Source: Capsulimonadaceae bacterium
GTDB lineage: Bacteria; Armatimonadota; Armatimonadia; Armatimonadales; Capsulimonadaceae
Direction: 5' to 3'
DNA: 64,000 nucleotides
Assembly (NCBI GenBank): GCA_965215505.1
Contig: OZ244065.1
Coordinates: 3,808,001-3,872,000, forward strand
Shown here: positions 1 to 64,000 of the stretch, one piece after another
Numbering within the stretch: position 1 is the first letter of the stretch
Layout of the letters: every line of letters starts with the position of its first letter
Position numbers and translations under genes: made by a program
Notes under the pieces: model-generated
Seen by the model: only the letters and a program-made list of their open reading frames with translations
Databases searched by the model: none
Told to the model about the DNA's origin: nothing

Positions 1-1
1 C

Positions 2-1603
2 GCCGGGACCGCCGCCGCGCTCGTCTCGGCGGCGCGGGCCGACGACGCCGGGCGGGGCGCATCCCTCCAGGGTGCCCCGACGCTCCGCAAGCAGGGCGAC
101 GCCGTCCAACTGGTCGTGGACGGGAAGCCGTTCCTGATGCTCGGCGGCGAGCTGCTGAACTCAAGCTCGTCGAGCCTCCCCTACATGACGAAGCTCTGGA
201 CCCACATGAACGACCTGCACGCGAACACCGTGCTGACCCCGGTTTCGTGGGAGCAGATCGAGCCGAAGGAAGGCGTCTACGACTTCTCGCTCGTGGACGG
301 CCTGATCCGGGACGCCCGCAAGCACGACCTCCACCTCGTGCTGCTCTGGCTGGCGAGCTGGAAGAACGGCATGTCCAGCTACCAGCCGCTCTGGGCCAAG
401 GCGGACTACAAGCGGTTCCCGCGCGCCGCCCGGTCGGACGGCTCCCCCATGCAGGTCTGGAGCACCCTCTCCGAAAACAACTGGAAGGCGGACGGGAGCG
501 CCTTCGCCGCCCTGATGCACCACCTGCGCGACTTCGACCAGCGCGACCATACCGTGCTGATGGTGCAGGTCGAGAACGAGGTGGGCGTGCTGGGGGACTC
601 GCGGGACCGCTCCGAAGCCGCGAACGCCGCCTTCGCGGGTCAGGTGCCCGCCGCCCTGATGCAGCACCTCACCAAAAACGACGCCGCCCTCGTCCCGGAG
701 TTCCGCGCCCTCTGGGTGAAGGCCGGCCAGAAGCCCTCCGGAACCTGGGAGGAGATCTTCGGGGCCGGGCCGCACACGGACGAGATCTTCATGGCCTGGA
801 ACTACGCGCGCTATGTGGACCATGTGGCCGCTGCCGGCAAGGCTTCCTACCCCATCCCGCTTTACGCGAACGCCTGGCTCAACGACCCCATGGACTCCAA
901 GCCCGGCAACTACCCCAGCGGATGCCCCGAGTCCCATGTGATAGACGTCTGGCAGGCCGGTGCCCCGCACCTCGACATGCTCGCCCCTGACCTCTATGCC
1001 GGCAACTATCAGGAGCGCTGCGACCTCTACACCCGGCGCGGCAACACCCTGTTCGTCCCCGAGATGAACAGCGACGCCGGCGGCGCGCATAACATCTTCC
1101 TGGCGATCGGCCGGTACAATGCCCTCGGCACCTCCCCCTTCGGGATCGACCACACGCCCGGCGATGGGCCGTTCAGCAAGAGCTACGATGTGCTGGGCCA
1201 GATCGCGCCCTATTTCCTGGAGAACCAGGGGCTGGGTCGGACGACGGGCTTCGTCATTGACACCGACCACCCGCGCGTCACCACCCGGATGGGCGACTAT
1301 GACGTGGAGGTCTCGCTCGACTCGGTCTTCGGCCGCACCGCCTCGCTCGGCTACGGGATCGTGATCCAGACCGGGCCGAACGAGTTCCTGGGGGCCGGGA
1401 GCGGCTTCCGGGTCGCCTTCCACCCCCTGACGCCCGGCCCCAAATACGGCGGCATCGGCACAGTGCAGGAGGGCACGTTCCAGAAGGGCGCGTGGGTTCC
1501 GGGGCGGCGGCTCAACGGCGACGAGACCGACCAGGGTAGCGGGTGGCGGTTCTCGAGCTTCCAGACTGCCATCGAGAAGTGTACCGTGTACCGGTACGAG
1601 TAG
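2..1603 (+). CDS. GH35-like beta-galactosidase with DUF5597 C-terminal domain, 5' truncated by window edge
   Basis: Frame is open from position 2 (AGTAAALVSAARADD..., signal-like). Motifs LVVDGKPFLMLGGELxNSS, QVENEVG, LFVPE and C-terminal GRRLNGDE match GH35/DUF5597 proteins. Confidence 0.85.
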   Translation, partial: AGTAAALVSAARADDAGRGASLQGAPTLRKQGDAVQLVVDGKPFLMLGGELLNSSSSSLPYMTKLWTHMNDLHANTVLTPVSWEQIEPKEGVYDFSLVDGLIRDARKHDLHLVLLWLASWKNGMSSYQPLWAKADYKRFPRAARSDGSPMQVWSTLSENNWKADGSAFAALMHHLRDFDQRDHTVLMVQVENEVGVLGDSRDRSEAANAAFAGQVPAALMQHLTKNDAALVPEFRALWVKAGQKPSGTWEEIFGAGPHTDEIFMAWNYARYVDHVAAAGKASYPIPLYANAWLNDPMDSKPGNYPSGCPESHVIDVWQAGAPHLDMLAPDLYAGNYQERCDLYTRRGNTLFVPEMNSDAGGAHNIFLAIGRYNALGTSPFGIDHTPGDGPFSKSYDVLGQIAPYFLENQGLGRTTGFVIDTDHPRVTTRMGDYDVEVSLDSVFGRTASLGYGIVIQTGPNEFLGAGSGFRVAFHPLTPGPKYGGIGTVQEGTFQKGAWVPGRRLNGDETDQGSGWRFSSFQTAIEKCTVYRYE

Positions 1604-1624
1604 GCCGGCAAGGAGTGAGCCGGA

Positions 1625-1778
1625 ACGAGTGATTGAAATCACTCGCTGATCGGGACCTGTCCAGGGGACAGAAGAAGGATACGAGGGAAACAGAAGAGGG
1701 AACGGGCCAGGGTGGCATCACCCTGTTTTCGCGTCCCCTGGACGCTTCCGCCCGGAGCGAGTGATTTTAATCACTCGT
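1625..1778. repeat. REPIN/MITE-like element, family A copy 1
   Basis: Terminal inverted arms ACGAGTGATTGAAATCACTCGCT (1625-1647) and 1756-1778 match 22/23; each arm is itself a hairpin. Inner IR GTCCAGGGGAC (1659-1669) / GTCCCCTGGAC (1733-1743). Confidence 0.85.
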
Positions 1779-1840
1779 TTTCCTCTCGCCAGCCATCTGT
1801 GGGCACCAGTGCGTAACGTCAGCCAGTAAGGAGAGGCCCC

Positions 1841-4509
<2,669 letters not shown>

Positions 4510-4544
4510 GACAGGACGGTAACTGATTTAAAGACTGTACGCAG

Positions 4545-4658
4545 ACCTGGCGACTAAAGTCGCGGCAACAAAGGCACGAAGTCCGCCTGCGCGGACTCAG
4601 ACTCCGAACCTGCGAAGGCAGGTTTCGTGAACTCGTTGCAGCGGTTTCAACCGCCGGT
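4545..4658. repeat. REPIN/PATE-like palindromic element
   Basis: Terminal hairpins GCGACT-AA-AGTCGC and GCGGTT-TC-AACCGC in inverted arrangement (GCAAC...GTTGC, CACGAA...TTCGTG); internal hairpins GTCCGCCTGCGCGGAC and AACCTGCGAAGGCAGGTT. Confidence 0.75.
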
Positions 4659-4695
4659 CCAGAGCTTTTATACGGTCTCCTAGGAAATACCAGCC

Positions 4696-6228
4696 ATGCG
4701 CCTCTCCCGACGCCAATTCCTGATGCAGAGCGCGGCGGCCACCGCCGCCGGGCTTGCCGCGCCGCTGTGGCTCCCCGGCCCCGCCGGGGCGGAGGCCGTC
4801 GCCACGGCGGGCAGCGAGCCGCGCGTGATCGGCGCGGGGACAGTAGGCCCCGACATCCACCGGGGCGCGACCCCGGCCGCCATTCCGCCCGGCCTCTTCC
4901 AGCCGGACTCGGACTCGATCCGCCGGCACTACAAGCCGCCGCAGTGGTTCAGCGACGCCCGCTTCGGCATCTTCATCCACTGGGGGCTGTATGCGGTCCC
5001 CGCCTACCACAACGAGTGGTATGCCCGCCACATGTACGGCGCGTTCGCCCAGTACCAGACCGACCACTATGGGCCGCCGGACAAGTTCGGCTACAAGGAC
5101 TTCATCCCGCTGTTCAAGGCCGAGAGGTTCGACCCTGACGCCTGGGCCACGCTCTTCAAGAAGTCCGGGGCTAGGTATGTCGTCCCGTGCGGCGAGCATC
5201 ACGACGGCTTCGCCTTGTGGGACAGCAGCCTGACCCGTTGGTGCGCCGGCAAGATGGGGCCGAAGCGGGACCTGATCGGGGACCTGTCCAAAGCCATCAA
5301 GAAGCAGGGGTTGGTGTTCGGCGTCTCCAGCCACCGCATGGAGCATCACAGCTTCATGTACCCGACCACCAAGGTCAAAACGGACCTGTTCGACCCCGCC
5401 TACGCCGACTTCTACGGGCCGCCGATCCAGGAGCAGATGGACGCCGGCGGGGCCTCACCGGCGTTCCAGGACGACTGGCTGGCCCGATGCCAGGAGCTGA
5501 TTGACAAGTATCAGCCGCAGATGCTCTGGTTTGACGCTGGGGTGGATGCCCCCGAGTACCGGGCCGTCCTGCTGCGCTGTGCCGCCTTCTACTATAACCG
5601 GGCGGCCGGGTGGGGCAAGGAGGTCTCGCTGAGTACCAAAGACTCGCGCCTGGCCGGCAGCATCCTGGACTTCGAAAAGGGGGGGCGCGGCCCCAAGGAC
5701 ATCCTGGGCGGGGCGTGGCAGATCGACGACCAGATCGCGACCAACTCCTGGGGCTACATCAACGACATCAAGTACCGCAGCGCGGCCTCGATCCTCGGCG
5801 AGCTGATTGACGCTTCCAGCAAAGGCGGGAACCTGCTGCTGAACATCTCCCCGAAGGCGGACGGGACCATCCCCGACGAGCAGCAGCAGATCCTGCTGAC
5901 GGTGGGCAAGTGGCTGGAGACGAACGGCGAGGCGATCTACGGCACCCGCCCGTGGACGCGCTTTGCCGACGGGCCGTTCCACTTCACCACGGGGAGCGGC
6001 GCGCTCTACGCTATCGGGGCCGTCGGGGCGGATGTCCCCGCCGTCATCCCCTCACTCGCCACGGGCGCATCGGGCAAGGTGTCGGGCGTGCGCCTGCTGG
6101 GCCGGCCGGGCGAGTTAAAGTTCTCGCAGGACGCGGACGGCCTGAAGGTCCAGATGCCGCCGGGAGCGCCGGACCGGTACGCCTCCGTCCTCAAGATCAC
6201 TGGCCTCAAGACCACGGGGACAGTTTAG
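4696..6228 (+). CDS. GH29 alpha-L-fucosidase with Tat signal
   Basis: SRRQFL twin-arginine motif; WFxDARFGIFIHWGLY, EHHDGF, LWFD, SKGGNLLLNISP, NGEAIYGTRPW. Confidence 0.92.
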   Translation: MRLSRRQFLMQSAAATAAGLAAPLWLPGPAGAEAVATAGSEPRVIGAGTVGPDIHRGATPAAIPPGLFQPDSDSIRRHYKPPQWFSDARFGIFIHWGLYAVPAYHNEWYARHMYGAFAQYQTDHYGPPDKFGYKDFIPLFKAERFDPDAWATLFKKSGARYVVPCGEHHDGFALWDSSLTRWCAGKMGPKRDLIGDLSKAIKKQGLVFGVSSHRMEHHSFMYPTTKVKTDLFDPAYADFYGPPIQEQMDAGGASPAFQDDWLARCQELIDKYQPQMLWFDAGVDAPEYRAVLLRCAAFYYNRAAGWGKEVSLSTKDSRLAGSILDFEKGGRGPKDILGGAWQIDDQIATNSWGYINDIKYRSAASILGELIDASSKGGNLLLNISPKADGTIPDEQQQILLTVGKWLETNGEAIYGTRPWTRFADGPFHFTTGSGALYAIGAVGADVPAVIPSLATGASGKVSGVRLLGRPGELKFSQDADGLKVQMPPGAPDRYASVLKITGLKTTGTV

Positions 6229-6232
6229 CCCT

Positions 6233-8397
<2,165 letters not shown>

Positions 8398-8432
8398 GCC
8401 CGACGGCACTGCTGCCGAAAGGACAATGGTTG

Positions 8433-10940
8433 ATGTGGTATCCTGGAAGAAGATGGATCGCTTTGCTGACCGGGCTGCTGGTGATGGCCGCCGCCGCGCC
8501 GCCGAGCGCCGCCGCTACGCCCAGGCCGCCACGGCAAGAGTTATCTTTCGACCGTGACTGGCAGTTTCATCTTGGCGATGTTGTCGGTGCGGACCAGCCG
8601 GGTTTCGGCGACGCGGCCTGGCGGCCCGTTGACCTGCCGCACGACTGGAGCATTGAGGGGCCGGTCGGCCCGGACCAGGCCCCGATGGACGGGCCGTTTG
8701 ATCGGTCTTCGCCCGCCGGGGCGAACGCGGCCTACCTGAACGGCGGCGTCGGGTGGTATCGCAAGACGTTCACCCCGCCCGCGCTCGGAGGGCGGCGTTT
8801 CGCGCTCCTCTTCGACGGTGCCTACATGGACAGCGATGTCTGGCTCAACGGGCACCACCTGGGCAACCACCCCTACGGCTACACCAGCTTCTCGTATGAC
8901 CTGACGCCCTTCCTAAGCCTCGGCAAGAACGTGGTCGCCGTGCGGCTGAACGCGCAGCAGCCCGCCTCCCGCTATTACACCGGGGCGGGCCTCTACCGGC
9001 ACGTCCATCTGATCGTGACAGCCCCCGTCCACCTGGCGCAGTGGGGAACCTACGTCACGACGCCGCAGGCCGCGCCCACCGGCGCGCGGGTGCGCGTACA
9101 GACCCAGGTGGACAACGACGGCCCCCAGGCCGCCGGGGCGGCCCTCATCACCACGCTCTTCGACCCGGCCGGGAAAGAAGTCGCGCGGCAGGCCGCCAAT
9201 AAGCAGATCGCCCCCGGCGGCCACGCCGCGTTCGACCAGACCCTCCCGCTCCGCAGCGCGCGGCTCTGGTCGTGCGACACGCCCGTCCTGTACCGGGCGG
9301 TGAGCGAGGTGCGCGTCGGCTCGGCACTCAGCGACTCGGCCGCCACGCCGTTCGGCATCCGCACCATCGCCTTCACCAAGGGCAACGGGTTCCTGCTGAA
9401 CGGCCGGCGCGTGCAGATCAAGGGCGTCTGCGACCACCACGACCTGGGCTGCCTCGGTGCCGCCGCCCTGCGTCGCGGGTTCGAGCGCCAGCTTGAGATC
9501 CTGAAGGGGATGGGCTGCAACGCCGTCCGCATGAGCCACAACCCGCCCTCGCCGGAACTGCTCGATTTGTGCGACCGAATGGGCTTCCTGGTCATGGACG
9601 AGTCATTCGACGAGTGGCAGGAGAGCCACAACAAATATGGCTACGGGCGCTTCTTCGACAAATGGAGCGAGCCGGACATGGTGAGCATGCTGGACCGGGA
9701 CCGCAACCACCCAAGCATCATCCTGTGGAGCATCGGCAACGAGATCCTGGAAGGGCGGGAAGGCACCCCGACCGCCGGGCCGCTGGCCTTGCGTCTGGCG
9801 GCCATCTGCCACCGGGAAGACCCGACGCGGCCCGTGACCTCGGCGGGCGCGAACGCCAGCAATGCCTGGAAGAGCGGGCTGGGGAAGGCGCTCGACGTCT
9901 TCGGCGTCAACTACGATGAACCCTTTTACTTCGACCGGAACAAGCCGGGCGGGGACAGCACCGTTGCGACCGACCCCACCGGCTACCACGGCGAGCTGCC
10001 GATGATCGGCAGCGAAACCTCCTCCCAGGTGGACTCGCGGGGCGAGTACGGCCTGCGCCTCGACGCCCAGGGCGCGGTCCAGATCACGGCGAGGCTAAAC
10101 AACCAGGTCTCCAGCTACGACCTTACCCGGCCCCCGTGGGCTTCTTCGGGCGAGACCGACTTGCTCGCACTGAGGAACGCGCCCTGGGTCGCGGGCGAGT
10201 TCGTCTGGACCGGGTTCGACTACCTCGGCGAGCCGACCCCCTTCCGGTGGCCGTCGCGCTCCTCCTATTTCGGCCTGCTGGACCTGTGCGGCTTCCCCAA
10301 GGACCGCTACTACCTCTACAAGAGCCAGTGGAGCGACGCACCGCTCGTCCACCTCCTGCCGTCATCCTGGACCTGGCCCGGTTTCGAGGGCAAGCCGATC
10401 CCGGTCCGCGTCTTCACCAACGCCGACACGGTCGCGCTGTCCCTGAACGGCGTCTCCCTGGGCGTGAAGACCTTCGCGACCGAGGCGAAACAACTGCACC
10501 TGGAATGGGATGTCCCCTACGCGCCCGGCGTCCTGAAAGCGGTGGCGAGGAAGAACGGCAAGGTGGTCGCCACGGATGAGCTTCATACCGCCGGGCCGCC
10601 GGCGTGGGTTTCGCTGATCCCCGACCGTGCGCGGATCGCGGGCGACGGCTTGGACCTTTCTTTCCTCAAAGTCACGGTCCTGGACAAAGACGGCAATGTC
10701 TGCCCCGACGCGGACACCGAGCTTCACTTTGCCCTTCAAGGGACATCGGCGCGGATCGCCGGGCTGGACAACGGCGACGCGACAAACCATGAGCCGTTCC
10801 AGGGGACGCAGCACAAAGCTTATCACGGGCTTGCCCTCGCCGTGCTGAGGTCGCGCCCCGGCACCGTCGGCCCCGTCACGCTCACCGTGTCTGCGGACGG
10901 CCTGCCGCCCGCCTCGGCGACCGTCACCGTCACCAGATGA
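8433..10940 (+). CDS. GH2 beta-galactosidase-like glycoside hydrolase (DUF4982-type C-terminus)
   Basis: DLPHDWSI, GVCDHHDLG, GCNAVRMSHNP, NHPSIILWSIGNE, GEFVWTGFDYLGEP. Start set at ATG 8433 (signal peptide MWYPGRRWIALL...). Confidence 0.92.
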   Translation: MWYPGRRWIALLTGLLVMAAAAPPSAAATPRPPRQELSFDRDWQFHLGDVVGADQPGFGDAAWRPVDLPHDWSIEGPVGPDQAPMDGPFDRSSPAGANAAYLNGGVGWYRKTFTPPALGGRRFALLFDGAYMDSDVWLNGHHLGNHPYGYTSFSYDLTPFLSLGKNVVAVRLNAQQPASRYYTGAGLYRHVHLIVTAPVHLAQWGTYVTTPQAAPTGARVRVQTQVDNDGPQAAGAALITTLFDPAGKEVARQAANKQIAPGGHAAFDQTLPLRSARLWSCDTPVLYRAVSEVRVGSALSDSAATPFGIRTIAFTKGNGFLLNGRRVQIKGVCDHHDLGCLGAAALRRGFERQLEILKGMGCNAVRMSHNPPSPELLDLCDRMGFLVMDESFDEWQESHNKYGYGRFFDKWSEPDMVSMLDRDRNHPSIILWSIGNEILEGREGTPTAGPLALRLAAICHREDPTRPVTSAGANASNAWKSGLGKALDVFGVNYDEPFYFDRNKPGGDSTVATDPTGYHGELPMIGSETSSQVDSRGEYGLRLDAQGAVQITARLNNQVSSYDLTRPPWASSGETDLLALRNAPWVAGEFVWTGFDYLGEPTPFRWPSRSSYFGLLDLCGFPKDRYYLYKSQWSDAPLVHLLPSSWTWPGFEGKPIPVRVFTNADTVALSLNGVSLGVKTFATEAKQLHLEWDVPYAPGVLKAVARKNGKVVATDELHTAGPPAWVSLIPDRARIAGDGLDLSFLKVTVLDKDGNVCPDADTELHFALQGTSARIAGLDNGDATNHEPFQGTQHKAYHGLALAVLRSRPGTVGPVTLTVSADGLPPASATVTVTR

Positions 10941-10953
10941 GAAAGAGGCGTGT

Positions 10954-12132
10954 ATGATAAAGATGAGACGACTCGCTTTCCTTGGGCTGATGATCCTCGG
11001 CGTTCTATTTCCCGCCGTCGCCGCCTTCGCACAGGCCGTGCCGCCGCCCGGCAAGCCCGTCTCGCGCCAGGGGCCGTTCCTCCTGGGCGCGGACGTCTCG
11101 TGGATACCCGAGGAGGAGGCCGCCGGGGCGACCTACTATGACGACGGCGTCAAGACGGACATCTTCGCCATCCTCAAGAAGTACAAGTTCAATTACATCC
11201 GGCTGAGGATATTCGTCAACCCGCAGGCCCCCGGCGGCTATGCCGCTGGTCGGCCCGAAGCCTTCTGCGATCTGGCGCACACGGAGGCCATGGCGAAGCG
11301 GGTCAAGGCCGCCGGCATGGGGTTCCTGCTGGACTTCCACTATTCGGACACCTGGGCCTCGCCGGGCAAGCAGTTCAAGCCGCTGGCCTGGAAGGACCTC
11401 AGCTTTCCCGAACTGACCGAGACGGTCCACACCTATACGCGGAGCGTGGTCCGGGCACTCAAAGACCAGGGGACGCCCCCGGACATGGTCGCGGTCGGCA
11501 ACGAGGTCACGGACGGGATGCTGTTCCCGGACGGGCGGGCGTCTAATTTCGACCATTTTGCGGCCCTGGTCAAAGCCGGCATTTCCGGCGTGAAGGACGT
11601 TGACCCGAACATCAAGATCATGCTCCACCACCACCTGGGCCGCAGCGACCTGGTGGTCCGGGCGTGGGTGGACAACATGCTCGCCCGAGGCGTCCAGTTC
11701 GACGTCCTGGGCCTCTCCTGCTACGCCCAGGCGCATGACGGGGACTGGAAGACCACCTTTGACGATGTCTCCGCCCGGTATCCCGACAAGCTGATCGTCG
11801 CCGCCGAGTATACCGGCCACAAGCGCCTCCTGAACGATCTGGTCTACAACACGCCCGGAAAGCGCGGGCTGGGCACCTTCCTCTGGGAGCCGATCCAGTA
11901 CCGGGAAGCGATCTTCGACAAGGACGGCAGGAACGCGGGCGGCGGGGCAACCCCGGTCCAGGAGCGGCCCGGCTTCGCCAACACCATTCCGACCACCCCC
12001 GCGCCGCCGACAGTGTCCGTCACGCCACCGGCCCCGCGACCGCCTCGCGGTCCCTGGAACGGTGGGCGTTACGATACCAACGACTTCATCAAGCTTTATC
12101 CGCAGATGTCCGCCGACTACGGCAATAAGTGA
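10954..12132 (+). CDS. GH53 endo-beta-1,4-galactanase
   Basis: GADVS, NYIRLRIFVNP, LLDFHYSDTWAxPGKQ, VxVGNE and VAAEY motifs; signal peptide. Confidence 0.9.
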   Translation: MIKMRRLAFLGLMILGVLFPAVAAFAQAVPPPGKPVSRQGPFLLGADVSWIPEEEAAGATYYDDGVKTDIFAILKKYKFNYIRLRIFVNPQAPGGYAAGRPEAFCDLAHTEAMAKRVKAAGMGFLLDFHYSDTWASPGKQFKPLAWKDLSFPELTETVHTYTRSVVRALKDQGTPPDMVAVGNEVTDGMLFPDGRASNFDHFAALVKAGISGVKDVDPNIKIMLHHHLGRSDLVVRAWVDNMLARGVQFDVLGLSCYAQAHDGDWKTTFDDVSARYPDKLIVAAEYTGHKRLLNDLVYNTPGKRGLGTFLWEPIQYREAIFDKDGRNAGGGATPVQERPGFANTIPTTPAPPTVSVTPPAPRPPRGPWNGGRYDTNDFIKLYPQMSADYGNK

Positions 12133-12180
12133 ACAGGCCGCCGTGAAAGAGGAGAAGTCAAGACCGGGGTCGAAGTCCCG

Positions 12181-12350
12181 ACCATGCCGCCGGGTGCAGT
12201 TGCTCCACGAATGGCACGGCTAGACGGCCTTCGGCCACGAAGTACCGCTTCGCGGCACTCAGAACCAATCTTAGCCCCGCGAAGCGGGGGTTTATGGCGT
12301 CCGCGCCGTATACCCCACTAAAACCCTAGCCGTGCCATTCATGGCATGGT
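12181..12350. repeat. REPIN/PATE-like element, family B (both ends present)
   Basis: Left ACCATGCC...GAATGGCACGGCTAG and right CTAGCCGTGCCATTCATGGCATGGT are inverted; internal hairpins GGCCTTCGGCC, CCGCTTCGCGG, CCCCGCGAAGCGGGG. Related to 32252-32312. Confidence 0.75.
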
Positions 12351-12384
12351 CCGATGGGCGCTGGAAATTACCAGGAGTTTTATC

Positions 12385-13539
12385 ATGTCATCTAATCACT
12401 CGCGCGTATCCACTATCTTCGGTCCCGGCGTCGCGCTGACGGCGGCCGGCCTGGCGCTGGCCGCCTCCTGCTTCGGGCAGGCGACGCCTTCCAGTCCCAA
12501 AACCCCCGCCCCGAAGACCTTCATTGACTACTTCAAGCCGACGCCGATGACGGGTCCCCTTGCGTCGGACGTCTGGGGCGCGGCGGCGGTTTCGCCGCGT
12601 GACCCGAAGAACGGGCTGGAAGACCAGACCATGAAGCAGTGGGACTACTGGGACGGCCAGATCATCCGGGCGAAGGACGGCAAGTACCACATGTTCGCCA
12701 GCCGCTGGGACCAGGCCAAGGGCCACAACGGCTGGTTCGGCTCGCAGGCCGTCCACGCGGTCAGCGACAAAATCATCGGGCCGTATATTGACAAGGGGCT
12801 TTGCTGGCCGGACAATGAGGGCGGCAAGGGGCACAACGTCACCGCCCTGGTGCTGCCCGACGGGCGCTATGCGGTCGTGGTCAGCGAAACCCGGCCCGGC
12901 GACGTGTTCGTCTCCAAGTCTCTAGACGGACCCTGGGAGTATCTGGGCCGGATACAGGTCGCCGCCAACGAGTTCAGCGGCGGGGGCCGCATGTCCAACG
13001 TCAGCATCATGGTCCGGCCCGACGGCGGATTCCAGATCGTGCCGCGCTCCGGGGCCATCCTGATCAGCCGGACCGGCATCCTGGGACCCTACACGGTGCA
13101 GGGGCCGAGCGTCTACCCCACCGTCCCCGGCCTCCCGCAGCACGACCTGGGCAACCTGGAAGACCCGGTGGTGTGGTTCAGCGGGGGGCTGTATCACATC
13201 GTGGTCAACAACTGGAGCGACCGCAAGGCGTACCATCTCACCTCGGCGGACGGCATCACCGGCTGGACCTATCGGGGCCTGGCCTATGACCCGACGAGGG
13301 ACTTCGTGCGCTACACGAACGGGGCGGTCAACCATTGGAACAAGATGGAGCGCCCGAGCGTGCTGATCGAGAAGGGCCATGTGGTCGCCATGACTCTGGC
13401 GGTCATTGACGTCCCGAAAGACCAGGAGAACGGGAGCGACGCCCACGGCAGCAAGGTGATCGTCATCCCCTTCGACGGCGCATCCCTGGACCGCGACCTG
13501 AAGCGTGCTTCGGTGGCCTCAGCAGCACCGCCCAAATAG
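12385..13539 (+). CDS. Secreted GH43-clan (five-bladed propeller) glycoside hydrolase of unknown specificity
   Basis: YWDG...DGKYHMFASRW, GHN, EDPVVW and KMERP motifs; AGGAG SD before ATG 12385. Confidence 0.7.
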   Translation: MSSNHSRVSTIFGPGVALTAAGLALAASCFGQATPSSPKTPAPKTFIDYFKPTPMTGPLASDVWGAAAVSPRDPKNGLEDQTMKQWDYWDGQIIRAKDGKYHMFASRWDQAKGHNGWFGSQAVHAVSDKIIGPYIDKGLCWPDNEGGKGHNVTALVLPDGRYAVVVSETRPGDVFVSKSLDGPWEYLGRIQVAANEFSGGGRMSNVSIMVRPDGGFQIVPRSGAILISRTGILGPYTVQGPSVYPTVPGLPQHDLGNLEDPVVWFSGGLYHIVVNNWSDRKAYHLTSADGITGWTYRGLAYDPTRDFVRYTNGAVNHWNKMERPSVLIEKGHVVAMTLAVIDVPKDQENGSDAHGSKVIVIPFDGASLDRDLKRASVASAAPPK

Positions 13540-13552
13540 CGAAGGAAACCGA

Positions 13553-14896
13553 ATGATGCTGCGCCGCCTCCTGCCCTGCCTCGCCTGGCTCATCCTGGCC
13601 GCCGCCCCGGTCCTGGCCCTTGACGGGACTCTGACTATCCACGACCCCTCGACGGTGGCCGTCTGTGACGGCCACTATTACGTCTTCGGCACGGGGGGCG
13701 GCATCCCCATCTTGTCGTCCGCCGACGGCTTCACCTGGCAGCGCACCGGGCGCGTCTTCGCCCGCGTCCCCGACTCGGTCAAGTCGTTCGTGCCGAAGAA
13801 CGACGGCGTCAACGTCTGGGCACCCGACATCATCAAGCTGAACGGCAGCTATTACCTCTACTACGCCATCTCCAGTTGGGGGGAGTTCGTGTCCGCCGTC
13901 GGCCTGATGACCAGCCCGACCCTGGACCCCGCCGACCCCAAGTACAAGTGGACCGACCGGGGCATGGTGGTCCACTCGGCCCAGGGGGAAGACCTCAACG
14001 CCATAGACCCCGGCGTGTTCCATGCACCCGACGGCACGCTCTGGATCTGCTACGGCTCCTACCACGGCAGCATCCAGCTCGTGGAACTCGACCCCAAGAC
14101 GGGCCTCCGCATCGCGCCGGACTCGCGCGTCTCGGTCATCGCCCGCCAGAGCGAGGCGTCGGACATCGTGTTCCACGACGGCTACTACTACCTCCTGGTC
14201 AACCACGGGAGCTGCTGCCAGGGGGCCAGAAGCACCTACAACATCCGCGTGGGCCGGTCCAAGCGGGTCACAGGCCCCTATCTGGACCGTCACGGCGAGG
14301 ACTTGACCCGTGGCGGCGGCACCCTCTTCCTGGCGGCCTCGGGGAGCCGGATCGGGCCGGGGCACTTCGGCCTGCTGGTCGAGGGCGGCGTCGAGAAGTT
14401 TAGCTGCCATTATGAAGCCGACACGACCCGTGGCGGGCGTCCGACCCTGGATATCCGGCCCCTGCTGTGGACGGCCGATGGCTGGCCCTTGCCGGGCACC
14501 GACATCAAGGACGGGGCGTACCAGATGCGGTCCCAACAGACTGGCACGAATATTGAAGTCCCGCCGGACGCCGCCGAGGGGAGTCCGGCCCGCCTTGCCG
14601 CCTACCTGGTCCACGACAACCAGAAGTGGACGGTCACGGCGGCCGGCGGCGGATTTTATAAGATCGTCGGCGTGGCCGGCGGCAAGGCGTTGACGGCATC
14701 GCCCGCTTCGGTGACGGCCGCCGCGTTCAGCGGGGCGGACAGCCAGCTTTGGAAGATTGACCAAGTGAGCGACGGCAGCTACCGCATCGAGTCGAAGTCC
14801 GGCAAACTGGCCCTGACGGCGGGCGCGCGGGGTTCGCTGGCGCTGGCAGCCTACACCGGGGACGACACGCAGCATTGGGCCCTGGACACGCCATGA
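13553..14896 (+). CDS. GH43 endo-arabinanase-like enzyme with C-terminal ricin-B (CBM13-like) domain
   Basis: IHDPS, WAPDI, NAIDP, YGSY, GxCCxG, GPGH motifs; C-terminal QKW/QLW/QHW repeats. Confidence 0.88.
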   Translation: MMLRRLLPCLAWLILAAAPVLALDGTLTIHDPSTVAVCDGHYYVFGTGGGIPILSSADGFTWQRTGRVFARVPDSVKSFVPKNDGVNVWAPDIIKLNGSYYLYYAISSWGEFVSAVGLMTSPTLDPADPKYKWTDRGMVVHSAQGEDLNAIDPGVFHAPDGTLWICYGSYHGSIQLVELDPKTGLRIAPDSRVSVIARQSEASDIVFHDGYYYLLVNHGSCCQGARSTYNIRVGRSKRVTGPYLDRHGEDLTRGGGTLFLAASGSRIGPGHFGLLVEGGVEKFSCHYEADTTRGGRPTLDIRPLLWTADGWPLPGTDIKDGAYQMRSQQTGTNIEVPPDAAEGSPARLAAYLVHDNQKWTVTAAGGGFYKIVGVAGGKALTASPASVTAAAFSGADSQLWKIDQVSDGSYRIESKSGKLALTAGARGSLALAAYTGDDTQHWALDTP

Positions 14897-14915
14897 GAGT
14901 GGAAGGAGTAAGGCG

Positions 14916-16142
14916 ATGGACCGAAGGGATTTCCTAAAGGGGGTGGGTGCTGCGACGCTCGCCGGGGCGCTCGTTCCCGCGCTGAAGGCCGCCCCGCCGC
15001 CCCCGGACGTGACATCGCCGTTGTTCGTGCCGCCACCACCGTTCACCTCGCCCGCGGATGTCTATTCCGGCATCAGCGGGCCGGGCAAGGCGGTGGCCGG
15101 GGACGGAACTGGCGGCTGGCGGAGCGGCCCGGACGGCGTCCACTATCAGGGGCCGGATCCCAAGCCGGGCTGGACCGTCATCAAGGCCGGGCTGACCGAC
15201 GATTCCGCCGTCAGAACCGGGCTGATCCCGCCGATCAGGCCGATCTGGGACCTGCACCTGCGCGACACCGTCGTCATCCTGGGCGGCGACGGCCACTACT
15301 ACATGACCGGCTCCTCGGGCGACAACATCTGGGACCGCAACGAAGGCATAGAGCTGTGGCGGTCAGCGGACCTCCAGAAGTGGGACTATCTGGGCCTCGT
15401 TTGGAGCATCGAGAAGGACGCCACCTGGGAGAAGCGGTGGCGGCTGCTGCACGACAAGCCGACCCGCAACGTCTGGGCACCCGAGATCCACTTTGTCAAG
15501 GGCAACTACTTCCTCTGCCTGTCCATGGCACCGGGCGGCGTCGCCATCTACAAGAGCAAGACCGGCAAGCCGGAAGGGCCGTATGTTACCGCCCTGGCCG
15601 AAGACAAGCCGCTCGTTGGCGGCATTGACGCGACTCTGTTCCAGGACGACGACGGCAAGGTCTACTTTTCTAATGGCGGCGGCGGCACGATCCACTTGAT
15701 GAAGGACGACATGAGCGGGTTCGCCGATGCCGGGCAGCGAGTCACGCTGCAAGGGCCGAACGCGCTGGGGGCGGACGGGGCGGGCCGCCCGCCGGGCCGC
15801 ATCGGGCACGAAGGGGTGTCGCTGTTCAAGGCGAACGGCACCTACTATCTGGGCGCGGCCGACACCTATTTGGGCCGCTACAGCAGCATGGTGGCGCAGT
15901 CGCCCAGCATTTATGGCCCCTACACGCTGCTGCAAGAGGCAGTCCCCTGCGGCGCGGGCACGAACTACTTCAAGGACAAGGAGGGCCGCTGGTGGTGTGC
16001 CTTCTTCGGCAATGATACTCAGGCACCCTGGCGGGAGAAGCCGGGGCTGGTCAGGATCGAGTTCGACAAGAAGGGCATGATCCAGGTGGCGAAGGAGCAA
16101 CCGCCTTTCGTACTCCGGGAGAGTGCCCGGAAGCATGTCTGA
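14916..16142 (+). CDS. GH43 family glycosidase with Tat signal
   Basis: MDRRDFLK twin-arginine; LRD, WAPEIH, IDATLFQDDDG and HEG motifs. Confidence 0.85.
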   Translation: MDRRDFLKGVGAATLAGALVPALKAAPPPPDVTSPLFVPPPPFTSPADVYSGISGPGKAVAGDGTGGWRSGPDGVHYQGPDPKPGWTVIKAGLTDDSAVRTGLIPPIRPIWDLHLRDTVVILGGDGHYYMTGSSGDNIWDRNEGIELWRSADLQKWDYLGLVWSIEKDATWEKRWRLLHDKPTRNVWAPEIHFVKGNYFLCLSMAPGGVAIYKSKTGKPEGPYVTALAEDKPLVGGIDATLFQDDDGKVYFSNGGGGTIHLMKDDMSGFADAGQRVTLQGPNALGADGAGRPPGRIGHEGVSLFKANGTYYLGAADTYLGRYSSMVAQSPSIYGPYTLLQEAVPCGAGTNYFKDKEGRWWCAFFGNDTQAPWREKPGLVRIEFDKKGMIQVAKEQPPFVLRESARKHV

Positions 16143-16203
16143 GTCGCGACAGGAACCGTGACCATCATCAGGGGGTTGTTCTCTATGTCGAGGAGAATCT
16201 TCC

Positions 16204-16413
16204 ATGGAAACAACATTCATCGCGCCGGACATCGAATGCGCCGGATGCGCGGCCAGCATCCAGAAGGCTCTGGGGCGGCAGGACGGCGTCCAGGCCGTGA
16301 CGGTGGACGTGCCGACCCGGCGGGTGACGGTCGCCTTTGACGACGCCCGGACGGGCCGCGCCCAGGTCGCCGAGACTTTGACCGACATCGGCTTCCCGCC
16401 GCAGGAAGACTAG
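16204..16413 (+). CDS. copZ: Copper chaperone (HMA domain)
   Basis: 69 aa, IECAGC metal motif, C-terminal IGF; GAGGAG SD; directly upstream of a P1B ATPase. Confidence 0.85.
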   Translation: METTFIAPDIECAGCAASIQKALGRQDGVQAVTVDVPTRRVTVAFDDARTGRAQVAETLTDIGFPPQED

Positions 16414-16422
16414 GCGGCCCCA

Positions 16423-18753
16423 ATGAACGGAGTCGAACTGACCGTGCTGGCCGGAGCCGTCGGCGTCATCGGCCTGCTGTACTGGTTCTTCTTCGGGCCG
16501 AAGGGGGCCGCGCCGCCGGTCGCCGCGCCCCAAAGCGGCGATGCGCGCACCGACCTCGTCATCATGGGCATGACCTGTGCGGCCTGCGTCTCGCGCGTCG
16601 AGAAGGCCGCCCGGCGCGTGCCGGGCGTCGCCGACGCGGCCGTCAACCTGCTGGCGAGCCGGGGCATGTTCACCTATGACCCCGCCCTGACGTCGCCCCC
16701 CGTCATCGCCGCCGCCATCGAGAAGATCGGCTTTGAGGCCGCGCCGCTGACCCAAGGCACCCCGAAGGCGGACCATGCCGAGGCGAGCCGCGCGCTGGCG
16801 CGTCGCTTCTGGACGGCGGCGGCACTGACGCTGCCGGTCGTCATAGGCGCGATGGGTGGCGAGATGATGCGCCTGCCGCTCCCCGCCTGGCTCGTCTCGC
16901 CGTGGACGCAGCTCCTCCTGACGACCCCCGTGCTGTTCTGGGCGGGCGGGCCGTTCTTCCGGGGGGCCTGGCTGTCACTCCGGCAGCGCGGCAGCGACAT
17001 GAACACTTTGATCGCGCTGGGGACCGGCACCGCCTACCTCTATTCGCTGGCGGCGACCGCCCTGCCGCGCCTTTTCGCTCCCCCGCACCACGTCTACTAT
17101 GAAACCGCCGACGTCATCATCACCCTGCTGCTGCTGGGGAGGATGCTGGAAGCGCGGGCGAAGGGCCGGACCGGCGCGGCCATCGAGACCTTGCTCGGCT
17201 TGCAGCCCAAGACCGCGCGTGTCGTAGAAGGCGAACTGGAGCGGGACGTCCCAATTGAGCAAGTGAGGGTGGGGGACCGGGTGCGCGTCCGGCCCGGCGA
17301 GCGCGTGCCGGTAGACGGGCGCATTCTGGAAGGCGCGTCGGCCATTGACGAGAGCATGATCACGGGCGAGAGCCTGCCGGTGGAGAAGGGCGTGGGGGCG
17401 TCGGTCGTCGGCGCGACCGTGAACACGCGCGGTTCGTTCGTCTTCGAGGTGACCCGCATCGGGGCGGAGACGGCCCTGGCCCGCATCGCCGCCCTGGTCC
17501 GGCAGGCACAAAGCTCGCGCGCCCCGATCCAGAAGCTGGCCGACCGCATCACGGCCGTCTTCGTCCCGGCCGTGCTGATGATCGCCGCCGCAACTTTTGC
17601 GCTGTGGTTTTCGGTCGGCCACGCGCCGGGCCTGGCCCTGTCCTGCTTCATCGCCGTGCTGATCATCGCCTGCCCCTGCGCCCTGGGCCTGGCAACTCCG
17701 ACCTCGTTGATGGTCGGGGTGGGGAAGGGGGCCGAGTACGGCATCTTGATTAAAGACGCCGAGGCTCTGGAGCGGGCGGGGACAGTGCGAACGGTCGTTT
17801 TAGATAAGACCGGGACGCTGACGACCGGCAAGCCTGTCCTGACCGACATCGTGCCGGCGAACGGCATGGCCCCGCAGGAGATCCTGCGCCTGACGGCGGC
17901 TGCCGAGCGCGGCTCCGAACACCCCCTGGCCTCGGCCATCCTCGCCGGGGCATTGGCGCAGGGCGTTGGCGGCGCGGAGGTTTCCCACTTCGACAGCCTC
18001 GCCGGGTCGGGCATCGCGGCCACCGTGGAGGGCCACTCGGTCCTGGCCGGGAACGCCGGACTGCTGGCCGCATACGGCATCGCCTCCGAAACGCTGACGC
18101 AGCGCGCCCTGGAACTGGCCGAGGCGGGCCGGACGCCGATGTATGTCGCCGTGGACGGCCACGCGGCCGGGCTGGTCGCCGTCGCCGACACCCTGAAGCC
18201 GACCTCGCGGGCGGCAGTCGCGTCCCTCAAAGCTTTGGGCCTGACCGTGGTGATTCTGACGGGGGACAACGCGCGCACGGCGCGGGCCGTCGCGGATGAG
18301 GCGGGAGTGGAGGAGGTGCGGGCGGACGTCCGCCCCGAGGACAAGGCCGCCGAGGTGAAGCGCTTGCAGGGGCTTGGGGGCGGGGTGGCGATGGTCGGCG
18401 ACGGCATCAACGACGCCCCCGCGCTGGCGCAGGCCGACGTCGGCATCGCGCTGGGAACGGGAGCGGACGCCGCCATCGAGGCCGCCGACATCACCCTGCT
18501 CGGCGGCGACCTCTTGGGAGTCGCGACCGCCATCGCACTGTCGCGGGCGACATTGGGCAACGTCCGGCAGAACTTGATGTTCGCCTTCGGCTACAACACC
18601 CTGGGCATCCCGCTGGCGGCGGGCCTGCTGTACGCCGTGACCGGCCACGGCCTGCTCTCGCCGATGCTCGCCTCGGCGGCCATGGCCCTGTCGTCCGTCT
18701 CAGTCGTCACCAACGCGCTCCGGCTGCGCGGGTTCAGGCCGCCCCGACCCTAA
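16423..18753 (+). CDS. copA: Cu(I)-translocating P1B-type ATPase
   Basis: [39 protein letters not shown] and MALSS motifs. Confidence 0.95.
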
Positions 18754-19574
18754 CCTAATTCCCGAAGATCGCCGATAATTCTCTCAGGACGCCACTCCGG
18801 CGGCGCGGCCTGGGCTTGGGCCGGGCTGGTCACGCCGGTCAGCACTAGGACCGTATGCGCGCCCGCCCGGCGACCGACGGCGATATCGGTGTCCAGGCGG
18901 TCGCCGATCATGACGCTTTCGGAGGCCTTGACATTGGCCACCGCCAGGATGGCCTCGTAACCGTGCGCCTCTGGCTTGCCGATGTTGACCGGCTCCCGGC
19001 CCGTCGCGGTGGCGAGGGCGGCGACGAGTGAGCCGCCGCCGGGCACCTCACCGTCTTCGGTGGGCAGGGTCGAGTCGCGGTTGGTGGCGATGAACTGGGC
19101 GTGGCCGCGCGTGATGGCGGCGTGGGCGAAGTGGAGTTTGTCGTAGGTGAACTTCCGGTCAATGCCGACCACGACGTAGTCGATGTCGTGATAATCCACC
19201 GCATCGGGCTGGGTGACGACGGAAAGCCCCGCCGAGTCATGCAATTCGGCGGCCAGGCCCGGCTCGCCGATGACGAACACGGAACTTCCCGCCGCCCCGC
19301 GCTGTCTGAGGTACAGGGCGGCGGCGTAGGCCGAGGTGAAGATGGCCGACTCGGGCACTTCCAGGCCGTTCACTTTGAGCAACTTCGCCTGGTAGTCCGC
19401 GCGTGTCTGAGCCGAGTTGTTGGTCAGGAAGTAGACTGACTTGCCCGCGTCTTGCAGGCGGCGGACCGCCTCGGCGGAGTGGGCGATGGGCGTGCTGCCC
19501 AGGTACAGCACCCCGTCGAGGTCGAAGACGTAAACCGAAGCGGCCGAGAGCGTTTCGGCGGGGATTGCAGGCAT
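18750..19574 (-). CDS. HAD-superfamily subfamily IIA hydrolase (NagD-like)
   Basis: [34 protein letters not shown]. Confidence 0.93.
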
Positions 19575-19588
19575 GTTTGGCACGCGCC

Positions 19589-19618
19589 AGTGTAGCACAT
19601 CGGGCGGAAACTTGTCAA
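19589..19618 (-). promoter_or_regulatory. sigma70-type promoter for the HAD-IIA gene
   Basis: TTGACA (19618-19613), 18 nt spacer, TACACT (19594-19589) with extended -10 TG. Confidence 0.7.
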
Positions 19619-19803
19619 ACGCAGTGCGCCGGGCGAATTGTCACCCGGCGTCAACATTAGACCCGTGCGGCAGGGTTCAGGCGTGGAACCGCCGGGTAAA
19701 GTGAACCCGTAGAACATACAGCACCAGAAGCCGCGCGAGCAGCTTTCCGACTCAACAAACCCTTCTGCGCACGACTGGCAGAGTCTTAGAAGGTCAACTC
19801 AAC

Positions 19804-20073
19804 ATGAAATCCTCAACGGAAATAGACATCAACCAGCGCGTTTTCGCGCTTCAGCATTTGGACTCGGGCGAATACATCTGCCTGCTGCAAGAGGGCACCG
19901 ACTACCTCGCCTGTTTCTCCGACGGCGACAGCGCCTTGGAGTTTCGCTCCTCGCTCGGCTTGCAGGAGCATGTGGACCTGCGCGCCATGACCCTGGACCG
20001 CAGCCCCTTCAAGCACTTCTGGCTGGACGGCGAGAACGTGGACATCCGCAAGGAGCAGGAAGTCGCGAACTAG
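19804..20073 (+). CDS. Small hypothetical protein (89 aa)
   Basis: AAGGT SD-like sequence, host-like codon usage, globular composition; family not recognised. Confidence 0.7.
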   Translation: MKSSTEIDINQRVFALQHLDSGEYICLLQEGTDYLACFSDGDSALEFRSSLGLQEHVDLRAMTLDRSPFKHFWLDGENVDIRKEQEVAN

Positions 20074-20179
20074 CGGCGGCAGGTGATATGACGGATACGA
20101 GCGGCCCGCCTCCCGATGCATGATGAATGCATGGGGGCGGGCCGTTGTGCGTTGGGATGGGTAGGGGAGCCATGACCGC

Positions 20180-20204
20180 GTAGGGGCGGGGTCCCCCGCC
20201 CTCT
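20180..20204 (+). repeat. GTAG-type REP
   Basis: GTAGGGGCGGGGTCCCCCGCCCT; same family at 28373, 30734, 33075, 43387 and 45252. Confidence 0.75.
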
Positions 20205-21805
20205 TATCGCCCCGCCCCTTCATTGACCCGCCCGCCCCCCAATGCCTCCAAAAACGCCTCCCCTTCCAACTCCTGCACCTCGTACCGCTCCCCCTCCTCG
20301 GCCAGCGGCCCCAGCGCCTGCGTCGTCTCCAGGCCAAGCGTCACTTCTTTGACGAACGCCGCTCCCAGCGCCGCTTGCAGCCGCGCGCCGTCGTGGTGGA
20401 AATACTCCTGCAACAGCGGCACGACCCGCCGATACCAGGCGAAACGCAGGTCGTCCGCCGTCCTGACCCCCATCAGGTAGCTGTGCCCGATCCGGTGATC
20501 CGGGTCCAGCAGGGCCGCCACGCGCCTGTTCAGCCGCGTCAGCAGCTCCTGCAAGTTGACCCCGGCTACGTCCTCAGACAGCAACTCCGGCTTTGGCGGC
20601 ATCTCGACGAACGTGAACCGCCGCCGCAGGGCAAGGTCCAGCAGGGCGATGGAGCGGTCCGCCGTATTCATCGTGCCCAGGATCGTCAGGTTGGCGGGGA
20701 CGCCGAACCGCTCCCCCGAGTACGGCAGCGTCACCCGCACCTCGTTCGGCATTCCCAGCCGCTTGTCGTCCTCGATCAGCGTGATTAGTTCCCCTAACAC
20801 CTTCGCGATGTTCGCCCGGTTGATCTCGTCAATGATGATCAGGTACTCCTTGTCCGGGTTCCCCTCCGCCGTCCGGCAGGCCCGCTTGAACACGCCGTCC
20901 ACGACCGCGTAGCTCACCTGCCCCTCATGGATGACCGGCTTGACCCCTTCCACGAACTCCTCATAGGCGAATGACTGATGAAACGTCACCATTTCCACCT
21001 TGTCCGCGTCGGTGAACGCCTTGGCGAACTGCGTCACCAGCCACGTCTTGCCCGTGCCGGGCGGTCCGTAGAGGAGGATGTTCTTGGTGCGCTCCGCCAT
21101 TCGGAGCAGCGGCTTGACGGCTTCCGGTACAAAGCGCTTCTGGGCGACACTTTTAGGATGTTGGGTCCCATCTTTTTCTTCTAAACCCATCAAGTTCAGG
21201 TGGTGGTAAGTCGAGCGAGGTACACGAACGGCTTGGTCGCTCATGGGCCTGCTTATTAGCTCGTTGTTATGATCTAGCCTCGTTACCAAAGTGCTGTAGT
21301 CAGCATCGTATTCCACATAAGTCGCTGGTTTCCAGACAGCACGATTCCATGACTTGATCTCGCTGGTAGCGACCATGCATTGTACTTGATTACCTTGACT
21401 CACCAAGATGTTTGCCGCTTCTGCCTGTTTGGGGTGTAGAGGCATATAGTCCTCTCCAAGTTCCCAGGTCGTTTCGGCGGGCGTTGGATTAGCTTTTGCT
21501 ACGCGGGCTTCACCTCGCTTGGTGATCTTATAGAAGCCATGACCTGACACGCTTGTCGGGTACAACTCACCTTTCTTCACTAGTTCATGCCTAACAAGTT
21601 GCACGTCGTTTTTCCACCGGCTGTCACGCTGGCTGCCCTGTTTAACAACGAGTTCTTCCTGTGTCAGTTTGAATAAATCTGCTAATGGCTGATACAAATT
21701 GGATGGTTTGGCCTGCCCACCTTGGCGTATGATCTCTTCGAGCAAGGGCAACTCCATATCCTTACGGTTCGGAAAAGTGAAACTATAGTCAGTAGATTGT
21801 GGCAC
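20204..21805 (-). CDS. mcrB: McrB-family AAA+ GTPase with N-terminal Mrr_N-like winged-helix domain
   Basis: GPPGTGKT, VTFHQSFAYEEFVEG, IIDEINRAN, GTMNTADRS, ALRRRF, IGHSY, PLLQEYF. N-terminus (PLLEEI...LADLFKLT...RWKNDV...GFYKITKRG) resembles Mrr_N. GTG start. Confidence 0.9.
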   Translation of the reverse strand: MPQSTDYSFTFPNRKDMELPLLEEIIRQGGQAKPSNLYQPLADLFKLTQEELVVKQGSQRDSRWKNDVQLVRHELVKKGELYPTSVSGHGFYKITKRGEARVAKANPTPAETTWELGEDYMPLHPKQAEAANILVSQGNQVQCMVATSEIKSWNRAVWKPATYVEYDADYSTLVTRLDHNNELISRPMSDQAVRVPRSTYHHLNLMGLEEKDGTQHPKSVAQKRFVPEAVKPLLRMAERTKNILLYGPPGTGKTWLVTQFAKAFTDADKVEMVTFHQSFAYEEFVEGVKPVIHEGQVSYAVVDGVFKRACRTAEGNPDKEYLIIIDEINRANIAKVLGELITLIEDDKRLGMPNEVRVTLPYSGERFGVPANLTILGTMNTADRSIALLDLALRRRFTFVEMPPKPELLSEDVAGVNLQELLTRLNRRVAALLDPDHRIGHSYLMGVRTADDLRFAWYRRVVPLLQEYFHHDGARLQAALGAAFVKEVTLGLETTQALGPLAEEGERYEVQELEGEAFLEALGGGRVNEGAGR

Positions 21806-21807
21806 TG

Positions 21808-23097
21808 TCAGATTACCCCCTGAAAAACATCTTTCAGTTCCTCAATCAACTGCCGGATACCTTCCGGTTTGCCTAGCTCGACGCGCAAACCCAGCGTGGC
21901 GGCCTGGACCGTGCCGCCGCCTTCCAGGTCGAATCGGAGGCGCAGGGGTTCGGCCATGCCTGCGGTCTGGGGGTAGAGGAGCAGGACGCGGGGGCAGGCG
22001 TAGCGGCGGGCGTAGGCGTGCATCTGGTACATGTCAGCGGGGGTGATGCCTGATGCGCCGCGCTCGGCGGGGGCGAGGGCTTTGTACTTGGTGTCCAGCA
22101 GGAGCGGGAAAGTGCCGTCAGCGGCGCGCAGGGCGAGGTCGGGTTTCAGGTGGAAGGCGGCGCGGCCTTCGCGGCGGGCGAGGTGCAGTGCGGTCCCCGC
22201 CGATTGAGGGAGCAGGGTGCAGTCGGCCAGCGAGGGCGGCAGTATGGCAGCGCGGTGGCATCGGAGGAAGTTGAAGACGAAGGACTCGAACAGGCGATTC
22301 ATGTCGAAGACGAAGGCGAACGCGTCCCGGTCGCCGCCCGAAAGCTGTAGGGAGCCGCCGTCGAGGAAGAGCCGGGCCAGGGTCAGCAGGGGGGCGTAGG
22401 CGGGGTGCAGGCGCGTCAGGGACACGGCGGACGCCTCGGCGGCGGTGACATTAGGGAGCAGAGTCACCCCGTCCATCCAGGCGCGCAGGGTGGACAGAGC
22501 GCGGCGGTTGTCGGAGTCGCGGGTGAGTGTCCACAGGCGCTCCACGACGAAGCGGAGGATGCGGTTCAGGGGGTTGTCGGGCGTGAACTCATCGTAGGTG
22601 ACGCAGAACCGGTGCCGATGGGCGGGGCGGCGGAGCTGGGCGGTCAGCCGCCACTTGCCGCGCAGGAGGGGCGAGTCGTCGTCTTCGATTGGGATGTAGC
22701 CCCGGACGATGCCGCGCTGCCAGACGTCGGTGAGGTGGGCCGTGAACAGGCGGGTCAGGACCTCGAACCAGTTGGCATGGCGGCGCAGCAGGGGGGCCAG
22801 GGCGTGTTCGCGGATGGGGAGGTCGGCGGCGACGGCCAGCAGGTGGAGCAGGTTCCGGGCGGCCTCATCGGCACTGCACTCCTCGTGCCGGTAGATTTTG
22901 GGCAGGATTTGGATCGTCTCGCGCCCCAGCCGGACGACGCCGACGTACTGAGTCGCCTGCACGGCGGGGGAACCGGTCCGGTCAAGGACGGCCCGCAACA
23001 CATCGTCGCCTCGCTCCCGGTTCAGGCGCTCCAATGAGGCCAGGCGGCGCGGGTCCCAGGGGAAGGGGGCGGTCTTGTTCTCGAAGAGGGTGAGCAT
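21808..23097 (-). CDS. mcrC: McrC-family PD-(D/E)xK nuclease subunit
   Basis: YVGVV...IQILPKI, DNPLNRIL, FDMNRLFESFV, KPDL...LDTKYK, DMYQMHAYA, LLYP. Confidence 0.92.
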   Translation of the reverse strand: MLTLFENKTAPFPWDPRRLASLERLNRERGDDVLRAVLDRTGSPAVQATQYVGVVRLGRETIQILPKIYRHEECSADEAARNLLHLLAVAADLPIREHALAPLLRRHANWFEVLTRLFTAHLTDVWQRGIVRGYIPIEDDDSPLLRGKWRLTAQLRRPAHRHRFCVTYDEFTPDNPLNRILRFVVERLWTLTRDSDNRRALSTLRAWMDGVTLLPNVTAAEASAVSLTRLHPAYAPLLTLARLFLDGGSLQLSGGDRDAFAFVFDMNRLFESFVFNFLRCHRAAILPPSLADCTLLPQSAGTALHLARREGRAAFHLKPDLALRAADGTFPLLLDTKYKALAPAERGASGITPADMYQMHAYARRYACPRVLLLYPQTAGMAEPLRLRFDLEGGGTVQAATLGLRVELGKPEGIRQLIEELKDVFQGVI

Positions 23098-23279
23098 GAT
23101 CCTCTCCCCGGCGCAAGCGCCGACCCTCCCCTCGGAGGGAAGGGTGGGTGAAAGGCGGCTTGTTGGTCTTAACGGAAGCCTTGCCGTGACCGGAGGCCAC
23201 CCGGCATTACAGACCGACCTCTATTTACCCACCCTTCCCTCCGAGGGGAGGGTCGGCGCTTGCGCCGGGGAGAGGATCA
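23097..23279. repeat. MITE-like element with perfect 53-bp terminal inverted repeats
   Basis: 23097-23149 (TGATCCTCTCCCCGGCGCAAGCGCCGACCCTCCCCTCGGAGGGAAGGGTGGGT) is the exact reverse complement of 23227-23279. Confidence 0.92.
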
Positions 23280-23816
23280 GAAATGCAGACCCGCCGTGAC
23301 GATGAAGCCGTCGGCGCGCTGGACGGCCTGGTACTTGGCGCTCACGGTCAGCAGGCCGCCGGGGAGGCTGTAGCCCAGCTCGCCGTAGGCACCCACCTTC
23401 TGAGTTGTGGAGAGCTGGTCCAGGACGCTGCTGTTGCGGTGCTGGTTCAGGAAGTAGTAGCCGACGCCCCCGCCGACATAGACGCCTGCGCCGACGCCGA
23501 CCTGCAAGCCGGCCGTCAGCGGGACGACGGTCGAGTGGCTGCCGGACTTGGAGCCGGTCTCGACGCCCGCGCCCAGGACGACGCGCAGGGGGGTGGGGTT
23601 CGGGATGGGCAGGCCGTAGTGGAACTCGACGTCGAGCTGGGTGTTGCCGCCCGCCGATTTGGCCGCGCCGCTGGACGGGATGAAGACGCCCGCCGTGATG
23701 GCGTTGGGGCTGCCCAGGATCGGCAGGGCCGGGCCGGGGGCGGCGTGGGCTGCGCCCGCGGAGAGGCTGAGGGTGGTGGTAAGGGCGGCGAATGCGCCGG
23801 TCAGTCGAAGGTTCAT
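23277..23816 (-). CDS. Small outer-membrane beta-barrel-like protein
   Basis: Signal peptide ending AHA-A, alternating beta strands, YVGGGVGYY, terminal GLHF; AAGGAG SD. Confidence 0.75.
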   Translation of the reverse strand: MNLRLTGAFAALTTTLSLSAGAAHAAPGPALPILGSPNAITAGVFIPSSGAAKSAGGNTQLDVEFHYGLPIPNPTPLRVVLGAGVETGSKSGSHSTVVPLTAGLQVGVGAGVYVGGGVGYYFLNQHRNSSVLDQLSTTQKVGAYGELGYSLPGGLLTVSAKYQAVQRADGFIVTAGLHF

Positions 23817-23855
23817 GGTATTCTCCTTGCGATCAGTTCAAGACGTTCAGAGCAG

Positions 23856-24364
23856 TCAGAAGCGGGCACCGAGCGCCAATGTCGCGCCGCCCGCCCGGTC
23901 TGTCAGGCGGTATTGGGCGTTGACGAAGACCGTCCCGGTGAGGTTGTAGCCGGCCTCGGCATAGGCGCCGGGCCGGAAGAAGGCGTGGATGCCGTTCAGG
24001 TCGGACCCGTAGACGCCCGCGCCGAAGCCCGCGTACCCGGACTGGGCATCGAGCGGGGAGCGGCCCCCGCTCAGGCCGTAGGACAGGCCGACGGTGCCGC
24101 TGACCAGGGTGGAGCCTTCGCCCCGGCTGCTGCGCGCGGCGCTGGCTCCCAGGACGATGCGCGAAACCGCCGCAGGCTTTGCGGGGAGCGCGTAGCGGAC
24201 GTCCAGGATCGGCAGGCTGCTCGTGGCGCGGGCGCGCGTCTCCCCCGACGACGGCAGGAAGACGCCGAGGCTGACGCTGACGGGTTTGGGCGTCTGCGCG
24301 TGTGCCGGCACTGCTGACGCCAGCAGGAGGAGGACGGGGACCAGGTTTCTCATGGCTGCATGGG

Positions 24365-24368
<4 letters not shown>
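23856..24368 (-). CDS. Small outer-membrane beta-barrel-like protein, paralog of 23277-23816
   Basis: Signal peptide (AHA-Q), GVFLPSSG, YAGFGAGVY, GAYAEAGY, terminal GARF; ATGA overlap with the serA stop. Confidence 0.72.
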
Positions 24369-25948
<1,580 letters not shown>

Positions 25949-26261
25949 TGAATAAACTCCCTTGTTCTGATTCTAGCGTTCCGATGCGGCGCAGGAGGCC
26001 GGGTTGAATGGGGTTCGTTTCCGCAAAAAAGCATGCTCGTTTTTGCGTGACGCCTTCCCCGGAATGAAATCCGGTCTTCGGCGGGTGGGAGTTCGTTTTG
26101 ACAAATTTCACTGCTTCGTCGGCGTCGGCCTCCGCCCTCGTTCCGGGGTTCGTTTTTGCAGATTTGTTTGTTGTCTCGGTCTAACGTCCCTGCCCTCTAA
26201 GATATAAATGTCTACTGTTTATCCCGTGATTGTACCCGATAACAGACAGAAGATCAAGACG

Positions 26262-26492
26262 TTAGGCTTCCAGTGTTCCCCGGTCGTAATACTTGCGCTC
26301 CCACTCGTGTTCGAAGCGGGGGTCTTCGGCGATGCCCAATCTTCCACAGAGGGTGCAATGATCTTCCGGGTCGGGCTTGCCGAACGCCTCATAAAAGTCA
26401 TCCAGGTCTTGTGGGTTGATGCCGGACACCTCATTGACGGTTTCACCGGCACCGGCACAGCCGGGTTCGCGGCAAACAATCGGGACAACCAT
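26262..26492 (-). CDS. Small acidic protein with CxxxxC and CxxC (putative Zn ribbon)
   Basis: AGGTG SD 5 nt before ATG; CREPGC...CTLC; lies in an AT-richer patch. Confidence 0.55.
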   Translation of the reverse strand: MVVPIVCREPGCAGAGETVNEVSGINPQDLDDFYEAFGKPDPEDHCTLCGRLGIAEDPRFEHEWERKYYDRGTLEA

Positions 26493-26605
26493 ACTTTCAC
26501 CTGACGATCATAACCGATGCCAGACGCGCTGCTGCGGGTCATTAACTGATGTTACGCGAGTGCTGTCACGGCGCTGGAGCCAGGCGGATGAGTACAGATG
26601 AGTTC

Positions 26606-26752
26606 GGACGAGTGATTGAAATCACTCGCTCCTCTCGGACCTGTCCAGGGGACAGAAGAGGGGAAAGACGAAAAGACCGTGACGGTGGCCTCTGCCGTTC
26701 TCTTGTCCCCTGGACAATTCCGGCGTCAGCGAGTGATTTCAATCACTCGTCC
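26606..26752. repeat. REPIN/MITE-like element, family A copy 2
   Basis: Perfect 25-bp inverted arms (GGACGAGTGATTGAAATCACTCGCT; 26606-26630 / 26728-26752); inner IR TGTCCAGGGGACA / TGTCCCCTGGACA; same architecture as 1625-1778. Confidence 0.88.
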
Positions 26753-26784
26753 TACTCGTCCTACTCCTCAACCGGCGCGTAACA

Positions 26785-27087
26785 TCAATCGTTGATCCAG
26801 AAGAACACTGCCCTGGTTTGTTCCGCCACGGCGTCTGTCAGGGGAACCGCATAGATCGGCGACGTGCGCTTTCAACTGTCGGCTCATCTCCTCGGCAGTG
26901 ATCCACCGTCCGGCGTCGTAATCCTTGACACTCTGGTCCAGGCCCGCCATCTTGGCTTGAAGCTCGGCTTCGGCTTCTTCCAGGTCGCGGTCAGCAGGGC
27001 GTTGGAAAGCTGCTCCGGGTCGAGGGCCAGTTTTTCGGCATACGCGCGGAGGCGCATCTCGGTGTCGGGCGTCAGCGTGACCGTCAT
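26785..27087 (-). pseudogene. Decayed type II toxin-antitoxin module (frameshifted ParD/CopG-like antitoxin plus ParE/RelE-like N-terminal stub)
   Basis: MTVTLTPDTEMRLRAYAEKLALDPEQLSNALLT continues in another frame as RDLEEAEAELQAKMAGLDQSVKDYDAGRWITAEE; it is followed by YAVPLTDAVAEQTRAVFFWIND* (26853-26785). Confidence 0.62.
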
Positions 27088-27092
27088 GATCG

Positions 27093-28181
27093 TTAGCCCT
27101 TCTTGTCGGCGAAGTCCTTGAGCAGTTCGGTCAGGGCCTTGACGCCCGCTTCGGGGAAGGCGTTGTAGATGGAGGCGCGGAAGCCGCCGACGCTGCGGTG
27201 GCCTTTCAGGTTGGTCATGCCGGCCTTCTTGAACTCGGCCAGCAGGTCCGGCTCTAGCGCCTCGTCGCGCAGCCGCCAGGTGACGTTCATCAGGGACCGG
27301 TCGCCCTTGCTGGTGACGGTGGGCTGGAAGAAGGGGGTCAGCAGGTCCAGGGTGTTGTAGAGGAGGGCGGCCTTGTGGCGGTTGCGGGCCTCGATGGCTT
27401 TCAGTCCGCCCTCGCCCTCGATCCACTTTAAAACCAGGCCGACGACGTAGATGGGGAAGCAGGGCGGCGTGTTGTAGAGCGAGCGGCTTTCCAGGAAGGT
27501 GCCGTAGGAGTAGATCTTGGGCAGGTCGGGGTTGGCTTCGGCCAGGAACGACTTGCGGGCGACGACGAGGGTGACGCCGGCGGGGCCGATATTCTTCTGC
27601 GCGCCGCCGTACATCAGGGCGAACTTCGTGTAGTCGCGTTCCAGGGCGAGGTAGTCCGAGGACATGTCGGCGACGAGCGGCGTGTCGCCGGTGTCGGGCA
27701 GGTCGAAGTACTCGGTGCCCTCGATGGTGTTGTTGGTGGTGATGTGGACGTAGCGCGCACCGGGAGTCCGGGTGAAGGTGCGGGGGATCTCGGCGTAGCC
27801 CTCGCCCTTGGAGGTGGCCGCCTCGCGGGCGTCGCCGTAGAACTTGGCTTCCTTCAAGGCCTTCGCGCCCCAGTCGCCGGAGACGACGTAGTCTGCGCTG
27901 AGGCCGGGTTTGAGGAAGTTCTGCGGCACCTGGGCGAACTGCTGGCTCGCGCCGCCGGACATGAACAGGGCGGCATACTCGGCGGGGTCCAGGCCCAGGA
28001 CGCGCAGCAGGCGGGCCTCGGCGTCGGCGTGGATGGCCTCGTAGTCCTTGCCCCGGTGGGAGACTTCCAGGACAGACATCCCCGAGCCGTTGATCTCGCG
28101 GACGCCTGCGGCGGCTTCTTCCAGGACGGGTTCGGGCAGGATGGCCGGCCCGGCGCTGAAGTTGTAGGTGCGGTGGCTCAT
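27093..28181 (-). CDS. serC: Phosphoserine aminotransferase
   Basis: YNFSAGPA, SVLEVSHR, NNTIEGT, DMSSD, GGAQKNIGPAG, YNTPP, GHRSVGGFRASIYNA. Confidence 0.97.
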   Translation of the reverse strand: MSHRTYNFSAGPAILPEPVLEEAAAGVREINGSGMSVLEVSHRGKDYEAIHADAEARLLRVLGLDPAEYAALFMSGGASQQFAQVPQNFLKPGLSADYVVSGDWGAKALKEAKFYGDAREAATSKGEGYAEIPRTFTRTPGARYVHITTNNTIEGTEYFDLPDTGDTPLVADMSSDYLALERDYTKFALMYGGAQKNIGPAGVTLVVARKSFLAEANPDLPKIYSYGTFLESRSLYNTPPCFPIYVVGLVLKWIEGEGGLKAIEARNRHKAALLYNTLDLLTPFFQPTVTSKGDRSLMNVTWRLRDEALEPDLLAEFKKAGMTNLKGHRSVGGFRASIYNAFPEAGVKALTELLKDFADKKG

Positions 28182-28372
28182 TGTCTGGTCTCGTTTCTAA
28201 CTCGTTCGCGTTTGTGTGTTCGCCGTTGAACTCGCTGCCGTGGGGAGGTTCGTCAAAAGCGCCCTCAGTGTACCCGAAAGGCGGGGGGGGTGGCAAGGGG
28301 GCGGGTCGGGGGATGGAGGATGGAGGGCGGGAAGAGGGCGCGGCAGGATTAGGAGGGCGCGGATCAGGAAGG

Positions 28373-28497
28373 AGGGCGCGGCAAGCGGCGCCCCTACGAT
28401 GACCGGAGGGAATCGTCATAAGCCCCGAAGCGGGTGGCCCACCGGCGAAGCCGGGAGTACCCCAATAAAATCCTAGACCGGCCATTCATGGCCGGTT
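28373..28497. repeat. GTAG REP (28373-28397) plus right half of a family B element (28417-28497)
   Basis: AGGGCGCGGCAAGCGGCGCCCCTAC, then AGCCCCGAAGCGGGTGGCCCACCGGCGAAGCCGGG...AGACCGGCCATTCATGGCCGG; inverted homolog at 30669-30730. Confidence 0.72.
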
Positions 28498-28509
28498 TCT
28501 TGCTGGGGC

Positions 28510-28983
28510 TTACAGGATCGTCGCCACATAGCGCCGCGAGGCTGGGTCCAGGGCCTCGGTGTCGGTGATCTCGAAGCGGTTGCCGTCCACGTCCAGCAGC
28601 AGGAGGTGGGTGGGGGAGAGCCAGACGGCGTTCTCCTGGAGGTTCTGGGTCACGAATTCCCGGTCGCCCCGGTCGGTCTGGACGCTCCAATAGGTCGCCC
28701 CGAACTCCTGTTTGGCGCTCACGATGGCCCGGACGGCGGCGGTCAAATAGCGCCGCCGCAGCTCCTCCTGGGCGGCCTCTAAAGAGGCGGGCGGCAGGAC
28801 GTTGGGGTCGGGGAGGGTGACGATCTCCGCCCCTTTGCCGTCGAGCAGGGCGAGGTACTGGCCGGGCCGGGACAGCGGCGCGGCCCAGGCCGGCTTGACG
28901 GTGTGGTAGGATTTCTCGTCCCCGACGGTCAGCCGCAGGCGGTCCTTGGGGTGGTAGAACAGGTTCAGCGATTTGGGGTCCAT
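28510..28983 (-). CDS. DUF1854 domain protein
   Basis: VKPAWAAPLSRPGQYLALLD...EELRRRYL...FGATYWSVQTDRG...LLLDVDGNRF...LDPASRR; AAGAAGG SD. Confidence 0.8.
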   Translation of the reverse strand: MDPKSLNLFYHPKDRLRLTVGDEKSYHTVKPAWAAPLSRPGQYLALLDGKGAEIVTLPDPNVLPPASLEAAQEELRRRYLTAAVRAIVSAKQEFGATYWSVQTDRGDREFVTQNLQENAVWLSPTHLLLLDVDGNRFEITDTEALDPASRRYVATIL

Positions 28984-28997
28984 GGGTGCCTTCTTGT

Positions 28998-29438
28998 CTA
29001 GATGATGTCGGCCCGGCCGTCGTAGGCGGCGCGGGAGGACAGGATCAATCCCCGATGATCTTCCGCCCACTGGGCGAGGGCGGCCAGCGGCCCGATGAGG
29101 GTCCGGCCTAGGGCGGTCAGCTCATACTCGACGCGCACCGGCACGGAGGGGTAGACCGTCCTCTCGACCAGCCCGTCGCGCTCTAGCTGCCGCAGAGTGT
29201 GCGTCAGCATCCTCTGGGAGATGCCCTCGATGGAGCGGCGCAGGTTGCTGAAACGCATCCGGCCGTCTTTGAGCAGGACGACCACCAGCACGCTCCACTT
29301 GTCGCCGACCCGGTCCAAGATGTCCCGCAGGGGGCACCCCTTGCCGCCCTCGGACGGCGTCTTGGGCGCAGAAGGGGCTGCCTGGACGGGCAGCGAATGG
29401 ATTATCTTCCGGTTCTTGCTGGTCGTAATCACTTGCAA
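28998..29438 (-). CDS. HxlR-family winged-helix transcriptional regulator (QorR/YtfH-like)
   Basis: CP...LDRVGDKWS, RFSxL, GISQRMLTHTLRQLERDGLV, VEYELTALG; divergent from an NmrA-like oxidoreductase. Confidence 0.92.
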   Translation of the reverse strand: MQVITTSKNRKIIHSLPVQAAPSAPKTPSEGGKGCPLRDILDRVGDKWSVLVVVLLKDGRMRFSNLRRSIEGISQRMLTHTLRQLERDGLVERTVYPSVPVRVEYELTALGRTLIGPLAALAQWAEDHRGLILSSRAAYDGRADII

Positions 29439-29448
29439 TGCTCCCTTC

Positions 29449-29533
29449 GGTTACTCCTAAGTAACCTTGTGACTTGAAAGTGCCGTCTTGACGGCGACTC
29501 GCCTAGAGTGTACCATGGTTACAAGAAGTTACC
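29449..29533. promoter_or_regulatory. Divergent control region: putative HxlR operators and sigma70 promoter for qorB
   Basis: Palindrome GGTTAC-N6-GTAACC (29449-29466); TTGACG (29488-29493), 17 nt, TACCAT (29511-29516); second box GGTTAC-N5-GTTACC (29517-29533) over the predicted start site. Confidence 0.65.
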
Positions 29534-29575
29534 AACTTCTTGTTAGGAACTGACTCGACACTACGCGGTCCCTGC

Positions 29576-29706
29576 CGAGTGGTTGAAAACCACTCGCTAG
29601 GCCAGGTGTCCTTCGGACAAAAGGCGGCGGACAGAGGGCAGCGGACACGAGCCATCTCTCCTCGTCCGCAGGACGCTTCTCCTAGCGAGCGGTTTTCAAC
29701 CGCTCG
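29576..29706. repeat. Family A-related REPIN-like element in the qorB 5' leader
   Basis: Arms CGAGTGGTTGAAAACCACTCGCTAGG (29576-29601) and CCTAGCGAGCGGTTTTCAACCGCTCG (29681-29706) are inverted, with a compensatory base-pair change. Confidence 0.8.
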
Positions 29707-29756
29707 TCCGGGGCCGCATGACATCGAGACCTGAACCACAGTATGGAGGCAACACA

Positions 29757-30611
29757 ATGATCGTCGTCACCGGAGCCACAGGCAATCTTGGCCGTCTTGT
29801 CATCGCGGGGCTGCTGAAAATAGTCCCGGCCTCAGGGATCGTCGCAGCCGTGCGGACTCCCGAGAAGGCCGCAGACCTCGCCTCCCTCGGGGTGCAGGTG
29901 CGGCAGGCGGACTATTCGCAGCCCGAAACACTGCACTCGGCCCTGGCCGGGGCGGACAAGGTGCTGCTCATCTCGTCCAGCGAGTTCACCGGGACGGGAC
30001 CCCAGCACCGGGCCGTCATCAAGGCCGCCAAAGGCGTGGGGGCGAAACTGCTGGCCTATACCAGTATCCTGCGCGCCGACACGTCGGCGCTGACGCTCTC
30101 CGAGAAACACAAAGAAACCGAGGAGAACATCCGGGCCTCCGGCCTGCCCTTCGTCTTCCTCCGCAACGGGTGGTACTTCGAGAACCAGACCGGCGCGCTC
30201 GGTCCCGCTTTGCAGCACGGGGCCATCCTTGGGGCGGCGGGCGAAGGGCGCTTCGCCTCGGCAGCGCGCGCGGATTACGCGGCGGCGGCGGTCGCCGTGC
30301 TGACGAGTCCGGGCCACGAGAATAAAGCCTATGAGCTGGCCGGCGACTTCCCGTACACGCTGGCCGAGCTGGCGGCCGAGGTTTCCAAGCAGGCCGGGAA
30401 GCCGGTGGCTTACAACAACCTGCCGCCGGAGGGTTATCAGGCCGCCTTGGAAAGCTTCGGTCTGCCCGCCATGATGGCCGCCTACCTCGTGGACGCGGAG
30501 GTCTGCGCGGCGCGGGGCGAGCTGGACGACGCCTCCGGCGATCTGCACAAGCTGATCGGGCGGCCCACCGCCACGCTGGCGGACGCGGTGGCGGCGGCGC
30601 TGAAGGCGTAG
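29757..30611 (+). CDS. qorB: NAD(P)H:quinone oxidoreductase, NmrA/atypical SDR family (QorB/YtfG-like)
   Basis: MIVVTGATGNLG, ADY, LLISS, AYTS, LRNGWYxEN, RADYAAAA; GGAGG SD. Confidence 0.88.
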   Translation: MIVVTGATGNLGRLVIAGLLKIVPASGIVAAVRTPEKAADLASLGVQVRQADYSQPETLHSALAGADKVLLISSSEFTGTGPQHRAVIKAAKGVGAKLLAYTSILRADTSALTLSEKHKETEENIRASGLPFVFLRNGWYFENQTGALGPALQHGAILGAAGEGRFASAARADYAAAAVAVLTSPGHENKAYELAGDFPYTLAELAAEVSKQAGKPVAYNNLPPEGYQAALESFGLPAMMAAYLVDAEVCAARGELDDASGDLHKLIGRPTATLADAVAAALKA

Positions 30612-30668
30612 GAGCCGACGGAGGGAGCAGGCCCGTAGCGCACCCGGCGCGTATGCGGGCGCGTCGGT

Positions 30669-30758
30669 CCCGGCCGTGAAGGGCTGGTCTGTTCCCGGCT
30701 CCGCCGGTGGGCCGCCCCTTCGGGGCTATGGAAAGGGCGCGATGAATCGCGCCCCTAC
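30669..30758. repeat. Left half of a family B element plus GTAG REP (30734-30758)
   Basis: CCGGCCGTGAAGGGCTGGTCT...CCCGGCTCCGCCGGTGGGCCGCCCCTTCGGGGCT is a reverse-complement homolog of 28417-28497; then AGGGCGCGATGAATCGCGCCCCTAC. Confidence 0.7.
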
Positions 30759-30771
30759 ATGGCGGCGGCTT

Positions 30772-32178
30772 TCACCGCCGGGGGCGATGGTCCGGGCGGC
30801 GGGCGGGCGGCGGGCCATAGGCCTTCTGGAAGCGGCGGATGAACTCCTCGCTGGCCTGGGCGTGGTTCACCATCGGGCGCGGGTACTTCGGGGTGTCCAG
30901 TTCCGGTATCCAGCGGCGGCAGTAGGCCATGTCGGGGTCGTAGCGCCGCTGCTGGGCGATGGGGCTGAAGACCCGGAAGTTGCCGTTTGGGTCGGGCGCG
31001 GTCCCGGCCACCCACTGCCAGCCGCCGTAGTTCGCGGCCCAGTCACCGTCCACCAGCCCCTGCATGTAGTACTCGGCCCCGAGCCGCCAGTCGAGCAGGA
31101 GGTCTTTGCACAGGAACGAGGCCGCCACCTGCCGGGTCCGGTTGTGCATCCAGCCCGTCGCCAGCATCTGCCGGATGCCTGCGTCCACATAGGGGTAGCC
31201 GGTCGTCCCGCTCTTCCACCGCTCCAGGTACTCGTCGTTCTGGTCGAAGCGCATGGCCGCCAACGCGGGCTGGATGGCCTTCTTCAGCATGGTCGGGTGG
31301 TGCCAGAGCATGGCATTGAAAAAGTCCCGCCAGCCCAATTCGTCCTGCCACTTGCGCCCACCCGCGCCGCCGACGTCGTCCGCCGCGCGCCAGCAGTCCC
31401 GGACGGAGATCGTGCCGTATTTCAGATGCACCGACAGGGCGGACGTGCTGGCCGCGTCGGAAGTGTCGTCCCGGTTGTCCGCATACAGGTGTAGGCTGCG
31501 CCGGGCGAACTCCGCTAAGGAAGACTGCGCCGCCCCCTCGCCCGCTGCGGGGATGTCTTGCGTCAGGTGCAGCCCGTAGTCTTCCATCCGGGGCAGGGTG
31601 GCCGAGGGCAGGGGGGCGTCCAGGCGCAGGCTTGCCGCGACTCCGTCCATGTCCAAGGGCTTGCCGACGCGCAGGCGCGTCTCCCAAACCCGTTTGAAGG
31701 ACGTGTAGGTCTTGAACGGCTCGCCGTCGCGCGGGTCCACGATGCCCTGCGGCGCGGCCAGCAGGGCGTCGTCGAAGGCATGCACGGACAGCCCGGCGGC
31801 CTCCATCATCGCCGTCACGCGCTCGTCGCGCTCCGTGCTGTAGGGCGTATAATCGCGGTTGAAGTACAGGGCCGACGCGCCCGCCTCGGCGGCCAGCGTC
31901 CGCAGTTCCCGCTCGGGCGGCCCGCCCCGGCGCAGGACGAGCTGGCCGCCGCGCCGGCGGAACTCCTCGGCCAGCACGTCGAGCGACCGGAACAGGAAGG
32001 CGACGCGGGCCGCGCCGATGTCCCTGGCCTTCAAAATGGCGTCGTCCAGCACGAACACGCCGATGACGCGGGCGTTCTCGCGCAGGGCGCGGTACAGGGC
32101 GGTGTTGTCTTGCAGGCGCAGGTCACGCCGGAACCACATCAGGGCGGTGGTCTGGTTAGTAGTCGAAGTCGTTGCCAC
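30772..32178 (-). CDS. phrB: Deoxyribodipyrimidine photolyase / cryptochrome family
   Basis: WFRRDLRLQDN, SxLSVHLKYGTIS, ELGWRDF, TGYPYVDAGIRQ, GWMHNRTR, DGDWAANYGGWQW, RWIPEL. Confidence 0.92.
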   Translation of the reverse strand: MATTSTTNQTTALMWFRRDLRLQDNTALYRALRENARVIGVFVLDDAILKARDIGAARVAFLFRSLDVLAEEFRRRGGQLVLRRGGPPERELRTLAAEAGASALYFNRDYTPYSTERDERVTAMMEAAGLSVHAFDDALLAAPQGIVDPRDGEPFKTYTSFKRVWETRLRVGKPLDMDGVAASLRLDAPLPSATLPRMEDYGLHLTQDIPAAGEGAAQSSLAEFARRSLHLYADNRDDTSDAASTSALSVHLKYGTISVRDCWRAADDVGGAGGRKWQDELGWRDFFNAMLWHHPTMLKKAIQPALAAMRFDQNDEYLERWKSGTTGYPYVDAGIRQMLATGWMHNRTRQVAASFLCKDLLLDWRLGAEYYMQGLVDGDWAANYGGWQWVAGTAPDPNGNFRVFSPIAQQRRYDPDMAYCRRWIPELDTPKYPRPMVNHAQASEEFIRRFQKAYGPPPARRPDHRPRR

Positions 32179-32251
32179 GTTTGGTTGTCGGTTCTAAGCG
32201 GCGCGGGGCCGCGTGGTGGTCTTGTCAAGTAGTGTCTTCGCGGTGTCGGAA

Positions 32252-32312
32252 ACCATGCCATGAATGGCACGGCTATACGGCCTTCGGCCAGAAAGCACCG
32301 CTCCGCGGGGCT
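32252..32312. repeat. Left half of a family B element
   Basis: ACCATGCCATGAATGGCACGGCTATACGGCCTTCGGCC...CCGCTCCGCGG, closely matching 12181-12256. Confidence 0.75.
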
Positions 32313-32331
32313 AAGAAAGGGACAATCCTGT

Positions 32332-32934
32332 TCAAAGCACCCCGAACGCCTCCTGGTATCTTTCCCAAATCGCCGCCTCATGGCGCAGGGCATACGCCTC
32401 GGCATAGGATTCGCCCCGGCTGGCGCGGGCCTTGGATTTGGTCGTCATCCGGTCGTGGTGGTGGCCGAGTTCGTGCAGCAGGATGTGGAGCAGTTGGTAG
32501 GCCCGCGCCTGCGGCTCGGTGAACTCGCACATCACGCCGTTCTCGATGGGATGGCTGCGGACTCCCAGGCGGTCGAAGAGCGCCTTATGATCCTCGTAAT
32601 GGCTCGTGGCATAGTCCACCCACAGGTCGTCCTCCCAGGCGCAGATGTGGACGACGCCGGGTTCATGCCAGCCGTTTGTCGTCCGCTCGCCCGGAGCCAG
32701 CACGATGGCGTTGAGGCCGCGCGACAGCTCTCCCCATTCAGGCAGCAGGGCGATGAAGGTTTCGATGTCGCGCTGCATCAGGAGGTGCCGGTAGCCCTTG
32801 CCGGGCCGCTGGCGGTCGATCACCAGGGCGGGCGGGGGCGTGTCGTAGTAGGAGGGAGATGTCTCCGGGTTGTTCTTCTTCTGGACCTGGCCGCCGACGA
32901 CTTTCGGGGTGGCCTTGCGGTTGATGTGTCTCAT
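32332..32934 (-). CDS. Hypothetical protein with HExxH (zincin-like) motif
   Basis: ILLHELGHHHD followed by GESYAE; start at ATG 32934. Confidence 0.7.
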   Translation of the reverse strand: MRHINRKATPKVVGGQVQKKNNPETSPSYYDTPPPALVIDRQRPGKGYRHLLMQRDIETFIALLPEWGELSRGLNAIVLAPGERTTNGWHEPGVVHICAWEDDLWVDYATSHYEDHKALFDRLGVRSHPIENGVMCEFTEPQARAYQLLHILLHELGHHHDRMTTKSKARASRGESYAEAYALRHEAAIWERYQEAFGVL

Positions 32935-32961
32935 GGGTTGATCCCTGGACGGAACGGATGG

Positions 32962-33164
32962 CACTGGGCTGAACCCCCGTGCTGTAGAAGTGCAAGCCCC
33001 CGCCTTTCACTCCGCTACGGAGCGCAGCGACTAGGAGGCGCGGGCGAGGATTCAGGAGGGCGCGGCCCCATAAGAGGGCGCGGCAAGCGGTGCCCCTACG
33101 GTTCCTTCCGATGCCCGCGAAGGCGGGGATTTGCTCTACCGAAGCCCAGGGGTTCAGCCCTGGG
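32962..33164. repeat. Family C REPIN-like element with nested GTAG REP (33075-33099)
   Basis: Left end GGGCTGAACCCCCGTGCT, right end AGCCCAGGGGTTCAGCCCTGGG; inverted homolog of 45178-45388. Confidence 0.85.
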
Positions 33165-33897
33165 TATCTTTCTGCCCCAGCGCCTCCAGTACCCACCGCG
33201 CCCGCCGCCGGACGGCCCCGTCCTCCCGCGCCAGCAGCATCAGAGCCGGCAGATCGTCATTCAAGGACCGGGCGCTGGGCCATGCCCGTGTCAGCCGCCG
33301 ATTGAGTTGTTCCCGGAGTTCGGGCGAGTCCACTTTGCGCGCCAGTCGGCAATAAGCCCTGAACTCGCGCCCGTCGCGCTGGTCCACCATGTTCAGAACG
33401 ACGGTCTGCAAACGCCCGACCAACTTTGGAGGCAAGTCGAGCCGGTTGATGGCGGGAATGATATCCTCTTTGGCGTAGCCAGAGCCATAAAAAATGGGGT
33501 CTGCTTCCAAGAAAGCGACCGCAGATTCCAAGTATGTCCGGTCGCCACCGCACAAAAGCTCCATGCCCTGCCAGAAGTCCCAATCATACCGGGCCACTTC
33601 TGCCGGGATGATCTCCCGCGAGAAGTACTGCGCGGGAAGTGTGACATGCGCTTTGTAGAGCGTATACTTCTGCCGGACTGCCTCCACCCAATCTTGCCAG
33701 CCTTGGGGCGTGTCAAAGCGCAAAGGCCGTGTTTCCGTGACACGCCTGTGGGCCGCATTCAGTTCTTGACTGATGGCTTTGATCTCGGCGACAGTCGGCT
33801 CCGGCCTCTGGAACAGAGGCGGGCCTTTCGATTCCGGCTCATGCTTCGGCTTTGACGCCTCAGTCCCAGGTACTTTGCGTCTGTTGTGCGCTTTCAC
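33154..33897 (-). CDS. Hypothetical helical protein
   Basis: GTG start overlaps the upstream GNAT stop (GTGA); core AVAFLEADPIFYGSGYAKE...REFRAYCRLARKV; AT-richer than neighbours; stop codon lies inside the family C repeat. Confidence 0.7.
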   Translation of the reverse strand: MKAHNRRKVPGTEASKPKHEPESKGPPLFQRPEPTVAEIKAISQELNAAHRRVTETRPLRFDTPQGWQDWVEAVRQKYTLYKAHVTLPAQYFSREIIPAEVARYDWDFWQGMELLCGGDRTYLESAVAFLEADPIFYGSGYAKEDIIPAINRLDLPPKLVGRLQTVVLNMVDQRDGREFRAYCRLARKVDSPELREQLNRRLTRAWPSARSLNDDLPALMLLAREDGAVRRRARWVLEALGQKDTQG

Positions 33898-34898
33898 CCG
33901 TCCGCGTCCATCACCTTGTTGTAGCTCACCATCGTCGGCTCGGGCTGGAAGCCGAACTTGCGGTTGATGGCGAGCATCGGGGCGTTGTCCTCGTGGTTCT
34001 CGGTCGTCATGATCGTCACGCCCGCCTCGCGGGCCTTCTCGTAGGCGACCACCTTCAGGGCCGTCGCCAGCCCGTGGCCCCGGTGCCCCTTGACCACGCC
34101 GGTCAGCCACTGCATGCCGACGTGGGGAGTCTCGGCCTTGGGGGCGACGTGGCACTCGCCCACCCACTCGCCGTTGACCTCGGCCAGCAGGACCAGTTCC
34201 GGCTTCCACTCGGGGCGCTCGACGACGAACTTGCGCCAGTCCTCGAACGGCTCCATCGTGAACGGCTGCTCGTCGCGGCGCGGGATGTCATAAATTAACG
34301 GCACCTCCAGGTCGTAGTAGCGGCGTAGGTTCGCCTCCGTCTCGCCCGCCTCGGCCAGCGTGAAGAGGCGCGCGCCGTAGGCTTCCGCCTGGGCGACGGA
34401 CGGCAGGAAGGGGGTGGGGTCCCAGCGGGTCAGGTCCAGGAAGGAGGGCGTCTCGCGCTCCTGCTCGGCGAAGCCGCGCGCCTGCAAGAAGGCGATGGCC
34501 GGCTCCTCGGGGGTCCACTCGCGGAACGAGGTCACCATGCGCTTCGCGCCGCGCTGGCGGGCGAAGTCCACGGCCTTCTCGTAGAGCATCCCGCCGATGC
34601 CTCGCCGACGGGACTCGTGGGCGACGGAGATCGAGAAGTCGCAGACGTCCTTCATCTTGAACCCGGTCGTGTTCAGGTCGCTGGCATCCAGGTAGGCGAG
34701 GGCCTGGTCGGTTCCGGGGTCGGGGACGACGAGCCGGATGTCCACCTGCTCGGGCTTGCGCTGCTTGTCGCGCCGCGCCCAGGCGGCGACGGTGCCCTGC
34801 CGGTGCGGGGGGCGGTCGCGGTTGCCGATGGCGAGGATGGCCTCGCGGTCTTCGGGGCGGAACGGGCGTGTCTCGAACTTGGCATCGAACTCGGGCAT
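33894..34898 (-). CDS. Tandem-domain GNAT N-acetyltransferase
   Basis: Two acetyl-CoA motifs (RRRGIGG; TGVVKGHRGHGLATALK) and TENHEDNAPMLAINRKFGF; GGAG SD. Confidence 0.9.
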   Translation of the reverse strand: MPEFDAKFETRPFRPEDREAILAIGNRDRPPHRQGTVAAWARRDKQRKPEQVDIRLVVPDPGTDQALAYLDASDLNTTGFKMKDVCDFSISVAHESRRRGIGGMLYEKAVDFARQRGAKRMVTSFREWTPEEPAIAFLQARGFAEQERETPSFLDLTRWDPTPFLPSVAQAEAYGARLFTLAEAGETEANLRRYYDLEVPLIYDIPRRDEQPFTMEPFEDWRKFVVERPEWKPELVLLAEVNGEWVGECHVAPKAETPHVGMQWLTGVVKGHRGHGLATALKVVAYEKAREAGVTIMTTENHEDNAPMLAINRKFGFQPEPTMVSYNKVMDADG

Positions 34899-34907
34899 GG
34901 GTGTCTC

Positions 34908-35861
34908 CTAAAGGTCTTTACTATAGCTGACGCCGGGGGCGTCGGGGACGAACCCCAGCTTGCGGTTGATGGCGCGCATCGGGGCGTTGTCCTCGTGGTT
35001 CTCGGTCGTGATGAGCGGGCAGCCGCGCGCCAGGGCGGCGTCGATCGCCCGCAGTTTCAGGGCGAGCGCGATGCCCCTGCCCCGGTAGGCGGGCAGGACG
35101 CCGGTGATGTTTGTCCAGGCGATGTTCGTGGCCTCCTGGAAGGCCAGCGCGCTCACGCCGACCCACTCGCCGCTGCCGATGTCTTCGGCGAGGATGATGG
35201 CGCGCGGGTCGTACTCGGGGCCTTCGGAATACTTGACCCACTCTTCGAATGCGGGGTGTTCGGGCATGACGTCATGGGTGGGGATGTCCCGCACGACCTG
35301 GGCGTCGAGCGCCCAGACCTTGCGCCGGTCCTGCTCCGAATCGCCCGCCTCGGCCAGAGACAGCAGCCGGATTCCTTCGGGCGCGGGCGGGACGAAGGCG
35401 GACGGGTCGAAGGTCGTCAGGTCCAGCATGACGGGCACTTCCCGGTCCACTTCGGCGAAGCCGCGCTTCTCCAGGAAGCGGACGGCCGGCTCGTCCGGCT
35501 CGAACAGGCTGACATAGGTCGTGGCCCGCGTCAGGCCGCGCTGGCGGGCGAACTCCAGGGCTTTCTCGTAGAGCGCGCCGCCGATGCCCCGGCGCTGATG
35601 GCCCTTCTCGACCCATAGGCCGATCCCGCAGACGCCGGGCTTGCACCACGGGGACGTGCCCCGGTCGGTGGCGTTGAGGTAGGCGACGGCCGGCTCGCCG
35701 ACGCACAGGCGCAGGTAGACCTCGTCGGCGGAGCGCAGGGCGTCCTCCCGCTCCCACTCGGCGACGGTTTCCTGATGATGCGCCGGCCTGCGCGCGTTGC
35801 GGAACGCGACGATGGCCGCGCGGTCTTCGTCCCGGAAGGGCCGAACGATGATGTCTGTCAT
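34908..35861 (-). CDS. Tandem-domain GNAT N-acetyltransferase, paralog
   Basis: QRRGIGG; TGVLPAYRGRGIALALK; TENHEDNAPMRAINRKLGF. Real start ATG 35861 (ATGA overlap with the MFS stop). Confidence 0.9.
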   Translation of the reverse strand: MTDIIVRPFRDEDRAAIVAFRNARRPAHHQETVAEWEREDALRSADEVYLRLCVGEPAVAYLNATDRGTSPWCKPGVCGIGLWVEKGHQRRGIGGALYEKALEFARQRGLTRATTYVSLFEPDEPAVRFLEKRGFAEVDREVPVMLDLTTFDPSAFVPPAPEGIRLLSLAEAGDSEQDRRKVWALDAQVVRDIPTHDVMPEHPAFEEWVKYSEGPEYDPRAIILAEDIGSGEWVGVSALAFQEATNIAWTNITGVLPAYRGRGIALALKLRAIDAALARGCPLITTENHEDNAPMRAINRKLGFVPDAPGVSYSKDL

Positions 35862-37117
35862 GGCGTTGTCTCCTTGCCCGCGTTTCGCAGGGCGGTGTGG
35901 AACGTCGCCGCCAGGCATAGCAGGCCCTGGGGCACGAACGTGATCAGAATGGCCGGGATGGGGCCGTATCTTTGCAGCAGCCACCCGGTCACGGCCAGCC
36001 CGACCGGGCCGCTGCTGAAGGCGATGAGGCGAAAAACGCTGTTGACGCGCCCCTGCAGGGCGTCGGGGATCTGTCCCAGGCGGTAGGCGTACTGCGTGCC
36101 CAAAAAGACGGGCACGACGATGAAAGAGAGGGCGTTGACCACGCCCAGCACGATCAAAGACGGGGCCAGGGCGTACCAGAGCCAGGTCACGGCCCACACC
36201 CAGGCCGCGCCGATCAGCAGCGGCCCGAACCGGAACCGCTTCTGCAAGGGGATCGCCAGCAGCGAGCCGACGATGCCGCCCGCCCCGCCGGTCGCCAGCA
36301 GCAGGCCGACGGCGACCGGCCCGGCCCCGAACCGCTGCGCCTGCACGATCAGGATGAGCGCCCAGCCCGCACAGGACATCATCAGAACCCCGGTCAGCAG
36401 GGCGACGAAGCGGATGACCGCGTGGGCATGCAGCCACCGCAGGCCCTCCTTGATCTCTGCGGTCAGGTTCGGGACGTGGTCGTCGGCGAGCGGCGCGGGC
36501 CGGACGTCCGTGCGGAGCGTCAGCAGGGCGACGATGGAGAACAGGTACGAGACGGCGTCGGTGAGGAACGGCACGCCCCGGCCCAGCCCGTACAGCAGGC
36601 CACCGAGCGACGGCCCGATCAGGCCGGAGACGCCGTAGATGGCCTCGTTCTGCGCCACCGCCGCGCCGAGCTGCTCTTTGGTGACGACCCGGACCAGGCA
36701 GTTCGACTCGGCCTGGTTGAAGAACACGAACAGGGTCCCCTCCACGAAGGTCACCGCGAACAGCATCCACAGCGCGAGGTGGCCCAGGGCCAGCGCGACC
36801 GGGACGCTCGCCAGGGCCAGGGCGCGGCCCGTGTCGCAGGCGATCATGACCCGGCGCGGGTCCCAGCGGTCCACGAGTGCCCCGGCGGGCAGGACCAGCA
36901 GGAAGTACGGCACCCCGCGCAGGGCCGCCAGCAGGCCGGCCTTCGCGGGCGAGTGGGTCAGGGCCAGGATCAGCAGCGGCAGGGCGAGCTGCGACACCTG
37001 CGAGCCGACGGCCGAGGCCGCCTGCCCGCCCCACAGCCGCCAAAAATCGCGGTTCCGCCGGAGCGAACCGGCGGGCGACGCTCCACCCACGGGAGTCTTG
37101 GAGAGGGTCAGCGCCAT
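35858..37117 (-). CDS. MFS transporter (MFS_3 / macrolide-efflux-like)
   Basis: RNRDFxRLWxGQ, GALVDRWDPRRVM (motif A), about 12 hydrophobic segments, LQGRVNS. Confidence 0.92.
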   Translation of the reverse strand: MALTLSKTPVGGASPAGSLRRNRDFWRLWGGQAASAVGSQVSQLALPLLILALTHSPAKAGLLAALRGVPYFLLVLPAGALVDRWDPRRVMIACDTGRALALASVPVALALGHLALWMLFAVTFVEGTLFVFFNQAESNCLVRVVTKEQLGAAVAQNEAIYGVSGLIGPSLGGLLYGLGRGVPFLTDAVSYLFSIVALLTLRTDVRPAPLADDHVPNLTAEIKEGLRWLHAHAVIRFVALLTGVLMMSCAGWALILIVQAQRFGAGPVAVGLLLATGGAGGIVGSLLAIPLQKRFRFGPLLIGAAWVWAVTWLWYALAPSLIVLGVVNALSFIVVPVFLGTQYAYRLGQIPDALQGRVNSVFRLIAFSSGPVGLAVTGWLLQRYGPIPAILITFVPQGLLCLAATFHTALRNAGKETTP

Positions 37118-37725
37118 GGCGTCGCCTCCACAGGCCGCTGCCGATAGGGGCGGGCTTGCGTGTCCTCAATGGCCGGGCCGAGGAGGTCCGCCAGGATGCC
37201 CGCGATGTTGCGGGCATCATCGCCGCCCCGGTGGTGGGTGCCAGCCAGGGGCCGCTCTAGTATCCTTAAAGCCGCCGCCATGCCGACCTCGCGGCGCAGG
37301 CCGTGCGCCCGCGCGAACAGGCTCTTGACGTTCAGGTGCGCCTCGCCGAACGGGTAGGGGACCTCGAATGACGCGCACTGCCGCACGAACTGCTTGCGGT
37401 CGTAGTCGCCGTAGCTGGCCCAGGCCCCTGCCCGCGAGTCCAGCGCCTCCACCAGGAACCGGCAGGCTTCCCCGAAGGGGATGCCCTCCTCCACTTGCGC
37501 CTGCGTCAGCGTCGTCAGGTCGGTGCAGAAGGCGCTCACGCGCGACCGCTGCGGCCTGACCAGGAGCGAGCCTTCCCGGCGGACTTCTCCCAGGGGGACG
37601 TCCAGAAGCGCGTAGCCGATTTCGATGATCTCGGCCTGCTGCCCCGGCGGCGGGGTCGTCTCCCAGCAGGTCGCCTCTACGTCAATCACCAGCACGGTTG
37701 GTGGGGTGAGTGTTCTCAACGTCAT
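37108..37725 (-). CDS. DEDDh 3'-5' exonuclease (ERI-1/KapD-like)
   Basis: VIDVEATCW, EIIEIG, SxFCTxLT, SYGDYD, GTHHRGGDDA. Confidence 0.9.
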   Translation of the reverse strand: MTLRTLTPPTVLVIDVEATCWETTPPPGQQAEIIEIGYALLDVPLGEVRREGSLLVRPQRSRVSAFCTDLTTLTQAQVEEGIPFGEACRFLVEALDSRAGAWASYGDYDRKQFVRQCASFEVPYPFGEAHLNVKSLFARAHGLRREVGMAAALRILERPLAGTHHRGGDDARNIAGILADLLGPAIEDTQARPYRQRPVEATPWR

Positions 37726-38293
37726 GGTTCTCTCTTATCATCTTCTGCCGCGCCTTTGCGGCGTCAACGGCGGCCTGCCGGCGGGTGGGACTCAGTCGCT
37801 CTAGGGCGCTCCAGGCCTCGCGCACGACCTTGAGGTTCGTGTCGGCCGCCACGACCCGTTCCAGGGCGGCGACAGAACGCGGGTCGGTGGGCCGGTTCCC
37901 CAAGCCGTAGACCGCCTCACGGCGGACGCGCGGCGTCGGGTCGTGCAGGGCTAGGCCGATCAGGGTCTCGGTCAAGTCGGCTCGGAGCGGGGCGGGCTTG
38001 CAACGCTGGCAGGCGAGCGAGTGGACCGCCTGACGCCGCACGGACGGAACGGGGTCGTCCAGCAAGTTGCAGAGGGCGGGAACGTCTTCCTCGCGCCCAA
38101 GATGGTCGTAGAAGTCGGCGCAGGCCGCCCGGACGCGCGGGCGTGGGTGTTCCAGTCCCGACCGCACCGCCGCCCGCCCGGCCTCGCCCGCCTCGGCGAG
38201 CGCCCGGAAGGCCGCGCCGACATCGGTCCAATCCCGCCCGCCAAGCCGCTCGACGAGGGGCAGCAAGGCTTCGGTCTCGGTGGCCTTGTTCAT
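37682..38293 (-). CDS. HEAT-repeat protein with CxxC
   Basis: HPRPRVRAACA, DDPVPSVRRQAVHSL, CQRC, DPTPRVRREAV; GGAGG SD. Confidence 0.82.
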   Translation of the reverse strand: MNKATETEALLPLVERLGGRDWTDVGAAFRALAEAGEAGRAAVRSGLEHPRPRVRAACADFYDHLGREEDVPALCNLLDDPVPSVRRQAVHSLACQRCKPAPLRADLTETLIGLALHDPTPRVRREAVYGLGNRPTDPRSVAALERVVAADTNLKVVREAWSALERLSPTRRQAAVDAAKARQKMIRENHDVENTHPTNRAGD

Positions 38294-38496
38294 GGCGTTC
38301 CCTCCGGCGCGGCCTCGCCTGCCGGTCGCCCGCGCCTCGCGAGGGCGTCCAGGACCAGCCGCGCCGCCGCCTCGCTGGCGGCGACCTGCCGGGCCAGCCG
38401 CTCGTAGGCGATGTGGCGGCGGGCCGACTCGGCGAGGGAGCCGGGCTGGTCGTGTGTCTGTGGTTGTTGGTCTTGTCTTTCTTCTATGGTTTTCAT
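38290..38496 (-). CDS. Small hypothetical helical protein (68 aa)
   Basis: Stop overlaps the HEAT gene start (ATGA); no clear SD. Confidence 0.45.
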   Translation of the reverse strand: MKTIEERQDQQPQTHDQPGSLAESARRHIAYERLARQVAASEAAARLVLDALARRGRPAGEAAPEGTP

Positions 38497-38580
38497 GGTG
38501 TGGTTTCAGGCGCTTCGCAGGTATCGGGTTCAGGACGTCTTGCCCTCCCCTCCTGCTCCGAAGAAGCGGGAACCAGGAGG

Positions 38581-39201
38581 TCAGGGCTGTAGTAGGTGCC
38601 GCACCAGTTGATAGACCTCCGTGGAGGCATTGCTGGCCCGGCAGGGCGCATTATCGTGGAAGGTTTCCAGCCCCCACTGCGCGTTGTCTAATGCGGCACT
38701 CACTCGGTCCGCCAGCTTGATGTACAATCTTGGGTCGCCCTTCTCGTAGTCGCCGCCGATGTGCTTCCGCCAGTGCGTGTTCAGGTACGCTTCCGCCGCG
38801 CTGCCGTCGGCGAAATCCCGCGTGACGCGCTCGAAGTGGGCGATCAGCCACACCTCAAACGATGGATTAGACAGGAACAGGCGGATGTTGTGATCCCGCG
38901 CAAGGGCAGTGGCTTCATTCAACTTGACCTCATGCGCCGCGTGTTCCACGTCCAGCACGCACCAGACGTCATCGTATATCCGTTCGCCCAGCAGCTTGCG
39001 ACTGCCCTCCGCGATGGCTGCCTCGACCGTCACGACCGCGTTCTGGCCTTTACCGGCTCTCACCTTCACTGCCAACCGCTGCCGCACACCGCACGCTTTG
39101 CAGAGTTCATCAAGGTAATTCGGCTCCGTCTTTTGCCCTTCGCACTGAATCAAGAGGCTGCGCTTGCGTGGTCGCGGGTTCGGAATGCGCTGTGTCCTCA
39201 T
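38581..39201 (-). CDS. rloB: RloB-family (TOPRIM-like) protein, AbiLii-like
   Basis: LIQCEGQKTEPNY, VWCVLDVE, SNPSFEVWLIAHF, NASTEVYQLV; ATGA overlap with the upstream ATPase. Confidence 0.88.
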   Translation of the reverse strand: MRTQRIPNPRPRKRSLLIQCEGQKTEPNYLDELCKACGVRQRLAVKVRAGKGQNAVVTVEAAIAEGSRKLLGERIYDDVWCVLDVEHAAHEVKLNEATALARDHNIRLFLSNPSFEVWLIAHFERVTRDFADGSAAEAYLNTHWRKHIGGDYEKGDPRLYIKLADRVSAALDNAQWGLETFHDNAPCRASNASTEVYQLVRHLLQP

Positions 39202-40526
39202 GCCTTGGCCCTGGCCGCGAGATCGTCAAAGGCAAGACCAAGATGTGGTGTGCCGCCGTATCGCCCGGTCAGGTAGTTCCGCAGGAACGACTCCGTGTTG
39301 CGGATGGGTGGCCGGATGTCGGCCAGCGAGAAGAACGTGGAAGCGCCGTCGCACTTCTCCGCCAGCCAGATCTGGTCCCGCCGGAACAGGTCCTGATCTA
39401 ATAAGGCCGTGTCATGTGTAGTAAACAGCAGTTGTGCGCCGCTGCTGACGGCACCAGTGCTGTAGGCGTCGCGCCTCTGAAATAACTCCAGCAACCGCCG
39501 CGTCAGCAGCGGGTGCATACTGGCATCCATCTCATCCACCACGACGAATGCCCCCTTCTCCAGCGCGTCAAGGAGTGGCCCCGCGACAGCAAAAAACCGC
39601 TGTGTTCCTTGTGACTCGTCATCCTCAAAGTCGAACCTAATTGTGTTCCCCCCGCCGTCATGTCGATAAGCCACGATGCGCGGCAGTGGAACGGTGATAG
39701 TCAATTTCTTCAATGCTTGGAAAGCTTCATTGAACTGCTCCGGCATACTCGAATGTGATTCGGGCATACGCTGTACAGCAGCCTCGATCTGTATGTCTGC
39801 GATGCCGGTATCCGCGCCATTGAGCAGCGAAGAAAGGTCGTACCGCATCTCCTCCGAGTCCTGACACAGCCGCGCAGTCCGCATACTCAACGCCTTCATC
39901 TCGCTGGACAGGTCAAGCGTCTGGATGCCGTCACGGATATAACGGTAAGCAGGCCGCAATGCCTCCACCTTCTGCTGTGTCCCGACGGAAAGGGCGAGCA
40001 TGTTCCCAAGCGTCCGGCTCTTGATTTGATCTACGTCGGCCTCTTTAAAGCCGTTGAACTCCCAATCATCTTCACCAGATTTGCTGCTGAACGTGCGCCG
40101 GAACTCGCACACGATAGCTGACGCGCCTTCGCGCGTGGACGTCAGCCATTCCGAGTCCACGCGCTCCCGGTTGACGGCGAAGCCGTAGACATAGACGATG
40201 CCCTCCGTGACGAACGTGATCTCGAAGCGCGAAGGCGCTGTCCGCAGTGATGGGTCAAGGCGGAATGGCTCTGCTGCCGCAATCAGGTCGCCCTCGTTCA
40301 TGCGTGTCGCCGAGTCGCGCACGAACTCCTGCATCGCCCCGATCGCTTTGACAAAGTTGCTCTTGCCGGAGGCGTTGGCACCGAACAGGGCCGCCGCTTT
40401 CAGCAATCTGTAGCCATTACGCGGAATCAGGTTGTTCGGGTGGCGGCGCGCGCTCTCCGCCACGAAGCTCAAGGTCTGTTCCGCGCCGATGGAGCGGTAG
40501 TTGGCGACTTTGAATTGGATGATCAC
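39198..40526 (-). CDS. AAA_21 / RloA-family ATPase, AbiLi-like
   Basis: FKVANYRS, GANASGKSN, ESQGTQR, VVDEMDASMHP, QLLFTTHD, RRDQIW, YLxGRYG; GTG 40526 with GGAG SD. Confidence 0.9.
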   Translation of the reverse strand: MIIQFKVANYRSIGAEQTLSFVAESARRHPNNLIPRNGYRLLKAAALFGANASGKSNFVKAIGAMQEFVRDSATRMNEGDLIAAAEPFRLDPSLRTAPSRFEITFVTEGIVYVYGFAVNRERVDSEWLTSTREGASAIVCEFRRTFSSKSGEDDWEFNGFKEADVDQIKSRTLGNMLALSVGTQQKVEALRPAYRYIRDGIQTLDLSSEMKALSMRTARLCQDSEEMRYDLSSLLNGADTGIADIQIEAAVQRMPESHSSMPEQFNEAFQALKKLTITVPLPRIVAYRHDGGGNTIRFDFEDDESQGTQRFFAVAGPLLDALEKGAFVVVDEMDASMHPLLTRRLLELFQRRDAYSTGAVSSGAQLLFTTHDTALLDQDLFRRDQIWLAEKCDGASTFFSLADIRPPIRNTESFLRNYLTGRYGGTPHLGLAFDDLAARAKA

Positions 40527-40651
40527 GGTGTCTCCCTGGGCAGACTTTACGGTCATGCAGAAAACTTGCATCGGAACTGCTTCATTCGCAGTCTACCACA
40601 AGTGGCAGCCCAATCGCTGCAATTTTTCTGCACGGCGCGCGACGAAACACT

Positions 40652-42850
40652 CTACACCGCCCCCAAGATCTGCGTCACCTGGCTCTGGGTTTCGACGAGC
40701 TTGAAGAAGTCGCCCTTCTTCTCCATTAATTCGGCGTGGGTCCCCATCTCGGAGATCTTGCCGCCGTCCAAAACGATCAGGCGGTCGGCGTTCCTGAGTG
40801 TGGACAGGCGGTGGGCGATGGCGAAGGTGGTCCGGCCCTTGATCAAGCGTCCGATGGCCTCTTGTATCTGCTTCTCCGTTTCCACGTCCACGGCGCTGGT
40901 CGCCTCGTCCAGAATCAGGATGCGCGGGTCGTGCAGGATGGCGCGGGCGATGGAGACGCGCTGGCGCTCGCCGCCGGAGAGCTTCGCGCCCCGCTCGCCC
41001 ACCATGGTGTCGTAGCCGTCCGGCTTCGCCAGGATGAAGTCGTGGGCGTTGGCGGCCTTGGCCGCCTCCATGATCTCCTCTAAAGACGCGCCGGGCTTGC
41101 CGTAGGCGATGTTGTCGGCGACGGTGCCGTTGAACAGGAACGGCTCCTGCAAGACGATCCCGATCTGGCGGCGCATGGCCTGGAGGCTCATCTCGGTGTA
41201 GTCCACGCCGTCTATCTTGAGCGTTCCGGCGTCCGGCTCATAGAACCGGCAGAGCAGGTTAATGGTCGTGCTTTTGCCCGCGCCGCTCTTGCCGACCAGG
41301 CCGATCATCTCGCCGGGTTTGGCCGTGAAGGTCAGGCCCTTCAGGACGGGGTTTGACTTGTCATAGCCGAATCGGACGTTTTCGAATTCGACCAGCCCCT
41401 CGATGGCGTGGGGCGCGTCGGCCGGCTTGCCGTAGTTCTCTTTTTCGGTGTCCATCACCTCGAAGATGCGCTCGGCCCCGGCCATGGCCCGGCTGAACCA
41501 GTTGTTGACCTGCGCGAACCACTGCAAAGGCCCGTAGATGAGGGCGAGATAGTTGTTGAACAGCCAGAAGTCGCCCAGGGTGAGCTGTCCCCGGTAGACC
41601 ATATAGCCGCCGACGGCCCAGTTGATAAGGCCGCCCATGCCGACGAACAGCGACATGACGCCGAAGATGGTGTTCCAGCGCGTGTCCCCGGCGATGCCGG
41701 CGTCGCGCAGCTCGGCGTTGCGGACGGCGAACTTGGCGTTCTCGTAGTCCTCCTGGGCGAAGGCCTTGACGACCCGGATGCCGGTCAGGGACTCGTTCAG
41801 GTGGATGTGGAACCGCGCCCACTTCTGTCCGACCCGCGTGAAGAGCTGCGCGACCGACTTCCAGAAGACGCCGCCGATGGCGACGACGACCGGGATGGGC
41901 GCGAGGATGCACAGGGTCAGCTTCCAGTTGACCGAAATCAGGAACCCGGCGATGCCGACCAGCAGCAGGCCGTTAATAAGAAAATACGGGACGCCTTCGG
42001 TCAGGAACCCCCAGACCCGGTCGGTGTCCTGGGTGACGCGGCTGGTGATCGCGCCGACCTGCTTCTTGTCGAAGTAGCCGAGCTGCAAGAACTCGATGGA
42101 CCGGTAGAGCCGGGCGCGCAGGTCGGCGGCGATGTTCCCGCCGAGGAACGCGATGGTGCGGCCCGTGAAGATCTGCACGGCGGACCCGACGACGAGGAGG
42201 GCGAGCCAGACTCCCATCAGCGGCAGCAGCGTCCCGACGTGAGCGTGGTGCCCCGGCGGGGGCGACAGGACGCGGTTGATCAGGCTGCGCTGGATCAGGC
42301 CGGGCGCGAGGCTCAGGGCGGTCGTCAAGGCGGCGAGGCAGGCCAGGATGGCGGCCTCCTTCTTGTAGGGCTTCAAGAAGCCCGCGATGCGCCACATCGT
42401 CTTGGAGCGGTTGACGCAGGCCGGGCAGATGCCGTCCTTCTCGGGCAGCAGCAGGCCGCAGTTCGCGCAGCGTGTCCGCTCCTCCTTCAGACTGATCTGG
42501 AACGGCTCGCCCTTGGCGAGCTGCTCGATGCCGCGTGCCGCCTCGCTGAACCGGGCGGCGACGGTCTGGGAGTAGGTGACGACGGGCACGATGTCGCCGT
42601 TTTTGGCCGTGATCTCCAGCCGCCCGCCGCCGACCAGAGGCTCGTTGCGGGCGGTCTGGATCTCGCTGATGGGCATCTGGAACTCGGTCGCGCCGCCCGC
42701 CTCCTCGATGCGGACGGACTCGCGGGTCACGACCAGTTCGCGGTGGCCGAACCCGCCGTCCGGGCCGAAGTCGGCCTGGAGCCGGATCAGCTCTCCCTCG
42801 TTCTCACTCTGCTGCTGATGCGCGGGTGGCATCGCTTGGACTGTCGCCAT
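40652..42850 (-). CDS. ABC exporter (fused TMD+NBD) with N-terminal extension and CxxC...CxxC
   Basis: GKSGAGKST, LSGGERQR, ILDEATS, IAHRLST; N-terminal CANC...CPAC; GAGGAG SD. Confidence 0.95.
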   Translation of the reverse strand: MATVQAMPPAHQQQSENEGELIRLQADFGPDGGFGHRELVVTRESVRIEEAGGATEFQMPISEIQTARNEPLVGGGRLEITAKNGDIVPVVTYSQTVAARFSEAARGIEQLAKGEPFQISLKEERTRCANCGLLLPEKDGICPACVNRSKTMWRIAGFLKPYKKEAAILACLAALTTALSLAPGLIQRSLINRVLSPPPGHHAHVGTLLPLMGVWLALLVVGSAVQIFTGRTIAFLGGNIAADLRARLYRSIEFLQLGYFDKKQVGAITSRVTQDTDRVWGFLTEGVPYFLINGLLLVGIAGFLISVNWKLTLCILAPIPVVVAIGGVFWKSVAQLFTRVGQKWARFHIHLNESLTGIRVVKAFAQEDYENAKFAVRNAELRDAGIAGDTRWNTIFGVMSLFVGMGGLINWAVGGYMVYRGQLTLGDFWLFNNYLALIYGPLQWFAQVNNWFSRAMAGAERIFEVMDTEKENYGKPADAPHAIEGLVEFENVRFGYDKSNPVLKGLTFTAKPGEMIGLVGKSGAGKSTTINLLCRFYEPDAGTLKIDGVDYTEMSLQAMRRQIGIVLQEPFLFNGTVADNIAYGKPGASLEEIMEAAKAANAHDFILAKPDGYDTMVGERGAKLSGGERQRVSIARAILHDPRILILDEATSAVDVETEKQIQEAIGRLIKGRTTFAIAHRLSTLRNADRLIVLDGGKISEMGTHAELMEKKGDFFKLVETQSQVTQILGAV

Positions 42851-42912
42851 GGTTTCTCCTCGCTGCCGGTGCGCGCGCAGGGGGCGGGATGGGCCGCAAG
42901 CGGCACAGACAC

Positions 42913-42970
42913 AAAAAAGACCTCGAACTCGCCGTCACGTCTTGAAAAACGTTGCGGAAGCCCGAAGCCT
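42913..42970 (-). terminator. Intrinsic terminator / attenuator in the 5' leader of the ABC gene
   Basis: Minus-strand AGGCUUCGGGCU...AGUUCGAGGUCU stem (several G-U pairs) ending in a U run, 63 nt upstream of the ABC start. Confidence 0.62.
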
Positions 42971-43001
42971 TCGGTGAAGTATGGAGGGTGTGCGGCTCGT
43001 T

Positions 43002-43157
43002 TTAGAAGCGGCGACTCCTCCCGGAAGGCGACGGGCAGGCTCTGAAGTTGACCGGCGTGGCGGTGCGGTCGGTGGCCGGAACGAAGCCGTTCAGGCGGGA
43101 CACACCATTGGCGTTGAGGACAAGTCCGGTGGGCGCGATCATGCGATGCATCTTCAT
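43002..43157 (-). CDS. Putative leader peptide (51 aa)
   Basis: GGAAGGA SD, then MKMHRMIAPTGLVLNANGVSRLNGFVPATDRTATPVNFRACPSPSGRSRRF*; lies between a consensus promoter and the terminator. Confidence 0.55.
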   Translation of the reverse strand: MKMHRMIAPTGLVLNANGVSRLNGFVPATDRTATPVNFRACPSPSGRSRRF

Positions 43158-43209
43158 CTGAGCGATCTTCCTTCCGTTAAAGTTGGACCCGGCTGGCGGG
43201 AACGGCAAG

Positions 43210-43239
43210 AGTATAGCCGCTGGGCCGGCTGTTTGTCAA
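43210..43239 (-). promoter_or_regulatory. Near-consensus sigma70 promoter
   Basis: TTGACA (43239-43234), 18 nt, TATACT (43215-43210). Confidence 0.8.
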
Positions 43240-43285
43240 GCCCGCGCGGGCCTGGGTGAAAAAGATGTTGGTGGGGGGCTGCGGT

Positions 43286-43411
43286 CACGGGGCTGAACCC
43301 CCGTGCTGTAAAAGTGCAAGCCCCCGAGGGTAAGGGCGAAGATGTCGGAGTGGAACGGAAGGGAGAAGAGGGCGCGGGCGGGAAAGAGGGCGCGGCAAGC
43401 AGCGCCCCTAC
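43286..43411. repeat. Truncated family C element plus GTAG REP (43387-43411)
   Basis: CACGGGGCTGAACCCCCGTGCTGTAAAAGTGCAAGCCCCCG matches 32962-33002; AGGGCGCGGCAAGCAGCGCCCCTAC. Confidence 0.8.
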
Positions 43412-43433
43412 GCGATTGCCTTTCTATGCCCCG

Positions 43434-43778
43434 TCAACCCGCCCACGAAAAAGCGCCATCCTCCTCCGGCTCGAATTCCTGCACTTCCACCACGGCGTCT
43501 AGATTGAGCGGGCCGTAGAGGTGGGGGAACAGGCTGCCGTCGGCGGCCTCGTACCGGACCTCCGGCACCAGCCGGCCCGCGTCAATGACCAGCAGGACCA
43601 GTCCACGCTGCCCGCGGTAGAAGCGGTTCGCCGTCGCCGCCACCTGCGCGGGCGTCGAGCAGTGGATGAAGCCCTCGGAGGCCAGGCTGGCGGCGCGGTA
43701 CTCGCCTGATTCCTGCGCCTCCCGCCAGTCGGAGGCGGGGCAGATGTGGAGCAGTGTTTCCATGTGCAGAGTGTCCAT
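43434..43778 (-). CDS. DUF952 domain protein
   Basis: LHI...W...SLASEGFIHCST...ANRFY...FPHLYGPLNLDAV; TATAAT (43790-43785) six nt before ATG suggests a leaderless mRNA. Confidence 0.9.
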   Translation of the reverse strand: MDTLHMETLLHICPASDWREAQESGEYRAASLASEGFIHCSTPAQVAATANRFYRGQRGLVLLVIDAGRLVPEVRYEAADGSLFPHLYGPLNLDAVVEVQEFEPEEDGAFSWAG

Positions 43779-43963
43779 GCCTGCATTATACACCAGCCCG
43801 GTGTCACCCCCAAAGACCACAAAAAAACCGTAATCCACCACCGGCAAATATCATTGGAATCAAGGCGCAAGCAGTGGAACAATGTGTTCGCCCCGGTAGA
43901 CCGCACAGGCTCTTCCCGGTTTTCCAGTCAACGAAGACCGCAGCAGGGCACTGCGGCGAGGAG

Positions 43964-45160
43964 ATGTTCGTGAAAAAGATTTTGCTGGTCGCCAACACGG
44001 GGTGGTATCTCTACAATTTCCGCCTGCCGCTGGCGCGACTCCTGCGCGCGCAGGGCGTGGAACCCGTCCTGGTGTCGCCCCGCGACGCCTACGTTGAGCG
44101 GCTCCAGTCCGAGGGGTTCCGCTGGGTCGAGTTCGCCTTGAACCGCCGCAGCCGTAACCCGCTGCGCGAGATGCTCGTCGTCGCCGCCCTCGTCCGCATC
44201 TACCGGGCGGAGCGGCCGGCGGCGGTGCACCATTTCACCGCCAAGTGCATGCTGTACGGGACCATCGCGGCGAAACTCAGCGGCATCCGCGCCGTCGTCA
44301 ACGCCGTGACGGGTCTGGGGCCGGTCTTCATCGGCACGGACTGGAAGGCACGCGCGCTGCGCCCGCTGCTGCGCTGGTTCTACCGCAACGTCATGACGGC
44401 GCGGCGCGTGTGCGTCGTCTTCCAGAACCCCGATGACTTGCAGACCTTCACCGACCTGCACATGGTCATCCCGGACCGGACCATCATCATCCGCGGGTCG
44501 GGCGTGGACTTGCAGCGGTTCTCCCCCCGGCCGGGCCGGCCCGGCGGGCCGCCGACCCCGGTCATACTGTTCGCCGCGCGCCTGATCCGCGAGAAGGGCA
44601 TCGAGGAGTTCGTCGAGGCCGCCCGGCTGCTCAAGCGCCGGGGTGTTCAGGCGGTCTTCCAGGTGGCCGGCGCGTCCGACCCCGGCAACCCGTCGTTCGT
44701 CAGCGAGGAGACGCTGGAGGCGTGGCGCAGGGAGGGGGCGGTGGACCTGCTGGGCCATGTGGCCGAGATGGACGATCTGATCGCCCACGCCGCCCTGGTC
44801 GTCCTCTCGACGCGGGGCGGCGAGGGCGTCCCGCGCGTCCTGCTGGAAGCGGCGGCGATGGGCAAGCCGCTGATCGCGACGGACGTGCCCGGCTGCCGCG
44901 AGGCCGTCGTCCACGGCGAGAACGGCCTCCTGGTGCCGCGCGGCGATGCGCCGGCCCTGGCGGACGCCATCGAGGCCCTGATCCAAGCCCCCGCGCTGCG
45001 GGCGCGGATGGGGGAGAACGGCCGCCGGAAGATGGTCCGGGAGTTCGACTGCGAGGACGTCGCGCGGCGGACCGGCCAGGTGTATGTGAAGCTGGGCGCG
45101 CTGCCCGCCATGCCCGTCTTCGACGGGGTGCCGGAGCCGGCGCTCAAGAAGGCCGCGTAA
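43964..45160 (+). CDS. GT4 glycosyltransferase (CapM-like)
   Basis: ANTGWYLYNFR, GSGVD, ARLIREKG, EGVPRVLLEAAA, TDVPGCRE; start ATG 43964 or GTG 43970. Confidence 0.92.
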   Translation: MFVKKILLVANTGWYLYNFRLPLARLLRAQGVEPVLVSPRDAYVERLQSEGFRWVEFALNRRSRNPLREMLVVAALVRIYRAERPAAVHHFTAKCMLYGTIAAKLSGIRAVVNAVTGLGPVFIGTDWKARALRPLLRWFYRNVMTARRVCVVFQNPDDLQTFTDLHMVIPDRTIIIRGSGVDLQRFSPRPGRPGGPPTPVILFAARLIREKGIEEFVEAARLLKRRGVQAVFQVAGASDPGNPSFVSEETLEAWRREGAVDLLGHVAEMDDLIAHAALVVLSTRGGEGVPRVLLEAAAMGKPLIATDVPGCREAVVHGENGLLVPRGDAPALADAIEALIQAPALRARMGENGRRKMVREFDCEDVARRTGQVYVKLGALPAMPVFDGVPEPALKKAA

Positions 45161-45177
45161 CAAGCGATCCGAGGCGA

Positions 45178-45661
45178 CACGGGGCTGAACCCCCGTGCTT
45201 TGGGAAAGCAACTCCCCGCCTTCGCGGGCAGGGGAGGGCGGGGGATTAAAGAGGGCGGGGGGACCCCGCCCCTACACGGTCATGTCTTCGCCCGCGCCGA
45301 AATCTTCGCCCGCGCCTCCTAGTCGCTGCGCTCCATAGCGGAGTGAAAGGCGGGGGCTTGCACGTCTAAAGCCCAGGGGTTCACCCCGCTGCCGAAGCCC
45401 TGCGGACAGGGGTTCACCCCTGGATGTCTATGGCGGCAGGTCGATAGAGATAGGCTAACAGAGAAAGGGGGCCGCAACAGTGCGGCCCCCTTTGTTGCGG
45501 CTGGCTTCCCGCGCCCCGGCCCTTCAGGGACAGTGCGGCCCCCTTTGTTGCGGCTGGCTTCCCGCGCCCCGGCCCTGAAGGGCCGGGCTACCTCCGGCTT
45601 CGCCGGACGAAGCCCCTCCGGGGCTGCGTACTTTGTTGAGCCTGGCCTTTCAAGGCTGGGA
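45178..45661. repeat. Intergenic repeat cluster: family C element with nested GTAG REP, bidirectional hairpin, 47-bp direct repeat, family D element
   Basis: 45178-45388 is an inverted homolog of 32962-33164; REP at 45252-45275; AAAGGGGGCCGCA-ACAG-TGCGGCCCCCTTT hairpin; direct repeat 45477-45523 / 45530-45576; CCCGGCCCTGAAGGGCCGGG...CCTGGCCTTTCAAGGCTGGG. Confidence 0.82.
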
Positions 45662-45672
45662 CGTGGTCCCAC

Positions 45673-46698
45673 TCACTTGCCGTAGTAGTCGCGATACCAT
45701 TCGACGAAGCGCGAGACGCCCACCTCGACCGGCGTGCAGGGGCGATACCCCGTGGCGCGGACGAGGTCTTCCGCGTCGGCGAACGTCTCCGGCACGTCGC
45801 CGGGCTGGAGGGGCAGCGAGTTGATCAGCGCCTTCCGCCCGGTCCGCTCCTCGATCAGCCGGATGAAGTCCATCAGCTCGACCGTCTCGCTGCTGCCGGT
45901 GTTGTAAAGCCGGTACGGCGCGGGGCTGTCGCCCGCCTCGGGGCTGCCGTCTGCTCCGCCGTCTGATCCGCCGTCCGGTCCGGGCGCGGGGGGGCGGCGC
46001 ATCACGCGGACGATTCCCTCGACCACGTCCTCCACATAGGTGAAGGAGCGCCGCATCCGGCCGTGGTTGAAGACGTTGATCGGCTCCCCCTCCAGGATGG
46101 ACTTGGTGAACAGGAACAGGGCCATGTCGGGTCGGCCCCACGGCCCGTAGACCGTGAAGAACCGCAGCCCGGTCGTCGGCAGCCCGAACAGGTGGCTGTA
46201 GGTGTGTGCCATCAGCTCATTGGCTTTCTTAGTCGCGGCGTACAGGCTGATCGGGTGGTCCACGCGGTCCCCGACCGAGAAGGGCATTTTGGTGTTCGCG
46301 CCGTAGACCGAGCTGGAAGAGGCATAGATCAGGTGCCCGACGCCGTGATGCCGGCAGGCCTCCAGGATGTTGACGAACCCGACCAGATTGCTCTGCACAT
46401 AGACGTGCGGGTTCTCCAGGGAGTAGCGCACGCCGGCCTGGGCCGCGAGGTTCACGACCGTCTCGGGCCGCTCCTCGGCGAACAGCCGCTCCAGGCAGTC
46501 GCGGTCGGTCAGGTCCTGGTGGTAGAACCGGAAGCACGGCTCGCCGCGAAGCTCGGCCAGCCGCGCCTGCTTCAGCGTCACGTCGTAGTAGTCGTTCAGG
46601 TTGTCCAGGCCGATGACGCGGTGGCCCTCGGCCAGCAGGCGCCGGCTCAGGTGGAAGCCGATGAATCCGGCGGCACCGGTCACTAGAATGTTTGCCAA
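45673..46698 (-). CDS. NAD-dependent epimerase (UDP-glucuronate 4-epimerase-like)
   Basis: TGAAGFIG, LAAQAGVRYS, ASSSSVYG, YAATKK, RFFTVYGPWGRPDMA; TTG start with GGGAG SD. Confidence 0.93.
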   Translation of the reverse strand: MANILVTGAAGFIGFHLSRRLLAEGHRVIGLDNLNDYYDVTLKQARLAELRGEPCFRFYHQDLTDRDCLERLFAEERPETVVNLAAQAGVRYSLENPHVYVQSNLVGFVNILEACRHHGVGHLIYASSSSVYGANTKMPFSVGDRVDHPISLYAATKKANELMAHTYSHLFGLPTTGLRFFTVYGPWGRPDMALFLFTKSILEGEPINVFNHGRMRRSFTYVEDVVEGIVRVMRRPPAPGPDGGSDGGADGSPEAGDSPAPYRLYNTGSSETVELMDFIRLIEERTGRKALINSLPLQPGDVPETFADAEDLVRATGYRPCTPVEVGVSRFVEWYRDYYGK

Positions 46699-46780
46699 TG
46701 ATCTCTCCCTATATTGCAATAATTGCGATAAATAGTCACGGACGCGATGAGCCACCGCCCGAGCGCGCGTCCCCCCCGGT

Positions 46781-48742
46781 TTAGAGGGGGTTCGCCTCGT
46801 GCCACGCCTGGAACATCAGGACGCCCCACAGGTGGGACTGCCAGTTCCGCCGGCCGGACAGGTGTTCGGCCCACTTGGCCCGGATCGGGGCCGGGTCGAA
46901 AAAGCCCTCGTCCCGCAGGCGGTTTTCGTCTAGAAGTGCCTCCGCCCAGGGCCGCAGGGGGCCGCGCAGCCAGGAGTCCAGCGGCACCCCGAAGCCCATC
47001 TTGGGCCGCTCGATCATCTCGCGCGGGACGTACCGGTACAGCACCTGCCGCAGCAGCCACTTCCCCTGGCCGTCGCGCAGGGTCAGGGACAGGGGGAGCC
47101 GCCAGGCGAACTCGACGACCCGGTGGTCCAGCAGGGGGACGCGGGCTTCCAGGCCCACCGCCATGCTCGCCCGGTCCACCTTCGTGAGGATGTCGTCGGG
47201 CAGATAGCTCATCTGGTCCCTGTACATCATCCTTTGCGTGAGGTCCGTCGGCCCCGCCCACCGGTCTTCGCCGGTCAGGGCGGTCGGCGGCTCGCCGACG
47301 TGTTCACCCAGGACGAGGGCGGCGGGGTCCGTCCAGTGCGAGACCAGAGTCCCGTACATGGCGTCCGGGCAGTCGGCGCGCAGGATGTCGGCGGTCTTGG
47401 CGACCTTGCCGCTGAGGCCGCCGTGGCGCAGGCCGCGCGGCAGGAGCGGGTGTATCTGCCGGGCCAATGCGTCCACGGTCCGGGACGGCACGGCGGTGAG
47501 CGCGCCGGCCGCCGCCCGGCGCAGGGCCGGGGGCATCCGGTCCATCCGGTCCCACAGCCTGCGCCCGGCGAAGTAGCGGTTGTACCCGGCGAACAGCTCG
47601 TCGCCGCCGTCCCCGGACAGGCTGACCGTGACCGAGCGGCGGGCGAGCTGGGAGACCAGGAACGTCGGGATCTGCGACGAGTCCGCGAACGGCTCGTCGT
47701 ACATGGCGGGCAGGGCGGGGATGACCGCCTGGGCGTCTTCGGGTGAGACGTAAAGCTCGGTGTGGTCCGTGCCCAGGTGGCCCGCCACCTCGCGGGCGAA
47801 CGGGGCCTCGTCGTAGCCGGACTCGCGGAACCCGACCGAGAAGGTCTGGACGGGGCGGGCGCTCTGGGCCTGCATCAGCGCCACGACCGCGCTCGAATCC
47901 ACGCCGCCGGACAGGAAGGCCCCCAGGGGGACGTCGGCGACCATCCGCAGCCCGACCGCCTCGCGCAGCAGGGCGTCCAGCCGGTCCGTCGCCTCCGCCT
48001 CGGAGCCGGAGAACGGGTCGGCCAGCCCCGCCGCCGCCGCGTCGCGCGCGGACCAGTAGGGGACCGGGGTGGCCTCCCCGCCCCCGCGCAGGGTCAGGAT
48101 CGTGCCGGGCGGCAGCTTCCGGATGCCTTTGTAGATGCTGTAGGGCGCGGGGACGTAGTTGTGGCGCAGCAAGAGCGTCAGGACGTCCCGGTCTATCTCG
48201 GGGCGGAAGGCGGGGTGCGCCCGCAGCGCCTTGAGTTCCGAGCCGAACAGCAGGGTGTCCCCGGCCCAGCCGTAGTACAGCGGCTTGATGCCGAGCCGGT
48301 CGCGGACTAGGTGCAGGATGCGCTCCTGGCGGTCCCACAGGGCGAAGGCGAACATGCCGACGAAGCGCCGGACGGCGGCCTCCAGCCCCCACGCCTCGAT
48401 GGCGGCCAGCATGACCTCGGTGTCCGAGCGCCCCCGGAAGGCGGGGGCGGCGTTCTGGCCCGTCAGTTCCGCGCGCAGGGCTTCAAAGTTGTAGACCTCG
48501 CCGTTGAAGGCGATGACGTAGCGCTCCGAGGCGGACGTCATCGGCTGGTGCCCCGCCGGGGAGAGGTCCACGATCGCCAGCCGCCGGAACCCGAACGCGA
48601 CGCCGGCCCGCGCCTCCGCCCACTCCCCGCCGTCGTCCGGGCCGCGGTGGTGCAGGGTCCCGGCCATCCGCCGCACCGTCTGGCACAGGTCCGCCCCCGC
48701 CCGCCGCGCGCTCGTCTCCCAGAATCCAGTCAAGCCACACAT
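46781..48742 (-). CDS. asnB: Asparagine synthase (glutamine-hydrolysing), polysaccharide amidotransferase type
   Basis: MCG N-terminus, HRGPD, FNGEVYN, RDRLGIKPL, LSGGVDSS, SGDGGDELF, KVDRASM. Confidence 0.95.
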   Translation of the reverse strand: MCGLTGFWETSARRAGADLCQTVRRMAGTLHHRGPDDGGEWAEARAGVAFGFRRLAIVDLSPAGHQPMTSASERYVIAFNGEVYNFEALRAELTGQNAAPAFRGRSDTEVMLAAIEAWGLEAAVRRFVGMFAFALWDRQERILHLVRDRLGIKPLYYGWAGDTLLFGSELKALRAHPAFRPEIDRDVLTLLLRHNYVPAPYSIYKGIRKLPPGTILTLRGGGEATPVPYWSARDAAAAGLADPFSGSEAEATDRLDALLREAVGLRMVADVPLGAFLSGGVDSSAVVALMQAQSARPVQTFSVGFRESGYDEAPFAREVAGHLGTDHTELYVSPEDAQAVIPALPAMYDEPFADSSQIPTFLVSQLARRSVTVSLSGDGGDELFAGYNRYFAGRRLWDRMDRMPPALRRAAAGALTAVPSRTVDALARQIHPLLPRGLRHGGLSGKVAKTADILRADCPDAMYGTLVSHWTDPAALVLGEHVGEPPTALTGEDRWAGPTDLTQRMMYRDQMSYLPDDILTKVDRASMAVGLEARVPLLDHRVVEFAWRLPLSLTLRDGQGKWLLRQVLYRYVPREMIERPKMGFGVPLDSWLRGPLRPWAEALLDENRLRDEGFFDPAPIRAKWAEHLSGRRNWQSHLWGVLMFQAWHEANPL

Positions 48743-49932
48743 ACGCTCGCCTCCCCTTCTCCGCTCGCCGCCCGCTGCCCGCCCGCCGTTTCCGCGTAGA
48801 GATGCCCGTAGCGGGCCGCGATGACCCGGATGTCGAAGTGCGTCTCGACGCGACGCCGGGCCAGCGCGCCCAGCCGCCGCCGCCCCTCGCCGCCCATGTC
48901 CAGCAGGTCCCGCCACGCCCCCGCAAGCGCTTCGGGGTCGCGCGGCGGCACGATGCGCCCCGTGTCTCCCACCAGCAGGGCGCAGTCGCCGACGTCGGTG
49001 GCGGCGCAGGGGACGCCGCAGGCCATCAGCTCGTTGAGCGCCATGGGGAAGCCCTCGCCGTAGGCGGAGGAGAGGCTGCCGACGTCCAGGGCGGCGGCGA
49101 GCCGCGCGACGTCCGGCCGCCGTCCCAGCAGGCGGAATCGGCCGCGCATCGCGGGCGGCACCCATTCGCTGAAGGCCGGGTTGTCCCAGGCGACGTCCAG
49201 CCCGCACAGCAGGAAATGGGCGTCGGGCCGGTCCTGGTGGAGCCGGACGGCGGCCCGGACGAAGTTCCGGTGGTCCTTCTGCGGGTTGAAACGGCCAGCC
49301 ATGCCGATCAGCGGGGTGTCGTCGCAGAGGCCGAGTTCCTCCCGGACGGCCCGCCGCGCCTCCCTGTCCGGCCGGAAGGCGTCGGTGTCGGCGGCGTTGG
49401 GGATGACGGTGATCTTGCCCCTGTCGTAGCCCAGCCTCCCGTGTTCCTCACGGGCCGCGGCCGAGCAGGAGACGATGCGCCTGGGCAGGTGGCGCGACAG
49501 GCGCGCGCAGAGGCGCGCGGTCAGCACGGTGCTTCGCTTGTCGTGGTCGGGGTGGAATCCGCCGTACTGGATGTTCCAGACGACGGGCGGGCTGCCGGCG
49601 GCGCGGGCGGCCAGCGCCCCGAGCAGGTCGGCGTGGTACATCCAGGTCTGCACGACCTGGGGCCGGGCCGCCCGCAGCCAGCGGGCCAGGCGCAGCAGAA
49701 GCCGCGGGTCGGGCGGGCCGCTCCGGCCCATGCCCAGGGCGCGCACCGGGATTCCCAGCCCGCGTATCTTCTCGCCGACCGGGCCGACGTCGGTCAGGGA
49801 GATCACTTCGGAGGGGAAGTCGGCGCGGTCCATGTGGGCCAGAAGCTGATACAGCATCATCTCCGCCCCGCCGACCTCCAGGCCGGTGATGACGTGGACG
49901 ATGTTGGTTGCAGGTCTTGTCGCAGATTTCAT
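48730..49932 (-). CDS. GT4 glycosyltransferase
   Basis: ITGLEVGGAE, QTWMYHADL, GRFNPQKD, EGFPMALxE, TDVGD; ATGA-coupled. Confidence 0.92.
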   Translation of the reverse strand: MKSATRPATNIVHVITGLEVGGAEMMLYQLLAHMDRADFPSEVISLTDVGPVGEKIRGLGIPVRALGMGRSGPPDPRLLLRLARWLRAARPQVVQTWMYHADLLGALAARAAGSPPVVWNIQYGGFHPDHDKRSTVLTARLCARLSRHLPRRIVSCSAAAREEHGRLGYDRGKITVIPNAADTDAFRPDREARRAVREELGLCDDTPLIGMAGRFNPQKDHRNFVRAAVRLHQDRPDAHFLLCGLDVAWDNPAFSEWVPPAMRGRFRLLGRRPDVARLAAALDVGSLSSAYGEGFPMALNELMACGVPCAATDVGDCALLVGDTGRIVPPRDPEALAGAWRDLLDMGGEGRRRLGALARRRVETHFDIRVIAARYGHLYAETAGGQRAASGEGEASVCVA

Positions 49933-51113
49933 CGCAGACCTCCCGCCCCGGTGAGCCGGGCCGCCAGATCGAGGAAGGCGTTTGCGGCCCGCGCCGTGGA
50001 ATACTGCATGGCGTGGCGGCGCAGGGTCTCGGCCGGCAGGGGCGCGTCGAGCGTCTCCCCCATGGCGGCGGCGAGCGCCCCGGCGTCTCCCACAGGGACG
50101 AGCGCGCCGAAGCGCCCGCCTTCCAGGACCTCGCGCGGGCCGCTCGGGCAGTCCGTCGCGATCACCGGGCAGCCGCAGGCCATGGCCTCGATCAGCACGG
50201 CGGGCATGCCCTCGTGGCGCGAAGACAGCACGAAGGCGCTGGCGCGGCTCATGTAGGCGTAGGGGTTGGCGGCGAAGCCGGGCATGGCGACGTCTTCCGA
50301 GAGGCCCAGGGCCGAGGCCTGCGCTTCCAGAGCTTCGCGGCACGGCCCCTCCCCCAGAATCAGGAGGCGCGCAGGCCGGGTCCGGCGCAGCCGGTGGAAG
50401 GCGTCCAGCAGGGTGGCGAAATCCTTCTGCGGCGTGAGGCGTCCGACCGCCACGAAGAGGGGCGTCGCCCGGCCGAGCCACGGGTGTTCCACGGGGGCCT
50501 GCGCCTCGGCCAGCAGGGCGTCGTCCACGACGGGCGGGAAGATCACCCCGACCTTGCCCCGCATCGGCTTCAGGGAGGCTTCCACGCTCTCCTTCACCCC
50601 CTGCGAGACGGCGACGACGGCGTCGGCGTGGGGATACAGGCGGCGGGCGAGGCGCTGGACGCGGTCCTCGCGGCCGTCCCGCTCGGCCCCGACGTGGTTG
50701 TGTTCCACGCAGATGACCGCCGTCCTGCTGCGCGTCAGCACTTTCGCCAGGCAGGCGATGGTGTTGAGGTGGGCCATGTTGGAGATCAGGACGGGCGGGC
50801 GCTCCCGGCGCAGGTAGCGGCCCAGCGGGAGGACGGCCTGCGAGACGCGCCCGGCGCGGAGGTCGAAGAGGCGCACCGACGGGGGGATCTGGTCCAGATA
50901 CAGGCCGTGCGCCGAGGCCACCACTAGGTCGAGATCGAACCCGGCGGCGCTCATCTCCCGCAGCATCTTCACGACGGTCCGCTCCGCGCCCCCGCCCACG
51001 AGCGAGGGCAGCAGGAACGCGACCCGTCTGCCCGGCTGACTCGGGATGCTGTCCGGTTGACCGGGGGTGCGGTCCGGCACCGTCCCCGCCGCCATTCTTT
51101 CCTGCACGCTCAT
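49929..51113 (-). CDS. GT4 glycosyltransferase (WabH-like)
   Basis: GGGAER, AVSQGV, GRLTPQKD, NPYAYM, SSRHEG...LIEAMACG, DCPSGPRE. Confidence 0.92.
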   Translation of the reverse strand: MSVQERMAAGTVPDRTPGQPDSIPSQPGRRVAFLLPSLVGGGAERTVVKMLREMSAAGFDLDLVVASAHGLYLDQIPPSVRLFDLRAGRVSQAVLPLGRYLRRERPPVLISNMAHLNTIACLAKVLTRSRTAVICVEHNHVGAERDGREDRVQRLARRLYPHADAVVAVSQGVKESVEASLKPMRGKVGVIFPPVVDDALLAEAQAPVEHPWLGRATPLFVAVGRLTPQKDFATLLDAFHRLRRTRPARLLILGEGPCREALEAQASALGLSEDVAMPGFAANPYAYMSRASAFVLSSRHEGMPAVLIEAMACGCPVIATDCPSGPREVLEGGRFGALVPVGDAGALAAAMGETLDAPLPAETLRRHAMQYSTARAANAFLDLAARLTGAGGLR

Positions 51114-52168
51114 TAGCGGTGTCCGCCTTTATAAAGGGTGATGAGTTCCCGGTCGGACAGGGTCTGGTCGCTGCGACGCGCCATGAGGTAGTAGCCGGAA
51201 GCCGCGTCGAAGGCCGCCGGATTCTTGACCAGGTATTTGTCCAGGCTCTTCAGCCAGAAGGAGGTGAGGCTGGTGGCCGCGTGGGCGAGGCCGCGGCCGA
51301 CGCGCGACGTCGTCAGGCTCAGGGCGAAGTACGTCCACGACCACGCGAGGGCCATGCCCGGCCCGCACGAGACGCCGCTGTCTATCTCGGTGAAGCGCCG
51401 GAACAGGCGGCGGTGGGCGAGATGGGAAAAGCGCAGGAAGTCGTACCTGCCGCCGTGGACCTGCTGCATGAAGGGCGTCTCGGCGTACACGATCCCCGTC
51501 CCCTTCAGGACGCGGTGGAACTCATCAACGCAGCGGAAGGGGTCAACCACATGCTCCAGGACGGCCTGCGCGACGACGCCGTCAAAGGTGCCGTCGCGGA
51601 AGGGGAGGTCATGCCCGTCGCAGATCATCCGGGTGCGCGGCCCGAAGGCGATGTCCGTCTCGACGAATCGGATCGCCGGGTTTGCCAGGAACTCCTCCAT
51701 GCCATACCCCGCGATGCTCCCGCCGACGATCAGGACGACCGGGTTCGGAGTCTCCTTCAGGAGAAGTTCGGCCATGGCCGCGTACCGCTCGCGCGTGCCG
51801 ACACTGCGGGTGATGCTCGGCAGCCGGCCCAGGACCTTCATCGCGAGCGCGAAGGCCCTGCCGTCGGGGGCTTTAAAGAAGGTATCATCGCGTTTCACGA
51901 AGTCGGCGATGGAGAACAGGCTCCGGGCCTCGTTGATGAGTACCGGGATGCCGTCCACGACCGGGAATTCGGTACGGCATCCGGCCCGTGAGCAGACCAG
52001 CCTGTCGCCGCCTTCCTCCAGGTCGCCGTGGCAGACCGGGCAGATCAAAGAAGACGCCGGGTAGGAACCGCCGTCAGCCTCGTGATGCACGTCTTCATAA
52101 GGGACGTATTCAGGAAGCGTGTCCTCGTGAAGCGTATTTTTTGTCGGCAGAGTGCTTTGCGTCGGCAT
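51113..52168 (-). CDS. SAM-dependent methyltransferase with N-terminal Trm112-like Zn domain
   Basis: LICPVC...C...C...FPVVDGIPVL; DGHDLPF, QAVLEHV, PFMQQVH. Confidence 0.85.
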   Translation of the reverse strand: MPTQSTLPTKNTLHEDTLPEYVPYEDVHHEADGGSYPASSLICPVCHGDLEEGGDRLVCSRAGCRTEFPVVDGIPVLINEARSLFSIADFVKRDDTFFKAPDGRAFALAMKVLGRLPSITRSVGTRERYAAMAELLLKETPNPVVLIVGGSIAGYGMEEFLANPAIRFVETDIAFGPRTRMICDGHDLPFRDGTFDGVVAQAVLEHVVDPFRCVDEFHRVLKGTGIVYAETPFMQQVHGGRYDFLRFSHLAHRRLFRRFTEIDSGVSCGPGMALAWSWTYFALSLTTSRVGRGLAHAATSLTSFWLKSLDKYLVKNPAAFDAASGYYLMARRSDQTLSDRELITLYKGGHR

Positions 52169-52206
52169 CGGATTTCTGTTGCTCCTTGATCGGAAGACCT
52201 AGCCGG

Positions 52207-53115
52207 CTATTGCTTCACGAATACGAATTCGTTGCAGCCGTGCCCCCCGACACACGTCGTCATCTGCGTGAGGGTCAGCCCTTTTTGGCGGAAGAAGCTG
52301 AACACGGCTTCGGGCGTGGCGACCTCGAACGGGTAGCCGCCCACGAAATCCACGACGTCAATCCAGGGCGACATCCCGCGCACGCCGCCGTAGCCGCGCC
52401 AGGACGCGAGCGGCTTCCCCTTCAGAGTGTCCCGGAGCAGGGTCGGGCCCCAGAGCCGGAGGAAGGCGGGCCACAGCACCAGGAACTTCAGGCGCTTCGG
52501 CAGGCGGTTGTAGGCCCGCTTGACTCTGGCCCACTGGAGGCTGGGCCGGCCCTGGTCGTTGCCCACGGCGAGGAAGAGCTTCCCGCCGGGGGCGACCAGG
52601 GGGATCATGTTCCCCAGCGCCCGCCACACGTCCCCGGTGTGGTGCAGGACGCCCCAGGAGTAGACGACGTCGAAGAGGCCGAGCGTTTTCAAATAGGCTT
52701 CGTCCAGGGCGGAGCCTTCCTCCACCTGCCAGTCGGCGTCGTCGGGGAAGAAGCGATGCTTGAGTTCCTGCGTGCAGGCGACCGCCTTCGGGTCGTAATC
52801 CACCGAGTGGACCGAGGCACCGAGGCGGCGGGCGGCGAGGCTGAACAGTCCGCTGCCGGAGCCGACATCGAGGAAGCGCCTGCCGCGCAGGTCGGTGGTC
52901 TCCAGGGCGGCCTGGAGCGAGTCCGCCGCCCCGGCGATGCGCTGCTCGCTGAGGAGGGAGAGGAAGGTCGTCCAGTTCTGGCCGAAGTCGAACCGCTCCC
53001 CCTGCGCCACCTCTGCGGCGTGCTGCCGCCCGTTTGCCTGCTGCCTGTCTGCCTGCTGCCTGTCCGTGGTCGAAACTTCGGCACGGTCGGCGAGTGCCTG
53101 AGAACTGTTGTTCAT
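52207..53115 (-). CDS. Class I SAM-dependent methyltransferase
   Basis: RFDFGQNW, FLDVGSGSGLFSLA, YSWGVLHHTG, RGMS...GGYPFE, GCNEFVF. Confidence 0.9.
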   Translation of the reverse strand: MNNSSQALADRAEVSTTDRQQADRQQANGRQHAAEVAQGERFDFGQNWTTFLSLLSEQRIAGAADSLQAALETTDLRGRRFLDVGSGSGLFSLAARRLGASVHSVDYDPKAVACTQELKHRFFPDDADWQVEEGSALDEAYLKTLGLFDVVYSWGVLHHTGDVWRALGNMIPLVAPGGKLFLAVGNDQGRPSLQWARVKRAYNRLPKRLKFLVLWPAFLRLWGPTLLRDTLKGKPLASWRGYGGVRGMSPWIDVVDFVGGYPFEVATPEAVFSFFRQKGLTLTQMTTCVGGHGCNEFVFVKQ

Positions 53116-53176
53116 GCGAATGGTCTCCGTTGGTCGTTGTTTCTGTTCGGGTCTGCCTTTATGTCGGGTGCCGCCC

Positions 53177-54052
53177 TCAGCGGAAGGCGCTGCGGTTGCC
53201 GAAGGAGGCCGCCCGGTGGTGATAGCGCATCTTCAGGTAAGCCGGGACGAGAGCCTTCAGGCGCTCCCGCAAGGCCCGGCCGGCCGGCCGGGACCCCGGC
53301 GCGCGGCCGGTCTCATCCCAGAGGGCCACATAGTCGCTCTGCTGCGGCGTCCGGGCGAAGAGGACGGCGTCCGCCTCGCGCACCGCCTGGATGAACAGCA
53401 GGACATTTTTGCGATTCCGCAGGATGCCCCGCCTGCCGGTCACGGCGGGGTCCAGGACGGTGCGGGGGCGGCCGTGTTCCTCGTAGGCGCGCACCCCCTG
53501 CGGGGTCAGGTGGCTCATCGTCTCCACCTCGATCGCGAGCATGCGCTCCACGCGGAAGCCGTTCTCGGGCGAGAGGACGCGGAAGAACAGCTCCGGGCTG
53601 AACTGGTAGAACCCGTGCCCGAAGAAGTTGTTCGCGGGCGTCAGCACGAGCAGGTGGCCGCCGACCTTGACCATCTCCATGCAGTTCCGGATGGCGGTCG
53701 GGAAGGCGAAGATGTGTTCGAGGCTGCCGCTGTCAACCACGCAGTCGTACCGCTTGTGCAGGTCCGCCGGGACCGGCAGGTTCATGTCGTGGAGGATGGT
53801 GGACCCCTCGTAAGTGTTCGCATCAATGCTGTCCGTCCGCGCCGCCCCGAGCGCCCGGAAGAAGGGGTCCGCGTAGCGCGGGCCGCCGCCGGCCCCGTCG
53901 AAGCCGGGGACGCCGTAGCGTTTCAGGAGGCGTCCCAGGACGTCGTCGTTGACGGACAGGTTCTGCCGCCCCAGTGTCGCCGTCTCGCGGAAGGAAACGC
54001 CCCCCGCGTGTGCCTGGAGTATGAACTCCGCACAAGTCGCGCTGATGCCCAT
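53177..54052 (-). CDS. Methyltransferase-fold protein of polysaccharide loci
   Basis: TLGRQ, DxNxYEG, HDMN, DSGSLEHIF, GHGFYQFSPELF. Confidence 0.75.
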   Translation of the reverse strand: MGISATCAEFILQAHAGGVSFRETATLGRQNLSVNDDVLGRLLKRYGVPGFDGAGGGPRYADPFFRALGAARTDSIDANTYEGSTILHDMNLPVPADLHKRYDCVVDSGSLEHIFAFPTAIRNCMEMVKVGGHLLVLTPANNFFGHGFYQFSPELFFRVLSPENGFRVERMLAIEVETMSHLTPQGVRAYEEHGRPRTVLDPAVTGRRGILRNRKNVLLFIQAVREADAVLFARTPQQSDYVALWDETGRAPGSRPAGRALRERLKALVPAYLKMRYHHRAASFGNRSAFR

Positions 54053-54077
54053 TGTGTGACCGATCCCTCCTGCGCCG

Positions 54078-55532
54078 CTAGGGCGCGTCCCGGCCCGCCC
54101 CGGAGATGTCCCGGAGCAGGGTGAAATAGAAGGCCGCGGCGGAGGCCACGGCCACGACCGTCGTGGAAAGCGCGATCCCGGCGATGCCGAAGGACCGGGC
54201 GAAGACGACGTCCAGGATGACGTTGAGGACGATGCCGATGGCGGAGACCGCCAGGGTCCGCCCGTTCATCTTCAGCGCGGAAAGGAGCCGCAGGTACATC
54301 ATGCCTATCGTGTAGAACGGGATCTGGAACGCGAGACAGGCCTGCACCTGGGCGACGAGGTGCGTGTCCTGGGCCGTGAACGCGCCCCGCTGGAACCCGG
54401 CGCGCACGACCGAGAGCGAGAAAACGGCCAGGAGCAGGGACACCGGGATCAGGGCGAGGAGGATCAGGAGGGTGTACCTCCGGGTGTCCCGGCGCAGCCC
54501 GTCCCAGTCGCGGCCCGCCACCAGGCGCGAGAAATGCGGCAGCACGGAGGTGCCCACGGCGGTCGAGGTCACGCCGATGACCATGAGGACGACCTTGCTG
54601 CCGTAGCTGAGGGCGGCGACACTGCCCGGCCCCAGCCGGGCCGCGATCGCCTGGTCGGTCAGCACGCTGCCGCTGAACACCAGAGTCGCCGCCGCCAGGG
54701 GCGCGTGCTGGCGGACCACCTGCCGCAGGTCGGGGTCCATCCCGTGCCACCGGGGCCGCAGCGAGACCCCGCGCCGCCGCAGGCAGATGCCGATCAGGGC
54801 GGCCTCCAGGCACGCCCCGGCCAGCGTCCCGCCGGTCAGCCCCCACGCGCCCCAGGCGCGGACTCCGAAGAAGAGGACGGCGGCCACGACGACCGAGGTG
54901 ATGGCCGGGGCGGCGGCCGGGGCGGCGAACTCCCCTTCCACGTTCAGGACCGCGCCCCAGATGGACCCCAGGCCGGTGACCGCGACGAGGGGCAGCAAGG
55001 CCCAGAACAGCAGGCGCGTGAGGGCCGTCTTTTCGGGGCCGAAGCCCGAGGCCAGCAGGGGCAGGACGGCCGGGAACAGCAGGGCCAGGGCGGCGCTTGC
55101 GAGCAGGAGAAGGCCCAGGCTCCAGAACAGCGCGCCGGCCAGGAACCGCCGGGCCGAGTCCCCCCCCGCGCCCTCGCGGAGCTGGACGTAGGTGGGGACC
55201 AGGGCGCAGGCGAACGAGGTCGCGACGATGTGCATGGTCAGGGCCGGCAGCGAGTAGGCGATCAGGAACGTGTCCAGGGCGTCCCCGATCCCGAGCTGGC
55301 GGGCGACGACGATCTCCTTGCCGGCGGCCAGGAACTTGACCAGCAGCGTCAGGCCGCCGACGGTCAGGAACGTCGCGACTATCCCGCGCCCCGCCGCGCG
55401 CCTCTGCAAAGAGCGCCACCGGCCCACATGCGTCTGGAGCGTGCTGAAGGTCTGGAGCGCGCCGAGCGGGGTGTCGGCCGGGACGGGCATCCGCAGCTTG
55501 TCCGAGGCCCGGATTCTGTCAAAGATGTTCAT
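54078..55532 (-). CDS. MurJ/MviN-like (MOP superfamily) flippase
   Basis: KEIVVARQLG...DTFLIA, LASGF, DQAIAA, LSYG, FQRGAF, GIALST; many TM segments; start ATG 55532. Confidence 0.85.
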   Translation of the reverse strand: MNIFDRIRASDKLRMPVPADTPLGALQTFSTLQTHVGRWRSLQRRAAGRGIVATFLTVGGLTLLVKFLAAGKEIVVARQLGIGDALDTFLIAYSLPALTMHIVATSFACALVPTYVQLREGAGGDSARRFLAGALFWSLGLLLLASAALALLFPAVLPLLASGFGPEKTALTRLLFWALLPLVAVTGLGSIWGAVLNVEGEFAAPAAAPAITSVVVAAVLFFGVRAWGAWGLTGGTLAGACLEAALIGICLRRRGVSLRPRWHGMDPDLRQVVRQHAPLAAATLVFSGSVLTDQAIAARLGPGSVAALSYGSKVVLMVIGVTSTAVGTSVLPHFSRLVAGRDWDGLRRDTRRYTLLILLALIPVSLLLAVFSLSVVRAGFQRGAFTAQDTHLVAQVQACLAFQIPFYTIGMMYLRLLSALKMNGRTLAVSAIGIVLNVILDVVFARSFGIAGIALSTTVVAVASAAAFYFTLLRDISGAGRDAP

Positions 55533-56905
55533 GCCTGGTGCGATGCCTCGGGGGCCGACGGCGGCAGGAGCGGCGAGAGGAGCGCCGACCGCTTCCGGTC
55601 CAGGAACAGCAGCAGGCCCGGCCCGCCGGTCAGCACGAGCAGGCCGTAGGCCAGGACGTGGTGCCGGACCGCCGTCCCCCAGTTGATGGTGCCGAGCGCC
55701 CACAGGAACTCCATCGCCAGGAGCAGGACGCACAGGAACCCGACCCGGCTGCGCGCCTCCCCGACGGAGAGCCGCCACGCGCGCCACGAGGTCCAGAGCA
55801 GGGCCAGCCGCGCCCAGCCTTCCAGCATCGCCTCGATGTCGAGCGGCGAGCCGATCTGCCACGGGAAGGGCGCGAACATGTACTGGATCACCACGGCGGG
55901 CAGGGTGGCGGCGAAGCCCGCCGGCGTCGAGATGTCCAGCATGACGCCGTAGGCGGCGCGCGCATCCTGGACGCTGTGCAGGCGGTAGCTCTGCGCGTAC
56001 TCCAGAGCCTTCCCGGAGGCCAGGGCCGCTCCGGCCCCGCCGAGCTTCTGGAGCGAGGCCGCGGCCACGGCCAGCAGCCCGGCGGCGGCGGCCAGGATGA
56101 GGGCGCGCTTCCAGACGATGCTCGTGGGGCGTCCCGTCCCCGCGCCCCAGTAGAGGCTGAACACGACCAGGAAGAGCGCATACGGGGCCAGGCCGTTGTG
56201 CATCGTACTCAGGCCCGCCGCCGACAGCAGCAGGGCGGTGACGGTGAGCCAGGAGAGGCGGCTGCGGACGCGCAAGGCCCAGTAAGTGGACAGCAGCACG
56301 AAAAGCACCTGCCAGGACTCGCGCAGCGTGACGGACAGGAAGATCAGGACCGAGGGCGCAAGCCCGAACAGGACGACCAGGCCCGCCGAGAAGCGCGACA
56401 TGCCCAGCAGGCCGCAGAGCCGGACGAGGACGGCGCAGGACAGGGCCACGGCCAGGGCGGAGAGTTCCTCCCCCAAGAACTGGGAAACGCCGAACAGGTG
56501 ATAGGCGGCGGCCAGGGAATGCACATAGAAGGCGGTGCCGGTCCCGGCCAGGTTGACCACGTCATAGCCCTGCGCCAGCGCGGCGGCCTGCTGCTGGAAC
56601 ATGACGGCGTCGGTGTCCGCCCCGACGACCGTGCCGACGAAGGCGTTCACGATGGCGACCAGGTGGTGGGCGGTCAGGACGACGACCCCGGCCAGGGCGA
56701 GCCGCCCGTCCCTGCGGAACTCCGGGAAGGCCAGCAGGACCGCATAGGTGAGCGGCAGCAAAGCCCACCCGGCGGCGTCCTGCGGGGAGGCGGCGGCCAG
56801 CAGGGGCAGCGCGCCGCCGGCCGCCAGCCCCAGCCAGGCCAGGACCGGGAACAGGCGCGCGCCGGGCCGCGCTCCGCTCGCCGCCGTGTTCAATAGAATG
56901 CTCAT
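55529..56905 (-). CDS. Polytopic membrane protein, candidate Wzy/GT-C polymerase
   Basis: About 11 TM segments, TLRES, APFPW, NWGTAVRH; located between the chain-length protein and the flippase. Confidence 0.65.
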   Translation of the reverse strand: MSILLNTAASGARPGARLFPVLAWLGLAAGGALPLLAAASPQDAAGWALLPLTYAVLLAFPEFRRDGRLALAGVVVLTAHHLVAIVNAFVGTVVGADTDAVMFQQQAAALAQGYDVVNLAGTGTAFYVHSLAAAYHLFGVSQFLGEELSALAVALSCAVLVRLCGLLGMSRFSAGLVVLFGLAPSVLIFLSVTLRESWQVLFVLLSTYWALRVRSRLSWLTVTALLLSAAGLSTMHNGLAPYALFLVVFSLYWGAGTGRPTSIVWKRALILAAAAGLLAVAAASLQKLGGAGAALASGKALEYAQSYRLHSVQDARAAYGVMLDISTPAGFAATLPAVVIQYMFAPFPWQIGSPLDIEAMLEGWARLALLWTSWRAWRLSVGEARSRVGFLCVLLLAMEFLWALGTINWGTAVRHHVLAYGLLVLTGGPGLLLFLDRKRSALLSPLLPPSAPEASHQA

Positions 56906-58464
56906 CGCGGCACCGCGCCGTTCTGCGCGTCGGCCTTGTGCGCGTCCAGTTTCAGCGCGTCCAGTTTCGGCGCGTCCAGTTTCGGCGCCCGGCGGGGCGG
57001 CTGACGGCGCGCGCACACCAGGTACTCAAAGCAGAGCCAGAGGTTCAGGAGGAACAAGACGGCACCGACGCTGACGCCGGCCAGAACCCCCACGCCCGGC
57101 TTGCCGGCCACGGGCACGCGGCCCTCGTCCACCACGTCCATCAGGCTCCCGCCCGCCACCGTCTGCATGGACAGGATGGCGTACTGGGTCGCCGCCGTCT
57201 TGTAGACCTCCAGGTGCAGGAGGACGTCGTTGCGCTGCCGCTCCACCTCGGCTCCGAACCGGCGGCCCGCTTTGAAGTCGTGTTCCGCCGCGCCGATCTG
57301 CTGCGTGACGGCGGCGTATTTCGCTTGCAGCGCGCCGAGCTGCACGGACGCGGAGGTCCGGCCGCTCTGCACGGCGCGGCTCTGGAGGAGCAGCCGCGCC
57401 TGCGCCTCGCCGAGACGGCGGCGGGCGGCGACCACGTCCGGGTTGTCGTCGGCCAGGTCAATCCGCAGGGTCTCCAGGTCGGCGGAGGCGCGGCGGACCT
57501 GCGCGCGCGCTTCGGCCAGCAGGGGGTCCTCGGCGGGCAGGGCGGACAGGTCCGAGACCGGCCCGGCCGCCAGGCGCGAGGCTCCGGAGCGCTCGGCCTG
57601 GGCCGCCTGGATCTCCGCCGCGAGCTGGCCCCGGCTGATGTAGAGCTGCTGGAGGCTGCCGCCGCGCCCGGCGGCGTCCGCGCCCCCGGCGGCTTTGAGG
57701 GGAGTGCCGTCCCCCGCGTCCCCGACGGGGGCGGGTGCGGCTGAGGAGTCGGCACCCGCGCCGGCGGCGTCGGAGGCGGCGAGGTCAGTCAGACGCCCCA
57801 CGGAGTCGTTGTAGGCGGTGCGCGCCTGGGAGAGCTGTCTGCCGGCCTGGCGCAGCAGGGCCGCTCCGCGGTCGCTGTTGCTCGTTTCCAGATAGCGGCC
57901 CAGGGAGTGGACGTAGGCGTCCGTCGCCTGCTTGGTGGCAGTCCGCACCCGCGCCTCCTGGGCTTTGGAGTCCGGGGCCAGCCGGGGCGGGCCGAGGAGG
58001 GTGACGCCGAGGTAGAGCAGGCCGTCGCTGCGGTCTTCCAGCGTGACCGACTTCTGGATGAGGTCCGTGGCGTCGTCCGCCGTGGGCAGGCCGTAGAGCT
58101 GCCGGATGCCGGCCTGGCGGGCGGCGGCGGCGGCGAATTTGCGGCTGCGGATGACGCCCAGGTAGGACTTGGTGCCCCCGCCGGCCAGGCCCGACAGCGC
58201 GGACAGCGCGCCCCCGGCCCCGCCCGACTCCTGCTGCATGGACAGCGAGGCGGTCGAGGTGAAGGCCGGCGGCACCAGCCGCAAGAGGGCCAGCAGCAGG
58301 GCGGCGGCCAGGAGCGGGCCGAGGACGGCCCCTGGCCTGGCCCGGCGGCGCAGGATCTCGCCCAGCAGGCCCCAGTCGAGGGCGGCCTCCGTGCCGGGTG
58401 CCGTGCCGTGGCCCGGCATCAGGTCGTGTCTCTGCTGTTCCTGCATCGGGTCTTGCATGCTCAT
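56902..58464 (-). CDS. Polysaccharide co-polymerase / chain-length determinant (Wzz/GumC-like), no kinase domain
   Basis: N- and C-terminal TM helices around a coiled-coil region, DDNPDV motif, VVDxxxxP before TM2. Confidence 0.75.
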   Translation of the reverse strand: MSMQDPMQEQQRHDLMPGHGTAPGTEAALDWGLLGEILRRRARPGAVLGPLLAAALLLALLRLVPPAFTSTASLSMQQESGGAGGALSALSGLAGGGTKSYLGVIRSRKFAAAAARQAGIRQLYGLPTADDATDLIQKSVTLEDRSDGLLYLGVTLLGPPRLAPDSKAQEARVRTATKQATDAYVHSLGRYLETSNSDRGAALLRQAGRQLSQARTAYNDSVGRLTDLAASDAAGAGADSSAAPAPVGDAGDGTPLKAAGGADAAGRGGSLQQLYISRGQLAAEIQAAQAERSGASRLAAGPVSDLSALPAEDPLLAEARAQVRRASADLETLRIDLADDNPDVVAARRRLGEAQARLLLQSRAVQSGRTSASVQLGALQAKYAAVTQQIGAAEHDFKAGRRFGAEVERQRNDVLLHLEVYKTAATQYAILSMQTVAGGSLMDVVDEGRVPVAGKPGVGVLAGVSVGAVLFLLNLWLCFEYLVCARRQPPRRAPKLDAPKLDALKLDAHKADAQNGAVPR

Positions 58465-58472
58465 GGACGTGT

Positions 58473-61859
<3,387 letters not shown>

Positions 61860-61957
61860 CAGAGGAATGACTTCCTCTCTGCCGAAGGCTCCTGTTTCCT
61901 GTTCCTTTCATGTCAAGTAGTGACAGGTCAAGCCTTAGCGGGTAAAACACTTGTGCC

Positions 61958-62593
61958 TTGAAACTCACCGCACAAGTCAAACTCGTCGTGACGCCCGACC
62001 AGGCGGACGCCCTCCGAAAGACGATGGCCCAGGCCAACGCTTGCTGCAACCGTCTGTCCGCCTGGGCCTGGGAGAACCAGACGTTCGGCCAGTACGCCCT
62101 GCACAAAGCACGGTATGCGGTGGAGCGTGTGGCGTCCGGGTTGACTGCCCAAGTCGTCGTCCGCTGTAACGGCAAGGTCGCGGACGCCTACAAACTCGAC
62201 AAGAAGACCCGACGCGCTTTCCGTCCCGACGGGGCCATCGCCTACGACGACCGCATCCTGGACCGCATCCTGCGCTGGTACGCCGCAAGAGGCGAAGTGT
62301 CCCTCTGGGCGGTCGGGGGCAGACTGAAACTGCCGTTCGTCTGCGGTGAGTACCAGCGCAGACTCCTCGCCTTCCAACAGGGCGAGAGTGACCTGGCCTT
62401 TCACGGCGGGAACTTCTACCTGCTCACGACCTGTAACCTGCCCGCTCGATTCTTCTGCCTCTGTCGTGGCCTCGACATGAACGCGGATGCGAACGCCGCA
62501 AGTAACATCGGGGTACGGGCGGCTGTAAGAGCGCCTATTGATGCACCCGCGATCGGGTAGCGTCAAGGCTGGCCCCTTTAGGGGTCATTTCCT
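61958..62593 (+). mobile_element. tnpB: IS200/IS605-family tnpB derivative with large in-frame internal deletion, plus right-end hairpin
   Basis: ORF 61958-62560: MKLTAQVKL...ANACCN...KVADAYK...AIAYDDRIL...GESDL...FYLLTTC joined directly to FxCxxxG...ADxNAAxNI; no GVDLG or RuvC-II. Hairpin GGCCCCTTTAGGGGTC then TTAC at 62571-62597. Confidence 0.82.
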
Positions 62594-62785
62594 TACTTCT
62601 CCTCGAAAACCTGGAACGCGGGCGCTCCCCCGAGCGCCCCTCCGACGGCTGCGGGCCTGTCTTATGACACAGCGCGTTGGCCGGCGGCTCCGGTGTATCA
62701 TTCCATTGATGCTGTGGTTTTTACTAGGTTTTTTGTGGGCCGTGATTTTGTGGGGGGCTTGCCGGTCTGGGGAGGCACGCAAGAC

Positions 62786-62815
62786 TTGACGGGCGGTTTT
62801 GCCTTGGGGTATACT
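62786..62815 (+). promoter_or_regulatory. sigma70 promoter of the tRNA gene
   Basis: TTGACG (62786-62791), 18 nt, TATACT (62810-62815). Confidence 0.78.
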
Positions 62816-62827
62816 GTGCGAGGTTGC

Positions 62828-62901
62828 GGCGGAGTAGCTCAGCTGGTTAGAGCGACGCACTCATAACGCGTAGGTCGTGGGTTCAAGTCCCTCCTCCGCT
62901 A
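62828..62901 (+). tRNA. tRNA-Met(CAT), probably elongator
   Basis: Acceptor GGCGGAG/CTCCGCT, D arm TAGCTCAGCTGGTTAGAGC, anticodon loop CTCATAA, T loop GTTCAAGT. Lacks the initiator GGG/CCC anticodon stem. Confidence 0.92.
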
Positions 62902-62925
62902 TCCAAAAACAGAGATGGAAAAGAC

Positions 62926-62968
62926 AAAGGCTCAGGGCCGCTTTTATGCAGCCCTGGGCCTTTGTTGT
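62926..62968 (+). terminator. Intrinsic terminator downstream of the tRNA
   Basis: AAAGGCTCAGGGC...GCCCTGGGCCTTTGTT hairpin with T tail. Confidence 0.65.
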
Positions 62969-63122
62969 GATGGGACTGATCCGGTCCCGATACGGCGTCT
63001 TCGCCATGGGTATAACCCGGCGCGTTGGTCGCGGCGCGTTGGTCGTGGTGCGTTGCGAACCCGGCCCTGAAGGGCCGGACGGACGTCGCGGCGAGGCGTC
63101 ATGACTCCCGCCTCAACCCGCT

Positions 63123-63449
63123 TCAACCCGGCGTCGGCAGGGTGTCGTAGACCTGGACGCGGCTCCAATACTTGCCGCACTCGGCGATGAAGCGCAGATG
63201 GTCGGGGTGGTCCTGGTAGACGTCGTGCGCGGCGGCGTCTGCGAACTCGACCAGGAGTGCGACGCCGTAGGAGTTGTCCACGACCGCGCGCCCGGTGCCG
63301 GCGGGGGACCCGACGGTCAGCCGCAGGACGCCGGGGATGCCGGCCAGGTGGGCGGTGCAGCCCTCGGCCAGCCGGGCGGCGTCTTCGGGGCCGGCGTCCG
63401 GATGCAGCCAGAAGAATACGGTGTGGAAAAAGCCAGTCGTTTGCGGCAT
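63123..63449 (-). CDS. Dabb-family stress-responsive alpha/beta barrel protein
   Basis: HTVFFWL, IPGV, VVDNSY, YQDHPDH, VYD; AAAGG SD. Confidence 0.88.
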   Translation of the reverse strand: MPQTTGFFHTVFFWLHPDAGPEDAARLAEGCTAHLAGIPGVLRLTVGSPAGTGRAVVDNSYGVALLVEFADAAAHDVYQDHPDHLRFIAECGKYWSRVQVYDTLPTPG

Positions 63450-63736
63450 GGGTTTGAGCCTTTCTAAGAGGGTGCAGGAGCCTTAAGGCGGGACCAGAAT
63501 GGCCGCGCCGCCGTCCGTCACCTTTTATGATACCCGGCAGAGCAAGGGCCGGGGGTGGTATACCACCCCCGGCCTGCTCTTGTTCCGCTTCGCTGTTTGC
63601 AATGCCATCACCGACAACGCACTCCTAATTATGGCGTCCGGCCGAGAAATCTATAGGCCGCCGTATTAATGTGAGGTTACGAACAAAATTCGGTGGGATG
63701 GCAGGAAGAGGAGGCCGCCGCGTGGAACCGACCGGC

Positions 63737-64000
63737 ATGATGCCCCTGTCCCATCGCGCCGCCCTCGGCCTGCTGCTGTTTTTCCCCTTCCTGACGCCCC
63801 TGGCGGCCCGCGCCGACCCGCCGCCTGCCGTCCCGCCCCCGATCCCCGCGCCGGCAGTGGAGACTCCGGACACGCTAGGCGCGGTCTGGGTGCCGGCCGC
63901 GCCCGGCAACTTCCAGCCGTCTCAGCGTCCCTCGGCTGCGCTCCCGATAGACCGCATCGTCATCCACGACATCGAAGGCACGTCGGGCGAGGCGATCCGC
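63737..64000 (+). CDS. Secreted N-acetylmuramoyl-L-alanine amidase (Amidase_2), 3' truncated by window edge
   Basis: MMPLSHRAALGLLLFF...ARA signal, Pro-rich linker, WVPAAPGNF...IDRIVIHDIEG (Zn-binding His motif). Confidence 0.78.
   Translation, partial: MMPLSHRAALGLLLFFPFLTPLAARADPPPAVPPPIPAPAVETPDTLGAVWVPAAPGNFQPSQRPSAALPIDRIVIHDIEGTSGEAIR

Follow-up and report, generated by a model that had tools for sequence, protein, structure and literature searches.

Background

Whether the DNA reader of a type IV restriction enzyme can be exchanged at one chromosomal site, on a motor and a nuclease that stay in place, is the question raised by a pair of genes from a Capsulimonadaceae bacterium. That McrB readers are modular is a textbook fact, inferred mostly from distant homologs. 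The pair is located on contig OZ244065.1 of assembly GCA_965215505.1, within positions 3,808,001-3,872,000 of the forward strand; all coordinates below refer to this window, the whole stretch of 64,000 nt that was analysed. An original prediction held that the N-terminal part of the mcrB-like gene is a specificity cassette, swapped between two conserved anchors.

Results and Discussion

A McrBC-type gene pair in nuclease-first order

The genes and the motor part of the second gene are located as follows.

21808..23097, minus strand: mcrC, 429 aa, McrC family, with a PF10117/DUF2357 region and a PD-(D/E)xK-type nuclease motif
20204..21805, minus strand: mcrB-like GTPase gene, 533 aa, GTG start 2 nt past the mcrC stop
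20204..21130, minus strand: McrB AAA+ GTPase chassis, aa 226-533 and stop codon, assigned by NF008457, AAA_5 and motifs

The two genes are adjacent and co-directional, with the nuclease gene first (C->B), as had been read originally: the mcrC stop codon TGA (21810-21808) is followed by CA and by the GTG start of mcrB at 21805. Because the gap is only 2 nt, mcrC and mcrB are probably translationally coupled. One promoter-like site is present at the junction versus 0.5 expected and is therefore not significant; a convincing terminator was looked for at the locus and none was found.

The 429-aa protein matches PF10117 (McrBC) over aa 46-376 with E 7e-68 and 229.4 bits (cut-off 23.9), and the McrC model NF007277 with E 1.5e-21 and 76.9 bits, where the equivalog cut-off of 338 bits is not reached. 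Its translation shows the pattern KPD...LLLDTKYK, whose KPD and DTK are the putative PD-(D/E)xK catalytic residues. The 533-aa protein matches AAA_5 (E 1.1e-25, aa 242-397) and the E. coli McrB model NF008457 (E 9.9e-47, aa 224-477, 159.7 bits; the equivalog cut-off of 637 bits is not reached). The motifs GPPGTGKT, IIIDEINR and MNTADRS are read in its translation as Walker A, Walker B and NxxD signature, the last being of the type named for McrB GTPases in PMC11090510. As both proteins score far under the equivalog cut-offs, they are family members and not orthologs of the E. coli pair. Judged from its sequence, the locus is an intact pair of McrBC-type restriction genes, arranged in the less common order with the nuclease gene first. 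This order was found at 5 of 46 paired loci in a sample of the phylum, which makes it a minority arrangement but not a unique one; McrB frames of the B->C systems of the same phylum vary widely in length as well, spanning 287-1076 aa, and the originally predicted role of the reversed order in enabling exchange is conjectural.

A low-GC cassette between conserved flanks

The part of the locus under question, its flank in mcrC and the domains coded within it are the following.

21826..21900, minus strand: putative left homology arm, 3' end of mcrC (…ELGKPEGIRQLIEE…), conserved and somewhat AT-richer
21131..21825, minus strand: low-GC cassette, putatively exchanged; last ~6 mcrC codons, 2-nt spacer and McrB codons 1-225, delimited by homology breaks and GC
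21500..21751, minus strand: Mrr_N winged-helix domain, aa 19-102 (PF14338)
21140..21499, minus strand: domain X, aa 103-222 (~120 aa), between Mrr_N and the GTPase; putative alpha/beta domain

The AT-rich stretch that had been pointed out at 21130-21880 has a GC content of 0.489, versus 0.651 in the remaining mcrB and 0.698 in the remaining mcrC, and a recount reproduced exactly the earlier hand counts of 29/60 at 21721-21780 and 43/60 at 22021-22080. In windows of 200 nt, GC is 0.47-0.515 across 21100-21899 and 0.585-0.715 in the rest of both genes. The cassette itself, with GC of 0.488 (48.8%) versus 66.5% for the genome, falls within the lowest 0.52% of 61,771 genome windows of 700 bp (mean 0.665, sd 0.047). 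The GC and codon plot that had been suggested as a check agrees: GC3 is 0.52 in the N-terminal McrB codons 1-225, versus 0.87 in mcrC and 0.88 in the GTPase part.

A sample of 24 genomes of the genus was used for comparison, with the present locus (G000) as reference, and six relatives were compared to it by blastn. An intact mcrC-mcrB pair is present in seven of the 24 genomes, in all of them at the same chromosomal site and in C->B order; the spacing between the two genes ranges from -8 to +6 nt. The gene series serA-omp-omp-mcrC-mcrB-orf89-HAD is complete in G000, G003, G012, G018 and G023 and partial in G015 and G007; orf89 occurs in 23 of the 24 genomes. DNA identity of 74-86% is unbroken along mcrC and the GTPase part, the cassette being the sole break. 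Homology to the reference is lost at 21824-21842 and regained at 21118-21131 in all six relatives, and in all six these breakpoints match the GC shift. The proposed anchors, the 3' end of mcrC and the 5' start of the GTPase part, are thus found where the prediction had placed them.

Within the mcrC arm, DNA is conserved at all seven loci until ~10 codons ahead of the stop. The last 90 nt of mcrC have a GC content of 0.46-0.58 at every locus, versus 0.60-0.70 in the mcrC body, and N-terminal GC3 lies below both flanks at seven loci out of seven. This last observation could stem from a lasting bias in composition or selection at the N-termini, in place of recent import.

Unrelated front ends at one chromosomal site

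N-terminal regions at the genus loci are 109-591 aa long and belong to unrelated types: Mrr_N followed by X (G000, G003), Mrr_N only (G018, G015) and large unassigned N-termini of 388-591 aa (G012, G023, G007). The GTPase parts are 74-84% identical to that of the reference. The sister species G012 has a GTPase 84% identical to that of G000 and an unrelated front end, and even within a shared architecture, between G000 and G003, the N-termini are 41% and the GTPases 74% identical. The homologs thus differ in their N-terminal regions, and breakpoints are present at the GC shifts, both in line with the original prediction.

The same picture might arise by turnover of the whole operon, if complete McrCB variants had been inserted independently into one chromosomal hotspot, each bringing its own N-terminus. 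The site is indeed variable, as is already seen from the small number of genomes with an intact pair. Among 15 genus loci without McrCB, eight have omp179 66-656 bp from orf89, five have a gap of ~0.9-1.3 kb and two have no omp179 inside the 1.5 kb examined. The site holds a MmeI-like type IIG enzyme in G004, a pair of XRE and M78 peptidase genes in G009, an esterase in G011, and an AraC regulator in G019, with a similar 309-aa ORF in G020; in G022 only a deletion remnant of the locus is left. However, the flanks are host-like in GC3 and the cassette alone is foreign, and the DNA homology that spans mcrC and the GTPase part, reaching into the neighbouring genes in G012, is broken at the cassette only. 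Moreover, G000 and G012, whose N-termini are unrelated, are sisters both on the flank tree (100/99) and on the tree of the neighbouring housekeeping genes HAD and orf89 (99/98). Turnover of whole operons is in our opinion improbable.

Reader architecture is random on the GTPase tree

G003 (type A) groups with G018 (type B) with support 94/96. The tree of close GTPase homologs comprises 28 of the 32 best matches; the other four were left out because of N-terminally cut gene calls, and labels for four rows were taken from DNA loci or from a residual tail. On this tree, six architecture labels need 17 changes, the minimum being five. Shuffled labels need 15.8 changes on average, and 188 of 200 shuffles are as low as observed. 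N-terminal architecture is uncorrelated with the GTPase tree, and the sisters P0032_A and P0030_C (99/97), with branch lengths of 0.06, differ in it. The expectation that the N-terminus varies between conserved flanks holds for the genus as well, where architectures differ among close relatives at the same site.

Among carriers of the Mrr_N+X architecture, identity of the cassette (41-78%) does not follow that of the GTPase (72-82%). The nearest cassette, that of P0015, is just 66% identical. No donor was identified, plasmid and phage collections giving no match, and no pair of diverged chassis was seen to carry near-identical cassettes. Exchange of the cassette is strongly supported by comparative genomics, as distinct from recombination seen directly.

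It could also be supposed that no recombination is involved and that the N-terminus diverges very rapidly at its site, driven by phages through diversifying selection. The G000 and G003 proteins, whose N-termini are far more diverged than their GTPases, fit this supposition, but for changes between types it is already contradicted. N-termini that differ so much in length and are unrelated in sequence and domain content cannot be produced by point substitution. A GC3 step of 0.35 is present at both junctions, and the random distribution of architectures on the GTPase tree extends to sisters as close as P0032_A and P0030_C. We hold fast evolution in place to be very unlikely.

Domain content and translation of the N-terminus

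The N-terminus had been described as Mrr_N-like and followed by an unrecognised stretch, and both parts of the description stand. Mrr_N (PF14338) matches aa 19-102 with E 1.1e-9 and 38.8 bits, over the gathering cut-off of 29.5, and this part has a winged-helix fold. Domain X gave no match in NCBIfam, PADLOC or PDB-sequence searches (best E against PDB sequence profiles 0.37 with 2 rows and 0.9 with 6 rows) and none in Pfam at E<=0.01; at E<=5 the single Pfam match was TreTu_C (0.019, under cut-off). PF28529 and PF28530 are present among the precomputed annotations.

A word-based search with aa 100-222, the ESM atlas, a first scan of JGI metagenome contigs, the plasmid and phage collections and a six-frame profile search of 400 other genomes of the phylum (G003 outside the set) all gave no match to X, and contigs of species-representative genomes yielded just the G003 contig. 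The match from a second JGI scan, a dehydrogenase with a common QIQCMVAT, was spurious. When 1.84 billion cluster representatives were searched exhaustively by profile, the only matches were the fragment P0002 and three repeat proteins; the latter have just a short TRLDFSNE-like motif in common with X and were taken as chance matches. X is nevertheless not an orphan, as full-length carriers exist (P0015, P0019, P0033 and P0021) and five database proteins were confirmed; the early blank searches probably resulted from clustering at 50% identity, driven by the GTPase that these proteins have in common, and from gene calls lacking the N-terminus. Seven carriers are now known, namely the G000 locus, G003/P0032, P0002, P0015, P0019, P0033 and P0021. 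X homologs were found solely in fusions to McrB GTPases, and Mrr_N lies upstream of X wherever the N-terminus of the carrier is intact.

From a 5-row alignment, AF2 gave pLDDT 60-76 over aa 120-205 and the topology strand-helix-5 strands-helix; prediction of aa 1-235 from the single sequence reached pLDDT 31. Fold searches with the 5-row model were dominated by the winged helix (aa 7-102) and not by X. The top Foldseek rows for this Mrr_N+X model of moderate confidence are wHTH-WYL regulators (CapW/BrxR/DriD; 7tb6 with E 2.3e-3 and prob 0.77, but TM 0.2 and rmsd 13), and no WYL Pfam match was found at E<=5. Profile-profile comparison of X with the large N-termini gave a probability of 0.3%. 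A pairwise similarity of X to the G023 insert (E 0.001 over 41 aa, 7 bits by HMM) was not accepted as homology.

The database gene call for the mcrB-like gene (P0006) has 328 aa, versus 533 aa in the open frame, and starts at M206. The AT-rich stretch might accordingly be untranslated and the true product a reader-less motor similar to McrB-S, the N-terminally truncated form that E. coli mcrB yields from an internal start (PMC2993543). Such a reading has little probability: 225 codons are open in stop-prone DNA, with a chance of ~9e-6 at such composition, the Mrr_N match exceeds its gathering cut-off, and the N-terminal 224 aa are 64-66% identical to three full-length database proteins (P0015, P0019 and P0033), in which M206 is not conserved. 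Gene calls are likewise shortened in G003 (383 versus 530 aa) and G018 (293 versus 413 aa), a pattern that points to an artefact of gene calling where the composition shifts. As gene callers can cut AT-rich readers off in high-GC genomes, such domains are under-represented in protein databases and appear orphan-like in searches of cluster representatives.

Finally, programmed switching of readers within the strain (a shufflon or phase variation, as at Type I hsdS loci) has a cassette-like layout in its favour and nothing beyond, and we dismiss it as extremely improbable: it was not found because the 6.18-Mb genome holds no silent copy (tblastn and blastn of the cassette match the cassette itself only), no inverted repeats bracket the cassette (best pair touching it 29 nt, 72%), and there is no recombinase gene among the ORFs listed beside the pair. 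The predicted "reprogrammable" module can thus be retained on the evolutionary time scale, but not within the strain, where second cassette copy and flanking inverted repeats are both missing.

Proposed explanation

We propose, as the probable explanation, that a compositionally foreign reader cassette has been repeatedly replaced on a long-resident McrCB chassis via recombination in the conserved flanks. By family knowledge, the McrB N-terminus (Mrr_N winged helix and domain X) would bind target DNA, the C-terminal AAA+ GTPase would form a hexameric motor, and McrC would dock into this motor, boost its GTP hydrolysis and cut DNA by its PD-(D/E)xK site. Comparison of the genomes identifies the mcrC body and the GTPase part as a long-resident chassis, host-like in composition and handed down with the chromosome at the fixed site omp179 | mcrC-mcrB | orf89-HAD. 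The 0.7-kb block coding for the entire N-terminal reader is a cassette of foreign composition which, on the same evidence, has been replaced repeatedly in the lineage, with junctions always at the conserved final mcrC codons and the conserved GTPase start PEAVKPLL. Most likely, replacement proceeds by homologous recombination between the locus and incoming DNA from other C->B McrCB systems of its subfamily, the two conserved segments that flank the cassette serving as homology arms. The predicted outcome of an exchange is an altered choice of the foreign DNA attacked.

A more far-reaching version is speculative and in our view rather doubtful. According to it, the C->B McrCB subfamily would be a dedicated "reader-acceptor" chassis, whose mcrC-first order brackets the reader slot with its own homology arms. 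Readers (Mrr_N, X, a PF28530 module, a ~200-aa N-module and others) would be swapped, even module by module, until architecture is left without phylogenetic signal, and X would represent a reader fold for modified DNA not seen before, acting together with the winged helix.

The locus presents a natural, junction-mapped example of McrB reader modularity, at the same site and on the same chassis: at least three unrelated front ends occur inside one genus, and the six architectures of the 28 close homologs are random on the tree of the motor. The two natural junctions suggest where chimeras retargeting a type IV enzyme could be built, and the set of loci offers natural chimeras for asking which DNA each reader recognises.

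Comparison with known systems

E. coli K-12 McrBC (EcoKMcrBC, type IV) consists of the same two components and likewise has its specificity domain at the McrB N-terminus. Its order is B->C, whereas that of the present locus is C->B, and its reader is DUF3578 in place of Mrr_N+X. Alternative McrB readers reviewed in PMC12707154 are YTH-like in Thermococcus gammatolerans, PUA/EVE-like in Staphylothermus marinus and B3-like in LlaJI.R1. These homologs share with the present locus a conserved GTPase and nuclease and an interchangeable N-terminal DNA-recognition module, but they come from distant organisms, whereas here the exchange is placed at a single orthologous locus in members of one genus, with junctions mapped. 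The reader composed of winged helix and X has not been previously characterised. The McrBC survey by Bell et al. 2024 (PMC11090510) counts Mrr_N as one of the common fusion partners of McrB GTPases, places McrB upstream "in most cases" and mentions insertions inside the GTPase domain; the passages considered here do not describe the C->B subfamily, a junction-mapped cassette exchange or domain X.

A parallel in mechanism is the exchange of target-recognition domains in Type I and Type III restriction-modification systems. Recognition domains of their specificity genes move by recombination in conserved flanks, a process called "domain movement" (PMC3467074), and at the present locus the recognition domain likewise appears to move between conserved flanking sequences. 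Type I and III systems are nevertheless another enzyme class, protected by methylation, whereas the present system is predicted from its family to be modification-dependent. Unlike theirs, its arms would lie in two successive genes, one at the end of the first and the other where the conserved domain of the second begins. With the type IV endonuclease Mrr, our McrB has the Mrr_N winged helix (PF14338) in common. In Mrr this domain is fused directly to a PD-(D/E)xK nuclease, whereas here it is joined through X to a GTPase motor and the nuclease is a separate subunit.

Gene pair and its AT-rich segment

The two genes are transcribed from the minus strand, and a small gene on the opposite strand converges on them:

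21808-23097, (-) strand: mcrC, 429-aa ORF
20204-21805, (-) strand: mcrB-like GTPase gene, 533-aa ORF
19804-20073, (+) strand: orf89, 89-aa ORF convergent with mcrB

Because the TGA stop of mcrC occupies 21810-21808 and the GTG start of mcrB lies at 21805, a 2-nt spacer separates the genes; these coordinates bear out the original prediction that mcrC stands ahead of mcrB, 2 nt apart. The 429-aa protein matches profiles PF10117 (E 7e-68) and NF007277 (E 1.5e-21), displays a 'KPD…DTK' pattern and is a McrC. The 533-aa protein matches AAA_5 (E 1.1e-25) and, at aa 224-477, the E. coli McrB model NF008457 (E 9.9e-47), carries GPPGTGKT, IIIDEINR and MNTADRS, and is a McrB-type AAA+ GTPase. Since both score far under the NCBI equivalog cut-offs, the two proteins belong to the family but are not orthologous to their E. 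coli counterparts. The predicted Mrr_N-like N-terminus is found as a winged helix at McrB aa 19-102 (E 1.1e-9, a match that clears the gathering score), and the stretch behind it (aa 103-222, here domain X), which had gone unrecognised, has no match in Pfam, NCBIfam, PADLOC or PDB sequences. The next in-frame ATG of mcrB is M17, where the homologous database protein P0033 is called to start. A sigma-70-like site on the minus strand (21782-21811; CTGACA, 18 nt, TATAGT, 10/12 positions) spans the stop of mcrC and the start of mcrB; it is not significant, since one site was observed and 0.5 expected.

Hand counts of GC in the AT-rich block and in the conserved part had accompanied the prediction, and both were exact on recount. 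In 200-nt windows, GC is 0.47-0.515 across 21100-21899 versus 0.585-0.715 in the rest of both genes. The low-GC block itself, the cassette (21131-21825, minus strand: the last ~6 mcrC codons, the spacer and McrB codons 1-225), has GC of 0.488, the genome 0.665, and it falls in the lowest 0.52% of 61,771 700-bp windows genome-wide. GC3 is 0.87 in mcrC, 0.52 in McrB codons 1-225, Mrr_N and domain X alike, and 0.88 in the GTPase part; at all seven intact loci of the genus the N-terminal GC3 lies under both flanks, by 0.11-0.43. The AT-rich segment at the junction of the genes is thus present as described, and the shift in GC is real and sharp.

Chromosomal site in the genus

The genome holding the window (G000) is a single contig of 6.18 Mb. 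Syntenic order in the genus is serA - omp - omp - [mcrC - mcrB] - orf89 - HAD hydrolase - copA. The orf89 protein has no family match and is core to the genus (23/24 genomes, 72-99% identity). An intact pair occupies the site in 7 of the 24 genomes, namely G000, its sister species G012, and the relatives G003, G007, G015, G018 and G023, always with mcrC upstream of mcrB (C->B) and a spacer of -8 to +6 nt; G022 has only a deletion remnant of the pair. The 15 further loci have no McrB/McrC match adjoining orf89: omp179 lies 66-656 bp from orf89 at eight, the gap is ~0.9-1.3 kb at five, and omp179 is absent from the 1.5 kb fetched at two. The omp179-orf89 interval of sites lacking mcrCB (L029, L033-L035, L043, L046, L048) contains an MmeI-like type IIG enzyme in G004, an XRE HTH and M78/IrrE peptidase pair in G009 (GC 0.47), an AraC regulator in G019 (similar ORF in G020; family scan on the G019 ORF), an esterase in G011 and DUF6640 in G014. 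The site is a variable slot, in part taken by defence genes.

In the window, a MITE-like element of 183 bp (23097-23279) occupies exactly the interval from the stop of omp179 to the start of mcrC. Its 56-nt terminal inverted repeats are 98% complementary, and it has 74 blastn matches genome-wide (16 of at least 150 nt, both strands counted); the sister genome G012 has nothing homologous to the stretch.

Cassette junctions and front-end types

Junctions were mapped by blastn with the G000 locus as query against each of the six relatives. The mcrC genes are 74-86% identical in DNA; homology ends at 21824-21842, resumes at 21118-21131 and runs on through the GTPase part, in G012 past it into the adjoining genes. 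In the alignments, conservation breaks off ~10 codons ahead of the mcrC stop and sets in anew at the 'PEAVKPLL' codons. The breaks in homology fall at the GC shift, as predicted, and homologs from relatives confirm that the N-terminus varies between conserved flanks: the seven loci hold front ends of 109 to 591 aa, of unrelated types, between fixed junctions:

Mrr_N and domain X: G000, G003
Mrr_N alone: G018, G015
large, no match in the Pfam copy used: G012, G023, G007

The large front ends have two modules in common, an N-module of ~200 aa and a module reading 'FWKIAPG…IGW…GDIVVANKG'. The second matches EVE weakly (E 0.04), and PF28530 of the database's precomputed column appears to be its counterpart, since the database protein P0022 has PF28530 and this module without the N-module. 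Front ends among database proteins are combinatorial: P0022 joins Mrr_N to the PF28530 module, P0020 and P0036 have this module alone, P0037 has the ~200-aa N-module alone, and P0013 and P0016 represent a further type, beginning 'MKHLIISLSWQGDYWQ'. Some close relatives (P0029; loci L051, L053, L054 and L055) carry an extra insertion of ~130-220 aa in the GTPase domain directly after the Walker A helix, which looks like a second variable slot; insertions inside McrB GTPases are noted in PMC11090510. P0029 also retains a copy of the window's domain X tail, 92% identical.

Histories of chassis and reader

Among the seven loci, GTPase parts are 72-84% and McrC proteins 68-81% identical; N-termini share 31-58% identity within a type and are unalignable between types. 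The maximum likelihood tree of mcrC+GTPase DNA, the conserved chassis, pairs G000 (Mrr_N and X) with G012 (large type) at 100/99, as the HAD+orf89 tree likewise does (99/98). The partner of G003 (Mrr_N and X) is G018 (Mrr_N only), at 94/96, within a 100/99 clade that includes G023 (large type), and that of G015 (Mrr_N only) is G007 (large type), at 91/94.

A database search with the GTPase part scored 8000 candidates, of which 5344 proteins reached E<=1e-60; the best 120 were listed. Among the matches listed, 31 besides the window's own have at least 69% identity; their precomputed Pfam column gives Mrr_N only for 9, PF28530 only for 11, both for 1 and neither for 10, six of these ten being gene calls of at most 383 aa. 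Four rows whose N-termini are cut were left out of the tree, which comprised 28 of these GTPase parts; G000, G003/P0032 and G018/P0025 were labelled from DNA loci and P0029 from its residual domain X tail. Six architecture labels require 17 changes on this tree (minimum 5); shuffled labels average 15.8, and in 188 of 200 shuffles no more changes were needed than with the real labels. Starred branches alone force at least five origins of Mrr_N with X, and sister pairs with unlike front ends include P0032 and P0030 (branch lengths 0.06 each, 99/97). In the six full-length carriers of Mrr_N with X, identity in the cassette (41-78%) does not follow that in the GTPase (72-82%).

Chassis and reader thus differ in history. 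Our results show a resident chassis of host-like composition in which a reader block of foreign composition has been replaced between two fixed conserved junctions. As architectures mix types on both the flank tree and the 28-row GTPase tree, the predicted exchange of the specificity cassette is supported.

Carriers of domain X

A profile search of longer proteins yielded five carriers of domain X (P0015, P0019, P0033, P0021 and P0032, the last a cut G003 gene call), each a fusion to a McrB GTPase; counting G000 and the fragment P0002, the known carriers number seven. Mrr_N stands upstream of X in every carrier with an intact N-terminus. Early searches had suggested an orphan domain, which four full-length carriers rule out; X probably looked so because gene calls lose the AT-rich reader. 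Calls and real frames measure 328 versus 533 aa in the window (P0006), 383 versus 530 aa in G003 (P0032) and 293 versus 413 aa in G018 (P0025; compare loci L021 and L023). We infer that the early searches were blank due to 50%-identity representatives collapsing onto the shared GTPase and to callers cutting the AT-rich front. A six-frame profile search of 400 further genomes from the phylum did not find domain X, nor was it found in plasmids or phages, and metagenome contigs gave no convincing match. The variable insert of the large G023 McrB front end (L024, aa ~213-268) weakly resembles the start of X ('GNGIPCMVSIGEF' versus 'GNQVQCMVATSEI'); with a pairwise E of 0.001 and an HMM score of 7 bits, the likeness does not suffice for homology.

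Gene order in the phylum

Across 301 sampled genomes of the phylum there are 59 PF10117 matches, spread over 47 genomes, and 44 genomes have a match to the McrB model. Of the 59, 46 have a same-strand GTPase match no more than 4 kb away and 13 are unpaired. The order is C->B in five paired loci, G000 and four from three other families, and the reverse in 41; the loci most like the window's pair are the C->B ones. PMC11090510 places McrB upstream 'in most cases' and names Mrr_N as one of the domains that are fused to McrB. McrB lengths in the mcrB-first systems are also very variable (287-1076 aa), so C->B order, which may raise the rate of exchange, is not necessary for reader diversity.

Discussion

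The evidence supports the reading of the low-GC block as a swapped cassette. The simplest route would be homologous recombination with DNA of other C->B McrCB loci. Programmed switching apparatus is absent. The cassette occurs only once in the G000 genome and is not flanked by inverted repeats. On the model of characterised McrBC systems (PMC12707154, PMC2993543), the N-terminal reader at this locus would bind target DNA, the GTPase hexamer would translocate, and McrC would stimulate GTP hydrolysis and cleave DNA.

In the literature consulted we found no case of reader exchange with mapped junctions at an orthologous McrBC locus, and no account of this C->B McrCB subfamily or of domain X, although supplements may hold relevant architecture tables. 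Modular McrB readers are described in reviews and a 2024 census, and domain movement in Type I/III systems in PMC3467074. The locus belongs to a known kind of system, in a new and well-documented form.
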